The notes under the pieces were generated by a model. The model was not told the DNA's origin, searched no databases, and saw only the letters and a list, made by a program, of their open reading frames with translations. A stretch of 64,000 bases of DNA from Spirochaetia bacterium (lineage in GTDB: Bacteria; Spirochaetota; Spirochaetia; CADAEX01): positions 2,496,001 to 2,560,000 of the forward strand of contig OY759746.1 in NCBI GenBank assembly GCA_963662795.1, read 5' to 3'. This document shows, piece by piece, positions 1-64,000 of this stretch (position 1 is the stretch's first letter; every line of letters begins with the position of its first letter). Position numbers and translations under genes: made by a program.

Positions 1-420
1 TAAGTTAGAAGCTGAAGAATTAAAACAGGAATTCTTTAAACTAGCAGAAGAAGGATACAAACTTCTGATAATTCACGATGATGCTTATTACGGTTTATTC
101 TATGAAGAAGATATATATCCCGAGTCACTTTTTTCGATATTTTCTAATTTACATGAGAATATTTTAGCCTTGAAAATAGACGGTCCGACTAAAGAGTATT
201 TTGTTTGGGGATTTAGGGTTGGTTTTATTTCTATTGGAGCAAAAGGATTAACACGTGAACAGTATCAGGTAATTGAAACAAAAATAATGGCAGCAATAAG
301 ATGCTCAATTTCAACTGCATCAAAACCAGCCCAGTCAATAATAATAAAAGCATTAAAAGAAAGAACCACTGAAGAAGAACAAAAGAAGGGGGGTGATGTA
401 ATTAAGAAAAGATATGAAAT
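1..420 (+). pseudogene. Class I/II PLP-dependent aminotransferase, upstream part (starts before the window), interrupted by IS4
   Basis: Frame from nt 2 reads ...LLIIHDDAYYGLFYE...LKIDGPTKEYFVWGFRVGF (DxAY motif and PLP-lysine motif) and runs into the IS at 421. Confidence 0.85.
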
Positions 421-1695
421 CATAGGTGTCCAAAACAAGGACTATTAATTGCCTGAAATCCCAACTATAATGAATTAAGCTTGGACGGCTAATTCTTTAC
501 AGGAAAAGGAAATCAGGCAATGAGTTACAATAATACCATTTTAAAACAAATTCTACAAATAATTCCGAGACATGAATTTGAAAAATCTGTAAAAAAACAT
601 AAAGGGGACTTTGCTTCCAAAGGTTTTACCTGTTGGCAGCATTTTGTCTCCATGCTCTTTGCACAACTTTCAGGACAGACCGGGTTAAGAGGCATTGAAA
701 ACTCTTTTGAATCAATCAGTAACCACCTTTATCATATGGGTGTAAAAAAGGTAAAACGCTCTACATTATCTTACGCAAATAATAATAGAAGCTGTGAAGT
801 TTATGAAAATGTTTTCACTGATCTTCTTGATAAGATATTATCCATGAAGAGAGCGCATAAACATAAATTTAAAAATCCTCTTTACAGTGTTGATGCATCA
901 ACTATTGACTTGTGTTTAAATCTCTTTCCATGGGCAAATTTCAGAAAATATAAAGGCGGAATAAAACTTAATGTAAAACTTGACCATAGTGGATATATTC
1001 CAGCTTTTGTATCAGTTACAACTGCAAAAACACATGAAGTCAATTCCTTGAAAAAAATGGCTTTCAACAAAGGCGATGTCATCACGTTTGATCGTGGTTA
1101 TACTGACTTTAAATTATTCGCAAATTATTGTAATACCGGTATTTATTTTGTTACCAGGTTAAAAAAGAATGCTGATTATAAAATTGTCCAGAGAAAAGAT
1201 ACCTCCTCCTTTAAAAATATTACATCTGATCAGATCATAGAAATGAAAGGATTTTACACCAGTAAAAAATGCCCGTTAAAATTAAGACGAATCAGAAGCA
1301 GAGATCCTGAAACCGGTAAATATATTGTAATTCTTACCAATAATTTCCTTTGGTCTCCAACAACAATTGCTGCTGTTTACAAAGACAGATGGCAGATTGA
1401 AATATTTTTTAAAACTATCAAACAGAACCTCAAGATCAAGAAATTCTTTGGTACTTCCAGAAATGCTGTAATGACACAAATCTGGATTGCCCTAATTGCT
1501 TTTCTGTTACTTCAGTTCCTTAAAATGTTTTCATGTAGAAAATGGACTCATTTTTCACTGATGAAATTGATTCCTGTAATACTGACATCAAGAAAAGATA
1601 TCTGGACTGTTCTCAATAAACCGCCTTCAGAACAGACTAAAAAAACTAGTTTCAATCTTCAACTGGAGCTGTTATGATTGTTTTGGACACCTATG
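421..1695 (+). mobile_element. IS4-family insertion sequence, 1275 bp
   Basis: Perfect 18-bp terminal inverted repeats CATAGGTGTCCAAAACAA (421-438) and TTGTTTTGGACACCTATG (1678-1695); 9-bp direct repeat ATATGAAAT at 412-420 and 1696-1704. Confidence 0.95.
520..1677 (+). CDS. IS4-family DDE transposase with DUF4372-type N-terminus
   Basis: SMLFAQLSG N-terminal motif; VDASTI, FDRGY and YKDRWQIEIFFKTIKQ (YREK) catalytic motifs; stop codon abuts the right IR. Confidence 0.93.
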   Translation: MSYNNTILKQILQIIPRHEFEKSVKKHKGDFASKGFTCWQHFVSMLFAQLSGQTGLRGIENSFESISNHLYHMGVKKVKRSTLSYANNNRSCEVYENVFTDLLDKILSMKRAHKHKFKNPLYSVDASTIDLCLNLFPWANFRKYKGGIKLNVKLDHSGYIPAFVSVTTAKTHEVNSLKKMAFNKGDVITFDRGYTDFKLFANYCNTGIYFVTRLKKNADYKIVQRKDTSSFKNITSDQIIEMKGFYTSKKCPLKLRRIRSRDPETGKYIVILTNNFLWSPTTIAAVYKDRWQIEIFFKTIKQNLKIKKFFGTSRNAVMTQIWIALIAFLLLQFLKMFSCRKWTHFSLMKLIPVILTSRKDIWTVLNKPPSEQTKKTSFNLQLELL

Positions 1696-1960
1696 ATATG
1701 AAATAGTGAAAAAAATTATAGACAAGAGTGAGTTCAACGGATCAATAAAACCGGCGCCATTTAACTCCGGTTACTTTATGTGCTTTGAATTAATTGGAAA
1801 AAGTGCTGAAAATATTAGAAAACATCTTTTAAACGAGTATGGAATCGGGGTGATTTCATTTAAAGACAAATACTTGAGAGTCGCTTATTCCTGTATTGAT
1901 AAATGTGATATAGAAAATTTGATTACTACAATAATCAAAACAGCAGAGGAAATAGAATGA
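1696..1960 (+). pseudogene. Aminotransferase C-terminal fragment
   Basis: Removing the IS and one repeat copy restores ...KKRYEIVKKIIDK...PFNSGYFM...LRVAYS in frame. Confidence 0.85.
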
Positions 1961-2266
1961 TCTTTCCTGTGCTGGTACAATATCGGGACAATTTCTGGAG
2001 ACGGAAAATTGTTGTCAATATAAATCAAATAATATATGTCGCAGTGTATAAAAGCTTACTCACTTTTTTAAGTATATCTATCGGCATAAATAAGCACGAG
2101 TTAAAAATACATAATCCATATATTGATCCCGGTATTTCCAGACTTGAACAGCCGAATGGTTTGTTTAAAAGAAAATAAACAGGAGGGGTGACTAAAAAAC
2201 TTATAAGAAATGTGAAACATGAATGTTTCAGGAAACACAGAAAATATTATTTTATAAGGAGATAAT

Positions 2267-3550
2267 ATGAAAAAGAAAAAAAGTATAGCAACAATTATTA
2301 TGCTGGCAATGTTGGCTGGTATCATCGTAGGTATCATTTTAAATGGGTTTGCTGATACGCCTTTTGTAAAGACAGTTCTGACTGGTTTTATTTTTAAATT
2401 GGGGGGCATGGGTTTTACCTATATGATTTCAATGATAGTTGTTCCAATTGTTTTATTTTCTTTGATAGTTGGAACTTCCGATATGGGAGATGTTGTCAGA
2501 CTTGGTAGAATTGGGACAAAAACAATTGGTTGGTATCTGACGACAACTACGGTTGCTATTATTATTGGTTTAACCATATCTTTAATGATTAAACCTGGAC
2601 TAGGATTCGATTTGACCAATTATGCACAAACAATTGAGTCTTACAAAGCGAAAAGTGGATCGCCTGCATTGGTAGACGTTCTTTTAAACATTATTCCCAA
2701 GAACCCATTTAAGGCTTTATCTGAAGGGGTGATGCTTCAAGTTATCTTTTTTGCAATGATGATAGGCACAGCATTAACTATTCTTGGAGAAAAAACATCA
2801 AGTATAAGGAAAGTATTTGTAGAGGGGAATGAAGTGGTTATGCAGATTGTATGGATCGTTATGAAAGCTGCTCCATTTGGCGTATTCTGCCTAACTGCTG
2901 ATACATTTACAAGACTTGGAATTGCTGCGTTTAAACCTTTGGCGATTTATATGATCACTGTTGTCATTGCTCTGTTTATCCACGCTATTGTGGTATATGG
3001 ATCCTTACTCACTGCAGTGGCTAAGCTGAATCCTATTCAGTTTCTTAAGAATTTTGCTCCCGCCATTTCTGTTGCCTTTTCTACTGCAAGCAGTAATGCC
3101 ACCTTACCAGTGGCCCTTGACTCTGTAACCAACAGGTGTGGTGTTCACAAGGATATCAGTTCTTTCACTATTCCGCTTGGTGCTACAATAAATATGGATG
3201 GGTCAGCTATTTCCATGAGCTGCCAGGCCCTTTTTCTCGCTCAAGCCTACGGTATTGAACTTACTGTTCTTCAACTTGCAATGATAGTTGTAACTGCTAC
3301 ACTGGCGTCCATAGGTAATGCAGGGGTTCCTTCAGCGTCTCTAATACTCTTATCTGCGATTCTCATGCAGATTGGGGTTCCTGTTGAAGCTGTTGGTATT
3401 CTCCTAGGTGTTGACAGAATCCTTAGTATGACTAGAACAACAATAAATGTTTCTGGTGATGCAATAGTTTCAATAATTGTTGCAAAATCAGAAGGCTTGT
3501 TTGATATTGATATTTTTAAAAAGAAAAATGTAATTAAAGAGGCAGTATAA
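2267..3550 (+). CDS. Dicarboxylate/amino acid:cation symporter (DAACS/SLC1 family)
   Basis: FSTASSNATLP, GATINMDG, AGVP and DRILSMTRTTINVSGD motifs; multiple TM segments; SD AAGGAG upstream. Confidence 0.93.
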   Translation: MKKKKSIATIIMLAMLAGIIVGIILNGFADTPFVKTVLTGFIFKLGGMGFTYMISMIVVPIVLFSLIVGTSDMGDVVRLGRIGTKTIGWYLTTTTVAIIIGLTISLMIKPGLGFDLTNYAQTIESYKAKSGSPALVDVLLNIIPKNPFKALSEGVMLQVIFFAMMIGTALTILGEKTSSIRKVFVEGNEVVMQIVWIVMKAAPFGVFCLTADTFTRLGIAAFKPLAIYMITVVIALFIHAIVVYGSLLTAVAKLNPIQFLKNFAPAISVAFSTASSNATLPVALDSVTNRCGVHKDISSFTIPLGATINMDGSAISMSCQALFLAQAYGIELTVLQLAMIVVTATLASIGNAGVPSASLILLSAILMQIGVPVEAVGILLGVDRILSMTRTTINVSGDAIVSIIVAKSEGLFDIDIFKKKNVIKEAV

Positions 3551-3712
3551 AAATACAGGTTAAATAGCTTGTAATCACTGTAAATAATCAACTGGTTTAT
3601 TATAAATACATTCATTATAAACCAGTTTTTTAAAAAGATTTCGAAGTCCGTATTGTAATATTTTCTACTAATAACGCTATTGAGAATAAATGACAAAAAA
3701 TATAAATTAAGT

Positions 3713-4582
3713 TCAACGGGCAGAACGGATAGGGTTTTGCCCGTTTTTTATCCAAGCTTTTTATATTCAATAATATTACTTTTATCTGAATATGTCTCAT
3801 CAATTTTTTCTGCGATAATACTTAGATTTTCCGGTGTTATATGAGTATAGATAGCCTGTGTACCCTTATTCCCAGGTATTTCTTCACATATAACTCAGAG
3901 CAGCCTGCGAGCAGGAGATTGGTATTCAGGGAATGCCGGAAGCTCTGAGGAGTAAGGTTTCTCTCTAAATAATTGATCTTCAAATTTTCGATTGCTTTTA
4001 TAAAATTTTTTCTCCACCATGTTTCTCCCAGGTGTAATCCTTTAATATTAAAAACATAGTTACCTGCTTTTTTCCATGCCCTGTCTATTGTGCAGTATTT
4101 CCCCTGTATCTGTTCCCATTAAAGAGCAAGAATTTCTGACGCCTTACGTCTGGTAAAGGCTGCGAATCTGAATATCTGATATGCAAGTAAAGCAGTCCAT
4201 TTTTTGTAATCAGTCAGGTCCGCAAATCAATGATATGGCCTCTTTTATATCTCTTAACAGCATATCAGCAAATTTGCCGGTATAAACGTACTTTGAAATC
4301 CACCTGTTCAATTTTTCAACATATCCCTGGCTATAGTTCGTTCCTTCCATGGATAGTCTTGGTCTTCTGGGACTGGTTTCATATTTAAGATATTTAGCTG
4401 AGTAATTACGAAAAGTTACAGATGAATAAGTGGTAAGAGAATCAATAAAATCCTTTATAACTCTTTTTCCTCACCAATTTTTGAAGTTCCGCAGGATTTT
4501 AATTTTCTTTTCCCGGTTAGCTGATCTTCATAGTTAAAGAACAGTGTTCCATAACCTTTCTTTTGAATGGATCAGGATACAC
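3713..4582 (-). pseudogene. Degraded tyrosine recombinase (phage/island integrase)
   Basis: Minus-strand fragments in shifting frames: SD AGGAGGT + GTG at 4582; YEDQLTGKRKLKSCGT; ERNLTPQSFRHSLNTNLLLAGCSELYVKKYLG; TQAIYTHITPENL. Contains stops and frameshifts; absent from the ORF track. Confidence 0.8.
3715..3749 (+). terminator. Intrinsic terminator downstream of the symporter
   Basis: AACGGGCAGAAC-loop-GTTTTGCCCGTT stem followed by a T run. Confidence 0.7.
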
Positions 4583-4675
4583 TTTTTTACCTCCTGATAT
4601 CTATTTGCTATGCATTCGCTGACAAATAACGTCGATAAAAAAGTGTAAATCCTTATCTTGTAATAAAATATTTAT

Positions 4676-4749
4676 TATCCCGGACGCGAATCGAACGCAT
4701 GACCTGTTGCTTAGGAGGCAACCGCTCTATCCTACTGAGCTACCGGGAC
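4676..4749 (-). tRNA. tRNA-Arg (anticodon CCT)
   Basis: Reverse complement GTCCCGG-TAGCTCAGTAGGATAGAGC-G-GTTGC-CTCCTAA-GCAAC-AGGTC-ATGCG-TTCGATT-CGCGT-CCGGGAT-A folds as a cloverleaf; CCA not encoded. Confidence 0.95.
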
Positions 4750-4762
4750 ACTTGATAGTGTT

Positions 4763-4791
4763 ATACTATAATGAATTACCCTGAGTGTCAA
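4763..4791 (-). promoter_or_regulatory. Sigma70-type promoter of the tRNA
   Basis: TTGACA-17 bp-TAGTAT on the minus strand, just upstream of the tRNA 5' end. Confidence 0.65.
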
Positions 4792-4820
4792 TTAATTGAC
4801 ATCAAATATTGCGGATACTG

Positions 4821-4857
4821 AAAAAAAGGGGAGACCGCTGAAAGCAGCTTCCCCCCT
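4821..4857 (-). terminator. Intrinsic terminator of glnA
   Basis: Minus strand GGGGAAGCTGCTTTCAGCGGTCTCCCC hairpin followed by a T run. Confidence 0.65.
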
Positions 4858-4881
4858 AATGTTTTTATAGATAATAAAAAG

Positions 4882-7011
4882 TTAAATCTTGAAAAGAAGG
4901 TCAACATAGGTCGGGAATGGCCAATCCTCTTTCCCTGTCATTTTTTCGAGTGTATCTGCATATAATCTTACCCTGCTCATTAAAGGGAATACCTTTTCAT
5001 GATACGTTTTTGCCTGTGAAAGATGATCTTCAACAGATTTGGCATTTAAGAGTTCTTTTGCAAGCAGATCTGTGCTGTATTTAAGTTCCTCAAAATTCTT
5101 CATCATCTGCTCAAGCATTTCCCTCTGTTCGCTTATCCCGTTTTTAATGCCGGCAGCAGTCATGGAGTTTATAATATCTGCACATTTTCCGGTATATTTA
5201 AGTACGGCAGGGAAAATTTCAAGTCTTACCATATCTATCATTACGCCGGCTTCAATATTTATCTGTTTGCTGTATTTTTCAAGATATATAGTATACCGCG
5301 ACTCAAGTTCTTCCCTGGTCATTATGCTGTATTTTGTAAAAAGTTTTATTGAAGATTCACTGAAAAGCGCCGGTATTGACTCAACGGTTGACTTTATATT
5401 GGGAAGGCCCCTTTTTTCAGCTTCTTTTAACCATTCTTCCGCATATCCGTTGCCGTTGAAAATTATTTTTTTATGGTTTTTGTAAGTCCGTGCGACAATC
5501 TCTTTTATTGTGCCTGTAATATCCTTTGAGTTTTCAAGCTCTGATGCAAATTCAGACAGCACATCAGCAACTACTGCGTTAAGGACTGTATTCGGCATTG
5601 AGATTGAGCCGGAGGAAGGGACCATCCTGAATTCAAACTTGTTGCCTGTAAAAGCAAACGGGGAGGTCCTGTTTCTGTCTGTTGAGTCCTTTGGAAGCTT
5701 TGGAAGCGAGTTTACTCCAAGTTCGAGGTAATTTCCGTTTGTTGATTTTACCGGCTTGTTTTCAGAGAGCTTCTCCAGAATATCGCTGAGTTCAGAACCC
5801 AGGAATATTGAGATAATCGCAGGAGGAGCTTCATTTGCGCCCAGCCTGTGGTCATTTCCTGTATTGCTTGCGGACCACCTCAAAAGCGGAGCATATATGT
5901 CTACGGCCCTGATAATGGCAGAGAGGAATATGAGAAACTGTATATTCTGATGCGGGCTGTCGCCAGGGTCAAGCAGGTTTATCCCGTCATCTGTGCTTAA
6001 TGACCAGTTATTGTGCTTGCCTGATCCGTTAACGCCGGCAAAAGGTTTTTCATGCAGGAGCGCTACAAGATTATGTCTGTTCGCGACTTTCTGGATTACC
6101 TCCATGGTGAGCTGATTATGGTCGGTTGCTACATTTACAGTTGTAAAGATCGGCGCTATCTCAAACTGATTTGGAGCAACTTCGTTGTGCTGTGTTTTTG
6201 CGGAAATGCCAAGTCTCCAGAGTTCATAGTTTAGCTCTCTCATAAAGTCTGCAACGCGGAGCTTGAGCGGACCAAAATAATGGTCCTCCATTTCCTGCCC
6301 TTTTGCCGGCATGGCGCCGAATAGAGTTCTGCCTGTAAGGAAAAGATCCATCCTTTTGTCGAAAAATGATTTATCCACAAGAAAATATTCCTGTTCAGCT
6401 CCGGCTGTCGGGATAACCTTTTCCGATGTTGTGTTTCCAAGAATCCGGACAACACGCATGGCTTCCCTGTTTATGACTTCCATTGATTTAAGGAGCGGGA
6501 CTTTCTTGTCAAGAGCTTCGCCTGTATAGGCAAAAAAAGCTGTTGGAATTTTAAGTGTTACACCTGTGTTGTCATTCATGAGGAATGCGGGTGATGTTGT
6601 ATCCCATGCTGTATAGCCTCTGGCCTCAAATGTCGCCCTGAGTCCTCCGCTTGGAAAAGATGAGGCATCAGGTTCTCCCTTTATGAGTTCCTTGCCTGAA
6701 AATTCAAGTATAACTTTTCCATCCGCTGTGGGTGATATAAAAGAGTCGTGTTTTTCTGCCGTTAAACCAGTCATGGGCTGAAACCAGTGTGTGTAGTGTG
6801 TTGCTCCCTTTTCAATAGCCCAGTCTTTCATTGTGCTTGCAACTACTTCCGCAACTTCGAGAGAGAGCGTCTTGTTCCCTTTCTGTACTTCCTTGAGCTC
6901 CCTGTAAATGCTTTTGGGCAGTCTTGTCCGCATTACTGCATCGTTAAAACAGTTTTCCCCGTATACTTCGCTTAACGGGGTTTTGATGAAATCAATAGTT
7001 TTTTCTTCCAT
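4882..7011 (-). CDS. glnA: Glutamine synthetase type III
   Basis: 709 aa; GATHYTHWFQP, AEKHDSF, EPDASSFPSGGLRATFEARGYTAWD, HNEVAPNQFE and DRNRTSPFAFTGNKFEFR are GSIII signatures. Confidence 0.96.
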   Translation of the reverse strand: MEEKTIDFIKTPLSEVYGENCFNDAVMRTRLPKSIYRELKEVQKGNKTLSLEVAEVVASTMKDWAIEKGATHYTHWFQPMTGLTAEKHDSFISPTADGKVILEFSGKELIKGEPDASSFPSGGLRATFEARGYTAWDTTSPAFLMNDNTGVTLKIPTAFFAYTGEALDKKVPLLKSMEVINREAMRVVRILGNTTSEKVIPTAGAEQEYFLVDKSFFDKRMDLFLTGRTLFGAMPAKGQEMEDHYFGPLKLRVADFMRELNYELWRLGISAKTQHNEVAPNQFEIAPIFTTVNVATDHNQLTMEVIQKVANRHNLVALLHEKPFAGVNGSGKHNNWSLSTDDGINLLDPGDSPHQNIQFLIFLSAIIRAVDIYAPLLRWSASNTGNDHRLGANEAPPAIISIFLGSELSDILEKLSENKPVKSTNGNYLELGVNSLPKLPKDSTDRNRTSPFAFTGNKFEFRMVPSSGSISMPNTVLNAVVADVLSEFASELENSKDITGTIKEIVARTYKNHKKIIFNGNGYAEEWLKEAEKRGLPNIKSTVESIPALFSESSIKLFTKYSIMTREELESRYTIYLEKYSKQINIEAGVMIDMVRLEIFPAVLKYTGKCADIINSMTAAGIKNGISEQREMLEQMMKNFEELKYSTDLLAKELLNAKSVEDHLSQAKTYHEKVFPLMSRVRLYADTLEKMTGKEDWPFPTYVDLLFKI

Positions 7012-7056
7012 AAGTTATAAAAATGACCTCCAGTCAGATTGTTCTGCTATATATAA

Positions 7057-7072
7057 TGCAAAAAACGTGCCA
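7057..7072 (-). promoter_or_regulatory. Sigma54 (-24/-12) promoter of glnA
   Basis: Minus strand TGGCACGTTTTTTGCA matches TGGCAC-N5-TTGCA exactly, 45 nt upstream of the ATG; SD GGAGGT follows. Confidence 0.88.
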
Positions 7073-7180
7073 TGATTGCAATAGATAGGTAATGTTGATA
7101 TAAGTTGTTGTAAAACAAGCAGATGCTGCTGATCAATATATTAGTTTTACCGTTTTAATTAAAACTTAAATCCTGTAAAA

Positions 7181-7223
7181 ATACATTATTGTAGAAAAAT
7201 GGCATGAATATACATGAATGTAT
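7181..7223. promoter_or_regulatory. Two candidate upstream activator sites (TACA-N4-TGTA)
   Basis: TACATTATTGTA (7182-7193) and TACATGAATGTA (7211-7222), about 110-150 bp upstream of the -24 box. Confidence 0.55.
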
Positions 7224-8839
7224 TATTTTTCACGGGTGAGTGTTTTCGGGTTTATACCGAATTTGCTTTTTCTTAAGCCCATTATCCTCTCGCTGATGCC
7301 CAGCATTTTTGCCGCTTTGGTCATATTTCCATGACTTGATTTAAGTGCGTCGAGGATCATTTCCTTCTCAAGTTCATCAACCGCCTGCTGAAGCGTATTG
7401 TGGATTTCAGTTCCGGTAGATTCAGCGCTCTGCAGACTCGGAGGAAGGTGATTGCCGTGGATAACATCATCCGTACTTATAAGGACTGCCCTTTCAATGC
7501 AGTTTTCAAGCTCCCTCACATTCCCGGGCCAGTGGTAGCTTGTAAGGAGCTGTATCGCGGGAGTTGATATCCTTTTTATGTCCTTGTTGTTTTTTTTGCT
7601 GTATTTTTCTGTAAAATAGTCTGCAAGAAGCATTATATCGCTTTTCCTCGATCTTAAAGGAGGTACGTGTACCGGGAAAACATTCAGCCTGTAATAAAGG
7701 TCTTCCCTGAATTTCCCCTCAGTGAGGAGCTGTTCAAGATCCCTGTTTGTCGCCGCAATAATCCTTACACTGGTTTTTATTGTCTCATTTCCTCCGACCC
7801 TTTCAAATTCTTTTTCCTGAAGAATTCTCAGAAGTTTTACCTGTGTTGTAGGGGAGAGGTCTCCGATTTCATCCAGGAATATTGTTCCCCCGTCAGCAAG
7901 CTCAAAGCGTCCCTTTCTTGTAGAAAGGGCTCCTGTAAAAGCACCTTTTTCGTGGCCGAACAGCTCGCTTTCTATAATTGTTTCCGGCAGAGCCGCGCAG
8001 TTTACCTTTATCAGAGGCATATCAGAGCGTTTACTGTTGTAATGGATCGCGTTTGCTATAAGTTCTTTCCCTGTACCGCTTTCTCCCCTTATAAGAACAG
8101 TAGCCTCGCTCCCCGAAACCTGTGCAATAAGGTCAAAGACTTCCTGCATTGCGGTAGAACTTCCTATTATGTTCTTGGGCTTGAATTTATTCTTAAGCGC
8201 GTTCTGGAGTCTTTCGTTTTCATGTTTGAGCTTTTCCTGTTCTTCCTGGTATGTTCTCCTGAGTTCGGCGGCGAGGGCTATCATTGAACCGATTATGGAA
8301 AGAAGTTTTGCGTCCTCTTCAATGCTGAACCCTTCTGAGGTTTGTCTCTGGCAGCTTATCGTTCCTATGGTTTCTGTCCCTATTTTCACGGGAATACAGA
8401 TAAAAGACTGATTTTTCCATTTTTTCCTTGATTCTGTTTTGTCCAGAAAAAGAGGATTGCCCGAGACATTTTCGATTGTAATCGGCTCTCCCGTCTCAAT
8501 AACTTTACCTGTTATTCCTTCTCCTACCTTGTATTTTATTTTTTCCGCAAAAACTTCACTGATTCCGTATGATGCTTCGATTGATATTTCCCTTGAATGC
8601 CTGTTAAGCAGTGTTATGGCTCCCTGAAGCATCTCCATCGACTGGACAGTGTGCTTTATTATGGGAGAAAGGGCCGTCTGCATGTTTTCGCTTTTCTGCA
8701 GGATCTGGCTTATATCAAAAAGCAGGGAAAGTTCCTGAATTTTACGTCTGTAATGTTTCGAAGGAATTGAATCTGGCATGGAATATATGCTACAAATTTG
8801 TAGGTGAAATTTCAAGCTGATTTTAGTGCGGATTAGCAT
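7223..8839 (-). CDS. NifA-like sigma54-dependent activator (GAF-AAA+-HTH); likely true start ATG 8779
   Basis: N-terminal GAF ([14 protein letters not shown]), Walker [41 protein letters not shown]-terminal Fis-type HTH. Confidence 0.92.
8790..8803. promoter_or_regulatory. Perfect palindrome CTACAAATTTGTAG inside the activator's own promoter
   Basis: Same TACA-N4-TGTA core; overlaps the minus-strand TTGAAA(8810-8815)-17 bp-TAGCAT(8787-8792) promoter. Confidence 0.55.
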
Positions 8840-8865
8840 TAAATAAATTAACTTACAGGATTATT

Positions 8866-9516
8866 ATGATAAAAAACAAACTTGTTATTTTTGATTACGA
8901 CGGGGTGATTGCCGATTCTCTTTCTTTATGGATAAATGCATTTGCGGATGCCGGTGTTATCAACAATATTCCCTACAGGCTTACAAAAAAAGAGATAAGC
9001 CGGCTTGAGCATATTACATTCGGATCTATTTTAAGCCAGGCAGGCCTGGATAAGCATGAATCTGTTTCAAAGTATGTCCAGGATATAATAGCCATATTTG
9101 ATAAAAAAACTGACGATGTAAAATTTTTTCCCGGAATTGGAATGCTGATGGAAAATCTTCACAATGCCGGAAATATAATCTGCATAAACACTGCGAATAA
9201 TTCTGCGGTAGTCAGAAAAAGACTTGAGTCAGAAGGACTGATCTCTTTTGTCTCGGATATTGCGGGAGGAGACCACGAAGGGAGCAAGTCGGATAAGATA
9301 CTTCTTTTTCTGGCTAATTACGGGTTTGATAAAAAGAATGCTTTCATGATCGGGGATTCGCTCGGAGACATTACAGAGGGGAAGAAAGCCGGTGTCAAAA
9401 CAGTTGCGGCAGGCTACGGCTGGCAGGAATCTGAAAAACTTATGTCGGGGCAACCTGATTTTTTCTGCAGTACGCCGGAAGATCTTGGATCATTGTTTTT
9501 ATCAGATGTCTGCTGA
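8866..9516 (+). CDS. HAD-superfamily hydrolase (phosphoglycolate phosphatase-like)
   Basis: FDYDGVIADS motif I; MIGDSLGDI motif IV; GYGW. Confidence 0.88.
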   Translation: MIKNKLVIFDYDGVIADSLSLWINAFADAGVINNIPYRLTKKEISRLEHITFGSILSQAGLDKHESVSKYVQDIIAIFDKKTDDVKFFPGIGMLMENLHNAGNIICINTANNSAVVRKRLESEGLISFVSDIAGGDHEGSKSDKILLFLANYGFDKKNAFMIGDSLGDITEGKKAGVKTVAAGYGWQESEKLMSGQPDFFCSTPEDLGSLFLSDVC

Positions 9517-10992
9517 AATCTTCCGGCCTGACTGATTTTCTGCGGATGCAGGGATTATTATACTGAAACGGACAATCCTGTTCCTCCCTTTTTTAGTGTT
9601 TTCCGCTGTAATAACTCCTCCGTGTTTTTCTACCGCGGCCTTTGCTATTGTCAGCCCGAGTCCTGATCCCCTGGTCGACCTGCTGAACTCACCCCTGTAA
9701 AGGCGGTCGAAGATTCTCTTTATTTCCTTTTCAGGTATTTCTCCCGGATTTTCCACAGATATAACGGCGCTGCTGCCGGACCGGGATATTGAAATCCTGA
9801 TTTTTGCCCCTTCCGGACTGTACTGGATGCTGTTCTGAGCAAGATTGCTTAAAGCCCGCGTTAATAGATTGACATCACATCTGATTATAAAATCATCATT
9901 TTCAATCTGCAGGGTAACCCCTTTTTCCTTTGCCTGGACCGCGAACCTTTCCCTTAATACATCTGCGAGTTCTCCTGATGAAATATCTGAAAGGACAAGT
10001 GCAGCTTCCGGAGATTCAATATTTGTGAGCCGGTTCATGTCCTCGACAAGATGTTCAAGTCTGCCTACTTCTGCGAGCAGCATCTCAAGCCTCTTGCTGT
10101 CCGGTTTGAGTACGCCGTCGGCCATGGCTTCCAGCTGCGCCTTTATTGCAGTTGTCGGAGTCCTTAAGTCATGGGCAATATCCTGTGTCCATTGTTTTCG
10201 AGCCCTCTCTTCTCCTGAAAGCCTCTCCTGCAATATAAGCGCACTTTTACTTATTGTTGCAATCTCATTGGAACTGCCATCGGGGAATTCAACATCCCGG
10301 CTTCCGGCTGCGAGTTTTTCAAGCCCGCCTGAAACAGCGGATGCCTCTTTTGTGATCCTTCCTGAAATAAGCGATGTTGAAAGTATCGCTGCCACGACAG
10401 ATAATGTGATTCCGATAAAAAGCGTAAGGAATACAGCCTGAAGAAGCCTGCGGTTAAGGCCGTCCTCTGTCTCAAACCTCGAGGATTTTACCCAAATATA
10501 CGCGGCCGTACGTCCTTCCAGTATAACCGGGGTAAGCGCCTTGAAAAAATCAGGCATCATTTCCATATGCGCATCAGGCATCATCATCCCCGGTCCATCC
10601 CTCCTGTTCATTCCCGGCCCGCCTGGCAGGTAGGTATTTCCGCCGGGCCACCGCTGGGCAGGGGGCATCATCATGCCGGGAGGAATCCGGTTTCTCTTTA
10701 TATTATGCGACAGGATGATATTCCCGTCAGGTGAAAAAACAATAAGCGAGAACCTCTCTCCGAGATGCTGCTCAAGTGCTTTTTTTATCCCTGCAACTGA
10801 AAAATTATCAGATCTGCTGTAGAATTTTTCAAGTGTTCTTGCAATTGAGGATGCATACCTTGCCTCTGAAGCCCTGTACCACCCTTTAAAGGCAATATTC
10901 AGGCCGGAAAAGATAATTACAGATACAAAAATGAGAAATATGGCAAGACTTGCTGAAAAGGAAAGTATTATTTTCTTTTTTAATGATGCCAT
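9502..10992 (-). CDS. Sensor histidine kinase (BaeS-like; HAMP-HisKA-HATPase)
   Basis: Two TM segments, DIAHDLRTP H-box, NLAQNSIQY N-box, FDRLYRG, GSGLGLTI. Confidence 0.93.
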   Translation of the reverse strand: MASLKKKIILSFSASLAIFLIFVSVIIFSGLNIAFKGWYRASEARYASSIARTLEKFYSRSDNFSVAGIKKALEQHLGERFSLIVFSPDGNIILSHNIKRNRIPPGMMMPPAQRWPGGNTYLPGGPGMNRRDGPGMMMPDAHMEMMPDFFKALTPVILEGRTAAYIWVKSSRFETEDGLNRRLLQAVFLTLFIGITLSVVAAILSTSLISGRITKEASAVSGGLEKLAAGSRDVEFPDGSSNEIATISKSALILQERLSGEERARKQWTQDIAHDLRTPTTAIKAQLEAMADGVLKPDSKRLEMLLAEVGRLEHLVEDMNRLTNIESPEAALVLSDISSGELADVLRERFAVQAKEKGVTLQIENDDFIIRCDVNLLTRALSNLAQNSIQYSPEGAKIRISISRSGSSAVISVENPGEIPEKEIKRIFDRLYRGEFSRSTRGSGLGLTIAKAAVEKHGGVITAENTKKGRNRIVRFSIIIPASAENQSGRKISADI

Positions 10993-10995
10993 GTC

Positions 10996-11700
10996 CTATC
11001 CTGATATCTTTCCGTCAAACCTGTAGCCGAACCCCCTGACTGTTTTTATCCAGTTTTGGTTTTTCATTTTTGACCTTATATTTTTTATGTGTGTATCAAC
11101 AGTCCTTTCCGATCCTTCATAAAAATAATCAAGGCATTCTCCAAGGATCTTTTCCCTTGAAAGAAGTATCCCTGCATTGCCGGCAAGGTAATCTGTTATT
11201 TTCCATTCCGCTGCAGTAAGATCCACTGTTTCCCCGTTTTCCATTACGGTGTGACTCTCCTCATCAATTTTAAGTGTCATTCCGTCAAGGGTCCAGACTG
11301 ATTTTCCGTTTCTCCCTTCCGCCTCAGATCCGGCCGGCTTATGAGTCCGTTTCAGAACTGCCTCAACCCTTAGTACCAGTTCCCGCGGTGAAAAAGGTTT
11401 TACAACATAGTCATCAGCTCCGATCTCAAACCCTGTTATCCTGTCTGATTCCTGGTCCCTTGCAGTAAGAAAAATAAACGGGATATCATTTTTTTTCCTG
11501 ATCTGTTTCGCGAGATTAAACCCGCTGCCGTCAGGCAGCATTATGTCGATAATAATTAAATCAGGCTGTTTTTTACTGACAGAGTCAATTACCCCGTCAA
11601 GTTTTGCGAACCTGACGACTTCATGCTCGTTAAGCTCAAGATAACCTTTTACCGCTTCGCTTATTGCATCGTTATCCTCAACAATATATATTCTTGCCAT
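10996..11700 (-). CDS. OmpR-family response regulator (start revised to ATG 11700)
   Basis: MARIYIVEDN, IIDIMLPDGSG, FLTAR, GADDYVVKPF; winged helix RTVDTHIKNIRSK...TVRGFGY. Confidence 0.93.
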   Translation of the reverse strand: MARIYIVEDNDAISEAVKGYLELNEHEVVRFAKLDGVIDSVSKKQPDLIIIDIMLPDGSGFNLAKQIRKKNDIPFIFLTARDQESDRITGFEIGADDYVVKPFSPRELVLRVEAVLKRTHKPAGSEAEGRNGKSVWTLDGMTLKIDEESHTVMENGETVDLTAAEWKITDYLAGNAGILLSREKILGECLDYFYEGSERTVDTHIKNIRSKMKNQNWIKTVRGFGYRFDGKISG

Positions 11701-11794
11701 ATATACAATATATGTGCAGTATTGAAAATAATAAATGATTATTTTGTGAAGATTCGGTGGAGAGAAGCGGGCGCATGTGAAGTGAATAATACCA

Positions 11795-12847
11795 ATGCTC
11801 ATACCCGGAGAATGCGTAACTCAGGGTTTAAAGGCGGTTAATGGAAAGGTGAACAGCGGAATTGAAAAGAAAAGACTTTCAATATTAAAAATTCTTCAAG
11901 ATTCGTCAGAGCCTTTGTCAAGCGCTGTAATAACAGAAGAGCTTAACAGGATGGGCAGCTCCATAAGCGAAAGGACTGTAAGGTTTCACCTCCTTGATAT
12001 GGACCGCTGCGGGCTTACAGAGCGGGCGGGAAAACTGGGACGGCTGATTACACCGCTGGGCTCTGATGAACTTTCAATTGCAAGAATACATGAGAAGGTG
12101 GGTTTTCTTACCGCAAGAATTGATGAGATGACCTGGCGGATGGATTACAATATCTGGAACGGCACAGGACGAATTGTCATAAATGTGACTCTTGTAAAAA
12201 ACAGTGATTTACCCCCAGCTGTTCCCCTGCTCGCAAAAAGTTTTGAATCAGGTTTTACCATGGGTGAACTTGTGACAGTAATCAGGCCGGGTGAGACCGC
12301 CGGAACTGTAAAGATACCATGGGACTGTACAGGTATCGGCACTGTAAGCTCAATCAACGTCAACGCGGTCCTTCTTAAAAACAGCATACCTGCTGTTTCT
12401 TTATTCGGCGGCATTCTTGAGATATCAGACATGAAGCCCCAGAGATTCCTTGAGGTGATAAAATATGACGGGACAACTATCGATCCCCTTGAGATATTCA
12501 TTAAAGGGAGAATGACAGATATCCGGGGTATTACTGAAACCGGAAACGGCAGGGCAGGCGCAAGTTTTATAGAAATGCCGGGCGTGAGCAGGAAAGAGTT
12601 TATTGATATCAACAATGCTGTACGTGCGGCCGGACTCGGCGGCGCCCTTGCCGCCGGATGGCCTGGAAAGGAACTGCTTGGGATACCGGTAAACGAAGGA
12701 AGAGCGGGAGGAATTGTCCCCGGGGGGCTTAATGCTGTTGCTTTTCTTGAGGAAAACGGCATTGAAGTAAAATCCCAGGCCCTTTCCTGTCTGATGGATA
12801 TAGGAAATATGTTCAGCTACAGGGAGCTGAAGAACAGGCTTAAATAA
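11795..12847 (+). CDS. nrpR: NrpR-family nitrogen-responsive repressor (wHTH plus one NRD/DUF128 domain); start possibly GTG 11849
   Basis: ILKILQDSSEPLSS...ISERTVRFHL wHTH; TGIGTVSSI, FGGILE, YDGTTIDPLEIFI and GGLNAVAFLEE are typical of NrpR regulatory domains. Confidence 0.85.
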   Translation: MLIPGECVTQGLKAVNGKVNSGIEKKRLSILKILQDSSEPLSSAVITEELNRMGSSISERTVRFHLLDMDRCGLTERAGKLGRLITPLGSDELSIARIHEKVGFLTARIDEMTWRMDYNIWNGTGRIVINVTLVKNSDLPPAVPLLAKSFESGFTMGELVTVIRPGETAGTVKIPWDCTGIGTVSSINVNAVLLKNSIPAVSLFGGILEISDMKPQRFLEVIKYDGTTIDPLEIFIKGRMTDIRGITETGNGRAGASFIEMPGVSRKEFIDINNAVRAAGLGGALAAGWPGKELLGIPVNEGRAGGIVPGGLNAVAFLEENGIEVKSQALSCLMDIGNMFSYRELKNRLK

Positions 12848-12864
12848 ATTTTTACTCACTTTTA

Positions 12865-13059
12865 AGGCAGGTTATTGCCTGTAGTCCGGCAATATTGCCG
12901 TAACAGTAGATGAAGATTCCTTTGCAAATATTAAATAAATAAAAAATATCCAATAACTCTATAATAGAGAATATCCTTTAGCCCTTTCTGTTATACTTAA
13001 TTGACAAAAAATACTGGTGATGTTAGATTCCTGAAAATCAAACGGCAAGTCATTGCCGT
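12865..13059 (+). promoter_or_regulatory. gltBD sigma70 promoter with three GGCA...TGCC palindromes
   Basis: TTGACA(13001-13006)-17 bp-TAGATT(13024-13029) with extended TG; palindromes at 12865-12880, 12887-12900 and 13042-13059. Confidence 0.7.
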
Positions 13060-13071
13060 GAGGAAGGGAAT

Positions 13072-16000
13072 ATGTCTGAAAAAACACTTTATGACCCCTC
13101 TTTTGAGCACGATAACTGCGGAGTCGGCTTTATTGCGGATATAAGCGGAAAAATCTCCCACGATATTATTGAAAAAGGGCTTCTGATTCTGAAAAACCTT
13201 GAACACCGCGGAGCGTCCGGAAGTGATTCAAATTCCGGTGACGGGGCAGGGATCCTTTCCGGGATACCTCATGATTTTTTTAAAGCTGTCGCTGCCAGGT
13301 CAGGAATAACCCTCCCGAAGCAGAACTCATACGGTGTCGGGATGCTGTTTATGCCCCGAAACCCCTCACAGGCAGAAGAAATTGAAAAAGATATTACAGA
13401 AATAATTAAAAGCCGCGGAGGTGAAATTCTTTTATGGCGCAGTGTTCCTGTTGCGCCTGAATGCCTTGGAGAGACTGCTTTACTCTCAAGACCTTATGTC
13501 AGACAGCTTGTCATGAAAATCGGATCGCTCTCGGGAGATGATCTTGAAAAAGAGCTTTATATTATAAGGCGGAGCATAGAGAAAAAGGAAGAATCAAATT
13601 ATTCAATAGAAGATTTTTATATCCCTTCTTTTTCCGCATATACAATTGTCTATAAGGGGCTTTTTATTGCGCCCCAGCTGGAACAGTTCTATCCTGACCT
13701 CACGGACAGCCTTTTCACGAGCTGCTTTGCGGTAGTTCACCAGAGATACAGCACAAATACATTTCCATCATGGCAGCTTGCCCAGCCTTTCAGGTATATT
13801 GCCCATAACGGGGAAATCAATACGATCCGGGGCAATGTAAGCAGGATGAAAGCCCGGGAGCAGACAATTATCGCGGAAAGCAGTGACCCTTACTATGAAA
13901 AAGTAATGCCTGTCATTAATGACGCTTTAAGCGATTCAGGCTGTTTTGATAATGTTTTTGAACTTCTTTTAAGGAGCGGCAGAAGCGCCGCCCACACGGT
14001 AATGATGATGATCCCCGAGCCGTTCAGCAGCGAGTATCATATAAGCCAGGACAGGCGGGCTTTTTACCAGTATCACGCGGCCCTTATGGAGCCGTGGGAT
14101 GGGCCGGCCGCCCTTGTTTTTACAGACGGAAAGATGGCAGCCGCTTCGCTGGACAGGAACGGACTCCGGCCTGCCAGATGGACAATTACAGGAGACAACA
14201 GGTTTATACTTGCCTCTGAAGCCGGCGTTATTCCTCTTGAAGATGAAAATATCAGAAGTACGGGACGGCTTTCCCCGGGAAGGATGGTTATAGTTGATTT
14301 TACCAAAAAGAGGGTTCTTTATGATAATGAAATCAAGGCATCTGTTACCAGGCAGAAGCCTTACCGGAAGTGGCTGGGAGAAAATCAGATTGATCTAAAG
14401 AACATGCTTCAGCTTCCAGGGGAAAATATTATAGAAAAACCGGATGTGAATCTTCTCTCTTCCGTTTTCGGCTATACAGGGGAGGATTTTGCCATAACAC
14501 TTAAAACAATGGCGGAAACGGGGCATGAGCCTGTAATTTCAATGGGGAATGATACTCCCCTTGCAGTCCTTTCAAAAAAGCCCCAGATGCTGTATCCGTT
14601 TTTCAGGCAGTTTTTTGCACAGGTTACAAATCCCCCCATCGATCCGCTCAGGGAAAAGATTGTAATGTCGCTTATGAGTTTTATAGGGAGGGAGAGAAAC
14701 CTGCTTGAGGAGACTCCTCTGCACTGCAGGCAGATCAAGCTGAACCATCCTGTTCTTACAAACGATGATATTGCAAAACTTATCGAAATTGATCTTGAAG
14801 GGCAGCGGACGGAAGTCCTTAAAATGTTTTATTACTGTACGGATAAATGCGCGGAGCAGCTTGATGAGGCGCTTACAAGTCTGTGCCTGAGGACAGAAGA
14901 AAAAATTGACATGGGAGCGACATTTGTTGTCCTTAGCGACAAAAATCTTGAAAACCGGCAGATACCCATTCCCGCGCTGCTTGCTGTTTCGGCAGTGCAT
15001 AATTACCTTGCCTCAAGAAAGAAAAGACAGCTTGCGGGGCTGATAGTGGAAACCGGCGAGGCCAGGGAGGTAATGCACTTTGCCGCGCTTATCAATGCCG
15101 GCGCAAGCGCGGTAAATCCCTATCTTGCATTTGAGCTTATCAGTTATATGAAGGAAAACGGAAAGATTGAGGATGATATCAAGCTGGACACGGCATTTGA
15201 AAACTATATTGAAGCAATAAAGCAGGGTCTGTTAAAGATTATGTCAAAAATGGGGATATCGACCATAAGAAGCTACCGGGGAGCAAAGACTCTTGAGGCG
15301 GTAGGGCTTTCATCTGATTTTATCAGCCGGTTCTTCCCGGGGATTGTTTCAAGGATCGGCGGTATAGGTCTTGACGAGATCGCATCCTCTGCCGCTGAAA
15401 GATACACACAGGCGGTCCGGACCGCAATCAGCAGCAAGGCGGTGGATTTTCCTGAAAGTGCCGGGACGCTTCACTACAGAAGGGGAGGGGAACAGCATCT
15501 GATGTCGCCTGAGGCTGTTGTTTATCTTCAGCGTTCTGTCCGGAGAAGCGATTATGAACTTTATAAAAAATATACAGAGGAAATAGATAATAAGACCAGC
15601 AGAAACACAACGCTGAGATCTCTTTTCAGATTTAAAAAAGGGGATCCTGTCCCGGTTGACGAGGTTGAGAGGGAAGATTCAATTGTAAAGAGATTTGTTT
15701 CCTCTGCCATGTCACTGGGCTCCTTAAGCGTTGAGGCGCATCATACTCTGGCTGCGGCCATGAACGCTCTGGGCTCTTCCAGCAACTCGGGCGAAGGGGG
15801 AGAGGAAGAGTCAAGGGTATCAGGAAAAGAGAGCAGCGATGCTTCAGTACCTGTGTCCGATGCGGGGAAAATAAGACAGATAGCTTCGGCGAGGTTCGGA
15901 GTTACAAGTCATTATATAGCAAACGCCAGAGAACTTCAGATAAAGATTGCACAGGGGGCAAAACCAGGAGAAGGGGGACATCTGCCGGGCTACAAGGTGA

Positions 16001-17619
16001 ATGAACTTATTGCTTCGGTCAGGTATTCAACTCCCGGTGTTACACTTATTTCCCCTCCTCCTCACCACGATATCTATTCAATAGAAGATCTTTCCCAGCT
16101 CATATATGATCTTAAAAACGCCAATCCCGAGGCGCGTATTTCCGTAAAGCTTGTTTCAGAAGCCGGAGTGGGAACAATCGCTTCAGGCGTTGCCAAGGCA
16201 GGTGCTGACATGGTTCTCATCAGCGGACATGACGGCGGAACAGGCGCGGCACCTGTCTCATCTGTTAAGTATGCCGGGCTCCCGTGGGAACTGGGGCTTG
16301 CTGAAACACAGCAGACACTTGTAAAAAACAATCTCAGGAGCAAGATAAGAATTCAGACAGACGGGCAGCTTAGAACAGGAAGGGATATAGCAATTGCTTC
16401 ACTGCTTGGCTCCGAAGAGTTCGGGTTTGGAACTGTCTCACTTGTCTGTCTGGGATGTATTATGATGAGAAAATGCCATAAAAACAGCTGTCCCGTCGGC
16501 ATTGCGACCCAGGATGAAGAACTCAGGAAGAGGTTTGCAGGAAAGCCTGAACATTTAATGAATTTCATGATTTTTACGGCAAGGCATTTAAGAGAGATAA
16601 TGGCATCGCTCGGCTTCAGGAGCCTTGATGAGATGACAGGCAGGTCAGATATGCTTGAAATCGATGATGAGAACCCTGTTATTGCAGAGAGAAAAATCAA
16701 CCTTTCACGTCTGATCTCTTTTGAACCGGTTCCTGATGAAATGAGAAAATCTTCATTATCAGGAAACTTTAAAAGGGAAAAAATTGATTTTCACGACCCT
16801 GTCGAAGATGCACTTATTGAATCTGTCCTTGAAAAAATCTATGCGGGAGAAAAAGCGGTTTTCAGTTCTGATATTTCAAACACAAACAGATCAATCGGAG
16901 CAAGGCTTTCATGGCACGTGTCAGGTAAATTCGGCCCCCGCGGCATGGAAGACGGTATGGTAAAAGCCCGTTTCAGGGGAAACGCAGGGCAGAGTTTCGG
17001 GGCATTCCTTTCCGGGGGGATTACCTTTATCATAAAAGGTTCGCTTAACGATTATCCGGGAAAAGGACTTTCCGGCGGAATTATAGCGGCTTTCCCTCCC
17101 GATACCCTGAAATTCCGCGCGGGGAAAAACGTCATTGCCGGCAACGCAGCCCTTTACGGGGCTACCTCCGGAAGCGCATTCTTCTCCGGTATGGCGGGAG
17201 AGAGGTTCTGTGTGAGAAACAGCGGAGCTTTAGCTGTAGCTGAAGGGACTGGGGACCACGGCTGTGAATACATGACAGGGGGAATAGTTGTTATTCTCGG
17301 GAGAACAGGGATAAATTTCGCTGCGGGAATGAGCGGCGGGACAGCCTATGTGCTTGATGAGGACCAGCTTTTTGATACGAGGTGCAACCTGGAGATGGTT
17401 GATATTGAACCTGTATCCCTTGAACGGGATAAAAAAGAACTGAAAGCAATTATTTCAAAGCATGCTGACTATACAGGCAGCGAATTCGGGAGAAACATAC
17501 TGTTTCACTGGGAGGAAATGTGGCCTCTCTTTGTAAAAGTAATACCATTTGAATACGGCAGCATAATGAGACCGTTATGGGAACGGGAAGAAAAGGAGCT
17601 TTGCAATGGGAAAGAATAA
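13072..17619 (+). CDS. gltB: Glutamate synthase large subunit
   Basis: HDNCGVGF, HQRYSTNTFPSW, AHNGEINT, EPWDGPA, IAQGAKPGEGG, PPPHHDIYSIEDL, CIMMRKCHKNSCP, GXGXG repeats. Confidence 0.97.
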   Translation: MSEKTLYDPSFEHDNCGVGFIADISGKISHDIIEKGLLILKNLEHRGASGSDSNSGDGAGILSGIPHDFFKAVAARSGITLPKQNSYGVGMLFMPRNPSQAEEIEKDITEIIKSRGGEILLWRSVPVAPECLGETALLSRPYVRQLVMKIGSLSGDDLEKELYIIRRSIEKKEESNYSIEDFYIPSFSAYTIVYKGLFIAPQLEQFYPDLTDSLFTSCFAVVHQRYSTNTFPSWQLAQPFRYIAHNGEINTIRGNVSRMKAREQTIIAESSDPYYEKVMPVINDALSDSGCFDNVFELLLRSGRSAAHTVMMMIPEPFSSEYHISQDRRAFYQYHAALMEPWDGPAALVFTDGKMAAASLDRNGLRPARWTITGDNRFILASEAGVIPLEDENIRSTGRLSPGRMVIVDFTKKRVLYDNEIKASVTRQKPYRKWLGENQIDLKNMLQLPGENIIEKPDVNLLSSVFGYTGEDFAITLKTMAETGHEPVISMGNDTPLAVLSKKPQMLYPFFRQFFAQVTNPPIDPLREKIVMSLMSFIGRERNLLEETPLHCRQIKLNHPVLTNDDIAKLIEIDLEGQRTEVLKMFYYCTDKCAEQLDEALTSLCLRTEEKIDMGATFVVLSDKNLENRQIPIPALLAVSAVHNYLASRKKRQLAGLIVETGEAREVMHFAALINAGASAVNPYLAFELISYMKENGKIEDDIKLDTAFENYIEAIKQGLLKIMSKMGISTIRSYRGAKTLEAVGLSSDFISRFFPGIVSRIGGIGLDEIASSAAERYTQAVRTAISSKAVDFPESAGTLHYRRGGEQHLMSPEAVVYLQRSVRRSDYELYKKYTEEIDNKTSRNTTLRSLFRFKKGDPVPVDEVEREDSIVKRFVSSAMSLGSLSVEAHHTLAAAMNALGSSSNSGEGGEEESRVSGKESSDASVPVSDAGKIRQIASARFGVTSHYIANARELQIKIAQGAKPGEGGHLPGYKVNELIASVRYSTPGVTLISPPPHHDIYSIEDLSQLIYDLKNANPEARISVKLVSEAGVGTIASGVAKAGADMVLISGHDGGTGAAPVSSVKYAGLPWELGLAETQQTLVKNNLRSKIRIQTDGQLRTGRDIAIASLLGSEEFGFGTVSLVCLGCIMMRKCHKNSCPVGIATQDEELRKRFAGKPEHLMNFMIFTARHLREIMASLGFRSLDEMTGRSDMLEIDDENPVIAERKINLSRLISFEPVPDEMRKSSLSGNFKREKIDFHDPVEDALIESVLEKIYAGEKAVFSSDISNTNRSIGARLSWHVSGKFGPRGMEDGMVKARFRGNAGQSFGAFLSGGITFIIKGSLNDYPGKGLSGGIIAAFPPDTLKFRAGKNVIAGNAALYGATSGSAFFSGMAGERFCVRNSGALAVAEGTGDHGCEYMTGGIVVILGRTGINFAAGMSGGTAYVLDEDQLFDTRCNLEMVDIEPVSLERDKKELKAIISKHADYTGSEFGRNILFHWEEMWPLFVKVIPFEYGSIMRPLWEREEKELCNGKE

Positions 17620-19087
17620 GGGATTTCTTGAATTCAGTAAAACATATCCGACTTATCAGCCTGTACGGGACAGGGTATCCCATTACAGGGAATTTACAAA
17701 TAATCCTGACCTTAAAAAAATACAGACAGAATGCGGCAGGTGCATGGATTGCGGAATTCCGTACTGTCATGCCCTGGGATGCCCTCTGGGTACACTGATC
17801 CCGGAAATAAATGAAAATATATGGAACGGGGATTATCATGAAGCGTACCTGCGCCTTGAATCAACAGGAAATTTTCCCGAAATTACAGGGAGACTATGCC
17901 CCGCACTTTGTGAAGCATCATGTTCCCTTTCTGTCAATGACTATCCTGTTTCCATAAAATGCATTGAATACAGGCTTGCTGAAACAGCTTTTAAAAACGG
18001 CTGGGTAATTCCTTTGCCCCCTGTCTCTGAAAACGGAATCAAGGTCGCTGTAATAGGCTCCGGGCCGGCAGGACTTGCCGCGGCCCAGCAGTTAAGGAGG
18101 GCCGGCTTCAGCGTGACAGTTTTTGAAAAAGATAAAAAACCGGGCGGACTTCTACGCTACGGCATTCCTTCATTCAAACTCGAAAAGTGGGTTCTTGACA
18201 GGCGTCTTGAGCAGCTTAAGGAGGAGGGTGTTGTCTTCCGTAATGAAGTTGTTATCGGTGATGACATTTCCGCTGAATACCTGCGCCGTTTTTATAATAT
18301 TATTGTACTTGCGACAGGAGCGGGCAAACCGAGAGAAATCAAGGCAATCGGCTCAGGTTTTGAAAATATTGTATATGCGCTTGATTATCTTTCATCATCG
18401 GAGAGATGTCTTTCAGGAGAGTCTGCCGGAGACGGAACAGGCTGGCAAAAGCGTATAAATGCAGAAGGTAAAAGTGTTCTCGTTATAGGCGGCGGAGATA
18501 CAGGTGCCGATTGTGTCGGGACTGCCGTGAGACAGGGGGCAAAAAAGATCTGTCAGTTTGAAATAATGATGCCGCCCGAATCCCATAGCGGTGCAGGCAA
18601 TCCTGCGTGGCCCGATTATCCGGGGATAATGAGAAATTCATCCTCTCATGAAGAGGGCGGACAGCGGTATTGGGCTACGGAGGTCTATCAGTTTACTGGC
18701 AAGGATGTATATGTCGAAAAAGCGCTCTGCCGCAGGGTAAGCTGGAATTATGACCCGGCATCGGGGCGGCACAGCTTCAGTCCTGTAGGAGGCAGTGAAT
18801 TTGAAGCTGATGCAGACCTTGTTATAATAGCAGCCGGATTTATCCACACGGAACACAGCCGCCTTCTTTCCAAACTGGGAGTGACATTTGACAGGGCTGG
18901 TAATATAAAAAAAGATGAAAATAATATGACAGATGCTGAAGGAATATACGCTGCCGGGGACTGCTCTGCCGGAGCTTCGCTTATTGTAAAGGCAATTAAG
19001 AGCGGAAGGGATGCGGCGTCTTCCATCATAGCGAAATACAGAGATCTGCCTGGATACGAAGTTTCCGATAACACTCATTATCTTTGA
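17606..19087 (+). CDS. gltD: Glutamate synthase small subunit
   Basis: RCMDCGIPYCH...CP, TGRLCPALCEASC, VIGSGPAG, IGGGDTGADC; overlaps the end of gltB. Confidence 0.95.
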   Translation: MGKNKGFLEFSKTYPTYQPVRDRVSHYREFTNNPDLKKIQTECGRCMDCGIPYCHALGCPLGTLIPEINENIWNGDYHEAYLRLESTGNFPEITGRLCPALCEASCSLSVNDYPVSIKCIEYRLAETAFKNGWVIPLPPVSENGIKVAVIGSGPAGLAAAQQLRRAGFSVTVFEKDKKPGGLLRYGIPSFKLEKWVLDRRLEQLKEEGVVFRNEVVIGDDISAEYLRRFYNIIVLATGAGKPREIKAIGSGFENIVYALDYLSSSERCLSGESAGDGTGWQKRINAEGKSVLVIGGGDTGADCVGTAVRQGAKKICQFEIMMPPESHSGAGNPAWPDYPGIMRNSSSHEEGGQRYWATEVYQFTGKDVYVEKALCRRVSWNYDPASGRHSFSPVGGSEFEADADLVIIAAGFIHTEHSRLLSKLGVTFDRAGNIKKDENNMTDAEGIYAAGDCSAGASLIVKAIKSGRDAASSIIAKYRDLPGYEVSDNTHYL

Positions 19088-19118
19088 CTAACCCCGCTGC
19101 GGGGTATATATTATTGAA

Positions 19119-20372
19119 ATGCAGGATATATACGGAATAAAAAACGAAGAAGAAAAACTTCTTGAAAGATTTTTAAGATATGTGAAGATAGAAACTACAT
19201 CTTCATCAGAATCTTCCTCAACCCCCTCAACAGCGTGCCAGTGGGATATTCTTAAGCTTCTTGAAAAGGAGCTCATCGAAACAGGACTTTCAGAAGTTGA
19301 GCTTGACGGAAACGGATATATAAGAGCGCTTATCCCACCATCTCCGGGATACGGGAATGTTCCTGTTATAGGATTTCTTGCCCATGCTGACACAGCTTCA
19401 GATGTATCAGGTAAAAATGTAAAGCCTCTTGTACACCGTAATTACAGCGGTGAACCCATAGAGCTTAAGGGCGCAAGGCTTGATCCTGAGGATTTCCCCT
19501 CTCTTTTAAAGTACAGGGGAGAGACGATAATTACTTCGGATGGAACTACTCTTCTCGGAGCGGACGACAAGGCAGGTGTTGCGGAGATAATGACAGCCGC
19601 AGATTTTCTTGTCAGCCATAAAGAGATAAAACATGGCCCTGTTGAAATATTTTTTACCCCGGATGAGGAAATAGGGCGTGGTATGTCTAAATTTCCCCTT
19701 GAAAAGGTAAAGTCGGTTTTCTGCTATACTCTTGACGGTGACGGTGAGGGGAATATTGAAACTGAATGTTTTAACGCCTGGGCTGTAAATATAAAAATAA
19801 AAGGGCGGGTCATACATCTCGGGTCGGCAAGGGGAAAGCTCGTAAACGCGGTTAAAATTGCATCAGAATTTGTTTCAATGCTGCCATCATCAGAAAGTCC
19901 TGAATCTACGGACGGGAGATTTGGATATTACTGCCCCCACAGCATAACCGGAACACTTGAAAAAGCTTCAGTTGAGCTCCTTTTGAGGGATTTTGACGGA
20001 ATGGGCATGAAAAAACGGATTAAAGCTGTAGAAGACACGGCAAAAGCGCTGGAAAACCTCTATCCCGGAAGCAAAGTGGAAACTGTATTTACCAAACAGT
20101 ACAGCAATATGATTGATTTCATTGGAAAAGAGAGCAGGGGATTAAAGCTCCTGTTTGACGCAGTCGGAAAATCGGGAGCACAGCCGGTTGAAAAGATAAT
20201 AAGGGGAGGCACGGACGGTGCGAGGTTAAGTGAAATGGGGATACCATGCCCGAATATTTTTACAGGCGGGCATAATTACCACAGCAGGGAAGAATGGGCT
20301 GTCCTTTCCTCAATGGTTAAGGCCTGTTCAACCATAGTTGCCCTTGCAGACCTGTGGACGTCTGAAAGATAA
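19119..20372 (+). CDS. pepT: Peptidase T (M20B tripeptidase)
   Basis: ERFLRYVKIET, AHADT, TTLLGADDKAG, TPDEEIG, IRGGTDGARLS, GGHNYHS. Confidence 0.95.
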   Translation: MQDIYGIKNEEEKLLERFLRYVKIETTSSSESSSTPSTACQWDILKLLEKELIETGLSEVELDGNGYIRALIPPSPGYGNVPVIGFLAHADTASDVSGKNVKPLVHRNYSGEPIELKGARLDPEDFPSLLKYRGETIITSDGTTLLGADDKAGVAEIMTAADFLVSHKEIKHGPVEIFFTPDEEIGRGMSKFPLEKVKSVFCYTLDGDGEGNIETECFNAWAVNIKIKGRVIHLGSARGKLVNAVKIASEFVSMLPSSESPESTDGRFGYYCPHSITGTLEKASVELLLRDFDGMGMKKRIKAVEDTAKALENLYPGSKVETVFTKQYSNMIDFIGKESRGLKLLFDAVGKSGAQPVEKIIRGGTDGARLSEMGIPCPNIFTGGHNYHSREEWAVLSSMVKACSTIVALADLWTSER

Positions 20373-20425
20373 AATGTTTGAAAAAAGAGCCGTAATATAT
20401 TAAACTATATATTGAGGTACTCTAT

Positions 20426-22207
20426 CTGAAACAATTTATTCTGGTAGTATTGTCAATTTTCCTCATTGCCTGTACAAATCCGATTGGATCAAATGATTCG
20501 GAAGAGGCTGTAACTGTATATACCATTAAAAACGGTTCAATCCTTGAAACAGGCTCAGCTCTCCCTGTTACTCTTGTCTATGATGAATCTGTAAGTGATT
20601 TTGACTACCTTATGATCTCTCTTTATGATGACGCGGGGACAGAACTTGCTGCAAATAAAATAAGTAAGAATACGATAGGAAACAACAGGAAAAAAGAGAT
20701 AGATTTGCCTGGAAATCTGGAAAAAGGGCTTTATCATATAAAATTTGAACTTCTGAAAGGCGATACTGCTGTTTTCAGCAGTGTGACAGATTTTTTCAGT
20801 GAAACCGGTAATTACGCTGTAAAAACAATGCTTTCCTATCCGCCTGATCCGGCTCCCGGAGAAAATGTCCTGCTGATTGCTGATTCCGTATACCCGGCAG
20901 GCCGTGACCCGTACTACAGATGGGAAATAAACGGAAAGATTGTACATGAAGGGCTGTTCTCCGCGGGGGGAAATAAATACAGCTGGAAAACAACCGCCAA
21001 TGAAGGTGCATTCCCTGTCAGAGTGGAAATGTTTCCGTTTGCCCCCTCCAAAGCTGTTTTTGATAATTTTATCTCACCGTTTTATAATGAATCCATTATT
21101 TTTGTTTCTGAATCAAACAGAAAAAGATTCAATGAATTCACTCCGGAAAGTTCATACAGCACACTTTTCCATTTCAGGGGAGAAATAACTGATTCCGGTT
21201 ATAATTCGATAAAAGGGGCGGCCGGCATTATTACAGGATCTCCGGCACTGGATTTCCGAAGCGGCATATATGGCTACTATTTTAAAAATGACGATTCCAT
21301 ATCCAGCCCTTCTTTGTCTGTTCCATTTTCCAAACAGGGAGAAATGCAGCCTTTCTCAATAAAATTCAGATTTTTGCCGGATTATTCCGCCGCTTTTTCA
21401 GAAAAACAGGGAACAATCCCTCTCTTTACAGCGATTTCTGACGACGGCATATTCAGACTTGTCTCAGGGTTCTCCGGAAGGGGTGAGTATTATCTCGAGC
21501 TTGTTTCGGGAGGCCGGAGGTTTATAAGCAGGACCTATGATTCAATATCCGCAACCGGCAGTATCATAAATCTTAATATATCGGTTTATCCTGACAGCGG
21601 CTCAAGCCTGATTGTCTGGATGATAAACGGAAAGACTGTACAAAAGGATAAAGCCCCGTTCCGGCCTGAAATTGAAAATACAAAGGGAAGAACTGTTATA
21701 GGCAGCAGTTTATACCCGCTTCTCATTGATGAGGCAGGAGTATTTACAAAAACATCAGACGGAAAATCTTCAGTTGATCCTGAGGCCTTTAAAAACTATA
21801 ATCTGGAAAAATTCGGCAACGACCTTATTTTTGCTGAAGGATTTGATAATAACCTAAATTTAAGGAATATCACTGTGTCGGGAACTCCCGAGATTAAGGG
21901 AGGCAGTGTGATACTTGATCCCGGGGAGATGATCCGAATCGGCGATCAGCTGCAGTTATCGGAAAATGTGGAAATAGCTGTATCGGGAAACTGTACGCTC
22001 ATTGTAAAAGACAGCGAAGGTAAAGTGACTGCATCAGGGGATTTTGACAATGCAGGTGAAAGTCTGATATTGGAGGCAAATCCTGAAGAGAGATATAATC
22101 TCTTCCTTGAAAACCGGGACCTAATCAGCTCCGGTTTTGCTGATGATATACTTGCAACAAGAATACCTGCTGATTCCGGAAACGGATTAAAACTTGAGAA
22201 AAACTGA
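20426..22207 (+). CDS. Putative lipoprotein with Ig-like and LamG/ConA-like regions (ORF-track start 20450; probable CTG start 20426)
   Basis: KQFILVVLSIFLIA-C lipoprotein signal; beta-rich; FSIKFRF...IDEAGVF resembles LamG by eye. Confidence 0.6.
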   Translation: MKQFILVVLSIFLIACTNPIGSNDSEEAVTVYTIKNGSILETGSALPVTLVYDESVSDFDYLMISLYDDAGTELAANKISKNTIGNNRKKEIDLPGNLEKGLYHIKFELLKGDTAVFSSVTDFFSETGNYAVKTMLSYPPDPAPGENVLLIADSVYPAGRDPYYRWEINGKIVHEGLFSAGGNKYSWKTTANEGAFPVRVEMFPFAPSKAVFDNFISPFYNESIIFVSESNRKRFNEFTPESSYSTLFHFRGEITDSGYNSIKGAAGIITGSPALDFRSGIYGYYFKNDDSISSPSLSVPFSKQGEMQPFSIKFRFLPDYSAAFSEKQGTIPLFTAISDDGIFRLVSGFSGRGEYYLELVSGGRRFISRTYDSISATGSIINLNISVYPDSGSSLIVWMINGKTVQKDKAPFRPEIENTKGRTVIGSSLYPLLIDEAGVFTKTSDGKSSVDPEAFKNYNLEKFGNDLIFAEGFDNNLNLRNITVSGTPEIKGGSVILDPGEMIRIGDQLQLSENVEIAVSGNCTLIVKDSEGKVTASGDFDNAGESLILEANPEERYNLFLENRDLISSGFADDILATRIPADSGNGLKLEKN

Positions 22208-22225
22208 TAAAATCCGGATATAACC

Positions 22226-23491
22226 ATGATAAAAAAAATATCTGTCTCCGCAATTCTGTTTTTTGCAGTGATTGCAACTGCTTCTGCATCAGAAACTTCT
22301 GAATTCAATATCGGGTACAGGGGATTAACCTGGGATGAATCACTTTCAGATGCCTTGACTGCTGATAAAAAAAATGAGGTCACATCATATCTCAATAATC
22401 AGTTTATACAAATACTGACCTCTTCCGGTCTTTTTGTTGTTTCAGAATCTCCTCAGGAAGAGGGAAAGCGTGAAGAGTATGCATCCGGGAATTATTCGCT
22501 TTTTCCTGTTATAACTGTTTTTAAGGAGGTTGAATCTGAAATAAGCGGGTATTTTTTCGATTGCCAGATAACCCTTACAGTCCGGAATGATTCAGATACA
22601 GAAGTGGAGACTGAAGTAAACCCGGAAGTTGAAGTACCCCCGGAGGTAAATGCTGACTTGAATACTGGATCTGACGGGAGCGCCTCTGAGGTTTTCTATC
22701 TCAAGCATATTGGCTCAGGAAAAAATTCCGCCATTGCCATGCAGAAGAGTCTTGAAGGAATAGTCGACCAGTTTGAATTTCTCCTTATCGGGTTTGAACA
22801 GTGGTCAGACAGTTTCAGGGTAATTGATATATACCAGGGTGCGGTTATAATAAATTCAGGTAAAAAGCGCGGCCTCCGTAAAGGGGATTTCCTCCATTCG
22901 TTTGATTACAAAAGCGGAAAAATAACGGGCGATTTCGTTGTAGAAAAAACTGATGGAGATATTTCATATGCCCGTATACTCAAGGTGAAAAAATATCCGA
23001 AAGCAGGCGATCCTCTCCGTCTGGATGATTTTATCGGTTTTTCAGTAAACGGATATACGGATTATTTCTCAGGTGGAGAATTTTCAGGTTACACATCAGG
23101 TGTCAGCCTGCTATGGAGTGGCGGCCTTTATGTTTTTCATCCTCTTGCCGGATTTGAATATTTCAGCATAAAAGATATAAATGATGCCTTTATTGATATT
23201 CTTATCCCCTATGGCGGGTTTAAAATTGTAAGGCATATAGGGGCAATGACATTATCTTCCCTGATAACCGCAGGTGCTGGGTATGTCTCTGATTCAGATC
23301 TTCTTGGCACTGAATACCGGGGGTGGCAGTATAAGGGGGGAACAGTAAAGGCCTCGGTAGAAAGAAGATTCGGGAATCGTTTCTCTGTTTTTGCGGAAGC
23401 CGGATATTCATACTGGTATTCAGATGATGTTAGAGAGCTCACTGATATTGCCGGGTTTCTGGCGGGCGGGGGAGTGAGCGTAAAGTTTTAG
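22226..23491 (+). CDS. Hypothetical exported protein with probable C-terminal outer-membrane beta-barrel
   Basis: Signal peptide ending ASA; VIINSGKKRGLRKGD FlgT-C-like segment; amphipathic strands ending GGGVSVKF. Confidence 0.55.
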   Translation: MIKKISVSAILFFAVIATASASETSEFNIGYRGLTWDESLSDALTADKKNEVTSYLNNQFIQILTSSGLFVVSESPQEEGKREEYASGNYSLFPVITVFKEVESEISGYFFDCQITLTVRNDSDTEVETEVNPEVEVPPEVNADLNTGSDGSASEVFYLKHIGSGKNSAIAMQKSLEGIVDQFEFLLIGFEQWSDSFRVIDIYQGAVIINSGKKRGLRKGDFLHSFDYKSGKITGDFVVEKTDGDISYARILKVKKYPKAGDPLRLDDFIGFSVNGYTDYFSGGEFSGYTSGVSLLWSGGLYVFHPLAGFEYFSIKDINDAFIDILIPYGGFKIVRHIGAMTLSSLITAGAGYVSDSDLLGTEYRGWQYKGGTVKASVERRFGNRFSVFAEAGYSYWYSDDVRELTDIAGFLAGGGVSVKF

Positions 23492-23533
23492 TATATTGAA
23501 ACCCTTCTTTCTTTAAGCTATTCTGCTAAGGAT

Positions 23534-24898
23534 ATGAAATATTATGAATATGATACCGATGACATGATTGCAGCGCTCGCAACGCCATGGGGAGAGAGTG
23601 CGCTTGCTGTTATCAGGACCTCAGGTGATGGATGTATAGATACCTTGTCTTCCTGTTTCAGGGGAAAGGACAACCTTTCAGACTCAGACGGCTATTCACT
23701 GCATTATGGCAGGATAATTGATCCTGATACAGGAAATACGGTGGATCAGGTTGTTGCGGGAGTCTACAGAAAACCAAGGAGCTATACAGGACAGGATATG
23801 GTTGAGATTTTCTGCCACGGCAGTATGCCGGGAATTACAGGCATTCTTGATGCCCTCCGTATTAAGGGTTTCAGGGATGCAGCTCCGGGAGAGTTTACTC
23901 TAAGGGCATTTCTTAACGGAAAAATGGACCTGACCGGTGCCGAGGCTGTCAACGAGATTATCAGGGCAAAATCGCCGCAGGCAATGGGGCTTGCCCTTGA
24001 AAGACTTTCAGGTTCTGTCTTTAACAGCATAAACAGTATTAAAACACTTGTTTCTGAGATACTTGCCGAGATTGAGCTCCAGCTCGATTATGCGGAAGAT
24101 GAGGCAGACCCCGAAGCAGTTTTAAGTACCGGTAAAATTGAAACTGCACTCTCCGGCCTGAAGGAGCTTGCCTCTACCTACAGGATCGGAAAAGTTCTTC
24201 AGGAAGGGGTCCGGACCGTTCTTACAGGACGGACAAACGCGGGGAAATCATCGCTCTTTAACCTTTTAAACCGGGCGGAGAGGGCCATTGTTTCCGAGTA
24301 TCATGGAACTACAAGGGACTATATTGAATCTTTGCTTGTTATAAGCGGCATTCCTGTCAAACTCTATGACACGGCAGGGATACGGGTTTCCGATCATCCG
24401 GTAGAAGCGGAAGGCATTAAAAAAAGCGGAGAAATCATAGAAGCATCTGATATCATAGTATACCTTGTTGACGGAATCGACGGCCTTACTGATGAGGACA
24501 GAAAAAGAATAGACCTTCTTGACAGGAAAAAACTCATCAAAGTCTGGAATAAATCAGATATAAGCACAAAGGAAATTCCTGAAGATTATATTGCTGTCAG
24601 TTCGCTTACAGGTTCAGGACTTGATGAACTTGAGAGGGAAATAGTTTCCAGGGCAGGGGCTGGAAATATTATGCTTGATGACAGGGCTGTAATTGATTCG
24701 CAGCGGCAGAAGACCCTGATTGACAGTGCCCTTTTATCACTTGAAAATTCACGCTCTGCGATAAGGGGCAGCATGCCTCTTGATGTTGTAGCTGTGGATA
24801 TAAAGGAAGCGCTTGACAGTCTCGGGGAAATTACAGGGGAAATAACAACAGCAGATATTCTTGATCTCATGTTTTCACGATTTTGTGTAGGAAAATAG
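23534..24898 (+). CDS. mnmE: tRNA modification GTPase
   Basis: IAALATP, GEFTLRAFLNGKMDL, GRTNAGKSS, GTTRD, DTAG, terminal FSRFCVGK. Confidence 0.97.
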   Translation: MKYYEYDTDDMIAALATPWGESALAVIRTSGDGCIDTLSSCFRGKDNLSDSDGYSLHYGRIIDPDTGNTVDQVVAGVYRKPRSYTGQDMVEIFCHGSMPGITGILDALRIKGFRDAAPGEFTLRAFLNGKMDLTGAEAVNEIIRAKSPQAMGLALERLSGSVFNSINSIKTLVSEILAEIELQLDYAEDEADPEAVLSTGKIETALSGLKELASTYRIGKVLQEGVRTVLTGRTNAGKSSLFNLLNRAERAIVSEYHGTTRDYIESLLVISGIPVKLYDTAGIRVSDHPVEAEGIKKSGEIIEASDIIVYLVDGIDGLTDEDRKRIDLLDRKKLIKVWNKSDISTKEIPEDYIAVSSLTGSGLDELEREIVSRAGAGNIMLDDRAVIDSQRQKTLIDSALLSLENSRSAIRGSMPLDVVAVDIKEALDSLGEITGEITTADILDLMFSRFCVGK

Positions 24899-24911
24899 CA
24901 GGTAAATAAAT

Positions 24912-26771
24912 ATGGATTTTGATGCAATTGTAATCGGCGGCGGACATGCCGGAATAGAAGCCGGCCTTGCCCTTGCAAGGCTTTCATACAGGACTCTCTT
25001 TATAACCCAGAATGTAGATACAATAGGAAAGTTGTCGTGCAACCCTGCAGTGGGGGGCCTTTCAAAAGGCAATATTGTCCGTGAAGTGGATGCCCTCGGT
25101 GGTGAAATGGCAAACCTGATTGACAGTACAATGATCCAGTTCAGGATGCTGAATAAAAGCAGGGGGCCGGCTGTCCAGGCGCCGAGAGCTCAGGCTGATA
25201 AATTCGCCTATAACCAGCTTGCGAAATGGACACTGGAAAGGCAGGACAATCTGCAGCTCTTTCAGGATACAGTGACGGATTTTATCTTAAACAGCAGCGG
25301 GAATAAAATCAAAGGGGTCGTAACAGAAAGGGGCCGGAGATTTACAGCAAATGCTGTCGTTCTTACAACAGGCACTTTCCTTGAAGGAATGATATTTATC
25401 GGCGATTATACTTCTGTCTCGGGCAGGATAGGCGAACCTGCCGCTTTGGGTCTTGGAGTAAATTTACGGAAAATGGGGTTTTCTGTAGGGAGGCTCAAGA
25501 CAGGAACCCCAGCGAGGGTCAGAAGGGGTTCCCTGGATTTCAGTAAAATGGAGAGGCAGGAGGGAGACGGTGAAATTATCCCTTTTTCATTCAGCAGGGA
25601 GAATGTTGAAAGGCCGCAGCTGCCGTGCCATATAACTTACACCAATGAAAAGACACACCAGATAATCAGGGATAATATAGGAAGATCGCCCCTGTTCGGG
25701 GGGAAAATATCAGGAAAAGGACCCCGCTACTGCCCCTCAATTGAGGACAAGGTTGTAAGATTTCCAGACAAGCTGCGCCATCAGGTATTTGTCGAGCCGG
25801 AAGGGCTTGAGTCGGAAGAGATGTATCTTAACGGAATTTCATCCTCCCTCCCGGAAGATGTACAGGAAGCATTTCTTAAAACCCTTCCCGGGCTTGAAAA
25901 AGTTGAAGTTATAAGGCCCGGATATGCGGTAGAATATGATTTTATCGATCCGAGACAGCTGAGACCTTGCCTGATGACTAAAAAAATCGAAGGACTTTTT
26001 GTTGCCGGACAAACAAACGGCACTTCCGGATATGAGGAAGCTGCCTGCCAGGGGCTTATGGCAGGAATAAACGCATCGCTTTATCTTGCGGGGCGTGAGC
26101 CTTTTATCCTTGGCAGGACGGAGGCGTATACCGGCGTACTGATTGATGATCTTGTTACTCTCGGGACAGAAGAACCTTACAGAATGTTTACTTCAAGGGC
26201 TGAGCACCGGCTTTCTCTCCGCCACGATACAGCAGACCGGAGGCTGATGCCTAAATCGAAGGAGATAGGACTGCTTGGGAATGAAGCCTGGGAAAAATTT
26301 CAGGAAAAGCTGTCCAGGACTGATGAGGTCCGGGAACTTTTGCGTCAGAGAAGGGTAACCGAAAGCGCAATTAAAACGGTTGAAGGGGATTTATACGCTG
26401 TTTTAAAGAAGCATATAGGAAAAACCTATGAACAGACAATAAAAGATCCGGATGTGACAATAGAGACTTTCAGAAATTTTGATGATGTAATAGACGGAAC
26501 AAGGAAGGAATGGCTTTCACTGATTGAGCTTGATATCAAATACGAAGGATATATAGACAGACAGGAGCGGCAGGTAAAACGGTTTGAAAAAATGGAAAAA
26601 ATGAAAATCCCCGATAATTTCAACTACGATACTGTAGACGGGATATCGACAGAATCAAGGCAGAAATTCAAGGCGATAATGCCTGCGACAATCGGGCAGG
26701 CAACGAGAATATCAGGTGTAAGGAATTCCGATATTGCCGTACTTATGATCTATCTCGGGAGAAAAAAGTGA
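24912..26771 (+). CDS. mnmG: tRNA uridine-5-carboxymethylaminomethyl synthesis enzyme (GidA)
   Basis: GGGHAGIEA, SCNPAVGG, RLKTGTPAR, GPRYCPSIEDK, GTSGYEEAA. Confidence 0.97.
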   Translation: MDFDAIVIGGGHAGIEAGLALARLSYRTLFITQNVDTIGKLSCNPAVGGLSKGNIVREVDALGGEMANLIDSTMIQFRMLNKSRGPAVQAPRAQADKFAYNQLAKWTLERQDNLQLFQDTVTDFILNSSGNKIKGVVTERGRRFTANAVVLTTGTFLEGMIFIGDYTSVSGRIGEPAALGLGVNLRKMGFSVGRLKTGTPARVRRGSLDFSKMERQEGDGEIIPFSFSRENVERPQLPCHITYTNEKTHQIIRDNIGRSPLFGGKISGKGPRYCPSIEDKVVRFPDKLRHQVFVEPEGLESEEMYLNGISSSLPEDVQEAFLKTLPGLEKVEVIRPGYAVEYDFIDPRQLRPCLMTKKIEGLFVAGQTNGTSGYEEAACQGLMAGINASLYLAGREPFILGRTEAYTGVLIDDLVTLGTEEPYRMFTSRAEHRLSLRHDTADRRLMPKSKEIGLLGNEAWEKFQEKLSRTDEVRELLRQRRVTESAIKTVEGDLYAVLKKHIGKTYEQTIKDPDVTIETFRNFDDVIDGTRKEWLSLIELDIKYEGYIDRQERQVKRFEKMEKMKIPDNFNYDTVDGISTESRQKFKAIMPATIGQATRISGVRNSDIAVLMIYLGRKK

Positions 26772-27400
26772 AAGAGCTTTTTGCTTCAGGTCTTGATAAG
26801 CTCGGGATTCCCTTTACCGCCAAACAGTTTGACACTCTTGTGAAATTTTACAGTGAACTTTCTGTCTGGAACAGAAAGAGCGGTTTTGTAAAGGCTGAGG
26901 GAAAAGACCTGGTTATCCGTCATTTTTTTGATTCACTTGCCGGCGTCAGGCTGTTGTCAGGAATGGATTTTAAAACTGCTGCCGATATAGGAACAGGGGC
27001 CGGGTTTCCCGGAATTCCTCTCTCTATCTTTTTTCCTGATAAAAAGTTTACACTGGTTGAAAGGTCCGCCAAAAAGAGTGATTTTCTGAATAATTGCAGG
27101 GTGCTTTTTTCACTGGATAATGTGGATATAGCAGAATCGGAACTTGAGAATATCAGCGATAAGTTTGATCTTGTTGCTTTCAGGGCATTCAGGAATTTTA
27201 ACGATTATTATAAAAAGCTTTTTTCAATACTTGCAGAGGACGGCTCAATTTTTGCCTACAAGGGAATAAAGGATAACGTAGAAGCGGAACTTGATGAGGC
27301 AGGAATAGAGGTTTATAAAATACACAAGGTACAGGTTCCATTCATGACAGAAGAAAGGCACATCGTTATTATAAGAAAAGAAGATTTAATCCCTTCCTGA
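26768..27400 (+). CDS. rsmG: 16S rRNA m7G527 methyltransferase (GidB)
   Basis: RHFFDSL and DIGTGAGFPGIPL motifs; follows mnmG. Confidence 0.94.
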   Translation: MKELFASGLDKLGIPFTAKQFDTLVKFYSELSVWNRKSGFVKAEGKDLVIRHFFDSLAGVRLLSGMDFKTAADIGTGAGFPGIPLSIFFPDKKFTLVERSAKKSDFLNNCRVLFSLDNVDIAESELENISDKFDLVAFRAFRNFNDYYKKLFSILAEDGSIFAYKGIKDNVEAELDEAGIEVYKIHKVQVPFMTEERHIVIIRKEDLIPS

Positions 27401-28750
27401 AACCCTGTTCAGAATGGAAAGAAGTTCTTTGTTCCCGATTAGATCGATAGTCCTTGCTTCAACAAATTTTACAGCGGTTTCCGTGTATGACCCTGCGGAA
27501 ATACAGTAGGATTTACCTGCCCTTACATCTTTGCTTTTGAAATAAAGATCTCTCAGCATAAGGTCTCCGACAGATGCCGTTGTCCGTATAAACCGGAAAA
27601 GTACTATATCCTCCACCTGTGCGGAGTTTACCTCAGTTACTATATCCACATAGTCATTTTTGGCGGCTGTAATATCAGTTATCTTTAAATGCGTTTTGGG
27701 GTAGAATAACGGAGCTATATTCCTGCAAAGATTTACAAACTCGGATGTCGGCGATATAAGATATGTTTTAAGGTTTTTGTTTTCTGCGAGTTCACTGTAC
27801 TTTAATTTAAGACCGTTTATATCTTTATACTCGGGGTTTATCCCGATCAGGATATCAATTATTTTAAGGGCGGCATTAAGCTTGTTTTCTTTAATATATG
27901 TTGATACAAGCACATATAAAAGTTCAAGCCTTACATCCGGCGGTATCTCTTTGTGTTTGAGACCGATTTGAAGGTCTTCAACAGCTTTTTCATAATTCCT
28001 TTTCTTCATATTGATTCTGCCGGTTTCAAGGCATGACTGGGGACCGTACTGAGGGTCAGGGCGGAGATGGAAAAAAATTCTGTAGGCATTCTCAATCTGT
28101 CCGGTTTCATTATAGGCTTGTCCAAGAAAAAAAAGGATTTCCTTATCCCCCGGAGTAATTTCGTAACTTTTCTTTAAATAGGATATCGCGTCCTTGTACC
28201 TGCCCATGAAAAAGAGTATTTTCCCCATGTACTGGACAGTCGTGGTGTGGTCCGGAAGAAGATGTCTCGCCGCAGTAAAAAGCAGTAACGCCTTTTCATA
28301 ATTTTTTCTGTCAAATTCAATTACCCCGAGATTATAATTGATTTCAAAAATGTCCTTATTAATGGATCGGGCATATGCAAAGTACTTGTATGCTTCATCA
28401 GTTCTGCCGGTCTTCAGGGCGGAAACAGCATATTTGTAAACAATATCGAATTCATCAAGCGATGAATTCGTGCCTGTCTGATCAAGAAGTATTTTTAATA
28501 AATGAAGTGATTTGTCATACATTTCTTCTGAATAATAAAGGTCGGCAAGGTCGGAAATAGCCTGCGCATCTTTAGGGTTCTGTTCCAGTCTTCTGTTTGC
28601 AGATTTTATAATCGCGTTTCTGTCTTTATTTTTTGAAGTTGAACTGATTATTCCGCCGGATGATAAATTTTTTATAAAAGATATTATCAATATTGCCACA
28701 GCTGCCACAGCTGCCGCAATTATAATTACAATAAAAAGTAAAAAGTTCAT
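27386..28750 (-). CDS. Membrane-anchored TPR protein with a C-terminal restriction-endonuclease-like (Mrr-like) domain
   Basis: N-terminal TM helix, many TPR units (e.g. INYNLGVIEFDRKNYEKA), tail EFVNLC...ISAGSYTETAVKFVEARTIDLIG. Confidence 0.7.
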   Translation of the reverse strand: MNFLLFIVIIIAAAVAAVAILIISFIKNLSSGGIISSTSKNKDRNAIIKSANRRLEQNPKDAQAISDLADLYYSEEMYDKSLHLLKILLDQTGTNSSLDEFDIVYKYAVSALKTGRTDEAYKYFAYARSINKDIFEINYNLGVIEFDRKNYEKALLLFTAARHLLPDHTTTVQYMGKILFFMGRYKDAISYLKKSYEITPGDKEILFFLGQAYNETGQIENAYRIFFHLRPDPQYGPQSCLETGRINMKKRNYEKAVEDLQIGLKHKEIPPDVRLELLYVLVSTYIKENKLNAALKIIDILIGINPEYKDINGLKLKYSELAENKNLKTYLISPTSEFVNLCRNIAPLFYPKTHLKITDITAAKNDYVDIVTEVNSAQVEDIVLFRFIRTTASVGDLMLRDLYFKSKDVRAGKSYCISAGSYTETAVKFVEARTIDLIGNKELLSILNRVSGRD

Positions 28751-28904
28751 ATGTCATTATGGTATAATCACTAAATCATTGTCAATAAAATAAATTATTG
28801 ACAAAATATGTACGCAGCTATAGGCTTTATATATAAGGGAACCAACCGAAGGAATTGTGGTTCCCTGAATATTTCAGTTATGCTGATATTTTGGAGGCAG
28901 TAAC

Positions 28905-29966
28905 TTGGATAAACCTACAATCGGAATAAGAATTGCAAATGGAACGTTCTTTCCGATACTCCGGGAAAATGATGCAAGAAGAAAAAAAATAATCCTATCT
29001 CCGGTCCGGGAAAATCAGAAAGATGTAAAAATTGATATATTCCGGGGAGAAGGCGATGGTATGCTTGACCCGGTTTATGTTGCCAGTCTGATTCTGAATG
29101 GCATCAGCCAGGATTCTGAACAACCGGTTGAAATCCAGATGCTTGTTAATATAAGCAGTGACGGGGTTCTTGACGCGGAAGCGTTTGAGCCGTTATCAGG
29201 TGTTAAACAGTTCCTCTCAATAAGCCTTGATTCCATTGAGGAGAATGCGGGTTTCTATGACATGAGTGATTCAGACTCTGAAAATGCGGCAGACATATCT
29301 GCCCAGATGGATGAGGAAGACTATTTCAGCAGCGAAGAGGATAACTCCGGAGATTCTGCTTTTGACGAATTTGAAACCGGCGATGAGAGCTTCGGGAATA
29401 TCGGGCAGAGTGATGAAAATGAGGAAATAACTGAAGAAGCTACCATTGATGAATCAGAAGAAGATGATAATGAGGAAGAGAATAATTCGCCCTGGCTCTA
29501 TGAAGCTGAAAATAAGGGCAGCAAAAAAAACAGACTCCTGAAATTAGCTGTTCTGGTTCTTGGAATAATATTCATAGCTTTACTGGCATTACTTATATAT
29601 ACGCTTTTTATGAAACCAACTCTTGCCAAAAACCGGACAACGGCGCCTGTCACAGCTGTCGCGCCTAGCGCGGCTGTAGAAGTGCCTAAAACCCCCGAAC
29701 CGGTACCTGCTCCTGTACCAGTGGTCAAGGAAGAACCTGCCGTTCCGGCAGCCGCGCCTGTTCCCCCGGTTGCAGCAGCTGTTGAGCCTGTAAAAAAAGC
29801 ACCTGAAAGTGTAAAATACAGGATTAAATGGGGCGATACTCTTTGGGATATCTCTAAAACCTACTACAGAACTCCATGGCTTTATAAAAAAATTGCAAAG
29901 GATAACAAAATCAAGAATCCTGATCTTATTTTTGCCGAGACATATATTAATATCAAATCTGAATAG
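28905..29966 (+). CDS. Bitopic membrane protein: DnaK-SBD-like N-domain, acidic linker, TM, Pro-rich linker, LysM
   Basis: C-terminal YRIKWGDTLWDISKTYY...IKNPDLIF is LysM; single hydrophobic segment LAVLVLGIIFIALLALLIY. Confidence 0.8.
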   Translation: MDKPTIGIRIANGTFFPILRENDARRKKIILSPVRENQKDVKIDIFRGEGDGMLDPVYVASLILNGISQDSEQPVEIQMLVNISSDGVLDAEAFEPLSGVKQFLSISLDSIEENAGFYDMSDSDSENAADISAQMDEEDYFSSEEDNSGDSAFDEFETGDESFGNIGQSDENEEITEEATIDESEEDDNEEENNSPWLYEAENKGSKKNRLLKLAVLVLGIIFIALLALLIYTLFMKPTLAKNRTTAPVTAVAPSAAVEVPKTPEPVPAPVPVVKEEPAVPAAAPVPPVAAAVEPVKKAPESVKYRIKWGDTLWDISKTYYRTPWLYKKIAKDNKIKNPDLIFAETYINIKSE

Positions 29967-30077
29967 TTTTACCTGATCCCTTCCGAAATATAATAATAAA
30001 CTATATAATTGCATCAATTGCAGCAGCTGCTTTGAAAAGTCCTGCTGCTATTAATAAGTCATAGTGGAGTATTTTCA

Positions 30078-32474
30078 GTGTATACAGGCAAAAAAGGGAC
30101 AGCGGCGGCATTATTGATTGCTTCTTTGGCTCTATATCTTTCAATAGCTGTTTTTGCGGCTAAAACAGGTGTTCAAACAAACCCTTTGCTGTTTCCCGGT
30201 CAGTTTCTTTACAGCTACTATCTGGATTCCGCGTTTTATGTTCCGCTTTATCTTCTGGCATGCTCGTTTTTTCTTGTAAGGAAAAAATTCCACAGGGACA
30301 ATGTCATTCTACTGATTCTGACAATATTACCGTTTTTAACAACCGGACTTGCTTTGAGGCTTCACTTTCTTCCCCTGGAAGCAGGCTGGTTTGAAAAAGC
30401 CCTGCTGAAATCTTTCGGACAATTTGCGCCTGTTGTTGTTTTTCTGATAGCTCTGATTGAGGTAATGCTGATTATAAAAGCAGGCTTTTATCTGTCAGGC
30501 AGAAGAGGGGCAGATGCCCGATCGGAGGAGGAGAAATCTTTAACAGATGAAATACCTTCAGATGAATCCGTAAATAAATCAGGTGTTGAGGAGACCACAG
30601 ATTCAGGGACGGAAGATGTATCAGGGAAGAGAGGATTTGCCTCCTTAAGTCTTTCAGGTATAAGTTCCATTAGAGAGGAGATACCCCCGGTGGATGAGCT
30701 GCTTGATGAACCGGCCTATTTCCGGGTGAACAGGGAAACGGAAGGGACAGCATCTGACGGTACAGAACAGGAGGATGTTTTTACGGAAGCAGAAACCGGA
30801 GAAGAAAATTCAAATGAAAATGAATACTTTGAAATTTCCCCTGTAGATGAACCGTATAACGGAGAAACAGAAATGTATCCTGAAGATATACCTTCCGAAA
30901 CAATATATGCTTCCGCAAATCCTTTACAGGATGAAATAACAGAAGAAATGGTAAATGAAGAAATTATTGAGGCTGAAACAGATGCTTCGATAGAAGAGAA
31001 CCCGTCTATTGTAAAGGAGTATTTCGCGGCCCAGAAAAAAATCATTATAAAGAAAAAGGAATACAAAATACCGTTTGATATTCTCGATGAGTACCGTGAA
31101 GTCGGATATACAAGCATTGATGCCCGTACCAGGGATGAGGCTGAAATACTGAGGCAGACTCTGGCCGAGTTCAGAATTGAGGCAGAGGTTACAGGAATAA
31201 GAAAAGGGCCTGTAATTACAATGTTCGAAATATTACCTGCGCCGGGAGTAAAACTTTCCAGGATTACAAATCTTGCCGATAACATCGCACTTCGTCTTGC
31301 CGCATCAAGGGTCAGGATTGTAGCGCCCATCCCGGGAAAACACGCGGTCGGTATTGAGGTTCCCAACAGGAACAGGGCAATTGTATCTTTCAGGGAGCTT
31401 ATTGCTGTTGATTATCCCCAGTACACAAAATATCATCTGCCGATAATCCTCGGAAAGGATATAACCGGAGAGGAGCAGATTATTGATCTTACCCAGACCC
31501 CGCATCTTCTGATCGCGGGAGCAACAGGTTCCGGAAAATCAGTATGCGTCAATTCCATAATTGCGTCTCTCCTTTACACTAAGAAACCGCAGGATGTGAA
31601 GCTGATCCTGATAGATCCCAAGATAGTAGAATTAAAACTTTATAACGACATACCCCATCTGCTTACACCTGTTATAACTGATCCTAAAAAGGCCTTTCAG
31701 GCACTTCAGTACTGCATATTTGAAATGGAAAAACGGTATGCGCTGCTTGATGCTCTGGGAGTGAGGGATATACATTCCTTTAACAGAAAAATTAAAAGCA
31801 AAAATATCGCCACTCTTCCGCTTCCCTACATTGTCGTAGTTGTTGATGAGTTCGCAGACCTTATGGCCACCACAGGGAAAGAGCTTGAATCCACACTTGC
31901 CCGTCTTGCTGCCATGTCAAGGGCGGTCGGTATTCATCTTGTCCTTGCAACCCAGAGGCCTTCGATTGATGTTATTACAGGTTTGATAAAAGCCAATATA
32001 CCCTCCAGGATTGCATTCATGGTTGCCAGCAAGACTGACTCAAGGATTATTATTGATTCTGTCGGTGCCGAAATGCTGCTGGGGAAAGGAGACATGCTTT
32101 TTACATCAGCCTGGAACCCGTATCTGACAAGGATCCAGGGTGCATATCTGTCTGAAAGTGAAGCGGAAAAGGTTGTGGAAAAGGTGAGGGAATACGGCGC
32201 GCCTGAATACATTGATGACGAGATATTTATCGATGATGATGAGGATGATCTGTCGGATTACGAAAATGATTACGGAGATGATCCGTTAATGGATAGAGCT
32301 CTCGAAATAGTAGCGACCGCCGGTAAGGCTTCTGCTTCATATCTTCAGAGGAGACTGAAAATAGGGTATAACAGGGCAGCGCGGCTGGTCGAAGAGATGG
32401 AGAGACGAGGCATTGTAGGCCCCCAGAACGGAAGCAAGCCGAGGGATATTCTTAATATTCCGGATAAGCTTTAA
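30078..32474 (+). CDS. ftsK: DNA translocase FtsK
   Basis: N-terminal TMs, PHLLIAGATGSGKS, LIDPK, VDEFADLM, LATQRPS, gamma domain SYLQRRLKIGYNRAARL. Confidence 0.96.
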   Translation: MYTGKKGTAAALLIASLALYLSIAVFAAKTGVQTNPLLFPGQFLYSYYLDSAFYVPLYLLACSFFLVRKKFHRDNVILLILTILPFLTTGLALRLHFLPLEAGWFEKALLKSFGQFAPVVVFLIALIEVMLIIKAGFYLSGRRGADARSEEEKSLTDEIPSDESVNKSGVEETTDSGTEDVSGKRGFASLSLSGISSIREEIPPVDELLDEPAYFRVNRETEGTASDGTEQEDVFTEAETGEENSNENEYFEISPVDEPYNGETEMYPEDIPSETIYASANPLQDEITEEMVNEEIIEAETDASIEENPSIVKEYFAAQKKIIIKKKEYKIPFDILDEYREVGYTSIDARTRDEAEILRQTLAEFRIEAEVTGIRKGPVITMFEILPAPGVKLSRITNLADNIALRLAASRVRIVAPIPGKHAVGIEVPNRNRAIVSFRELIAVDYPQYTKYHLPIILGKDITGEEQIIDLTQTPHLLIAGATGSGKSVCVNSIIASLLYTKKPQDVKLILIDPKIVELKLYNDIPHLLTPVITDPKKAFQALQYCIFEMEKRYALLDALGVRDIHSFNRKIKSKNIATLPLPYIVVVVDEFADLMATTGKELESTLARLAAMSRAVGIHLVLATQRPSIDVITGLIKANIPSRIAFMVASKTDSRIIIDSVGAEMLLGKGDMLFTSAWNPYLTRIQGAYLSESEAEKVVEKVREYGAPEYIDDEIFIDDDEDDLSDYENDYGDDPLMDRALEIVATAGKASASYLQRRLKIGYNRAARLVEEMERRGIVGPQNGSKPRDILNIPDKL

Positions 32475-32490
32475 GGATCAGGTTCGGGTT

Positions 32491-33708
32491 TTGAATAAAA
32501 ATTTCAGTTTCAGGCTCAGGGCAATAACTTTTTTTCAGTATGTAGTAATATGCGGCGTTATACCGGTCATGAGTCTCTATCTCAAGGAAATCCCCGGCAT
32601 CAGCGGCGTAAAAGTCGGAATCATACTTTCAATGTCAACCGCGGCAGGCATTCTCTCTCCGCTTATCTCTGTCTATATTGCAGACAGGTATATCAGCGCT
32701 GAAAAACTTTTTTCTGTCTGCAATATTGCTGCTTCTATGCTTATGACGATGCTAAGGCAGCAGAGCGGTTTTCTGCCGATATTATTTATCTATCTTTTTC
32801 TCATGATGTGTATTACCCCATCGACAGCGCTCATAAATATCATGGTTTTTAACTTTCTTAAAACAGAAGGGTTTAGGTTCGGCTCGATAAGGGTCTGGGG
32901 AACACTCGGCTGGATATTTATGTCTCTTTTTTTCAGCTATGTGTGGCTGGGGGATATTTTTTTCATGGATTTGGAAAAATCAATCGGTGATATACTGTAT
33001 TTTTCTTCCGCCACCGCTCTTTTCCTCGGATTATTCAGTCTCACCATTCATTCAGAAAAAAAAGAATCAAAAAAGAGCAATGCGGGCCTTTCCCTGTTTG
33101 GAAAAGATCTTTCATCTCCCGACAGGAGGAGGCTTTACGTTTTTTTTATGATAAGTTTCTTTATGTCGATCGTTGATAAATACTATTATATGGGTCTTTC
33201 TCCATACCTGAGATATGCCGGAATCAGTGATAAATGGATTATGCCTGTCATCTCTTCAGGCAATATTTCGGAAATATTTTTAATGTTTTTTTTATTCAGG
33301 ATCCTTGTCAGGTTCGGATTTAAAAAAACACTGGCGGCAGGCGCTGCCGCTCATTGCCTGAGATTTTTTTTCTTTGCATTTTCAGACGGGATAATTCCTG
33401 TTTTGTCTGCAATCCTTATTCACGGCGTAACATTTGCCCTTTTCTCTGCTGCCGCATATATTTACCTGGACATGTACTGCAGCAGTAAAACCAGGACTTC
33501 GAACCATCTTGTTTACAGTTTTGTAATATCAGGCGCCGGAAACCTTGTCGGGAACCTTGCCGCCGGCAATGTCTTTGATATTTCTCTGTCAAATTTCGGA
33601 AGTTATTCATTTTTCTGGTTTATTCCCGCGATTGTCTCACTAATTTCGCTTTTTATGATTATAATATTTATAGATAACTCTAAACCGGTATTTCAGGAAA
33701 AAGGATAA
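32491..33708 (+). CDS. MFS transporter (nucleoside:H+ symporter-like)
   Basis: About 12 hydrophobic segments; IADRY and IRVWGTLGW motifs. Confidence 0.8.
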   Translation: MNKNFSFRLRAITFFQYVVICGVIPVMSLYLKEIPGISGVKVGIILSMSTAAGILSPLISVYIADRYISAEKLFSVCNIAASMLMTMLRQQSGFLPILFIYLFLMMCITPSTALINIMVFNFLKTEGFRFGSIRVWGTLGWIFMSLFFSYVWLGDIFFMDLEKSIGDILYFSSATALFLGLFSLTIHSEKKESKKSNAGLSLFGKDLSSPDRRRLYVFFMISFFMSIVDKYYYMGLSPYLRYAGISDKWIMPVISSGNISEIFLMFFLFRILVRFGFKKTLAAGAAAHCLRFFFFAFSDGIIPVLSAILIHGVTFALFSAAAYIYLDMYCSSKTRTSNHLVYSFVISGAGNLVGNLAAGNVFDISLSNFGSYSFFWFIPAIVSLISLFMIIIFIDNSKPVFQEKG

Positions 33709-36700
33709 ATGGCAGGTTATACTGCATACTACGGCAATTCCCTTAAAAAACTCTCTGCCCTTTATTCAGGCACTATCTTTAAAGTAAAACTTTTTGATAA
33801 TAATTCCATTGTAATTGTTCAGAACAGGAATATGGAAGAGTGGCTGAAATTCGGGATTGCTTCGGACAGAGGGCTGTGCAACGGGATTTCCTTTATGTTT
33901 CAGGAGCAGGCTGTCCGTTATGTTTTAAGCTTCTTTCCTGATCTTACCGTAGAACTTGAAAAAAAAAGCATCGTATATCTTGATGACCTCAAGATCATAA
34001 TATACAGAAAACTTGAGTCAATACTTTCCTCTATTGAAAAATATCCTGATTTCATCGGGCTGAAAAAATATATTGATGATTCAGCTGTTTCTTCAGACAG
34101 CGATAATGGTAAAGAGGATGTGTCAGACGATCCGGCTTTTATCAGGGGGGAAAGGCTCTTTTTCCTTTCAGACAGTATTGCGGGGCTGTTTTATCATTAT
34201 GGGCTTAACTGCGCAGAAATGACCGCCTCCTGGGGAAAGGGAAAGAGTTTCCTTGATAATTCTGAATACAGTTATCTTCTGGGACATGAAAAATGGCAGA
34301 TGGTTCTGTGGAACATGATATTTTCTGAAGGATCGCGGTATATTCATCCGGGACAGATTATAACCGGCATTCTTGAAAATAAATATGCAGTTCCTGAAAT
34401 AAACATGAATATCGCGATCTTCGGTTCTTCCTTTTTAAGCGAACAGTCAGTTTCTTTTTTCCAGTATCTCTCATCAGTCTGTAATGTTACTGTGGACCAT
34501 TTTATACTTTCTCCTTCTCCGTCATTCAGTACAAATGGAAAACCGGCTGATGCAGATGATTCGCCGGCTTCTCAAAGATGGAGCAGTCTTGTCACAGGAT
34601 TATCGCGGTTATTGTCAGATAAAAAAATTACTGTAAAAGAGTATTTTGATTGTCCTTCTTCATCTACCCTGCTTGGCAGTCTTAAAACAATGATTTTCAA
34701 CAATAAAATACATCCTGTTCCTGAATTTACGGCTGCCGACAACTCGCTTCAGATTATTTCGGCTCCCGGGAAAAAAAGGGAAATTGAAATATTGAAAAAC
34801 AGTATTTTAGGACTTGTTTCTTCAGAAAAAATCAAATTCCACGAAATAGGTGTTGCGGCGCCGGATATAAATGCTTATCTCCCGTATATTGAATCAATCT
34901 TTCCTTCATCGGATGACCTGCTAGATGTTCCGTATAACATTATGGATATCAGTTTTGCAATGCAGTCCCAGTATGTTAAAGGGTTCCTGTCCCTGACTGA
35001 ATTATGCGGAGCGAGGTTTACGAGGAAAGAACTTTTTACCCTTTTTTCCAATCCATGTTTTATGGAAAAATTTGAACTGGATGAAAAGGATATAGCAAAG
35101 TGGCTTGATATCTGCGGAGAACTTTCAATCAAATGGGGCCTTGATTCGGGCCACCGCAGGGATGCCCTTTCATACATTGATAAATCAGGAACATGGACGG
35201 CAGGGTTTGAAAGGGTCGCATCAGGTCTTGTCTTTGACGAGTCAGAGGGGGAAGTAGTTTTCTCCGATAAAGGGGCAGTCCTTCCTTACAGTCTGACTGA
35301 CAGTAATGAAGAAAAAAAAATCTCCCTGATGTTTGCAGTCTCCGAGTCGCTTTACCGTGATTTGTACCATATCAAAAAAAAGGAAATGGAACTTACCGGC
35401 TGGACATCTTTTTTTGAAACAATTATGGACAGATATCTGGAGCCTGTTCCCGGTTTTCAGCATGAAAAGGATAAAAGCTTTCTTAAAAATATTTTCCGGC
35501 AGATAAACAACCTGGCCGGCGGCAGGGAGAAGGAGGAAACAGAAAACCTCTTTCCTTTCCCGGTGTTTAAAGCTCTTCTTGACGGGTACTCGGATGCGGG
35601 AGGTTATTATAAGGGCCAGTATCTTTCTTCCGGAGTCTGTTTTTCCTCGATTAAACCCTTGAGGGCCATTCCATTCAGGGCAATATTTCTGATAGGCATG
35701 GATATCAATACTTTCCCCGGAAAAGACAATCCGCCGGGGTATGATCTGCGGAACCTGACAGAAAAAAGCATAGACCTTACAAAGCAGAATACTGATTCTT
35801 TTGCCTTTCTTGAAACAATAATTTCGGCAGAGGAAAAACTTGTAATATCTTATAACGGTACAGACCCGGTCACGGGAACTTCCGAGGACCCTTCCGTTCT
35901 GGTTACCGAAATAGAAGATATGACAGGTAAATATGCCGCTGAGCAGATAACTTCTGTGCATCCCCTTAAGTCTTACGACCCTGCCTGTTTTGACGGTTCC
36001 AACGGTAAAATATTATCATACGACAGCAGGAACTATCTTCCGGCTCTGTGTGTTTCCTCCGTAACATCAGGAGGTAAAAGAAATAATGTTTTCTATCCTG
36101 TATTTGTCAAAAAACAGATGGAAGGAGCGGTGCCGGACTGCAGCCCTGTTAAAGCAGGCACAGATATATTCAGTCTCCTGCAGTTTCTGAAAACGCCGCT
36201 GAGTCATTACAGCAGGACAATAATGGGCCTTTCTTCCAATCCATTAAGCCTCCCTGAAAACGATATAACTGAAACAATTGGAATTCCATGGCATGAACAG
36301 TTTAATATTACGGATGAGATATCAAAAATTTCAAAACAACAGTCTTTTGATGATTTTATCGAATCAGCATTGAAAGCGAGAATCCTTGACAGCAGGGCCG
36401 GCAATATTCCTGCAACCAGGGTTGAATATGATCTGTTAAAAAAAGACACTTTGAACTTTTATAAAAATCTTGAAAAATCAGGTTATTTCAGTCTTGGAAA
36501 AGTTAAGGTAACTATCGGCCGGGGCAGTTATGTTGAAAAGAATGATGAAATAGTTTCTCTCTCTTTTCCGGCAGTTGTTTTTGAAGGGGAAAAAGGTGTT
36601 CTTGAAATATCAGGAAATCTTCCTGAGCTCAGATGCAGCGGAAGTGATTATTTTTCAGTAGTAAACGGTAAATTCAAATTAAAAAACATTGCAGGCCATT

Positions 36701-37086
36701 TATTGAATTACCTGCTGCTTTCAAAGATAAACGGGAAAAACTCAGCAGTTACTTATTCTGTTTTTGATCTGAACGGGAACAGGAAAGGGGTATTTTCCTC
36801 CGGAAATGTGGCCGCCGGCATTGCGGAAAGTGCAGTTGCGGACGCATTTATTTCTGCATCTGTTAATCCCTGGGTTGTTGATCCAGATTGTATCGAAAAC
36901 GGGATAAAATGCTATAAAAACGGCGGTAATACTGATGATGTTATAATCTCCATGAAGCAGTATTATGAGAATAACAGTTTCAGCGACATGAAATACCTTA
37001 AAGGTTTTGATAATGTCTCTCCATGGTTTGATGATGTGTATTTCAGAAAGCTGCTTGAGAATTTCTATTCTCATCTGGTGTTTTAA
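33709..37086 (+). CDS. recC: Exodeoxyribonuclease V gamma subunit
   Basis: VIVQNRNMEEWLK, REIEILKNSIL, VAAPDINAYLPYIESIF, PLRAIPFRAIFLIGM, FLETIISAEEKLVISY; directly upstream of recB and recD. Confidence 0.88.
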   Translation: MAGYTAYYGNSLKKLSALYSGTIFKVKLFDNNSIVIVQNRNMEEWLKFGIASDRGLCNGISFMFQEQAVRYVLSFFPDLTVELEKKSIVYLDDLKIIIYRKLESILSSIEKYPDFIGLKKYIDDSAVSSDSDNGKEDVSDDPAFIRGERLFFLSDSIAGLFYHYGLNCAEMTASWGKGKSFLDNSEYSYLLGHEKWQMVLWNMIFSEGSRYIHPGQIITGILENKYAVPEINMNIAIFGSSFLSEQSVSFFQYLSSVCNVTVDHFILSPSPSFSTNGKPADADDSPASQRWSSLVTGLSRLLSDKKITVKEYFDCPSSSTLLGSLKTMIFNNKIHPVPEFTAADNSLQIISAPGKKREIEILKNSILGLVSSEKIKFHEIGVAAPDINAYLPYIESIFPSSDDLLDVPYNIMDISFAMQSQYVKGFLSLTELCGARFTRKELFTLFSNPCFMEKFELDEKDIAKWLDICGELSIKWGLDSGHRRDALSYIDKSGTWTAGFERVASGLVFDESEGEVVFSDKGAVLPYSLTDSNEEKKISLMFAVSESLYRDLYHIKKKEMELTGWTSFFETIMDRYLEPVPGFQHEKDKSFLKNIFRQINNLAGGREKEETENLFPFPVFKALLDGYSDAGGYYKGQYLSSGVCFSSIKPLRAIPFRAIFLIGMDINTFPGKDNPPGYDLRNLTEKSIDLTKQNTDSFAFLETIISAEEKLVISYNGTDPVTGTSEDPSVLVTEIEDMTGKYAAEQITSVHPLKSYDPACFDGSNGKILSYDSRNYLPALCVSSVTSGGKRNNVFYPVFVKKQMEGAVPDCSPVKAGTDIFSLLQFLKTPLSHYSRTIMGLSSNPLSLPENDITETIGIPWHEQFNITDEISKISKQQSFDDFIESALKARILDSRAGNIPATRVEYDLLKKDTLNFYKNLEKSGYFSLGKVKVTIGRGSYVEKNDEIVSLSFPAVVFEGEKGVLEISGNLPELRCSGSDYFSVVNGKFKLKNIAGHLLNYLLLSKINGKNSAVTYSVFDLNGNRKGVFSSGNVAAGIAESAVADAFISASVNPWVVDPDCIENGIKCYKNGGNTDDVIISMKQYYENNSFSDMKYLKGFDNVSPWFDDVYFRKLLENFYSHLVF

Positions 37087-37134
37087 ATAAATGCGGTATC
37101 TGTAAGTATCAGGATGCGGCATTAAAAGGAAAGT

Positions 37135-40100
37135 ATGGAAGAACTCGAAATATCAAAAGTCAACCTGGACCGGAACATGGTTATTGAAGCATCTGCCGGC
37201 ACGGGAAAAACCTACAGCCTGGAACATCTAGTTATCCGCTATATAGCTGAAAAAGGGTATGACATATCTGAAATACTTGCCGTAACATTTACTGAAAAAG
37301 CCGCACTTGAACTTAAAAGCAGGATCAGGGCTCTTCTTCGTGAAACAATCAATGAGAGCAGTAATTTGTACAGTAAAAGAGAAACGGAAAGGCTCAGGAA
37401 AGCCTTTACAGGATTCAGCGATGCCCAGATATTTACAATACATGCTTTCTGCCAGTCCTGCATAAAGAATTATCCTTTTGAGAGCAAGGCGGCTTTCAGA
37501 ACTGCAATAATGGATTCAAAAGATCTCTACAGGGAAACTGTTCTTGATTATTTCAGGACTGCGGAAGACGACCTTGACAGCTGTTACCAGAGTTTCAGAA
37601 AAAACAATAAAGAATTTGAAGATGCGGCAGATTTTTTTATTTCACTTCTGGAAAACCCGTCTGTGCTGGAAGCGGAAGAAAATACTGTTATTCCCGGAAA
37701 GGAAGATGTTGAAAGACTTGAAGAAAATATTTTTATGTTCAATAACTCATCCGGTCCGGTTTATCAGGCTGTCAGGGCTCTTTATGAGTGCAGTTTCGAC
37801 TCCGGGACTGTTGAAAATATTTCAAAAACCGTAAAACTCGGGTTCAGGGACAGTACTTTTGAAAAACTTTCAGCACTGCTGCGTCTTGTAGCCTCATCGC
37901 AAAGTCTTTATGAAATATTTTCAGATGATTTTACTGCAGACGCAGGAAAACTCAGGAAACTGACAATCGAATTTATCAGGGGCAGGGGATTTGATCCGGA
38001 AAGTCTTGATAATAAAAGTTTTCAGCTGGTAAAGGCTGTTTCTGATTTTTTTAACGCTGTTGACATGTTTGCGGACCGGGATGAAAGCGGTTCTGTTATT
38101 AATTATCTATATCATAATATTGCTGGTTTCACTTTCATTAAAAAGGCATCGGAAAAAATCAGCTCTATCGCGGAAAGGAAAAAAAAGAGCGCATCCCTTC
38201 TTGATTTCAATGATCTTATCAGGATAACACGGGACTCTGTCAGTAATCCTGATTCATCACTGAATGCTGAGCTGATGCGGAAATACAAAGTAGTTCTAGT
38301 TGATGAATTTCAGGATACGGACCTTGCGCAGTGGGAGATATTCAGCAGAATTTTTAATCAAAAATCCCATGTAATGATTCTGATAGGAGATCCCAAGCAG
38401 TCTATTTACCGCTTCAGGGGCGCAGATCTTGAAATTTATTTCAGGGCAGTTGAATCGCTTTCGCCTGTCTCCAGGTGCCGGCTTGCGACATGCTACAGAT
38501 CTCCTGAGAGCGTGGTCAGCGGGATTAACGATATATTCAGCAGGGTTTTTTCATATACTTCCGGCGGGGGTCACAGGATTAATTATGCTGATGTGAAAAG
38601 CGCGCCTGCCAGTCAGGCGGAAACTGATAAGATAACTGGCAATGAGGAATCAGCCCCGGTTATTGAAACCGGAATAGAAATACTTGGGCTGGAAAACAAC
38701 AGCGATAACAGTTCAAAGGGAAAAATATCAGTAATAATTGAGAATATTTATGCTGATGAAATTGCATCCCTTCTTTTAAATGGTGTTTCCCCATCTGATA
38801 TATGTGTTCTCATGGAAGCCAACAGCGACTGCATATCAATGCTTGATGCATTGAAAGAGAGGAACATTCCTTCAGTCTACGAGGGTGATATAAATCTTTT
38901 TGATTCTGCGGAATCCGCCCAGTTTGCAGATTTTTTATACGCGCTTTCACAGCCTGCCTCTATTCCTGTACTTAAAAAAGCCCTTTTTTCCGATTTTTTC
39001 CGGTTTTCAGCAGAAGACATCCTCAGAATTGAAAAAGACAACAGCATTGAAAGGGTTATAACAATCTTTTCACTCTGGAGCGCCAAAACTGCATCAGGGC
39101 ATCTTTATGAAGTATTCGACACTGTCTTTTACAGTGAAAATCCGTTTGCCGGAATTGCAGAGTTAAATCAAACCGACAGGGTTCCATATATTGCAAGAAA
39201 GCTGGCTGAACCCGGAGGCGAAAGAAAGGTTTCAAATATTCTTCAGATAGCGGAACTATTGACTGTAAAAAACATTCAGGAGAAAGAAAACGCCGCTGCG
39301 ATATTGCGTTATCTGATTTCTGTTATTGAAGGTTCGCAGCAGAGCGATCAGAAGAATATAAGGCTTGCCCATGACAGGAGCTGTGTAAATGTGATGACAA
39401 TACACAAAAGCAAAGGGCTTGAGTTCCCTGTCGTTTTTTTTGCCGGGGGTCTAAGTACTTCAAAGCCCGCGCCGCACAGGGAATCCTGGTATGAATATAT
39501 TGAAAACGGCCGAAGATATGCTGATTTTACCAGAAAAAACGAAAACAGGTTAAAACAATTCAGGGAAATGTGGGAAGAGAAAAAAAGACTCTATTATGTT
39601 GCAATGACACGTGCTTCAAAAAAACTGTATCTCCCATTAATCAAAAACGGAGCTCCTGGAAACCTGAGCAGTTTTTACGCATCACTTGTTTATGAAAATT
39701 TGTGCAGCGGACTTGAAGAAGGAGGTATTGCAATTTCACTGCCTCTCGATATCAGACCGGAACATATTCCAAAAAAGATGAAAATGGAAGAAGCGAAAAC
39801 CATTGTCTCTGAAAAAATATATACACTGATAAAAAATTTCTCCGAACAAAGGAAATATATTAAATTCAGATCCTTTGATGTCGAATCTTCTGAATTTGAA
39901 AAAACTCCTCCAGTCTGTTTTTTGCCTGTTAAACAAAAAAATGCGGGCAGGCTGCACCTTGCTAAACCTGATTATGATAAAAAAACAGCAGGGAGAGGAA
40001 TACCGCTTTACAGTTACTCCAGTCTGTCAAGAACCGGGACAGCGGGTTCTGCATCTGAGTCTGAGCAGCAGCATAACCGGATTAAGCATCTGGAGATGAA

Positions 40101-40887
40101 AGAGGAAAAAACAGATGATGAAAAAGAGACTATTGAAATTGAAGGAATCAAGGGGATAAAGGGAGCAGACTTCGGCAATATCATGCATAAAATTCTTGAA
40201 ACTTCCGATTACGCAAAAACCCTTTCTTTAGGAAGTGAGGATGCTGCTGCCGGGGATCAGGAACTGATTGACCTTGCTGTTTCATCCGCGAGAAATTATG
40301 TCTCATCATCTCTTGCTGAAGTTTGCAGTAAGTCAGTTGTCCGGCTTTTGTACAGGACATTAAACTGCACTATTTATCCAAACGGTGTTCCTGTAAAGAT
40401 CGGCGAAATCAGTGAAGCCGACAGGAGGCATGAGGTTGAATTTTTAATAAAGGTAAAAGAAGGTCATATTGCTGACATACCTGATATGCCGGATATTTTG
40501 CTTGAGGACGGCTATCTTAAAGGATTTATTGATCTTATTTTCCGTTTTAATAATGCATATTATATTATTGACTGGAAAACAAACTATCTTGGCGCATCTC
40601 TTGCCGATTATGAAAAAGCAAGCCTTGAAAGTGCCATGAGGCAAAACAATTATATGCTACAGATGAATCTTTATATGGCTGCACTTGAGATGATAATTGA
40701 ATCGGAAAACTCAGCCTCCTCTCCTGCCGCAGGAGGATGTTATTATCTTTTTTTAAGGGGCCTTTCTGCAGCACCAGATGAAGATTCAGCAAAAAATATC
40801 CATCCCGGCATCTACTTTTCTCCTTTTGAAAGAGAAAAAACGCTCAGACTTAAAAGAATACTGACCGGGAAAGGAGTTTCGGCTTGA
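37135..40887 (+). CDS. recB: Exodeoxyribonuclease V beta subunit
   Basis: IEASAGTGKT, VTFTEKAA, VDEFQDTD, GDPKQSIYRFRGAD, TIHKSKGLE, YVAMTRA; nuclease GFIDLIF...IDWKT...Q..LY. Confidence 0.94.
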   Translation: MEELEISKVNLDRNMVIEASAGTGKTYSLEHLVIRYIAEKGYDISEILAVTFTEKAALELKSRIRALLRETINESSNLYSKRETERLRKAFTGFSDAQIFTIHAFCQSCIKNYPFESKAAFRTAIMDSKDLYRETVLDYFRTAEDDLDSCYQSFRKNNKEFEDAADFFISLLENPSVLEAEENTVIPGKEDVERLEENIFMFNNSSGPVYQAVRALYECSFDSGTVENISKTVKLGFRDSTFEKLSALLRLVASSQSLYEIFSDDFTADAGKLRKLTIEFIRGRGFDPESLDNKSFQLVKAVSDFFNAVDMFADRDESGSVINYLYHNIAGFTFIKKASEKISSIAERKKKSASLLDFNDLIRITRDSVSNPDSSLNAELMRKYKVVLVDEFQDTDLAQWEIFSRIFNQKSHVMILIGDPKQSIYRFRGADLEIYFRAVESLSPVSRCRLATCYRSPESVVSGINDIFSRVFSYTSGGGHRINYADVKSAPASQAETDKITGNEESAPVIETGIEILGLENNSDNSSKGKISVIIENIYADEIASLLLNGVSPSDICVLMEANSDCISMLDALKERNIPSVYEGDINLFDSAESAQFADFLYALSQPASIPVLKKALFSDFFRFSAEDILRIEKDNSIERVITIFSLWSAKTASGHLYEVFDTVFYSENPFAGIAELNQTDRVPYIARKLAEPGGERKVSNILQIAELLTVKNIQEKENAAAILRYLISVIEGSQQSDQKNIRLAHDRSCVNVMTIHKSKGLEFPVVFFAGGLSTSKPAPHRESWYEYIENGRRYADFTRKNENRLKQFREMWEEKKRLYYVAMTRASKKLYLPLIKNGAPGNLSSFYASLVYENLCSGLEEGGIAISLPLDIRPEHIPKKMKMEEAKTIVSEKIYTLIKNFSEQRKYIKFRSFDVESSEFEKTPPVCFLPVKQKNAGRLHLAKPDYDKKTAGRGIPLYSYSSLSRTGTAGSASESEQQHNRIKHLEMKEEKTDDEKETIEIEGIKGIKGADFGNIMHKILETSDYAKTLSLGSEDAAAGDQELIDLAVSSARNYVSSSLAEVCSKSVVRLLYRTLNCTIYPNGVPVKIGEISEADRRHEVEFLIKVKEGHIADIPDMPDILLEDGYLKGFIDLIFRFNNAYYIIDWKTNYLGASLADYEKASLESAMRQNNYMLQMNLYMAALEMIIESENSASSPAAGGCYYLFLRGLSAAPDEDSAKNIHPGIYFSPFEREKTLRLKRILTGKGVSA

Positions 40888-42701
40888 AAGCAGATCCCTT
40901 TTATAATAAATATCTCGACAGCGGAATAGATTCAAGATATCCGATTCTTGCGAGGTTTTTATGCGGCAAATACGGTTTACAGGATAACAGCTCCCTTTTT
41001 TATTTTTTAAGTGCAGTATTCTTATTACTTGAAAGAGGACATTTGAGATTAAATATTGATACTGTAAAGGAAGAGCTTGAAAAACTTAAATTTACAGCAT
41101 CGGATAAGGAAAGGGAGGCGCTTGAATTATTGATTAATTCAATTGATGATCCTCGCCGGATAATCAGGGAAAACATTTCTCTTTTTATTTCAGATAAAGA
41201 GTCAGACCGTGGAGTAAGATCTCCGTTTGTCCTGCTTGAAAATGGCAGCTTTCTTTCAACAGAGAAGCTGTACCGTGAAGAAAAAAGATTTATTACTGCT
41301 TTTAAAAAGCATCTGATGCCGGAAAAAGCATCTGAAATAAAAAGCGGTTCCAAAAAAGAAAAGGGAATTTATTCTGTAATAGCATCAATAGAGAACAGAA
41401 CTCAGATAATTTTTGAGGAAAAACAGAAACAGGCAATTTTAAAAACATTTGAATGGCCCCTCTCTGTTATTGCAGGGGGTCCGGGAACAGGCAAGACCAC
41501 TGTAATAACAGCTGTGATTGAAGCCCATCTTTCCATAGATCCTTCTATCTCCGGACTTATTGCTCTTGCCGCACCCACCGGAAGGGCCGCTCAGAGACTT
41601 GAGGTCGCTCTCGGCAGTAATCCGGCATACAGTGTAATGGAAAAACCAAAAACCATGCACAGACTTTTAGGGATAGGATATAAAAAGAAATCTGCTGTCC
41701 GCCAGGCAATCCTCCCGTACCATCTTATTGTTATTGATGAATCTTCCATGCTTGATCTTGGAATAATGAATATCCTTTTATCCTCGCTCAGGGAGAACTG
41801 CAGGCTTGTTCTTGTCGGAGATCCTCAGCAACTGCCGTCAGTCGGCGCAGGAACTGTTTTTTCAGATATTATGGAAAGTGTGGATGATGAAAGGCATATT
41901 CTTCATGAAAGGTATATCAGGCTTGATACGGTAAAAAGATCCAAAGGAGAGATACCGGTTTTCGCGGAAAATATAAGACAGGGTAAGTTAATCCTGCCTG
42001 AGGAAAAGAGCAGCTTAAAAGATGACGCCTTCGGGAATGCCGAAGGCAAAGAGGCAGGCAGCGCTGTTTTTTTGATGCGGCCGGAACTCGACACTGTCCT
42101 TAACCTGGCCGCTCTTAAATACAAAAAGTTAAGAGAATATGCAGAACAGGATGACATTGCCTTATTGCCTGATTTTCTATCGCAGTTTGTTCTCCTCTCA
42201 CCGCATAACTACGGGCAGTGGGGCACTGATAATCTTAACAAAAAAATATCGGAAAGACTTTCTGCAGGGGAGAGGGGATTTTATCCGGGAATGCCGGTGA
42301 TGATTTTGCGCAACGATTACCAGAATGATCTCTATAACGGTGACAGGGGTATTATAATATTTGAAAATTCAATATTTCATGCAATTTTCCGGGATAACCA
42401 CGGCCGGATCCGAAAGGTTCCCGCAGCCATGCTTAAAGATTGGGAAGTCTCCTATGCCCAGACAATACATAAAAGCCAGGGGAATGAATATGATACTGCA
42501 GCTGTAATTCTGGATAAATCAGCAGAAAAAATGCTTACAAATGAAATTCTCTATACAGCTGTTACAAGGGCGAAAAAAGAAGTTTTGATATTCGGGGAAA
42601 AAGAAATTATTGAAGCTGCATTAAAGAAAAAAGTAGTGCGATGCTCAGGAATAGACAGGTCGATGATCAAAAGCACCACCGGCCTGCCTGAAGGAAAATA
42701 A
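40884..42701 (+). CDS. recD: Exodeoxyribonuclease V alpha subunit
   Basis: GGPGTGKTT, APTGRAA, IDESSM, GDPQQLPSVGAG, TIHKSQGNEY, LYTAVTRA. Confidence 0.93.
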   Translation: MKADPFYNKYLDSGIDSRYPILARFLCGKYGLQDNSSLFYFLSAVFLLLERGHLRLNIDTVKEELEKLKFTASDKEREALELLINSIDDPRRIIRENISLFISDKESDRGVRSPFVLLENGSFLSTEKLYREEKRFITAFKKHLMPEKASEIKSGSKKEKGIYSVIASIENRTQIIFEEKQKQAILKTFEWPLSVIAGGPGTGKTTVITAVIEAHLSIDPSISGLIALAAPTGRAAQRLEVALGSNPAYSVMEKPKTMHRLLGIGYKKKSAVRQAILPYHLIVIDESSMLDLGIMNILLSSLRENCRLVLVGDPQQLPSVGAGTVFSDIMESVDDERHILHERYIRLDTVKRSKGEIPVFAENIRQGKLILPEEKSSLKDDAFGNAEGKEAGSAVFLMRPELDTVLNLAALKYKKLREYAEQDDIALLPDFLSQFVLLSPHNYGQWGTDNLNKKISERLSAGERGFYPGMPVMILRNDYQNDLYNGDRGIIIFENSIFHAIFRDNHGRIRKVPAAMLKDWEVSYAQTIHKSQGNEYDTAAVILDKSAEKMLTNEILYTAVTRAKKEVLIFGEKEIIEAALKKKVVRCSGIDRSMIKSTTGLPEGK

Positions 42702-42709
42702 CCGGAAAA

Positions 42710-43213
42710 TTATGATGTGCTTTCGTCGCCTCTTGCAATCAGTGTCTTTCCGGTTCTTACTACTTCAAGAATCCCGTAAGGTTCAAAAGTTTTTTTAACG
42801 GCATCAATTTTTTCAGATGATCCCGTAACCTCAAAAGCTACTGTTTTGTCGGCAATATCAACTGTAGCGCCCTTGAATGCAGTGATCAGCTGAAAAACAT
42901 CTGCCCTTTTTTCAGAATCACAGAATACTTTAAGCAGGGCAAGTTCCCTCTCAATTGTATTTTTACCGGTATTATCAGTTGCGTGCACAACGTCGACAAG
43001 CTTATTTAACTGTTTGATTATCTGATCAAGAGTTTTGTTGTCTCCTGTCGCTGCTATTGTCATCCTTGAGAATTCGGGGACATTGCCTTCAGATACAACA
43101 AGGCTGTCTATATTGAAACCTCTCCGCGCAAACACAAGAGCAATTCTGATAAGTACGCCGGGTTTGTTGTTTACAAGAAGGCTTATGGAATGTTTTCTAA
43201 TTTCTTCGGTCAT
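42710..43213 (-). CDS. ilvN: Acetolactate synthase small (regulatory) subunit
   Basis: NKPGVLIRIALVFARRGFNIDSL ACT motif; KQLNKLVDV; EVVRTG. Confidence 0.95.
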   Translation of the reverse strand: MTEEIRKHSISLLVNNKPGVLIRIALVFARRGFNIDSLVVSEGNVPEFSRMTIAATGDNKTLDQIIKQLNKLVDVVHATDNTGKNTIERELALLKVFCDSEKRADVFQLITAFKGATVDIADKTVAFEVTGSSEKIDAVKKTFEPYGILEVVRTGKTLIARGDESTS

Positions 43214-43215
43214 GA

Positions 43216-44934
43216 TCAGGTACCTCCAACCGGTTTATCAAGTTTTATTTTCGGAGCTTCAAGTATCATCGCGCTTAATGGGGCCCCGGCTGGAACCATG
43301 GGATAGACGTTATCTTCTTTTTCAACTTCGATATCTATCAGGCATGGTCCGTCATTATATTCAAGCGCTTCTTTAAGTATTTTTCTGACATCAGCGCTTC
43401 TCTTTATGCAGTACCCCTTAATCCCGTAGCTTTTGGCAAGCATTACAAAACTGGGGTTGCCCTGAAGGTCTACACCGGAGAGTCTGTTTTCATAAAAAAT
43501 ATTCTGCCATTGTCTTACCATTCCGAGAAATTTGTTGTTTATTACAATAATTTTTACCGGCAGCTTGTTTACAGCTGCAGTTGAGAGTTCGCTCATTGTC
43601 ATCTGAAACCCGCCGTCGCCTACTATTGCTACAACCTGTTTTTCCGGCATTCCTATCTGTGCGCCTATTGCCGCGGGAAAACCGTATCCCATAGTTCCGG
43701 CTCCTCCGGATGAAATCCATTGGTTGGGGAAAGAAGTTTTATAAAATTGCGCAGTCCACATCTGATGCTGACCTACATCTGTTGTGACAATTGCTTTCCC
43801 TTTAGTCAGTGTATAAAGTTCGTCAAGAACATGCTGAACCTTAAGCTTTCCCTGTTTTTTATATTTAAGCGGATACTGTTTTTTCAGCTTATTGACATAT
43901 TTTATCCACTCTTCAGTTTCACCCCTTGTGGCAATAGCGTTAATTGCCTCAACAATTTTTTTTGCATCGCCGACAATTCCCAGATCAACCTGGATAACCT
44001 TGTTTATTTCAGCGGGATCAATATCTATATGAATTTTTACGGCCCGTGTGCAGAATTCATCAACTTTTCCAATGATCCTGTCATCCCATCTTGAGCCTAT
44101 TGACATGATAAGGTCACATTCAACAATCGCCTTGTTTGCATATGCAGTCCCGTGCATACCCGGCATCCCAAGATTCAGTTCATTGGTTTCGGGAAAACAC
44201 CCTTTCCCGAGCAGGGTATTGACAACCGGTATTCTCATTTTTTCCGCAAGATAAGCAACTGCTTTCGATGCTTTTGAAATAATGGCTCCATGTCCGACAA
44301 GGAGAATAGGTTTTCTTGCCTCATTCAGATATTTTGCTGCCTGTTTTATTGATTCGGAATCAAGGGAATCAGGTATTTTATAACCCGGCAATGTAAAATC
44401 TGATAATATTTTTGAGGGATCAAGCAGTTTGCTTGTTACATCCTTTGGCAGGTCAATGAGGACAGGACCAGGCCTTCCTGTCTGAGCTATATAAAAAGCT
44501 TCCTTTACAATTCTGGGTATATCTTCCGCGTTTTTTACAAGATAGGAGTGTTTGACAACCGGTGAGGAAATACCTGAAACATCAGCTTCCTGAAATGAGT
44601 CAAGCCCGAGTGTAAAAGTAGGCATCTGCCCGCAAATGACTACTATAGGTATTGAATCCATCTGCGCTGTAAAAATACCGGTAATTGTATTTGTCGCTCC
44701 CGGTCCTGACGTTACCAGAACTACGCCTGGCCTGCCTGTTGCTCTGGCATATCCGTCTGCCATGTGTGTGGCTCCCTGTTCATGCCTTGTTAAAATCAAA
44801 TTAATCGGAGAATCAAGCAATGCATCAAAAATAGGAATGGCTGAACCACCGGGATATCCGAAGATATATTCAGTTCCTTCTTTTTGAATGGCATCTACAA
44901 GAATTTCTGCCCCTGTTTTCATAATATTACTCAT
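43216..44934 (-). CDS. ilvB: Acetolactate synthase large subunit
   Basis: [44 protein letters not shown] ThDP motif. Confidence 0.96.
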
Positions 44935-45220
44935 TACGACCTCTGGTGAATAGGAATAAATAAAGAATATTTAATATAATTAAGCTATATATTGAAAACT
45001 GTCAATAAAAAAACATAAATAACATGAAAAACCTGCTTTAAGAATATTAAAATACAAAAAAATGACCGTAAAAATTGTAAAAACGGTTTAGTAGAATAAA
45101 CAATGACATAAATATAGCACAAATATTTGATATATCATTGAAGCTGTGTACTGCCCAATGGTGTGCAGGTAATTATTTTCCCTGTTTACCAAGACTGCAT
45201 TGTTCTGTATTATTTCAGGG

Positions 45221-45940
45221 ATGAAAAAAGAAGTTATTGATGGGAAAATTAACCAAAACAGACCGGGATTTATCGGCAGCTTAAAACTATATATAAAAAA
45301 TCAGAAGGAAAGACCTCAGACCGTCCGGGAGGAGGTTTTTAATTCCGTTACACACGGCATCGGGACTCTTGCTGCAGTTGCAGGAACAATTATTCTTGTT
45401 GTTTTTTCAATAAGCCGGGGACGCCCTGCCATAATAACTTGCGGTGTCGCGATATATGGAAGTGCGATGATTCTCCTTTATCTTGCCTCAACCCTGTATC
45501 ATTGTCTTTCATTTACAAAGGCAAAGGAAGTTTTTAAGGTTTTTGATCACTGCGCTATCTTCATACTTATTGCAGGAACCTATACGCCGATAGCGTTCCA
45601 AATCGGCGGTACCTGGGGGTGGATTATTTTCGGGATAGTGTGGGGACTGACTGTGCTCGGCATTGTCCTTGAATCTGTATTCAAGTCAGGCGTTAAAAAA
45701 ATATCAATGTTTATATACCTTGCTATGGGCTGGCTTGTTGTTATCGCCTGGAACCCGCTGCTTGATCATATTAATTACGGTATGATTTTCTGGCTTATAG
45801 CCGGAGGACTTTCCTACACGGGCGGCGTAATTTTTTATATACTGCCCGGACAGTATTTTTTCCATGTTTTATGGCATTTTGCAGTACTTGCCGGTACTGT
45901 ATTCCATTTTTTCGGAATATTGTTTTATATAGTATTGTAG
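45221..45940 (+). CDS. Hemolysin III / PAQR-family membrane protein (ATG 45221 preferred over TTG 45200)
   Basis: EEVFNSVTHG, STLYH, DHCAIFILIAGTYTP, YLAMGW, HVLWHFAVLAG...H. Confidence 0.92.
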   Translation: MKKEVIDGKINQNRPGFIGSLKLYIKNQKERPQTVREEVFNSVTHGIGTLAAVAGTIILVVFSISRGRPAIITCGVAIYGSAMILLYLASTLYHCLSFTKAKEVFKVFDHCAIFILIAGTYTPIAFQIGGTWGWIIFGIVWGLTVLGIVLESVFKSGVKKISMFIYLAMGWLVVIAWNPLLDHINYGMIFWLIAGGLSYTGGVIFYILPGQYFFHVLWHFAVLAGTVFHFFGILFYIVL

Positions 45941-46021
45941 AAAATGCATTCAGCTGCTCTAATCCTGAATAAAAATTCATAAAATATACAGATTATATTG
46001 CCGGCACAGAAAATAATGCTT

Positions 46022-46699
46022 CTATTTCGGGTTATTATTCACTAAGTCAGCCATCATTTCCTCTTTTTTGTTCACATGATAAAAAAGATTTTCTATTTCA
46101 ACAGCGAGATTTATGTTGTTGATCACATAACAGCTTTTGCTGTCCAGCGGGATCTGGGAGTCCTTGGTGCACTTGAGCTCAACCGGTGAAAAATTAAGAT
46201 AGCCGAGAATACCGGCTTTTATCATTTTTTCAAAAACTTCGGTTGCAGCTGACTCCGGAACAGCAATAACCCCGACTTTAATCTGTCTGTCGTGAACAAA
46301 ATTATCAAGCTCAGACATCGGAAGGATAAGGATATCCCCCTTGTATGAGACCTTGTCCGGCAGAATGTCAAATCCGGCGGCAACTGTTATGCCGTCCCTT
46401 GCAAGACCGTTGTACTGCATTATTGCTGTCCCTATCTTGCCGCATCCGACAACAATAATTTCAAGGGGATTGTTTTTTCCGAGGATTGTATCGATCTCAG
46501 CAATAAGCTCGTCAATTACATATCCCCCTCTCTTGTTGCCTTTAATTTTAAGGCAGGAGAAATCCTTTCTGACAAGTGCGGAGGTAACCCCGAGCGCATC
46601 ACCAAGGTTGTTTGAAAAAACTTTTTCAAGACCAAGCGCCTTTAATTTCTGGAGAAGCCTTTTATATTTGGATAATCTAAGGATAATTTCTTTGTTCAT
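46022..46699 (-). CDS. rex: Redox-sensing transcriptional repressor Rex
   Basis: RLSKYKR, SALVRKDFS, GNKRGGY, VVGCGKIG Rossmann motif, LNFSP. Confidence 0.9.
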   Translation of the reverse strand: MNKEIILRLSKYKRLLQKLKALGLEKVFSNNLGDALGVTSALVRKDFSCLKIKGNKRGGYVIDELIAEIDTILGKNNPLEIIVVGCGKIGTAIMQYNGLARDGITVAAGFDILPDKVSYKGDILILPMSELDNFVHDRQIKVGVIAVPESAATEVFEKMIKAGILGYLNFSPVELKCTKDSQIPLDSKSCYVINNINLAVEIENLFYHVNKKEEMMADLVNNNPK

Positions 46700-46708
46700 A
46701 GCTTAAAG

Positions 46709-46726
46709 ATGTTATTATATTCACAT
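46709..46726. promoter_or_regulatory. Rex operator overlapping the rex promoter
   Basis: ATGTTATTATATTCACAT resembles TTGTGAA-N4-TTCACAA and overlaps the minus-strand TTGACA(46732-46737)-17 bp-TAACAT(46709-46714). Confidence 0.7.
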
Positions 46727-46812
46727 TAAATTGTCAATAATGTTTTTATCATGCTTAAAAAACATCATGCAGACAAAATTATCACAAAAACCGCAGTTTG
46801 AGGTATTTAATA

Positions 46813-46841
46813 TTGAATAATACTCAATAATAACATATAAT
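46813..46841 (+). promoter_or_regulatory. Sigma70 promoter of the hydrogenase operon
   Basis: TTGAAT-17 bp-TATAAT; SD GGAGGT before ATG 46889. Confidence 0.7.
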
Positions 46842-46888
46842 GCTGTCGGAAAATACTGTTCAAGAACAGATAAAATAATGGAGGTTTC

Positions 46889-47377
46889 ATGTCTGTACAA
46901 ACTGCTGTAGAGATAAAATTCTCAAAAGAGCTTCTTGCTTTTATTGAGGATTGGAAAGAGAAGCCGGGCAACCTGATAATGGTTCTTCACAAGGTTCAGG
47001 AAGAATTCGGTTACGTACCGAGACAGGCTGCAATAAAGGTTTCTGATCTTCTTGAGGTACCCCTTGCCAAGGTATACGGGGTAATGACATTTTACCATTT
47101 TTTTAAATCTACCAAACCGGGAAAGTATAATATTCAGGTCTGTCTGGGCACTGCCTGTTATTTAAAAGGTGGAGAGGATCTTCTTCAGGAGCTGGAAACA
47201 GTACTTGGAATAGGGATTAATCAAGTAACTGAAGATGGAATGTTCTCCTATGAATCAGTCCGGTGTGTCGGCTGCTGCGGTCTTGCCCCGGTTATGGTTG
47301 CTGGGGGAGAGGTTTTCGGCAAGCTGACAAAGGATTCCATCCCTGAAATTATTGCTAATTTAAAAAACCAGGGGTGA
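46889..47377 (+). CDS. hndA: NuoE-like [2Fe-2S] hydrogenase subunit (HndA/HydC type)
   Basis: VYGVMTFY, VCLGTACY, RCVGCCGLAP. Confidence 0.88.
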   Translation: MSVQTAVEIKFSKELLAFIEDWKEKPGNLIMVLHKVQEEFGYVPRQAAIKVSDLLEVPLAKVYGVMTFYHFFKSTKPGKYNIQVCLGTACYLKGGEDLLQELETVLGIGINQVTEDGMFSYESVRCVGCCGLAPVMVAGGEVFGKLTKDSIPEIIANLKNQG

Positions 47378-47381
47378 GACT

Positions 47382-47960
47382 GTGCATGCTGCCATCTGTG
47401 ATTTTATTGCAGATTGTCTTCAAAACTCGATCGAAGCTGAAAGCAGCCGAATTAGTCTTTTATATGAGAAATCCGGCAGCCTGATTAAAACAGTAATTGA
47501 AGACAACGGGAAAGGGATGACAAAAGAGCAGCTTGAGAAAGCGAGAGACCCTTTCTACACAGACGGCACAAAACATGCAAAGAGAAAAATCGGCCTCGGA
47601 ATACCTTTTTTACTGCAGGCAGTTAATATTTCCGGAGGGGCCTTCTCTCTTGAATCAGAAAAAGGGAAGGGGACAAGGCTTGAATTCAGTTTTGATTCTG
47701 CAAATATTGATACACCTCCCGAGGGAGACATAACATCAACCGTACTGCAGGCCATGATGTTTGACGGGGATTATGAACTTGAGTTCAAAAGGACGCTTAA
47801 ACGCGGCGGAGAGGCTGATAACGGAGATTGTTATAATATAAAAAGATCCGAATTGCTAGAAATCCTGGGAGATCTTTCAACTGCCGATACAATAAACCTT
47901 GCAAGGCAGTACTTGCAGTCCCAGGAAGAAAATTTGAATAAGGAGACAGGTAATGGCTAA
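47382..47960 (+). CDS. Stand-alone HATPase_c (GHKL) ATP-binding protein
   Basis: DCLQNSIEA, EDNGKGM, DPFYT, GLGIP, GKGT; no HisKA domain. Confidence 0.82.
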   Translation: MHAAICDFIADCLQNSIEAESSRISLLYEKSGSLIKTVIEDNGKGMTKEQLEKARDPFYTDGTKHAKRKIGLGIPFLLQAVNISGGAFSLESEKGKGTRLEFSFDSANIDTPPEGDITSTVLQAMMFDGDYELEFKRTLKRGGEADNGDCYNIKRSELLEILGDLSTADTINLARQYLQSQEENLNKETGNG

Positions 47961-48345
47961 AATGACGCTTGAAGACCTGAGAAAGCTGAGGGAAGACAAA
48001 AAGAAGACCCTTGACAGGCGCGATGTTTCGGAAAATGACATTGCAATAATTATTGGAATGGGGACCTGCGGAATCGCGGCAGGCGCAAAAAAATCATTGG
48101 ATGCTTTTCTTGATGAAATCGATAAAAAAGGGCTTAAGCAGATCACTGTCAAGCAGACAGGGTGCATGGGCCTTTGTTATGTAGAACCGACCGTTGAAAT
48201 TAAAGTACCTGGCATGCCTGATACAATTTACGGGAAGGTTGATGAAGCAGTCGCAAGAATAATTGTCGATGAACATATCATGCAGAGAAAACTTGTCAGT
48301 AATCATATTTTTGACAAGCCTTCTGTGGATATTGTTAAAGGTTAA
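47953..48345 (+). CDS. hndB: Thioredoxin-like [2Fe-2S] ferredoxin subunit (HndB type)
   Basis: GMGTCGIAAGA and TGCMGLCYVEP. Confidence 0.82.
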   Translation: MAKMTLEDLRKLREDKKKTLDRRDVSENDIAIIIGMGTCGIAAGAKKSLDAFLDEIDKKGLKQITVKQTGCMGLCYVEPTVEIKVPGMPDTIYGKVDEAVARIIVDEHIMQRKLVSNHIFDKPSVDIVKG

Positions 48346-48354
48346 CGGAGGAAG

Positions 48355-50151
48355 TTGATGGCACTTAAAAACTATATACTGGTTTGCGGCGGTACAGCCT
48401 GTGAATCATCTAAAGCAGATAGCATATACCAGGCCCTGGTTAAAGAAATCGAGGTCAACGGATTAAAAAAAGATGTCCAGATTGTGAAGACAGGCTGTTT
48501 CGGATTCTGCGAAAAAGGGCCGATTGTCAAGGTCCTTCCGGAAGAAGCTTTCTATGTGGAAGTAAAACCTGAAGACGCGAAAGAAATTGTGGCAGAAAAC
48601 ATTATAAAGGGACGTCTTGTTAAACGCCTGCTATATAAAGGCGAAGAGGTAAAGGGAAAAGACGCATTTGAAGCTGACGATATAAAATTCTATCAGAAAC
48701 AGTACAGGATAGTACTTAGAAACTGCGGTTTTATTGACCCGGAAAATATCGAAGAATATGTGGCAAGAGACGGATACTGCGCTCTTGAAAAATGTCTTTT
48801 TGATATTACTCCCGATCAGGTTATTGAAGAATTGAAAACTTCAGGACTCAGGGGCAGGGGCGGAGCTGGTTTCCCAACCTGGATGAAGTGGAATTTCAGC
48901 AAAATGGTAAGCGCGGACCAGAAATATATTGTCTGCAACGCGGATGAGGGCGACCCCGGCGCTTATATGGACAGAAGTACTCTGGAAGGAGATCCCCATT
49001 CAGTACTGGAAGCAATGGCTATTGCCGGATATGCGATCGGCTCAAACAAAGGAATCATCTACATTCGGGCTGAATATCCGCTTGCCATTAAACGGCTTGA
49101 AATCGCGATGAAACAGGCAAGGGAATATGGTCTTCTCGGTAAAAATATACTTGGCAGCAAATTTGATTTTGATATCGAAATCAGACTGGGCGCGGGCGCA
49201 TTTGTCTGCGGTGAGGAAACAGCGCTCTTAAGATCTATTGAAGGGAAAAGAGGTATGCCGACTCCCAAGCCGCCGTTTCCTGCAGTTGAAGGACTCTGGG
49301 GCAAACCGACTGTTATAAACAATGTTGAGACACTTGCCAATATCCCTGTAATTATACTTAAAGGCGGCGAATGGTTCTCTTCAATAGGAACACAGAAATC
49401 ACCGGGAACAAAAGTTTTCGCACTTACCGGGAGGATAAACAATTCCGGGCTTGTTGAGGTCCCGATGGGAACAACACTCAGGGAGATTATTTATGATATC
49501 GGCGGCGGAATCAAGGATAACAGGGCTTTTAAAGCTGTTCAGACAGGAGGCCCTTCGGGCGGAGTTATTACCGAAGAAAACCTTGATACACCTATTGATT
49601 TTGATACCTTGACAGCAATTGGCACAATGATGGGCTCCGGTGGCATGATTGTCATGAGCGAGGATGATTGTATCATCGATGTCGCTAAGTTCTACATGGA
49701 GTTCTGTGTAGATGAATCATGCGGAAAATGTTCGCCTTGCCGCATCGGGACAAAGAAACTTTTCCAGTATCTGGACAAGATATCAAAGGGAAATGCTACA
49801 CGCGATGATATGAAAAAAATGGAAGAGATAGGTATTGCAATGAAGAAAGCCGCGCTTTGCGGGCTCGGCCAGACTGCAGCCAATCCTGTCCTTTCCACAA
49901 TGAAATATTTCCGGAATGAATATCTTGAGCATATTGATGGCCAGAAATGTATAGCCGGTAAGTGTAAGGACCTTGTAAGGTTTGAAATAAGCCCTGAAAA
50001 ATGTATCGGCTGTACCATCTGCGCAAGAAAATGTCCTGTCAACTGCATCAGCGGCGAAAGAAAACAGCCGCATGTTATTGATCAGAGCAAGTGTATCAAG
50101 TGCGGTGAATGTTACAGTAACTGTAAATTCGGCGCAATAACGAAATATTAA
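48355..50151 (+). CDS. hndC: NuoF-like FMN/NAD(P)H-binding hydrogenase subunit (HndC/HydB type)
   Basis: SGLRGRGGAGFP, CNADEGDPGAYMDR, GAGAFVCGEETAL, ESCGKCSPCR, two C-terminal 4Fe-4S motifs. Confidence 0.92.
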   Translation: MMALKNYILVCGGTACESSKADSIYQALVKEIEVNGLKKDVQIVKTGCFGFCEKGPIVKVLPEEAFYVEVKPEDAKEIVAENIIKGRLVKRLLYKGEEVKGKDAFEADDIKFYQKQYRIVLRNCGFIDPENIEEYVARDGYCALEKCLFDITPDQVIEELKTSGLRGRGGAGFPTWMKWNFSKMVSADQKYIVCNADEGDPGAYMDRSTLEGDPHSVLEAMAIAGYAIGSNKGIIYIRAEYPLAIKRLEIAMKQAREYGLLGKNILGSKFDFDIEIRLGAGAFVCGEETALLRSIEGKRGMPTPKPPFPAVEGLWGKPTVINNVETLANIPVIILKGGEWFSSIGTQKSPGTKVFALTGRINNSGLVEVPMGTTLREIIYDIGGGIKDNRAFKAVQTGGPSGGVITEENLDTPIDFDTLTAIGTMMGSGGMIVMSEDDCIIDVAKFYMEFCVDESCGKCSPCRIGTKKLFQYLDKISKGNATRDDMKKMEEIGIAMKKAALCGLGQTAANPVLSTMKYFRNEYLEHIDGQKCIAGKCKDLVRFEISPEKCIGCTICARKCPVNCISGERKQPHVIDQSKCIKCGECYSNCKFGAITKY

Positions 50152-50174
50152 ATTAAAGGCAAGGAGATAAAGCA

Positions 50175-51926
50175 GTGAAAACTGTAGAAATAAAAATTAA
50201 TGGTAAACCTGTTATGGTAAATACCGGGACATCAGTTCTGGATGCCGCAAAACTTGCTGGCGTTAAAATACCCAGCCTTTGTGCTCATCCTGATCTTAAC
50301 GCCTGGGGCGCATGCGGTATCTGTGTTGTCAAGATTGAAGGGCAGCCCCGTCTTGTAAGGGCGTGCTCGACAAAAATTGTTGAGGGGCAGAATTATATAA
50401 CACATGATCCCGAGATCCAGAGTGTCAGAAGAACTGTAATAGAGATGATTCTCTCTAACCATCCGCAGGAATGTCTTACCTGCGCAAGGAACCAGACCTG
50501 CGAGCTTCAGAGACTTGCGGCAGAATACAGTATAAGGGAAATCCCTTTTGATCAGAACGTAAGAAGACTTCCCAGGGATGTTTCAACTACATCAATTGTT
50601 CTTGATCCTACAAAATGTATCCAGTGCGGAAGGTGTGCTCTTGTGTGCCAGAACCTTCAGAATGTCTGGGCGCTTGAGTTCCTCAACCGGGGAGAAAATA
50701 CAAGGATTGCACCTGCCGCTGATGTTCAGCTGAACGACAGCCCGTGTATTAAATGCGGCCAGTGTTCAGCCCACTGCCCTGTAGGAGCGATTTATGAAAA
50801 GGATGAGACACAGAAATTCCTCAATGCGGTACGTGAACCTGGTGTCCATGTTTCTGTACAGATTGCTCCGGCTGTAAGGGTTGCGCTCGGCGAGGCATTC
50901 GGAATGAAGCCGGGAGAGGTGGTAACGGGCAAGATATACGCGGCGCTCAGAAGGCTCGGCGTTGATTCAGTTTTTGACACAAACTTCTCCGCAGACCTTA
51001 CGATAATGGAAGAAGGAAGCGAGTTTGTTGAAAGATTGGTAAATGGCAAAGGTGTGCTTCCCCAGCTTACTTCATGCTGCCCGGCATGGACAGATTACAT
51101 GGAGAAATACTATCCGGACATGATCCCCCATTTTTCAACTGCAAAATCGCCGATGATGATGCAGGGGGCAATGACCAAAACATATTTCGCGCAGCTGAAA
51201 AAACTTGATCCTGCAAAAATATGTTCTGTCGCAATTATGCCCTGTACTGCCAAAAAGTTTGAGATATCAAGATGCGGCGATATGAAATCTTCAGGGTATT
51301 GTGATGTCGATCTTGTACTTACAACGAGGGAGCTTGCCCGTCTGATCAAGATCGCCGGTATCAATTTTGCCGACCTTGAAGAGGAACAGTCAGACAGCCC
51401 GATAGGTATGTACACAGGAGCGGCAACCATCTTCGGAGTAACCGGAGGCGTTATGGAAGCTGCGGTCAGAACAGCATACAAACTTGTTACCGACGAAGAG
51501 CTTGGCAACGTAAATGTTGAAGTGGTAAGAGGTATGGAAGGGGTAAAACGCGGTGTAGTTGATATTAAAGGTACCAAGGTCAAGGTAGCTGTAGCGCATG
51601 GTATGGCAAATGTTCAGGACCTGGTTGAAGAAATCAGGACTGCAAAGAGAGAAGGAAAGGAAAGGCCTTATGATTTTATAGAAGTAATGGCATGCCGCGG
51701 AGGATGTATAGCAGGCGGAGGTCAGCCCTATGGAACAGAGGATGAAGTACGGGATGCGAGAACTGCCGGCATCTATTTCGATGATAAACATTCAGCTATA
51801 AGGTGTTCGCACAATAATCCTGAAATTATTCATATATATGATAATTTCCTTGAAAAACCGCTGAGTCATAAATCCCACCAGTATCTTCATACCCACTATG
51901 AAGAAAAACCGGTATATAAAAAATAG
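50175..51926 (+). CDS. hndD: [FeFe]-hydrogenase group A catalytic subunit (HndD/HydA type)
   Basis: H-cluster motifs TSCCPAW, MPCTAKKFE and EVMACRGGCIAGGGQP; N-terminal 2Fe-2S, His-ligated 4Fe-4S and 2x4Fe-4S motifs. Confidence 0.95.
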   Translation: MKTVEIKINGKPVMVNTGTSVLDAAKLAGVKIPSLCAHPDLNAWGACGICVVKIEGQPRLVRACSTKIVEGQNYITHDPEIQSVRRTVIEMILSNHPQECLTCARNQTCELQRLAAEYSIREIPFDQNVRRLPRDVSTTSIVLDPTKCIQCGRCALVCQNLQNVWALEFLNRGENTRIAPAADVQLNDSPCIKCGQCSAHCPVGAIYEKDETQKFLNAVREPGVHVSVQIAPAVRVALGEAFGMKPGEVVTGKIYAALRRLGVDSVFDTNFSADLTIMEEGSEFVERLVNGKGVLPQLTSCCPAWTDYMEKYYPDMIPHFSTAKSPMMMQGAMTKTYFAQLKKLDPAKICSVAIMPCTAKKFEISRCGDMKSSGYCDVDLVLTTRELARLIKIAGINFADLEEEQSDSPIGMYTGAATIFGVTGGVMEAAVRTAYKLVTDEELGNVNVEVVRGMEGVKRGVVDIKGTKVKVAVAHGMANVQDLVEEIRTAKREGKERPYDFIEVMACRGGCIAGGGQPYGTEDEVRDARTAGIYFDDKHSAIRCSHNNPEIIHIYDNFLEKPLSHKSHQYLHTHYEEKPVYKK

Positions 51927-51954
51927 GATTCTTTTCAGTACAGTAAATGAAAGG

Positions 51955-51983
51955 AGGCTTTCCGGCAGCGGAAAGCCTTTTTT
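51955..51983 (+). terminator. Intrinsic terminator of the hydrogenase operon
   Basis: AGGCTTTCCG-GCAG-CGGAAAGCCT followed by a T run. Confidence 0.85.
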
Positions 51984-52023
51984 ATAATTGTTAAAAAAGG
52001 TGATAACATATTATAATGTAAAA

Positions 52024-54714
52024 ATGAAAAAGTATCTGTTTATTGTTATTCCGGTTTTGGCTGTCATTTTTTGTTCCCTGTTTCTCTTAACTTCACTTGA
52101 CAGAAAAGTTTACGATCTTTTTTTAAGAACTCTGCCTTCCCTTAAAGAAGATGAATCAGTTCTTATTGTAAAAGTTGATGATCTGTCTATTGAAAACGTT
52201 GGAATATTTCCCTGGACAAGGGATATTCTGGCAGACGCGATTGTTTTTCTCCGTGAAATGGGAGCTGATTCAGTCGTATTCGATTTAAGCTATCTCGACA
52301 AAAGTCCGGTCAAGGTAGATCCCAAATATGTGAATCAGGAGCTGCCTGAATACCTTAACTATGGATTTAATCAGATTGATGATACCATCAGCCAGGTTAT
52401 GGATGCATTTGCCGGCCGGCAGATCGGCCCTTCCGATGCTGATGCCTACAAGAGACAGATGCTGAATTTTAACAGCACGGTGCGCGAATCGCTGAATACT
52501 TCAATTTCGTATGTTGCCAGGGACGTTGATGCGTACTTCGCAAAGACACTCCGCTTCTTCGGCAAATCATATTTAACCCTGACCATGGTTACTCCGGAAG
52601 ATATAATAGGTGAAGACAAAACCTTTGATATGTCGCCTTACGATGTTAAATGGCTTGAAGAGAATGTCGCGCTTAAAAATATAACAGCACTAAACGATAC
52701 ACTGACGCCGCAGCTGCCGGGTATAATTCCCGCCATCCCTGAGCTGCTTACAAATGCCAGCGGTGCCGGATTTGTGAACGCAGCGCCCGATCAGGACGGA
52801 TACCGCCGGAGGGTACACCTTCTGCTGAAATATAATGATAAATACTACGGACAACTTGGATTTGTTCCACTCCTCGATAAACTGGGAAACCCTGCGGTTG
52901 AGGTGACAAATAATTATATTTTTCTTAAAAATGCTGTTATTAACGGCACGGCAAGGGATGTCAGAATTCCCCGTACCGAAGACGGCTCAATTCTTGTTAA
53001 ATGGCCAAAAAAGGAATTCAGGGACTATAATCAGATTTCATCATGGGACCTGATTGCGAATAACAGGCAGGAAGCAGTATTTGTTAAAAATCTTAAAGCC
53101 ATGGAAGATGCCGGATTTTTTTCCTACTGGAATGAAGGTGAGACTCCTCTTGATAAGTACAATAATGCGGAATATGTAAAACAGATGCTTTTTGAAGGAG
53201 AAAATAATCAGGCAGGGATAACATTTGAAACATATGCTGCTTACAGAAAGGGTTTTATTGATACATCTGATCAGTTTTTAAACGGCAAATATGAAGATAT
53301 TATCCTTTCAGATATTGATAAGGACAACACTGCGGTTGTTGAATATGTTAATGGCTTTTTTAAAGCTGCACGGCAGCAGTACGCAGACCTGCTTGTTATC
53401 CGGGAAAAAGCTGAGAAAAAAACAGCCGGCGCCTTCTGTATTATCGGCGTTGATGCCACTTCCATGACTGACGACGGCCTGACTACATTCCAGGAGAGAT
53501 TTCCTAATGTCGGTATTCATGCTGCAGTAACAAACATGATTATATCTGAAGAGTTTCTGGATGATTCACCGGCTTACGTTTCCATAATTATTGCTCTAAT
53601 ACTTTCGGTATCACTCGGCATCTTTATCCAACGGTTCAATACCAAAAACGCGATGATTGCGGGGTTTCTTACTCTGGCAGTATCTGTTTTTTCCCTGCTC
53701 ATTCTGTTTGTCCTCTTCCGCAGATATATAGGCGTAGTAGTTCCATTTGCCTCAATATCCGCAACCTTTCTTACGCTTTCAGGTATTAATTTCTTCGATA
53801 CAATCAGGGAAAAATCATTCCTGCGCTCCGCTTTTTCCCGGTATCTTGCCCCTGCTGTTATAAATGAAATTATTGCAGATCCTTCAAAATTAAATCTTGG
53901 AGGGGAAAAACGGGAAATGACTGCAATTTTTACAGATATCAGGGGATTTTCAACTATTTCAGAAAGTCTTGATCCTGCCGATCTGGTTAAACTGCTGAAC
54001 CTCTATTTGACTGATATGAGTAATACAATTCTTGCAAACAGGGGAACAATTGATAAATATGAAGGAGATGCGATCATTGCATTTTTTGGAGCTCCCATTC
54101 ATATGGCTGAGCATGCTGCCCTTGCGTGCCGCACAGCGATACAGATGAAAATAGCGGAAAAAGAACTGAATAAACGAATTATTGCGGAAAATCTCTGTCC
54201 GTCACAGCTATTCACCAGAATTGGTATTAATACAGGAGATATGATTGTCGGAAATATGGGAACACCGGATAAAATGGACTATACAATTATGGGAAACGCG
54301 GTAAACCTTGCCGCGCGGCTTGAAGGGGTAAATAAACAGTATGGTACCCGCGGTATCCTGATAAGCGAGCATACAAGGGCCCAGGTCGGGGATGAATTCC
54401 TCCTCCGCCGTCTTGACCGGATCCGGGTTGTCGGTGTCAACAGGCCGCTCAGGATATTTGAGCTGCTTTCGTTTGCCAAGGATGCTGATATGATTACGGA
54501 AAGCTCTGCCGCATCAATAATACCGCAATGGGAAAAGGCGATAGACCTCTATGAAAAACAATTATTCACAGAAGCCCGTGATATTTTTAAGGAAATTGCT
54601 GTAAAGGATAATGAGGATATGGTTGCTCCGCTCTTTGCAGGCCGATGTGAGGCGTTCCTTAAAAATCCGCCGGTTAAGGACTGGGACGGGGTATTTACAC
54701 TTTCAGAGAAGTAA
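52024..54714 (+). CDS. CHASE2-domain class III adenylate cyclase (ATG 52024 preferred over TTG 51988)
   Basis: VDDLSIENVGIFPWTR...VVFDL, GFVNAAPDQDGYRRR and VGIHAAV (CHASE2); three TMs; FTDIRGFS, IDKYEGD, RIGINTG, DYTIMGNAVNLAARLE (K/D pair indicates ATP specificity). Confidence 0.93.
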   Translation: MKKYLFIVIPVLAVIFCSLFLLTSLDRKVYDLFLRTLPSLKEDESVLIVKVDDLSIENVGIFPWTRDILADAIVFLREMGADSVVFDLSYLDKSPVKVDPKYVNQELPEYLNYGFNQIDDTISQVMDAFAGRQIGPSDADAYKRQMLNFNSTVRESLNTSISYVARDVDAYFAKTLRFFGKSYLTLTMVTPEDIIGEDKTFDMSPYDVKWLEENVALKNITALNDTLTPQLPGIIPAIPELLTNASGAGFVNAAPDQDGYRRRVHLLLKYNDKYYGQLGFVPLLDKLGNPAVEVTNNYIFLKNAVINGTARDVRIPRTEDGSILVKWPKKEFRDYNQISSWDLIANNRQEAVFVKNLKAMEDAGFFSYWNEGETPLDKYNNAEYVKQMLFEGENNQAGITFETYAAYRKGFIDTSDQFLNGKYEDIILSDIDKDNTAVVEYVNGFFKAARQQYADLLVIREKAEKKTAGAFCIIGVDATSMTDDGLTTFQERFPNVGIHAAVTNMIISEEFLDDSPAYVSIIIALILSVSLGIFIQRFNTKNAMIAGFLTLAVSVFSLLILFVLFRRYIGVVVPFASISATFLTLSGINFFDTIREKSFLRSAFSRYLAPAVINEIIADPSKLNLGGEKREMTAIFTDIRGFSTISESLDPADLVKLLNLYLTDMSNTILANRGTIDKYEGDAIIAFFGAPIHMAEHAALACRTAIQMKIAEKELNKRIIAENLCPSQLFTRIGINTGDMIVGNMGTPDKMDYTIMGNAVNLAARLEGVNKQYGTRGILISEHTRAQVGDEFLLRRLDRIRVVGVNRPLRIFELLSFAKDADMITESSAASIIPQWEKAIDLYEKQLFTEARDIFKEIAVKDNEDMVAPLFAGRCEAFLKNPPVKDWDGVFTLSEK

Positions 54715-54748
54715 AAAAAAAGACTGTTTATTAAAAACAGTCTTTTTT
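54713..54748. terminator. Bidirectional intrinsic terminator between convergent genes
   Basis: A run, AGACTGTTT-loop-AAACAGTCT, T run. Confidence 0.85.
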
Positions 54749-54775
54749 ATACATTGATTTAATTTTTTAAATATT

Positions 54776-55216
54776 TTATTCCTTTTTCTCTTCAACCCAC
54801 TGCACATCTTCTACTGCGTCGCTTGCACGTGTTGAAGCGGTAGAAATGTTTGTCCGCCCCTGGACAGAATTGGCATTTACAGTACTGTCTGTTACAGCAG
54901 CGCCCAGTTTAATACCTGAAAGACCCTGAGCAGGGCTTGTCAGTTTTTCAACAGTGCCTTTCTGCATTGCCTTGACCGTGACCACCCTGTCTCCAATCTT
55001 AAGAATAAGAGAGGAATTAAGACCGGTGTTTATCATTGTCGAGGGCGCAATTTTTTTGTCAGCGGATAAAGCTTCCCATTTGCCCGCAGAAACCTCATAA
55101 CTCACAATTCCGTTTACCGACTGGATAACAATATCCTGTCCTGAAACCTGAGCAAATAAAGCTGTGGAAATTGCAACAGTGCCCAGCACCATCGCCAATA
55201 AGAATATTTTCTTCAT
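54776..55216 (-). CDS. Small exported protein resembling the N-terminal half of a FecR domain (ATG 55216)
   Basis: Signal peptide MKKIFLLAM...LFA; SD GGAGG; SVNGIVSY...GKWEAL...MINTGLNSSLILKI resembles FecR-domain strands by eye. Confidence 0.55.
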   Translation of the reverse strand: MKKIFLLAMVLGTVAISTALFAQVSGQDIVIQSVNGIVSYEVSAGKWEALSADKKIAPSTMINTGLNSSLILKIGDRVVTVKAMQKGTVEKLTSPAQGLSGIKLGAAVTDSTVNANSVQGRTNISTASTRASDAVEDVQWVEEKKE

Positions 55217-55310
55217 AGAATCCTCCACTTAATATATTATATAACACATCCGCCTGGAAATACAAGGTCGTCTCTGTTAAAGTGCTGTGTTACGGTAAAG
55301 AGCCAGTTTT

Positions 55311-58300
55311 TCATTTTTCATCCCTCTTTATCAGGTATTTACGCCTGAAATAAAGGTATGCGCAAATCATTATCCCGGTTGAAAACAGCAGAGCCATCAG
55401 CGCGATGTGGTTTTTAAAATATTCTGCAGCTGATATTTCAGGAGTTTCAGAAACAGTCATCTTTTTATTAAAAACTGTCTTTTCGGTTTCAGGTATTGAT
55501 GCAGCATGCTCCGGAGAAGATACCTGAATTATTTCATTCACGGCTGATACATTTTCTCCCGTTCCCTGTGTTGTTTTGTTCATGCCGACAGAGGCTTCTG
55601 CATTTTCCGGTGCTGTATTTACACTGCTTACAGTCTGAACTCCCTTAACTCCTGAATCAAATTGATAGCCGGCAACCTGAACAGTACTTTTCACAGCTTT
55701 TCTTGAAGTGGTAGATTTAACCTGGTTCTGAGTAATACCTGAATAAGGTTCTGTAGTTTCAACCTGACTCACCCTGTGCTTTGAATATCTTGTTGTTGCG
55801 TTCCTGACAGAAGCAGATGTATAGTCGGATATTGAAGTGGTTATGGAGTTTTCTGTATAACCTGCTGATCGGGAGGCGGCTCCTCCATATGTCCAGTCGT
55901 CGGTATCCCAAGTCATTTGATATCCGTTGCTTGTTTCATTTCCCAGGTCGTCTGCAACACTGAACCGGAAAGTTTGCTCCTGAACTGAAACATCCAGAGC
56001 TGTTGTTGTTGTCAGCGACCCTGTTTTAACAGCTGTTGCGTGGGTATATGTTTTTACCGTGCCGTCGGTTATAGCCTGAGCCTTGGTACCTGTCCCCGGC
56101 CAGTAATAAATGATCCTGATTCCTGAAACTTCAGCAGAGGATAAAGTTATTGTTAATTTGTTGTTGGCGCTTGAAGCGCTTGGACTGGAAGCACCGGTAT
56201 TTATCTCTGGAGCTGTCGTATCTACAGTGATTGTAGCCGAGTTTGATTTGGTAACATTACCGGCAGAATCCCTTACATAAAGATAGAAAGCCTTATCAGC
56301 CCCGTCAGTTGTAGCAGAAGCAAGGTTGACAGATGTAAGTGTCTGCGAGGTGCCTGTAAGAGTTTCCCATGTTTCAGCGCTGTACGCCGGTGCGGTAGTT
56401 TCGATCGTAACAATATAGGCAGAAAGCGACGTGGTATCTGCAACAGTTAATGATGTTACAGGAACAGATGTAAGTGTTGCAGTCGATGGGTTGGTGAACA
56501 CAAAGGTGCCGGTTAATGTTGGTAGGATTCCTTCAATTATGATGTCTTTTGTGGTACCGCCGAGTGATTCGTCAGAGTCAAGTGCCGGCAATGCCAGATT
56601 AGCATTATTGCTGGCCGCGTCCTTTATTGTTCCTCCGTTCAGAACAAGTGCTGCTGTAGAAGCATAGTTAAGGTCTGAGGTTGTATCACCGGCTGCAACA
56701 GTGTAACTGAAAGTAAGGGCAGAAGTGTCCGATCCGCTTGTGTATGATATATTTTTGTTTCCAGAGGAAAGTGCAAGTGTGAGATAGGGTGTTCCTGTGA
56801 CTGTCACAGCTTCCGGGAAATTAACCTTAATGGGTATTTCAGTTCCGGCAGGGTATGTACCAGTCTCTGTGGTTGTTGTAACGTTTGAGACTGTCGGTGC
56901 GGTTGTATCGATTTTTATATTCTTTGTGGTACCACCGAGTGATTCGTCAGAGTCAAGTGCCGGCAATGTCAGATTAGCATTATTGCCGGCTGTGTCCTTT
57001 ATTGTTCCTCCGTTCAGCACAAGGGCTGATGTACTTGCATAGTTTAGGTCTGCGCTTGTATCTCCGGCTGCAACAGTGTATGTGAATGAGAGCGCTGTTG
57101 TGCCTGAACCGGATGGGTCGTCTAATCCTATATTTTTGTTTCCAGAGGAAAGCGCAAGTGTGAGATAGGGCGTTCCTGTGACTGTCACAGCTTCCGGGAA
57201 ATTGACCGTAATAGGTATTTCAGTTCCGGCTGGATAGGAGCCGCTCTCCTTTGTTGTCGTAACGCTTGAGACTGTCGGTGCGGTTGTATCGATTTTTATA
57301 TTCTTTGTGGTACCGCCGAGTGATTCGTCAGAGTCAAGTGCCGGCAATGTCAGATTAGCATTATTGCCAATTGAATCTTTTATAGTTCCTCCGTTCAGCA
57401 CAAGGGCTGATGTACTTGCATAGTTTAGGTCTGCGCTTGTATCTCCGGCTGCAACAGTGTATGTGAATGAGAGCGCTGTTGTGCCTGAACCGGATGGGTC
57501 GTCTAATCCTATATTTTTGTTTCCAGAGGAAAGTGCAAGTGTGAGATAGGGCGTTCCTGTGACTGTCACAGCTTTGGAGAAATTGACCGTGATAGGTATT
57601 TCAGTTCCGGCTGGATAGGAGCCGCTCTCCTTTGTTGTTGTAACGCTTGAAACTGTTGGCAGAACAGCGTCGATTACAATATTCTTTGTTGTACCGCCGA
57701 GCGACTCGGCAGAGGCAAGTGCCGGAAGAGTAAGTGTGGCATTATTGCCAATTGAATCTTTTATAGTTCCTCCGTTCAGCACAAGGGCTGATGTACTTGC
57801 ATAGTTTAGGTCTGCGCTTGTATCTCCGGCTGCAACAGTGTATGTGAATGAGAGCGCTGTTGTGCCTGAACCGGATGGGTCGTCTAATCCTATATTTTTG
57901 TTTCCAGAGGAAAGTGCAAGTGTGAGATAGGGCGTTCCTGTGACTGTCACAGCTTTGGAGAAATTGACCGTGATAGGTATTTCAGTTCCGGCTGGATAGG
58001 AGCCGCTCTCCTTTGTTGTCGTAACGCTTGAAACTGTTGGCAGAACAGCGTCGATTACAATATTCTTTGTTGTACCGCCGAGCGACTCGGCAGAGGCAAG
58101 TGCCGGAAGAGTAAGCGTGGCATTGTTGCCGGCTGTGTCCTTTATTGTACCGCCGTTCAGCACAAGGGCTGATGTACTTGCATAGTTTAGGTCTGCGCTT
58201 GTATCTCCGGCTGCAACAGTGTATGTGAATGAGAGCGCTGTTGTGCCTGAACCGGATGGGTCGTCTAATCCTATATTTTTGTTTCCAGGTGAAAGCGCAA

Positions 58301-60356
58301 GTGTGAGATAGGGCGTTCCTGTGACTGTCACAGCTTCTGAGAAATTAACCTTAATGGGTATTTCAGTTCCGGCAGGGTATGTACCAGTCTCTGTGGTTGT
58401 TGTAACGTTTGAGACTGTCGGTGGCATTGTATCTTTAAAAAAGTTCCGGGCAGCGATATCTGATACATTACCTGCCGTATCAGTTGCACGTATTCCAACC
58501 GTGAAAGGTCCGGATGAAAGCCCGTCGAAAGAGGTGATCGAATCAATCGAATTACCGCTCGCAAAAGGCTGCCAGCTGCCTGAATTAATTTGCACTTCAA
58601 CTGTTCCTTCGCTTCCTGTAAAGCTGATGTCCTGAGTTCCATTCACATAAGCGCCGTTTGCGGGTGATGATATGGTGATTACCGGTTTTTCAGTATCTTT
58701 AGTGATTTCAAGCTGTGCGCTTAGTCCGCCTGGGTTGCCGGCTTTATCTGTAACTCGTGCTGTGATTTGTTTTGTCCCGTCTGTTCCAAAAGTCGCTGAG
58801 TTGAGAGTAAATATATAATTGCCGGTAACCTCAGCAGCAGTCAATGTGTCTGACATCTTGACTGCTCCGTCGATCAGCAGGCTTATCGTGTCATCTTCTA
58901 CCGCACCGCTTGATGCGAGAGGAGCTGTAATTGTCATGCTTGTCGTGTTTATATTTAAATATGATTCTGATTTGGTAAGGGTTTCCGGAGTTCCAGGCGG
59001 AATGGAATCATAAACTACTTCAGCCGTTAAAGCTGTTAAGCTCACATTTCCTGCCTTGTCATAGGCTGCAATTGTTATTGTATTGTTGCCTTGTGCTGCA
59101 GGGGTGATATCTGTGAAAACCCCGTTAGTAGATGGATCCACAACACCTGATGCACCTGCTGTAACCTTATATTCTTTGATTCCCGAAAGTCCGTTGTCTG
59201 CACCTGAAACTGTGAAAGAAAGCGGTGAATTTGTTAATGCAGCTGGTGGCGACGGAGTAAAAGCCGGTGTATCCGGAGGCTGCCTGTCTAGTATAATGTT
59301 TGCTGTTTTTGTGAGTGATGGATTGTTTGATGGATCATATACAATAACAGAAATTGTTCTATTCCCGTCAATATCAGGCAGTGTAACAGGAATATTGTTT
59401 GTATGTGTATTGTTATAAAGAGTGTTGTCAAATTCGTCTTTGATAAGAGCCTTCAGTTCGGTTGAACCGCTGTTATCTCCTACTTCGAAATTTAAAAGAA
59501 TATTTCGTGAGTTTGTCGGATTATTGACTGGAAGAGCTGTACCGCTTTCATTCTTAACCGTAATGTCCAAAACTGTAGGAGGTTCTGTATCTTTTAGTTT
59601 ACTGGTAACAAAGCGGACTGTTTTACCTGCAGTCATTGTATTACCATTGAGATCCTCAATTTGTTGAAGAATTGTTACAAAAATCTCATAGTATGCATCG
59701 GTTGTTCCGAGAAAATTATCTGATTTTAAATTTAGAGTTAATACAGAACCATCAAGGACCGGATCCTCAAAAAAAGAATTAATGGGATCAGGATCACTAG
59801 ATGACCCGCTTAACCGGCGTTGTATAATGATGTTGCTCTGGGTTGCAGTATTTATATCAACCGGCCTGGAAAAAGTAATTTTTATCGGTCTAGTGATAAT
59901 TACTTCCTGTTCGTTATCATAAGGAGCTGTAGAAACAACGTACGGTCTTGTGTCAAACATTGCACGAATTTCAAGATTGGAAGTTTTTTTATTTACTGTG
60001 GCAGTTGTTTCTTTGCTTGCCGCGTTTGTGAATGTTATATCACCGGAATTTCCGCCGATCTGCATCCAGTTTAAAAAAGCGAATTCGCTGTTTGTAGTTG
60101 TTGTTATATTAAAAGGAACGCCGACTTTTACAATTGCTGCCCCGAGCGGGCTTGTTGTTCCCATACTGTCGCTTTCAGCGCGGACAGTTATTGTAACCTC
60201 TTCCGCATTGGCAATCAGAACTTCATCTTCTATTGCCGCCTTGAGGTCATCATCCCCTGACATGAAATTATTGCAGCTGCTGATGAAGCTGATTAAAAGG
60301 AATGCTGTTATTAAAAAAGCTATTAGAGCCTTTTGATTTCTAATGCGTTTTATCAT
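55311..60356 (-). CDS. Large multi-Ig-domain lipoprotein with five tandem ~127-aa repeats and a C-terminal TM anchor
   Basis: Lipobox FISS-C; PYVVSTAP...ITFSRPVD Ig-like domain; repeated D-x-AGN strands; Thr-rich; hydrophobic tail then RRK. Confidence 0.8.
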   Translation of the reverse strand: MIKRIRNQKALIAFLITAFLLISFISSCNNFMSGDDDLKAAIEDEVLIANAEEVTITVRAESDSMGTTSPLGAAIVKVGVPFNITTTTNSEFAFLNWMQIGGNSGDITFTNAASKETTATVNKKTSNLEIRAMFDTRPYVVSTAPYDNEQEVIITRPIKITFSRPVDINTATQSNIIIQRRLSGSSSDPDPINSFFEDPVLDGSVLTLNLKSDNFLGTTDAYYEIFVTILQQIEDLNGNTMTAGKTVRFVTSKLKDTEPPTVLDITVKNESGTALPVNNPTNSRNILLNFEVGDNSGSTELKALIKDEFDNTLYNNTHTNNIPVTLPDIDGNRTISVIVYDPSNNPSLTKTANIILDRQPPDTPAFTPSPPAALTNSPLSFTVSGADNGLSGIKEYKVTAGASGVVDPSTNGVFTDITPAAQGNNTITIAAYDKAGNVSLTALTAEVVYDSIPPGTPETLTKSESYLNINTTSMTITAPLASSGAVEDDTISLLIDGAVKMSDTLTAAEVTGNYIFTLNSATFGTDGTKQITARVTDKAGNPGGLSAQLEITKDTEKPVITISSPANGAYVNGTQDISFTGSEGTVEVQINSGSWQPFASGNSIDSITSFDGLSSGPFTVGIRATDTAGNVSDIAARNFFKDTMPPTVSNVTTTTETGTYPAGTEIPIKVNFSEAVTVTGTPYLTLALSPGNKNIGLDDPSGSGTTALSFTYTVAAGDTSADLNYASTSALVLNGGTIKDTAGNNATLTLPALASAESLGGTTKNIVIDAVLPTVSSVTTTKESGSYPAGTEIPITVNFSKAVTVTGTPYLTLALSSGNKNIGLDDPSGSGTTALSFTYTVAAGDTSADLNYASTSALVLNGGTIKDSIGNNATLTLPALASAESLGGTTKNIVIDAVLPTVSSVTTTKESGSYPAGTEIPITVNFSKAVTVTGTPYLTLALSSGNKNIGLDDPSGSGTTALSFTYTVAAGDTSADLNYASTSALVLNGGTIKDSIGNNANLTLPALDSDESLGGTTKNIKIDTTAPTVSSVTTTKESGSYPAGTEIPITVNFPEAVTVTGTPYLTLALSSGNKNIGLDDPSGSGTTALSFTYTVAAGDTSADLNYASTSALVLNGGTIKDTAGNNANLTLPALDSDESLGGTTKNIKIDTTAPTVSNVTTTTETGTYPAGTEIPIKVNFPEAVTVTGTPYLTLALSSGNKNISYTSGSDTSALTFSYTVAAGDTTSDLNYASTAALVLNGGTIKDAASNNANLALPALDSDESLGGTTKDIIIEGILPTLTGTFVFTNPSTATLTSVPVTSLTVADTTSLSAYIVTIETTAPAYSAETWETLTGTSQTLTSVNLASATTDGADKAFYLYVRDSAGNVTKSNSATITVDTTAPEINTGASSPSASSANNKLTITLSSAEVSGIRIIYYWPGTGTKAQAITDGTVKTYTHATAVKTGSLTTTTALDVSVQEQTFRFSVADDLGNETSNGYQMTWDTDDWTYGGAASRSAGYTENSITTSISDYTSASVRNATTRYSKHRVSQVETTEPYSGITQNQVKSTTSRKAVKSTVQVAGYQFDSGVKGVQTVSSVNTAPENAEASVGMNKTTQGTGENVSAVNEIIQVSSPEHAASIPETEKTVFNKKMTVSETPEISAAEYFKNHIALMALLFSTGIMICAYLYFRRKYLIKRDEK
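56540..58435 (-). repeat. Five near-identical 381-bp intragenic tandem repeats (outer boundaries approximate)
   Basis: GTGACTGTCACAGC recurs at 56797, 57178, 57559, 57940 and 58321, an exact 381-bp period. Confidence 0.95.
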
Positions 60357-63300
60357 AATCTGTTACTTCTCTTTTATTTATTATAGTCTTTTTTTTCTCA
60401 GCTTTCCTGTTTTTTGATTTTAACTTCTTTCTCAGGATGCGAAGCCTGGCGCGCACAAAAACAGCAGTCCCAGCTGCTGCGGCCGCTATGAACGCCATCA
60501 GCGCAATGAAAGGAGCGGCTTTTGACGGAGATTCTGTTTTTACAGTCTCAGTTGATTCCGGTACCGGTACTGCAGGCACTGGCGCGGCAGGTAATTCTTC
60601 GATAACCGGGGCCTCATCAACAGGATCTTCTTTTACAGAAGAGGGCTTTGGCAGAACAGGTTTAATAGCAGGGGCTGGCGGTTTTTTAATCTCTTCACTC
60701 TCTAAAATACCAGGGCTGATTTCTGAACCGCGCAATCCTGCTGATAGACCTTCTGTTTCCGGAATATCCGATAAAGCAAGTTCCATTGGGGCAGTCGGTG
60801 TCTCAACCGGTAAGATTTCTTTTGGCTCGGTTTCCGGCCCTGCCTCAGCTGTTTCTATAACCCTGTCCGCCTTGTCATCGGTCGTTTTTTCATTAACTTC
60901 AGGGGCGATATTTTCTATTACAGCAACGGAAACCTCAGCCTCCGGTACGGCAATAGCAGGTGCTGCTTCCGGTTTTTCTTCAGCGGCTAAAACAGGTTCA
61001 AGAGCCGGCTGTTCAGCTGCATCAGGTATCTTCGCAAGGTTATTGTTACCTTCTCCTGTAACAGACAGCATTGAAGAAAGTCCCGCGTTTCCGTTAAGAG
61101 GAAAATCTTCAGCAGGTGCTGTTTCCGGTTCATCAGCCGGACTCTCCGGCACCTTTTCCTGAGGATCGGGTTCTTCAGGCTGCACAGCAGGTTCCGATTT
61201 TTTTCCCGTGCTTATAGTTTCTGCAGGAGCTGCGGGAGGAAGGCTCCATTCTGTGGTGGAAAGCCGGTCTGCCAGCGACCAGGCCCTTCCCCTGGTATCA
61301 AAAAAGGACCCGAGATAGGCATATTTCCTGGAAAGCGGTGCATCCTGTTTCTGGAGCGAAGCATACATTGCATCGGAGTTTCCGAAATCATCAAGTTCAT
61401 AATTGCATCTTGCGGCTCCAAGCAGCGCAAGAGAATTGTTTTTGTCAATTGAAAGAACATAATTGTAGTATGTAAGAGCTTCATCGTATTTCTGCTCAAT
61501 AAACAGTATGTTCCCGAGGTTTGTCCATGCGTTCATATCCTTGCCGCGGGCAGCTTTGGTGAATTCTGTTTTAGCCTGCAGTATCATTCCGTATTTCCCG
61601 TATAAAACGCCTAGCTTATTGCGGTTTTTAGGTGTATCGGAAACTGCGAGCAGTTCCTCGTAATGCCTTATCTGGGGACGGATCTCCCGCTCTGCATAAT
61701 TGTTAAGTGTTTTATCAAAGGCAATCGCGGTTTTTGTCTCATCAGGCAGACTGAATCTGGAAACAGCTCCAGGAATACTTACAGGCTTATATATTTTCCA
61801 GGATTCCTTCATCGGCAGAATATTGGCAGTACCTCTTGAATCGGCATCATTCCATTCTTTGGCTCCGATTCTCCATGCTTTATTAAAGTCTTCTTTGATA
61901 AGTGTAATTTCAACCGGGACCCATGCTGTCCCGTCATGATAAATCAGAAGCTCCGGAGCATAAAAAGACTCCTTTGCTTCAGTTTCTGTCATTCCGGAGG
62001 AAAATGCCATAAAGATATGGCCGGGTATTGTTATAAATGCAGTATCAATACCGATTGCTTCAAGCAGTGAGCTGTACAATATCGATAGATCGTCACAGTC
62101 TCCCCCGCGGTACATCAGGGTCTGATAGGGATACTGCAGAAAGTCTATCGCAGTGCTGTTATCGGCGATTTCCGCGTATGAGCTTGAAGGGTCAATAACA
62201 TAATTAGTTCCGTAGATATCAAGAGCTTCAAAAATACCCATGGCATACTGCATATTTTTGTTTAAACCCATCCGGAAGCGGTCATTTACAATGCTTGAGA
62301 CATACTTTGAGAACCATAATGCGGCAGGATCTTTCGAAGATACAAATGCCGCAGCTCTCCTGTCATCTTCCCACGACATGGCATTTCGGTGAAAAACATT
62401 CATGGTTACCGGTATTTCAGCTTTCTGTTTTGCTCCAAGTCTTCTGTACTCAACAATAATCTTCGCCTGGGCATTAAGCGGTTCGCTTAACTCAAGCATT
62501 GTTTCCTTAAAAAAGGCGGAAACCGGAACATCAAAGGATTCCCCCGGCTTCAGGCTCTCAAAGCTTGAACATTCTTTCGGCTGTCCCATATACTGCTCAA
62601 GATAGAATGATGTTTTTACATCTGTAATTGTATTTTTTTCATTATTTGTAATTTTTATAATTGAGAACGGATTATCATCATACCATGAATACAATACAGG
62701 GAAAACAGGCTCCTGTTCCTCTTTTTCCGCGCTAATATTCCTTTCCCGGGAAAGAGCTTCCTTCAGGTTGATGGATATGCCTACTCCGATACTTAAGGAA
62801 TTCATGAAGGGTTCCGGTGTATATGCATAATGCCTGTATGCTCCATATACTGATGTGCTTAATACAGGGGAGACATGATAGGTACCCTCAATTCTTGTCC
62901 CGGCTGATATTCCTGATATTGAAGTTTCATTTCTACTGACTGAATAAATGCCGGTCATCAAATCAGTTCTCAGAGTCAGCCGGTCATTCATCTGCCAAAG
63001 CAGTCCGGCTCCGATGCTTCCGTCCGTTAAAGCAAGAGGTTCAATATTCTCAAGGCCTATGTTGACATATTCCCCCTGGGCAAAAATACTTAAAAACGGG
63101 AGCGGTGTAAAATCAAAGGCCGCAGACGCGCCCATACCGGGCTTAAATACAGGATCATTGACTGGGAAATAATAACCGGGATAAATCCTTACGCCTGTTG
63201 AAGATGAGTCTGCTGTAAGCAGGGGTGAAGAATATATGCAGATAAGCAGAAAAATAATAAGGCAATATTTTGATTTTTTCAGAGATTCTGTCATATCGGC

Positions 63301-63447
63301 AGGTAATAATTTATTTAACCGTTTCAGGGAAATCATATGAAAAATACTTCTCCTGTTCCTCTCTCTATTCGGCAAGCTGGGATTGCATTCTGTTAAAACC
63401 GCTTTGAGCGGCCCTGTTGTCAGGTTCAATTTCAAGCGCTTTTTCAA
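60340..63447 (-). CDS. Exported protein: beta-barrel-like N-domain, transglutaminase-like domain, TPRs, Pro/Glu-rich linker, C-terminal TM (true start probably near 63294)
   Basis: Signal peptide; amphipathic strands ending SLSIGVGISINL; GGDCDDLSILYSSLL...PGHIF...WVPVEIT; NKLGVLYG and AWTNLGN TPRs. Confidence 0.72.
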   Translation of the reverse strand: MKKRLKLNLTTGPLKAVLTECNPSLPNRERNRRSIFHMISLKRLNKLLPADMTESLKKSKYCLIIFLLICIYSSPLLTADSSSTGVRIYPGYYFPVNDPVFKPGMGASAAFDFTPLPFLSIFAQGEYVNIGLENIEPLALTDGSIGAGLLWQMNDRLTLRTDLMTGIYSVSRNETSISGISAGTRIEGTYHVSPVLSTSVYGAYRHYAYTPEPFMNSLSIGVGISINLKEALSRERNISAEKEEQEPVFPVLYSWYDDNPFSIIKITNNEKNTITDVKTSFYLEQYMGQPKECSSFESLKPGESFDVPVSAFFKETMLELSEPLNAQAKIIVEYRRLGAKQKAEIPVTMNVFHRNAMSWEDDRRAAAFVSSKDPAALWFSKYVSSIVNDRFRMGLNKNMQYAMGIFEALDIYGTNYVIDPSSSYAEIADNSTAIDFLQYPYQTLMYRGGDCDDLSILYSSLLEAIGIDTAFITIPGHIFMAFSSGMTETEAKESFYAPELLIYHDGTAWVPVEITLIKEDFNKAWRIGAKEWNDADSRGTANILPMKESWKIYKPVSIPGAVSRFSLPDETKTAIAFDKTLNNYAEREIRPQIRHYEELLAVSDTPKNRNKLGVLYGKYGMILQAKTEFTKAARGKDMNAWTNLGNILFIEQKYDEALTYYNYVLSIDKNNSLALLGAARCNYELDDFGNSDAMYASLQKQDAPLSRKYAYLGSFFDTRGRAWSLADRLSTTEWSLPPAAPAETISTGKKSEPAVQPEEPDPQEKVPESPADEPETAPAEDFPLNGNAGLSSMLSVTGEGNNNLAKIPDAAEQPALEPVLAAEEKPEAAPAIAVPEAEVSVAVIENIAPEVNEKTTDDKADRVIETAEAGPETEPKEILPVETPTAPMELALSDIPETEGLSAGLRGSEISPGILESEEIKKPPAPAIKPVLPKPSSVKEDPVDEAPVIEELPAAPVPAVPVPESTETVKTESPSKAAPFIALMAFIAAAAAGTAVFVRARLRILRKKLKSKNRKAEKKKTIINKREVTDYDKTH

Positions 63448-64000
63448 ACCAGCCGAGTGCTTCTTTATAATTACGCTGCAGTATTTCGATGTTTCCGAGA
63501 TTTGTCATTGCCGCGGCTGAATCAAGTTCCGCAGATTTGATGAATTCCGCTTTTGCTTCATTATACAATCCTGCCCTTACATATAACAAGCCCAGTTTAT
63601 TGTAAAGAACAACTGATCCTCCGCTATTGCGAATTTCATTTTGCACATCTTTTATTCTTGGACCGAATTCTGCAGCAATGTATCTTAAGAAACTTGTTTC
63701 AACAGCTTTTTCTACAACTGAGGCCGCCGGCTTCTGGAAAGCGGCTTCATTCCCTGTAATTCCGGACGGCGGATACGTTTTCCAGGCTTCCTGAAGCACT
63801 ACAAAGTCAACCGGTCTGCCGCTGTTGATGGCTCTGGAAAGGTTATTTACAGCAGTATACCAGCTGTTGATAAAACCCTCACGCAGGACAGATAAAGACA
63901 GGGGCATCCATATTTCGTTCCCGATGGTAAGTAAATTATCAGTATTGTTAAAAAGTGCTACGGCCTGTTCCTGTGTGATATCGAGTGAAAAAGCTGTAAT
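63365..64000 (-). CDS. C-terminal part of a paralogous transglutaminase-like/TPR protein (starts beyond the window)
   Basis: Open to the window edge; AFSLDITQEQA...IWMPLSLSVLREGFINSW...EAWKTYPP aligns by eye with AFSSGMTETEA...AWVPVEITLIKEDFNKAW...ESWKIYKP of the adjacent gene; LYNKLGLLY and AMTNLGN TPRs. Confidence 0.75.
   Translation of the reverse strand: MTAFSLDITQEQAVALFNNTDNLLTIGNEIWMPLSLSVLREGFINSWYTAVNNLSRAINSGRPVDFVVLQEAWKTYPPSGITGNEAAFQKPAASVVEKAVETSFLRYIAAEFGPRIKDVQNEIRNSGGSVVLYNKLGLLYVRAGLYNEAKAEFIKSAELDSAAAMTNLGNIEILQRNYKEALGWFEKALEIEPDNRAAQSGFNRMQSQLAE

Follow-up and report, generated by a model that had tools for sequence, protein, structure and literature searches.

A bacterial NrpR with a candidate GGCAA-N4-TTGCC operator at gltBD in a Spirochaetia bacterium

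In the 64,000-nt stretch of Spirochaetia DNA analysed in this study (the window), a gene for a bacterial NrpR lies directly upstream of gltBD, and a palindrome, GGCAA-N4-TTGCC, follows the -10 box of the gltBD promoter and tracks nrpR across genomes. The overall explanation, that bacterial NrpR binds this palindrome, represses gltBD and releases on 2-oxoglutarate, is considered very likely, with its parts standing at different strengths. On the sequence patterns described below, NrpR is very likely the binder of these sites and is highly likely to repress gltBD, while by analogy with methanogens 2-oxoglutarate is the probable inducer. Throughout, "long site" denotes GGCAA-N4-TTGCC (equivalently GGCA-N6-TGCC) and "short site" denotes GGCAA-WW-TTGCC. 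Table 1 lists the features of the window.

Table 1. Positions of genes, predicted promoter and palindromic sites in the window
Feature	Position	Strand	Remarks
type III glnA	4882-7011	-	perfect sigma-54 consensus at 7057-7072 (-)
NifA-like activator, GAF-AAA-HTH	7223-8839	-	directly ahead of glnA promoter
nrpR	11795..12847	+	single-NRD NrpR: winged helix and NRD
imperfect long site, GGCAG-N4-TTGCC	12865..12880	.	PWM rank 19 in genome
short site, GGCAA-TA-TTGCC	12887..12900	.	12-bp core 12888-12899; PWM rank 1 in genome
predicted sigma-70 promoter of gltBD	13001..13029	+	consensus scan
main long site, ACGGCAA-GTCA-TTGCCGT	13042..13059	.	core GGCAA-N4-TTGCC 13044-13057
gltB, glutamate synthase large subunit	13072..17619	+	NF008730, 1669 bits, cut-off 1047
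gltD, glutamate synthase small subunit	17606..19087	+	TIGR01317, 507 bits, cut-off 448

Pfam together with the NCBIfam cut-offs confirmed the first-pass annotation in placing nrpR directly before gltBD, with a spacer of 224 bp between nrpR and gltB. A Pfam scan of the nrpR ORF identified an N-terminal winged helix (HTH_12, E 1e-16) followed by an NRD (NRD1_2/PF01995, E 3e-69), the domain arrangement that defines the NrpR family. Judging from the alignment, the true start is probably GTG 11849, where homologues start, which would give a protein of about 332 aa. The closest named relative (96% identity) comes from a Spirochaetales MAG. The NRD of MJ0159 (PDB 3NEK) has the same fold over ORF residues 114-345 (phmmer E 7e-22; Foldseek on the predicted fold, pLDDT 90, gave rmsd 2.2-2.7 A and TM(target) 0.89-0.91), although identity is only 25% and 3NEK reads TICAVT at the motif that is TVSSIN here. 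TVSSIN is found in the subclade of the window's NrpR; the CS-T-NG pattern (TVCSIT) occurs in 93/120 close homologues, and Ser at the same column is also present in 27 of 93 distant family representatives, for which a FastTree tree was used for viewing motifs only. This motif may line the ligand pocket, and the cysteine of TVCSIT may matter for induction; if the motif does line the pocket, 2-oxoglutarate sensing may differ in proteins with the TVSSIN variant. Homodimer prediction for the window's NrpR returned a score of 0.16. No second NrpR paralogue was found in this genome; some related loci have one. The nrpR reading frame is frameshifted in the relatives G005 and G008, perhaps through assembly error, and in the G008 assembly gltB reads frameshifted as well.

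The predicted gltBD promoter consists of TTGACA (13001-13006), a 17-nt spacer and a TG-extended TAGATT (13024-13029), with a predicted start at about 13036. The main long site, ACGGCAAGTCATTGCCGT (13042-13059), has perfect 7-bp arms and lies at approximately +7 to +24, after the -10 box and ahead of the GAGG at 13060 that precedes the gltB ATG; its earlier description as occupying a typical repressor position, between -10 box and Shine-Dalgarno sequence, stands, and it is likely to be the repressing operator of gltBD. A scan for CGGCAA-N4-TTGCCG, which the first-pass annotation had proposed, returned one occurrence in the 3.93-Mb genome. When the 224-bp spacer was resampled 100,000 times under a first-order Markov model, GGCA-N6-TGCC appeared in approximately 0.15% of the resamples, as did GGCA-N4-TGCC, and no resample contained both. 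Position weight matrices (PWMs) were built from other loci, using 66 long sites and 68 short sites chosen by at most one mismatch to the consensus and with the window's family left out; these ranked the match at 13041 first in the genome for the long class, the match at 12885 first for the short class, and the imperfect site at 12865 19th. TTGAC is invariant in all eight aligned intergenic regions, and 47 of 48 genomes have it no more than 60 nt upstream of the long site. Genomes show three classes of spacing between TTGAC and the long site (21-22, 33-35 and 41-45, the classes being kin groups), metagenome loci have a peak at 29-31, and no phasing is claimed from these values; the long site overlaps or follows the -10 box or start in all position classes. 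RNA run X1 contains a relative's contig of 294 nt, with 18 differences, that starts at 13051 and leaves the DNA immediately upstream uncovered; because contigs cannot show starts, it was given no weight.

Both other palindromes of the first-pass annotation are also present where it had placed them. The one it had called an N4 variant, CGGCAATATTGCCG (12887-12900), is a perfect 14-mer, but it represents a conserved second class (the short site) rather than a local variant. It is likely to be an auxiliary NrpR site upstream of the main site. In G001, G005 and G011 the short site lies 184-185 nt before gltB and 157 bp from the main site, centre to centre, despite diverged DNA between the two. The remaining palindrome, AGGCAGGTTATTGCCT (12865-12880), is one base off GGCAA-N4-TTGCC and starts 22 bp before the short site; it was found only in the window genome and the same-genus G001 (two of the five family genomes with nrpR). 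Because 7 of 16 adjacent long-long pairs show this 22-bp tandem spacing too, it may nevertheless be a weak but real auxiliary site. The sites earlier described as approximately 177 bp apart correspond to this imperfect site, whose centre is 178 bp from that of the main site, whereas the conserved partner is the short site at 157 bp. The accompanying suggestion of looping gained no support from helical phasing: among 57 dereplicated loci, short-long distances gave R=0.25 and p=0.08 at 10.5 bp (n=39), and all site-pair types together gave p=0.77. Looping between short and long sites remains plausible. The wider proposal, that NrpR also binds the short site and that this strengthens repression, possibly through looping, is evenly balanced.

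Two features of the surrounding DNA were noted in passing. Between short site and -35 (window ~12948-12962), G000, G001, G005, G008, G011 and G026 share a word resembling TCCAWTAA(C/A)T, possibly the site of a DNA-bending protein. In locus L009 (1600-1700; G008:C26), an insert of approximately 90 bp with duplicated ends directly follows the long site and displaces gltB from it.

Both site classes emerged from a census in which no motif was assumed. Every palindrome with 5-bp arms and spacers of 0-12 was counted in the non-coding zones of 80 metagenome loci, the best 80 of 464 confirmed matches (one of which, L033, is 98% identical to the window). GGCAA-N2-TTGCC ranked first, occurring in 51 of the 80 loci, which makes the former "N4 variant" the commonest palindrome near nrpR, and GGCAA-N4-TTGCC followed in 33/80. 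The 3-spacer form was present in three loci, the 5-spacer form in none, and the best unrelated word in 10. The archaeal GGAA-N6-TTCC was found in 5/80 metagenome zones, in 0/31 nrpR-linked gltB regions and nowhere in locus L001. The half-sites of the two lengths are identical, with Y before and R after in both; the short-site centre is A/T in 67 of 72 cases and the long-site centre is free. Metagenome long sites stand at predicted promoters of gdhA, gltB, a 546-aa glutamate-synthase-like gene (PF01645) or an nrpR paralogue heading gdhA, and short sites mostly lie 90-160 bp upstream of a long site. By eye, a short site also precedes, by about 10 bp, the -35 of the promoter predicted for nrpR itself in many metagenome loci; that promoter is apparently often leaderless, and a weaker half-site is often found 31 bp further on. 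In family f86, a long site replaces the short site before nrpR's own -35 (four loci; 3/20 in another set), an argument for both lengths being read by one protein. When the 1,429 ORFs of the 80 loci were clustered and 15 representatives scanned, no recurring DNA-binding regulator besides NrpR came to light. The NrpR-site system probably spans phyla, since some of these loci, themselves without taxonomy, encode NrpRs that share 70-92% identity with proteins named Thermodesulfobacteriota, Thermoleophilia and Latescibacterota. No nrpR was found in viral contigs, and among plasmids only haloarchaeal homologues were found.

Across genomes, the presence of the long site before gltB follows that of nrpR. 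In a class sample of 401 genomes, PF01995 exceeded the cut-off in 72 and gltB was present in 254; in a phylum-wide draw, PF01995 was found in 7 of 401 genomes. From the matches listed, 450 nt upstream of gltB were taken in 123 of the 254 gltB genomes (four regions were shorter than 300 nt), a site was called with at most one mismatch, and nrpR was considered linked if it lay within 5 kb of gltB. Among these genomes, which are kin rather than independent, so that Fisher p values overstate and weight is placed on the pattern, the long site was present upstream of gltB in 31/31 with linked nrpR, 17/31 with nrpR elsewhere and 4/61 in which no nrpR was found; the corresponding counts for the short site were 13/31, 2/31 and 0/61. 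Absence from orthologous loci, which the first-pass annotation had named as refuting its reading, was thus not encountered for the long site in any of the 31 linked gltB regions, and footprinting of nrpR-gltB regions supports the candidate GGCA-N6-TGCC operator that it had tied to NrpR. Profile searches still gave no nrpR in the four nrpR-negative genomes with a long site, of which three are 71-89% complete MAGs of nrpR-rich groups and the fourth is a weak match. Within genus g214, the long site was present in all six examined nrpR-positive genomes and absent from all five examined nrpR-negative genomes.

The site also moves with NrpR's neighbour when this is gdhA or the glutamate-synthase-like gene (PF01645). 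Fourteen of the 31 nrpR-positive genomes with unlinked gltB are without the long site at gltB; six of these show a site at gdhA or a PF01645 gene beside nrpR, as does G033. Among gdhA loci, a site was found in one of eight from nrpR-positive genomes (the nrpR-adjacent one) and in none of 21 from nrpR-negative genomes. In trans, G283 carries two long sites before gdhA on a different contig from nrpR.

Within the window genome, only gltBD has strong intergenic sites. No site was found at the promoter of the window's nrpR itself or at either gdhA copy of this genome. No nifH over the cut-off was detected in this genome, and glnA and amtB-glnK (the latter at G000:C1:2746276) are without long or short sites and carry sigma-54 consensus promoters, so the nif, glnA and glnK-amtB set of a global nitrogen regulon does not bear the motif here. 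The NifA-like protein is likely to be an activator of ammonia assimilation in a genome without nifH. A division of labour is likely on this reasoning, with sigma-54 serving ammonia capture and NrpR the step from 2-oxoglutarate to glutamate. NrpR in these bacteria appears to be a narrow regulator of gltBD, gdhA, the glutamate-synthase-like gene and often its own gene, and it does not appear to be a global nitrogen repressor, unlike that of Methanococcus. Elsewhere in the window, what we take to be an IS4-like transposase ORF (520-1677) adjoins a dicarboxylate/amino-acid symporter gene (2267-3550).

In the proposed mechanism, NrpR would sit over the gltBD start and block initiation, rising 2-oxoglutarate would release it by analogy with methanogen NrpR, and glutamate synthase would then consume the inducer. 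The ligand step is taken from archaeal NrpR, as described in excerpts of PMC9765008, PMC4902934 and PMC11957540. Several other explanations of the same palindromes were weighed. Each palindrome can fold, at about -11 to -15 kcal/mol, and the upstream pair comes after the nrpR stop, features that would suit RNA hairpins acting as an nrpR terminator upstream and as a leader hairpin by the gltB ribosome site. This reading, the first part of which the first-pass annotation had itself entertained, is very improbable: there is no U-tract after the short site in any of the 12 tandem loci inspected, the same words occur between divergent genes, and Rfam gave no match. Moreover, pairing is lost in 24 of 35 single changes, and the bases flanking the site vary independently of each other (p=0.19); these counts, made by script on sites picked with at most one mismatch, in which double compensatory changes could not appear, indicate that sequence is fixed and not pairing. 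In 8 of 47 genomes, the long site even lies ahead of the predicted start, beginning 21-22 nt downstream of TTGAC. It is scarcely credible that the long site works as an element of sigma-54 promoter type or is bound by the NifA-like activator encoded nearby. The site does resemble TGGCAC-N5-TTGC, and family f2 and a few of the metagenome loci have a NifA-like gene close to nrpR. However, sigma-54 promoters have a strict GG-GC spacing of 10, and the long site has a spacing of 9 (GG-N9-GC, not GG-N10-GC); the N5 form occurs in 0/80 zones, the site is preceded by a sigma-70 -35 in all but one of the 48 genomes, true sigma-54 consensus promoters are located at glnA and amtB instead, and NifA-like genes are missing from most loci.

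The two site lengths could also reflect two proteins, one class being bound by NrpR and the other by an unlinked factor that recognises the same half-site. The classes are indeed sharply distinct, with an A/T-only centre in the short and a free centre in the long, and many genomes have the long site only, but this explanation is quite improbable given that half-sites and Y/R flanks are identical in both classes, that none of the 61 nrpR-negative gltB regions has a short site, and that one and the same position before nrpR's -35 is taken by the short site in some lineages and by the long site in others. It is somewhat less improbable, though still unlikely, that NrpR binds the sites and regulates differently, either through another effector or none, or by activating gltBD from the short site. 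The local TVSSIN variant, the position of the short site upstream of promoters, where activators act, and the inclusion among the targets of gdhA, which many bacteria use under nitrogen excess, would all be compatible with such a departure. Set against this, the main site takes a repressor position in every position class, the Ser of TVSSIN recurs in more distant family members as noted above, and all targets consume 2-oxoglutarate, so that substrate induction fits both gltBD and gdhA. A further reading, which we regard as doubtful, has one NrpR reading the same half-site at two spacings and being shifted between them by 2-oxoglutarate: the ligand-free protein would clamp the long site over the gltBD start, the ligand-bound protein would remain on the short site with its A/T centre, or relocate to it, and serve there as an anchor or in autoregulation, and Thr in place of Ala in the recognition helix would explain GGCA rather than GGAA. 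If true, this would amount to a ligand-driven spacer switch and not to simple release from DNA. Repression of gltBD by NrpR with release on 2-oxoglutarate thus remains the preferred reading.

Methanogen NrpR serves as a model sensor of 2-oxoglutarate, and the closest known counterpart of the present system is NrpR of Methanococcus maripaludis with its nif and glnA operators. That protein has two NRDs, compared to one here; NrpR representatives of 540-580 aa show two NRD stretches, and the recognition helix reads GERAVR in the long two-domain representatives but SERTVR here. The half-site is GGCAA here and GGAA in M. maripaludis; a second class with a spacer 2 bp shorter and a bacterial sigma-70 promoter are further differences. 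The regulon here comprises glutamate-forming enzymes and nrpR, with glnA and amtB-glnK left to sigma-54. The winged helix plus NRD family and the 4-6-4 inverted repeat geometry are common to both systems, as are, according to passages of PMC2723118, PMC5512572 and PMC9765008 and to the title of Lie 2005 in reference lists, an operator just after the transcription start and more than one operator per promoter. The methanococcal operator GGAA-N6-TTCC is placed after the start in passages of PMC2723118, PMC5512572 and bioRxiv 10.1101/2024.03.05.583561; compared to it (same extract of PMC2723118), the long site has the same spacing with one base changed per half-site. Methanosarcina NrpRI and NrpRII belong to the same family and repress nitrogen genes according to an excerpt of bioRxiv 10.1101/2020.06.15.153874, but there NrpR is split over two genes and here it is encoded by one. 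No operator or regulon for bacterial NrpR homologues was found in the literature searched, most subscription journals and regulon databases lying outside that search. The locus supplies precise sites, a GGCA specificity, two spacer classes and a narrow glutamate-synthesis regulon; what is added here is the gltBD case, a large presence/absence test that takes in trans targets, and the separation from sigma-54 genes, and among the close NrpR homologues are proteins named from several other phyla. We regard the advance as incremental, not categorical.

Some observations on related loci are recorded separately. The commonest NrpR target, present at L037:3811-5448 and in many of L033-L112, is a stand-alone glutamate-synthase-like FMN protein of approximately 546 aa (PF01645) with an N-terminal Cys cluster, often encoded near NuoE/NuoF-like and ferredoxin genes; it is possibly an unusual, electron-bifurcating glutamate synthase. 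Two divergent NrpR paralogues share one locus in L038, L048, L064, L065, L085, L091, L092 and L101, the second being approximately 36-46% identical to the query and, in several cases, back to back with the first and heading gdhA. In genus g190 (G499, G605, G641, G653, G659, G675, G680, G690, G695 and G478; L342-L351), nrpR is located apart from gltB, immediately after another conserved gene, and gltB still has a perfect long site right after its -10 box.
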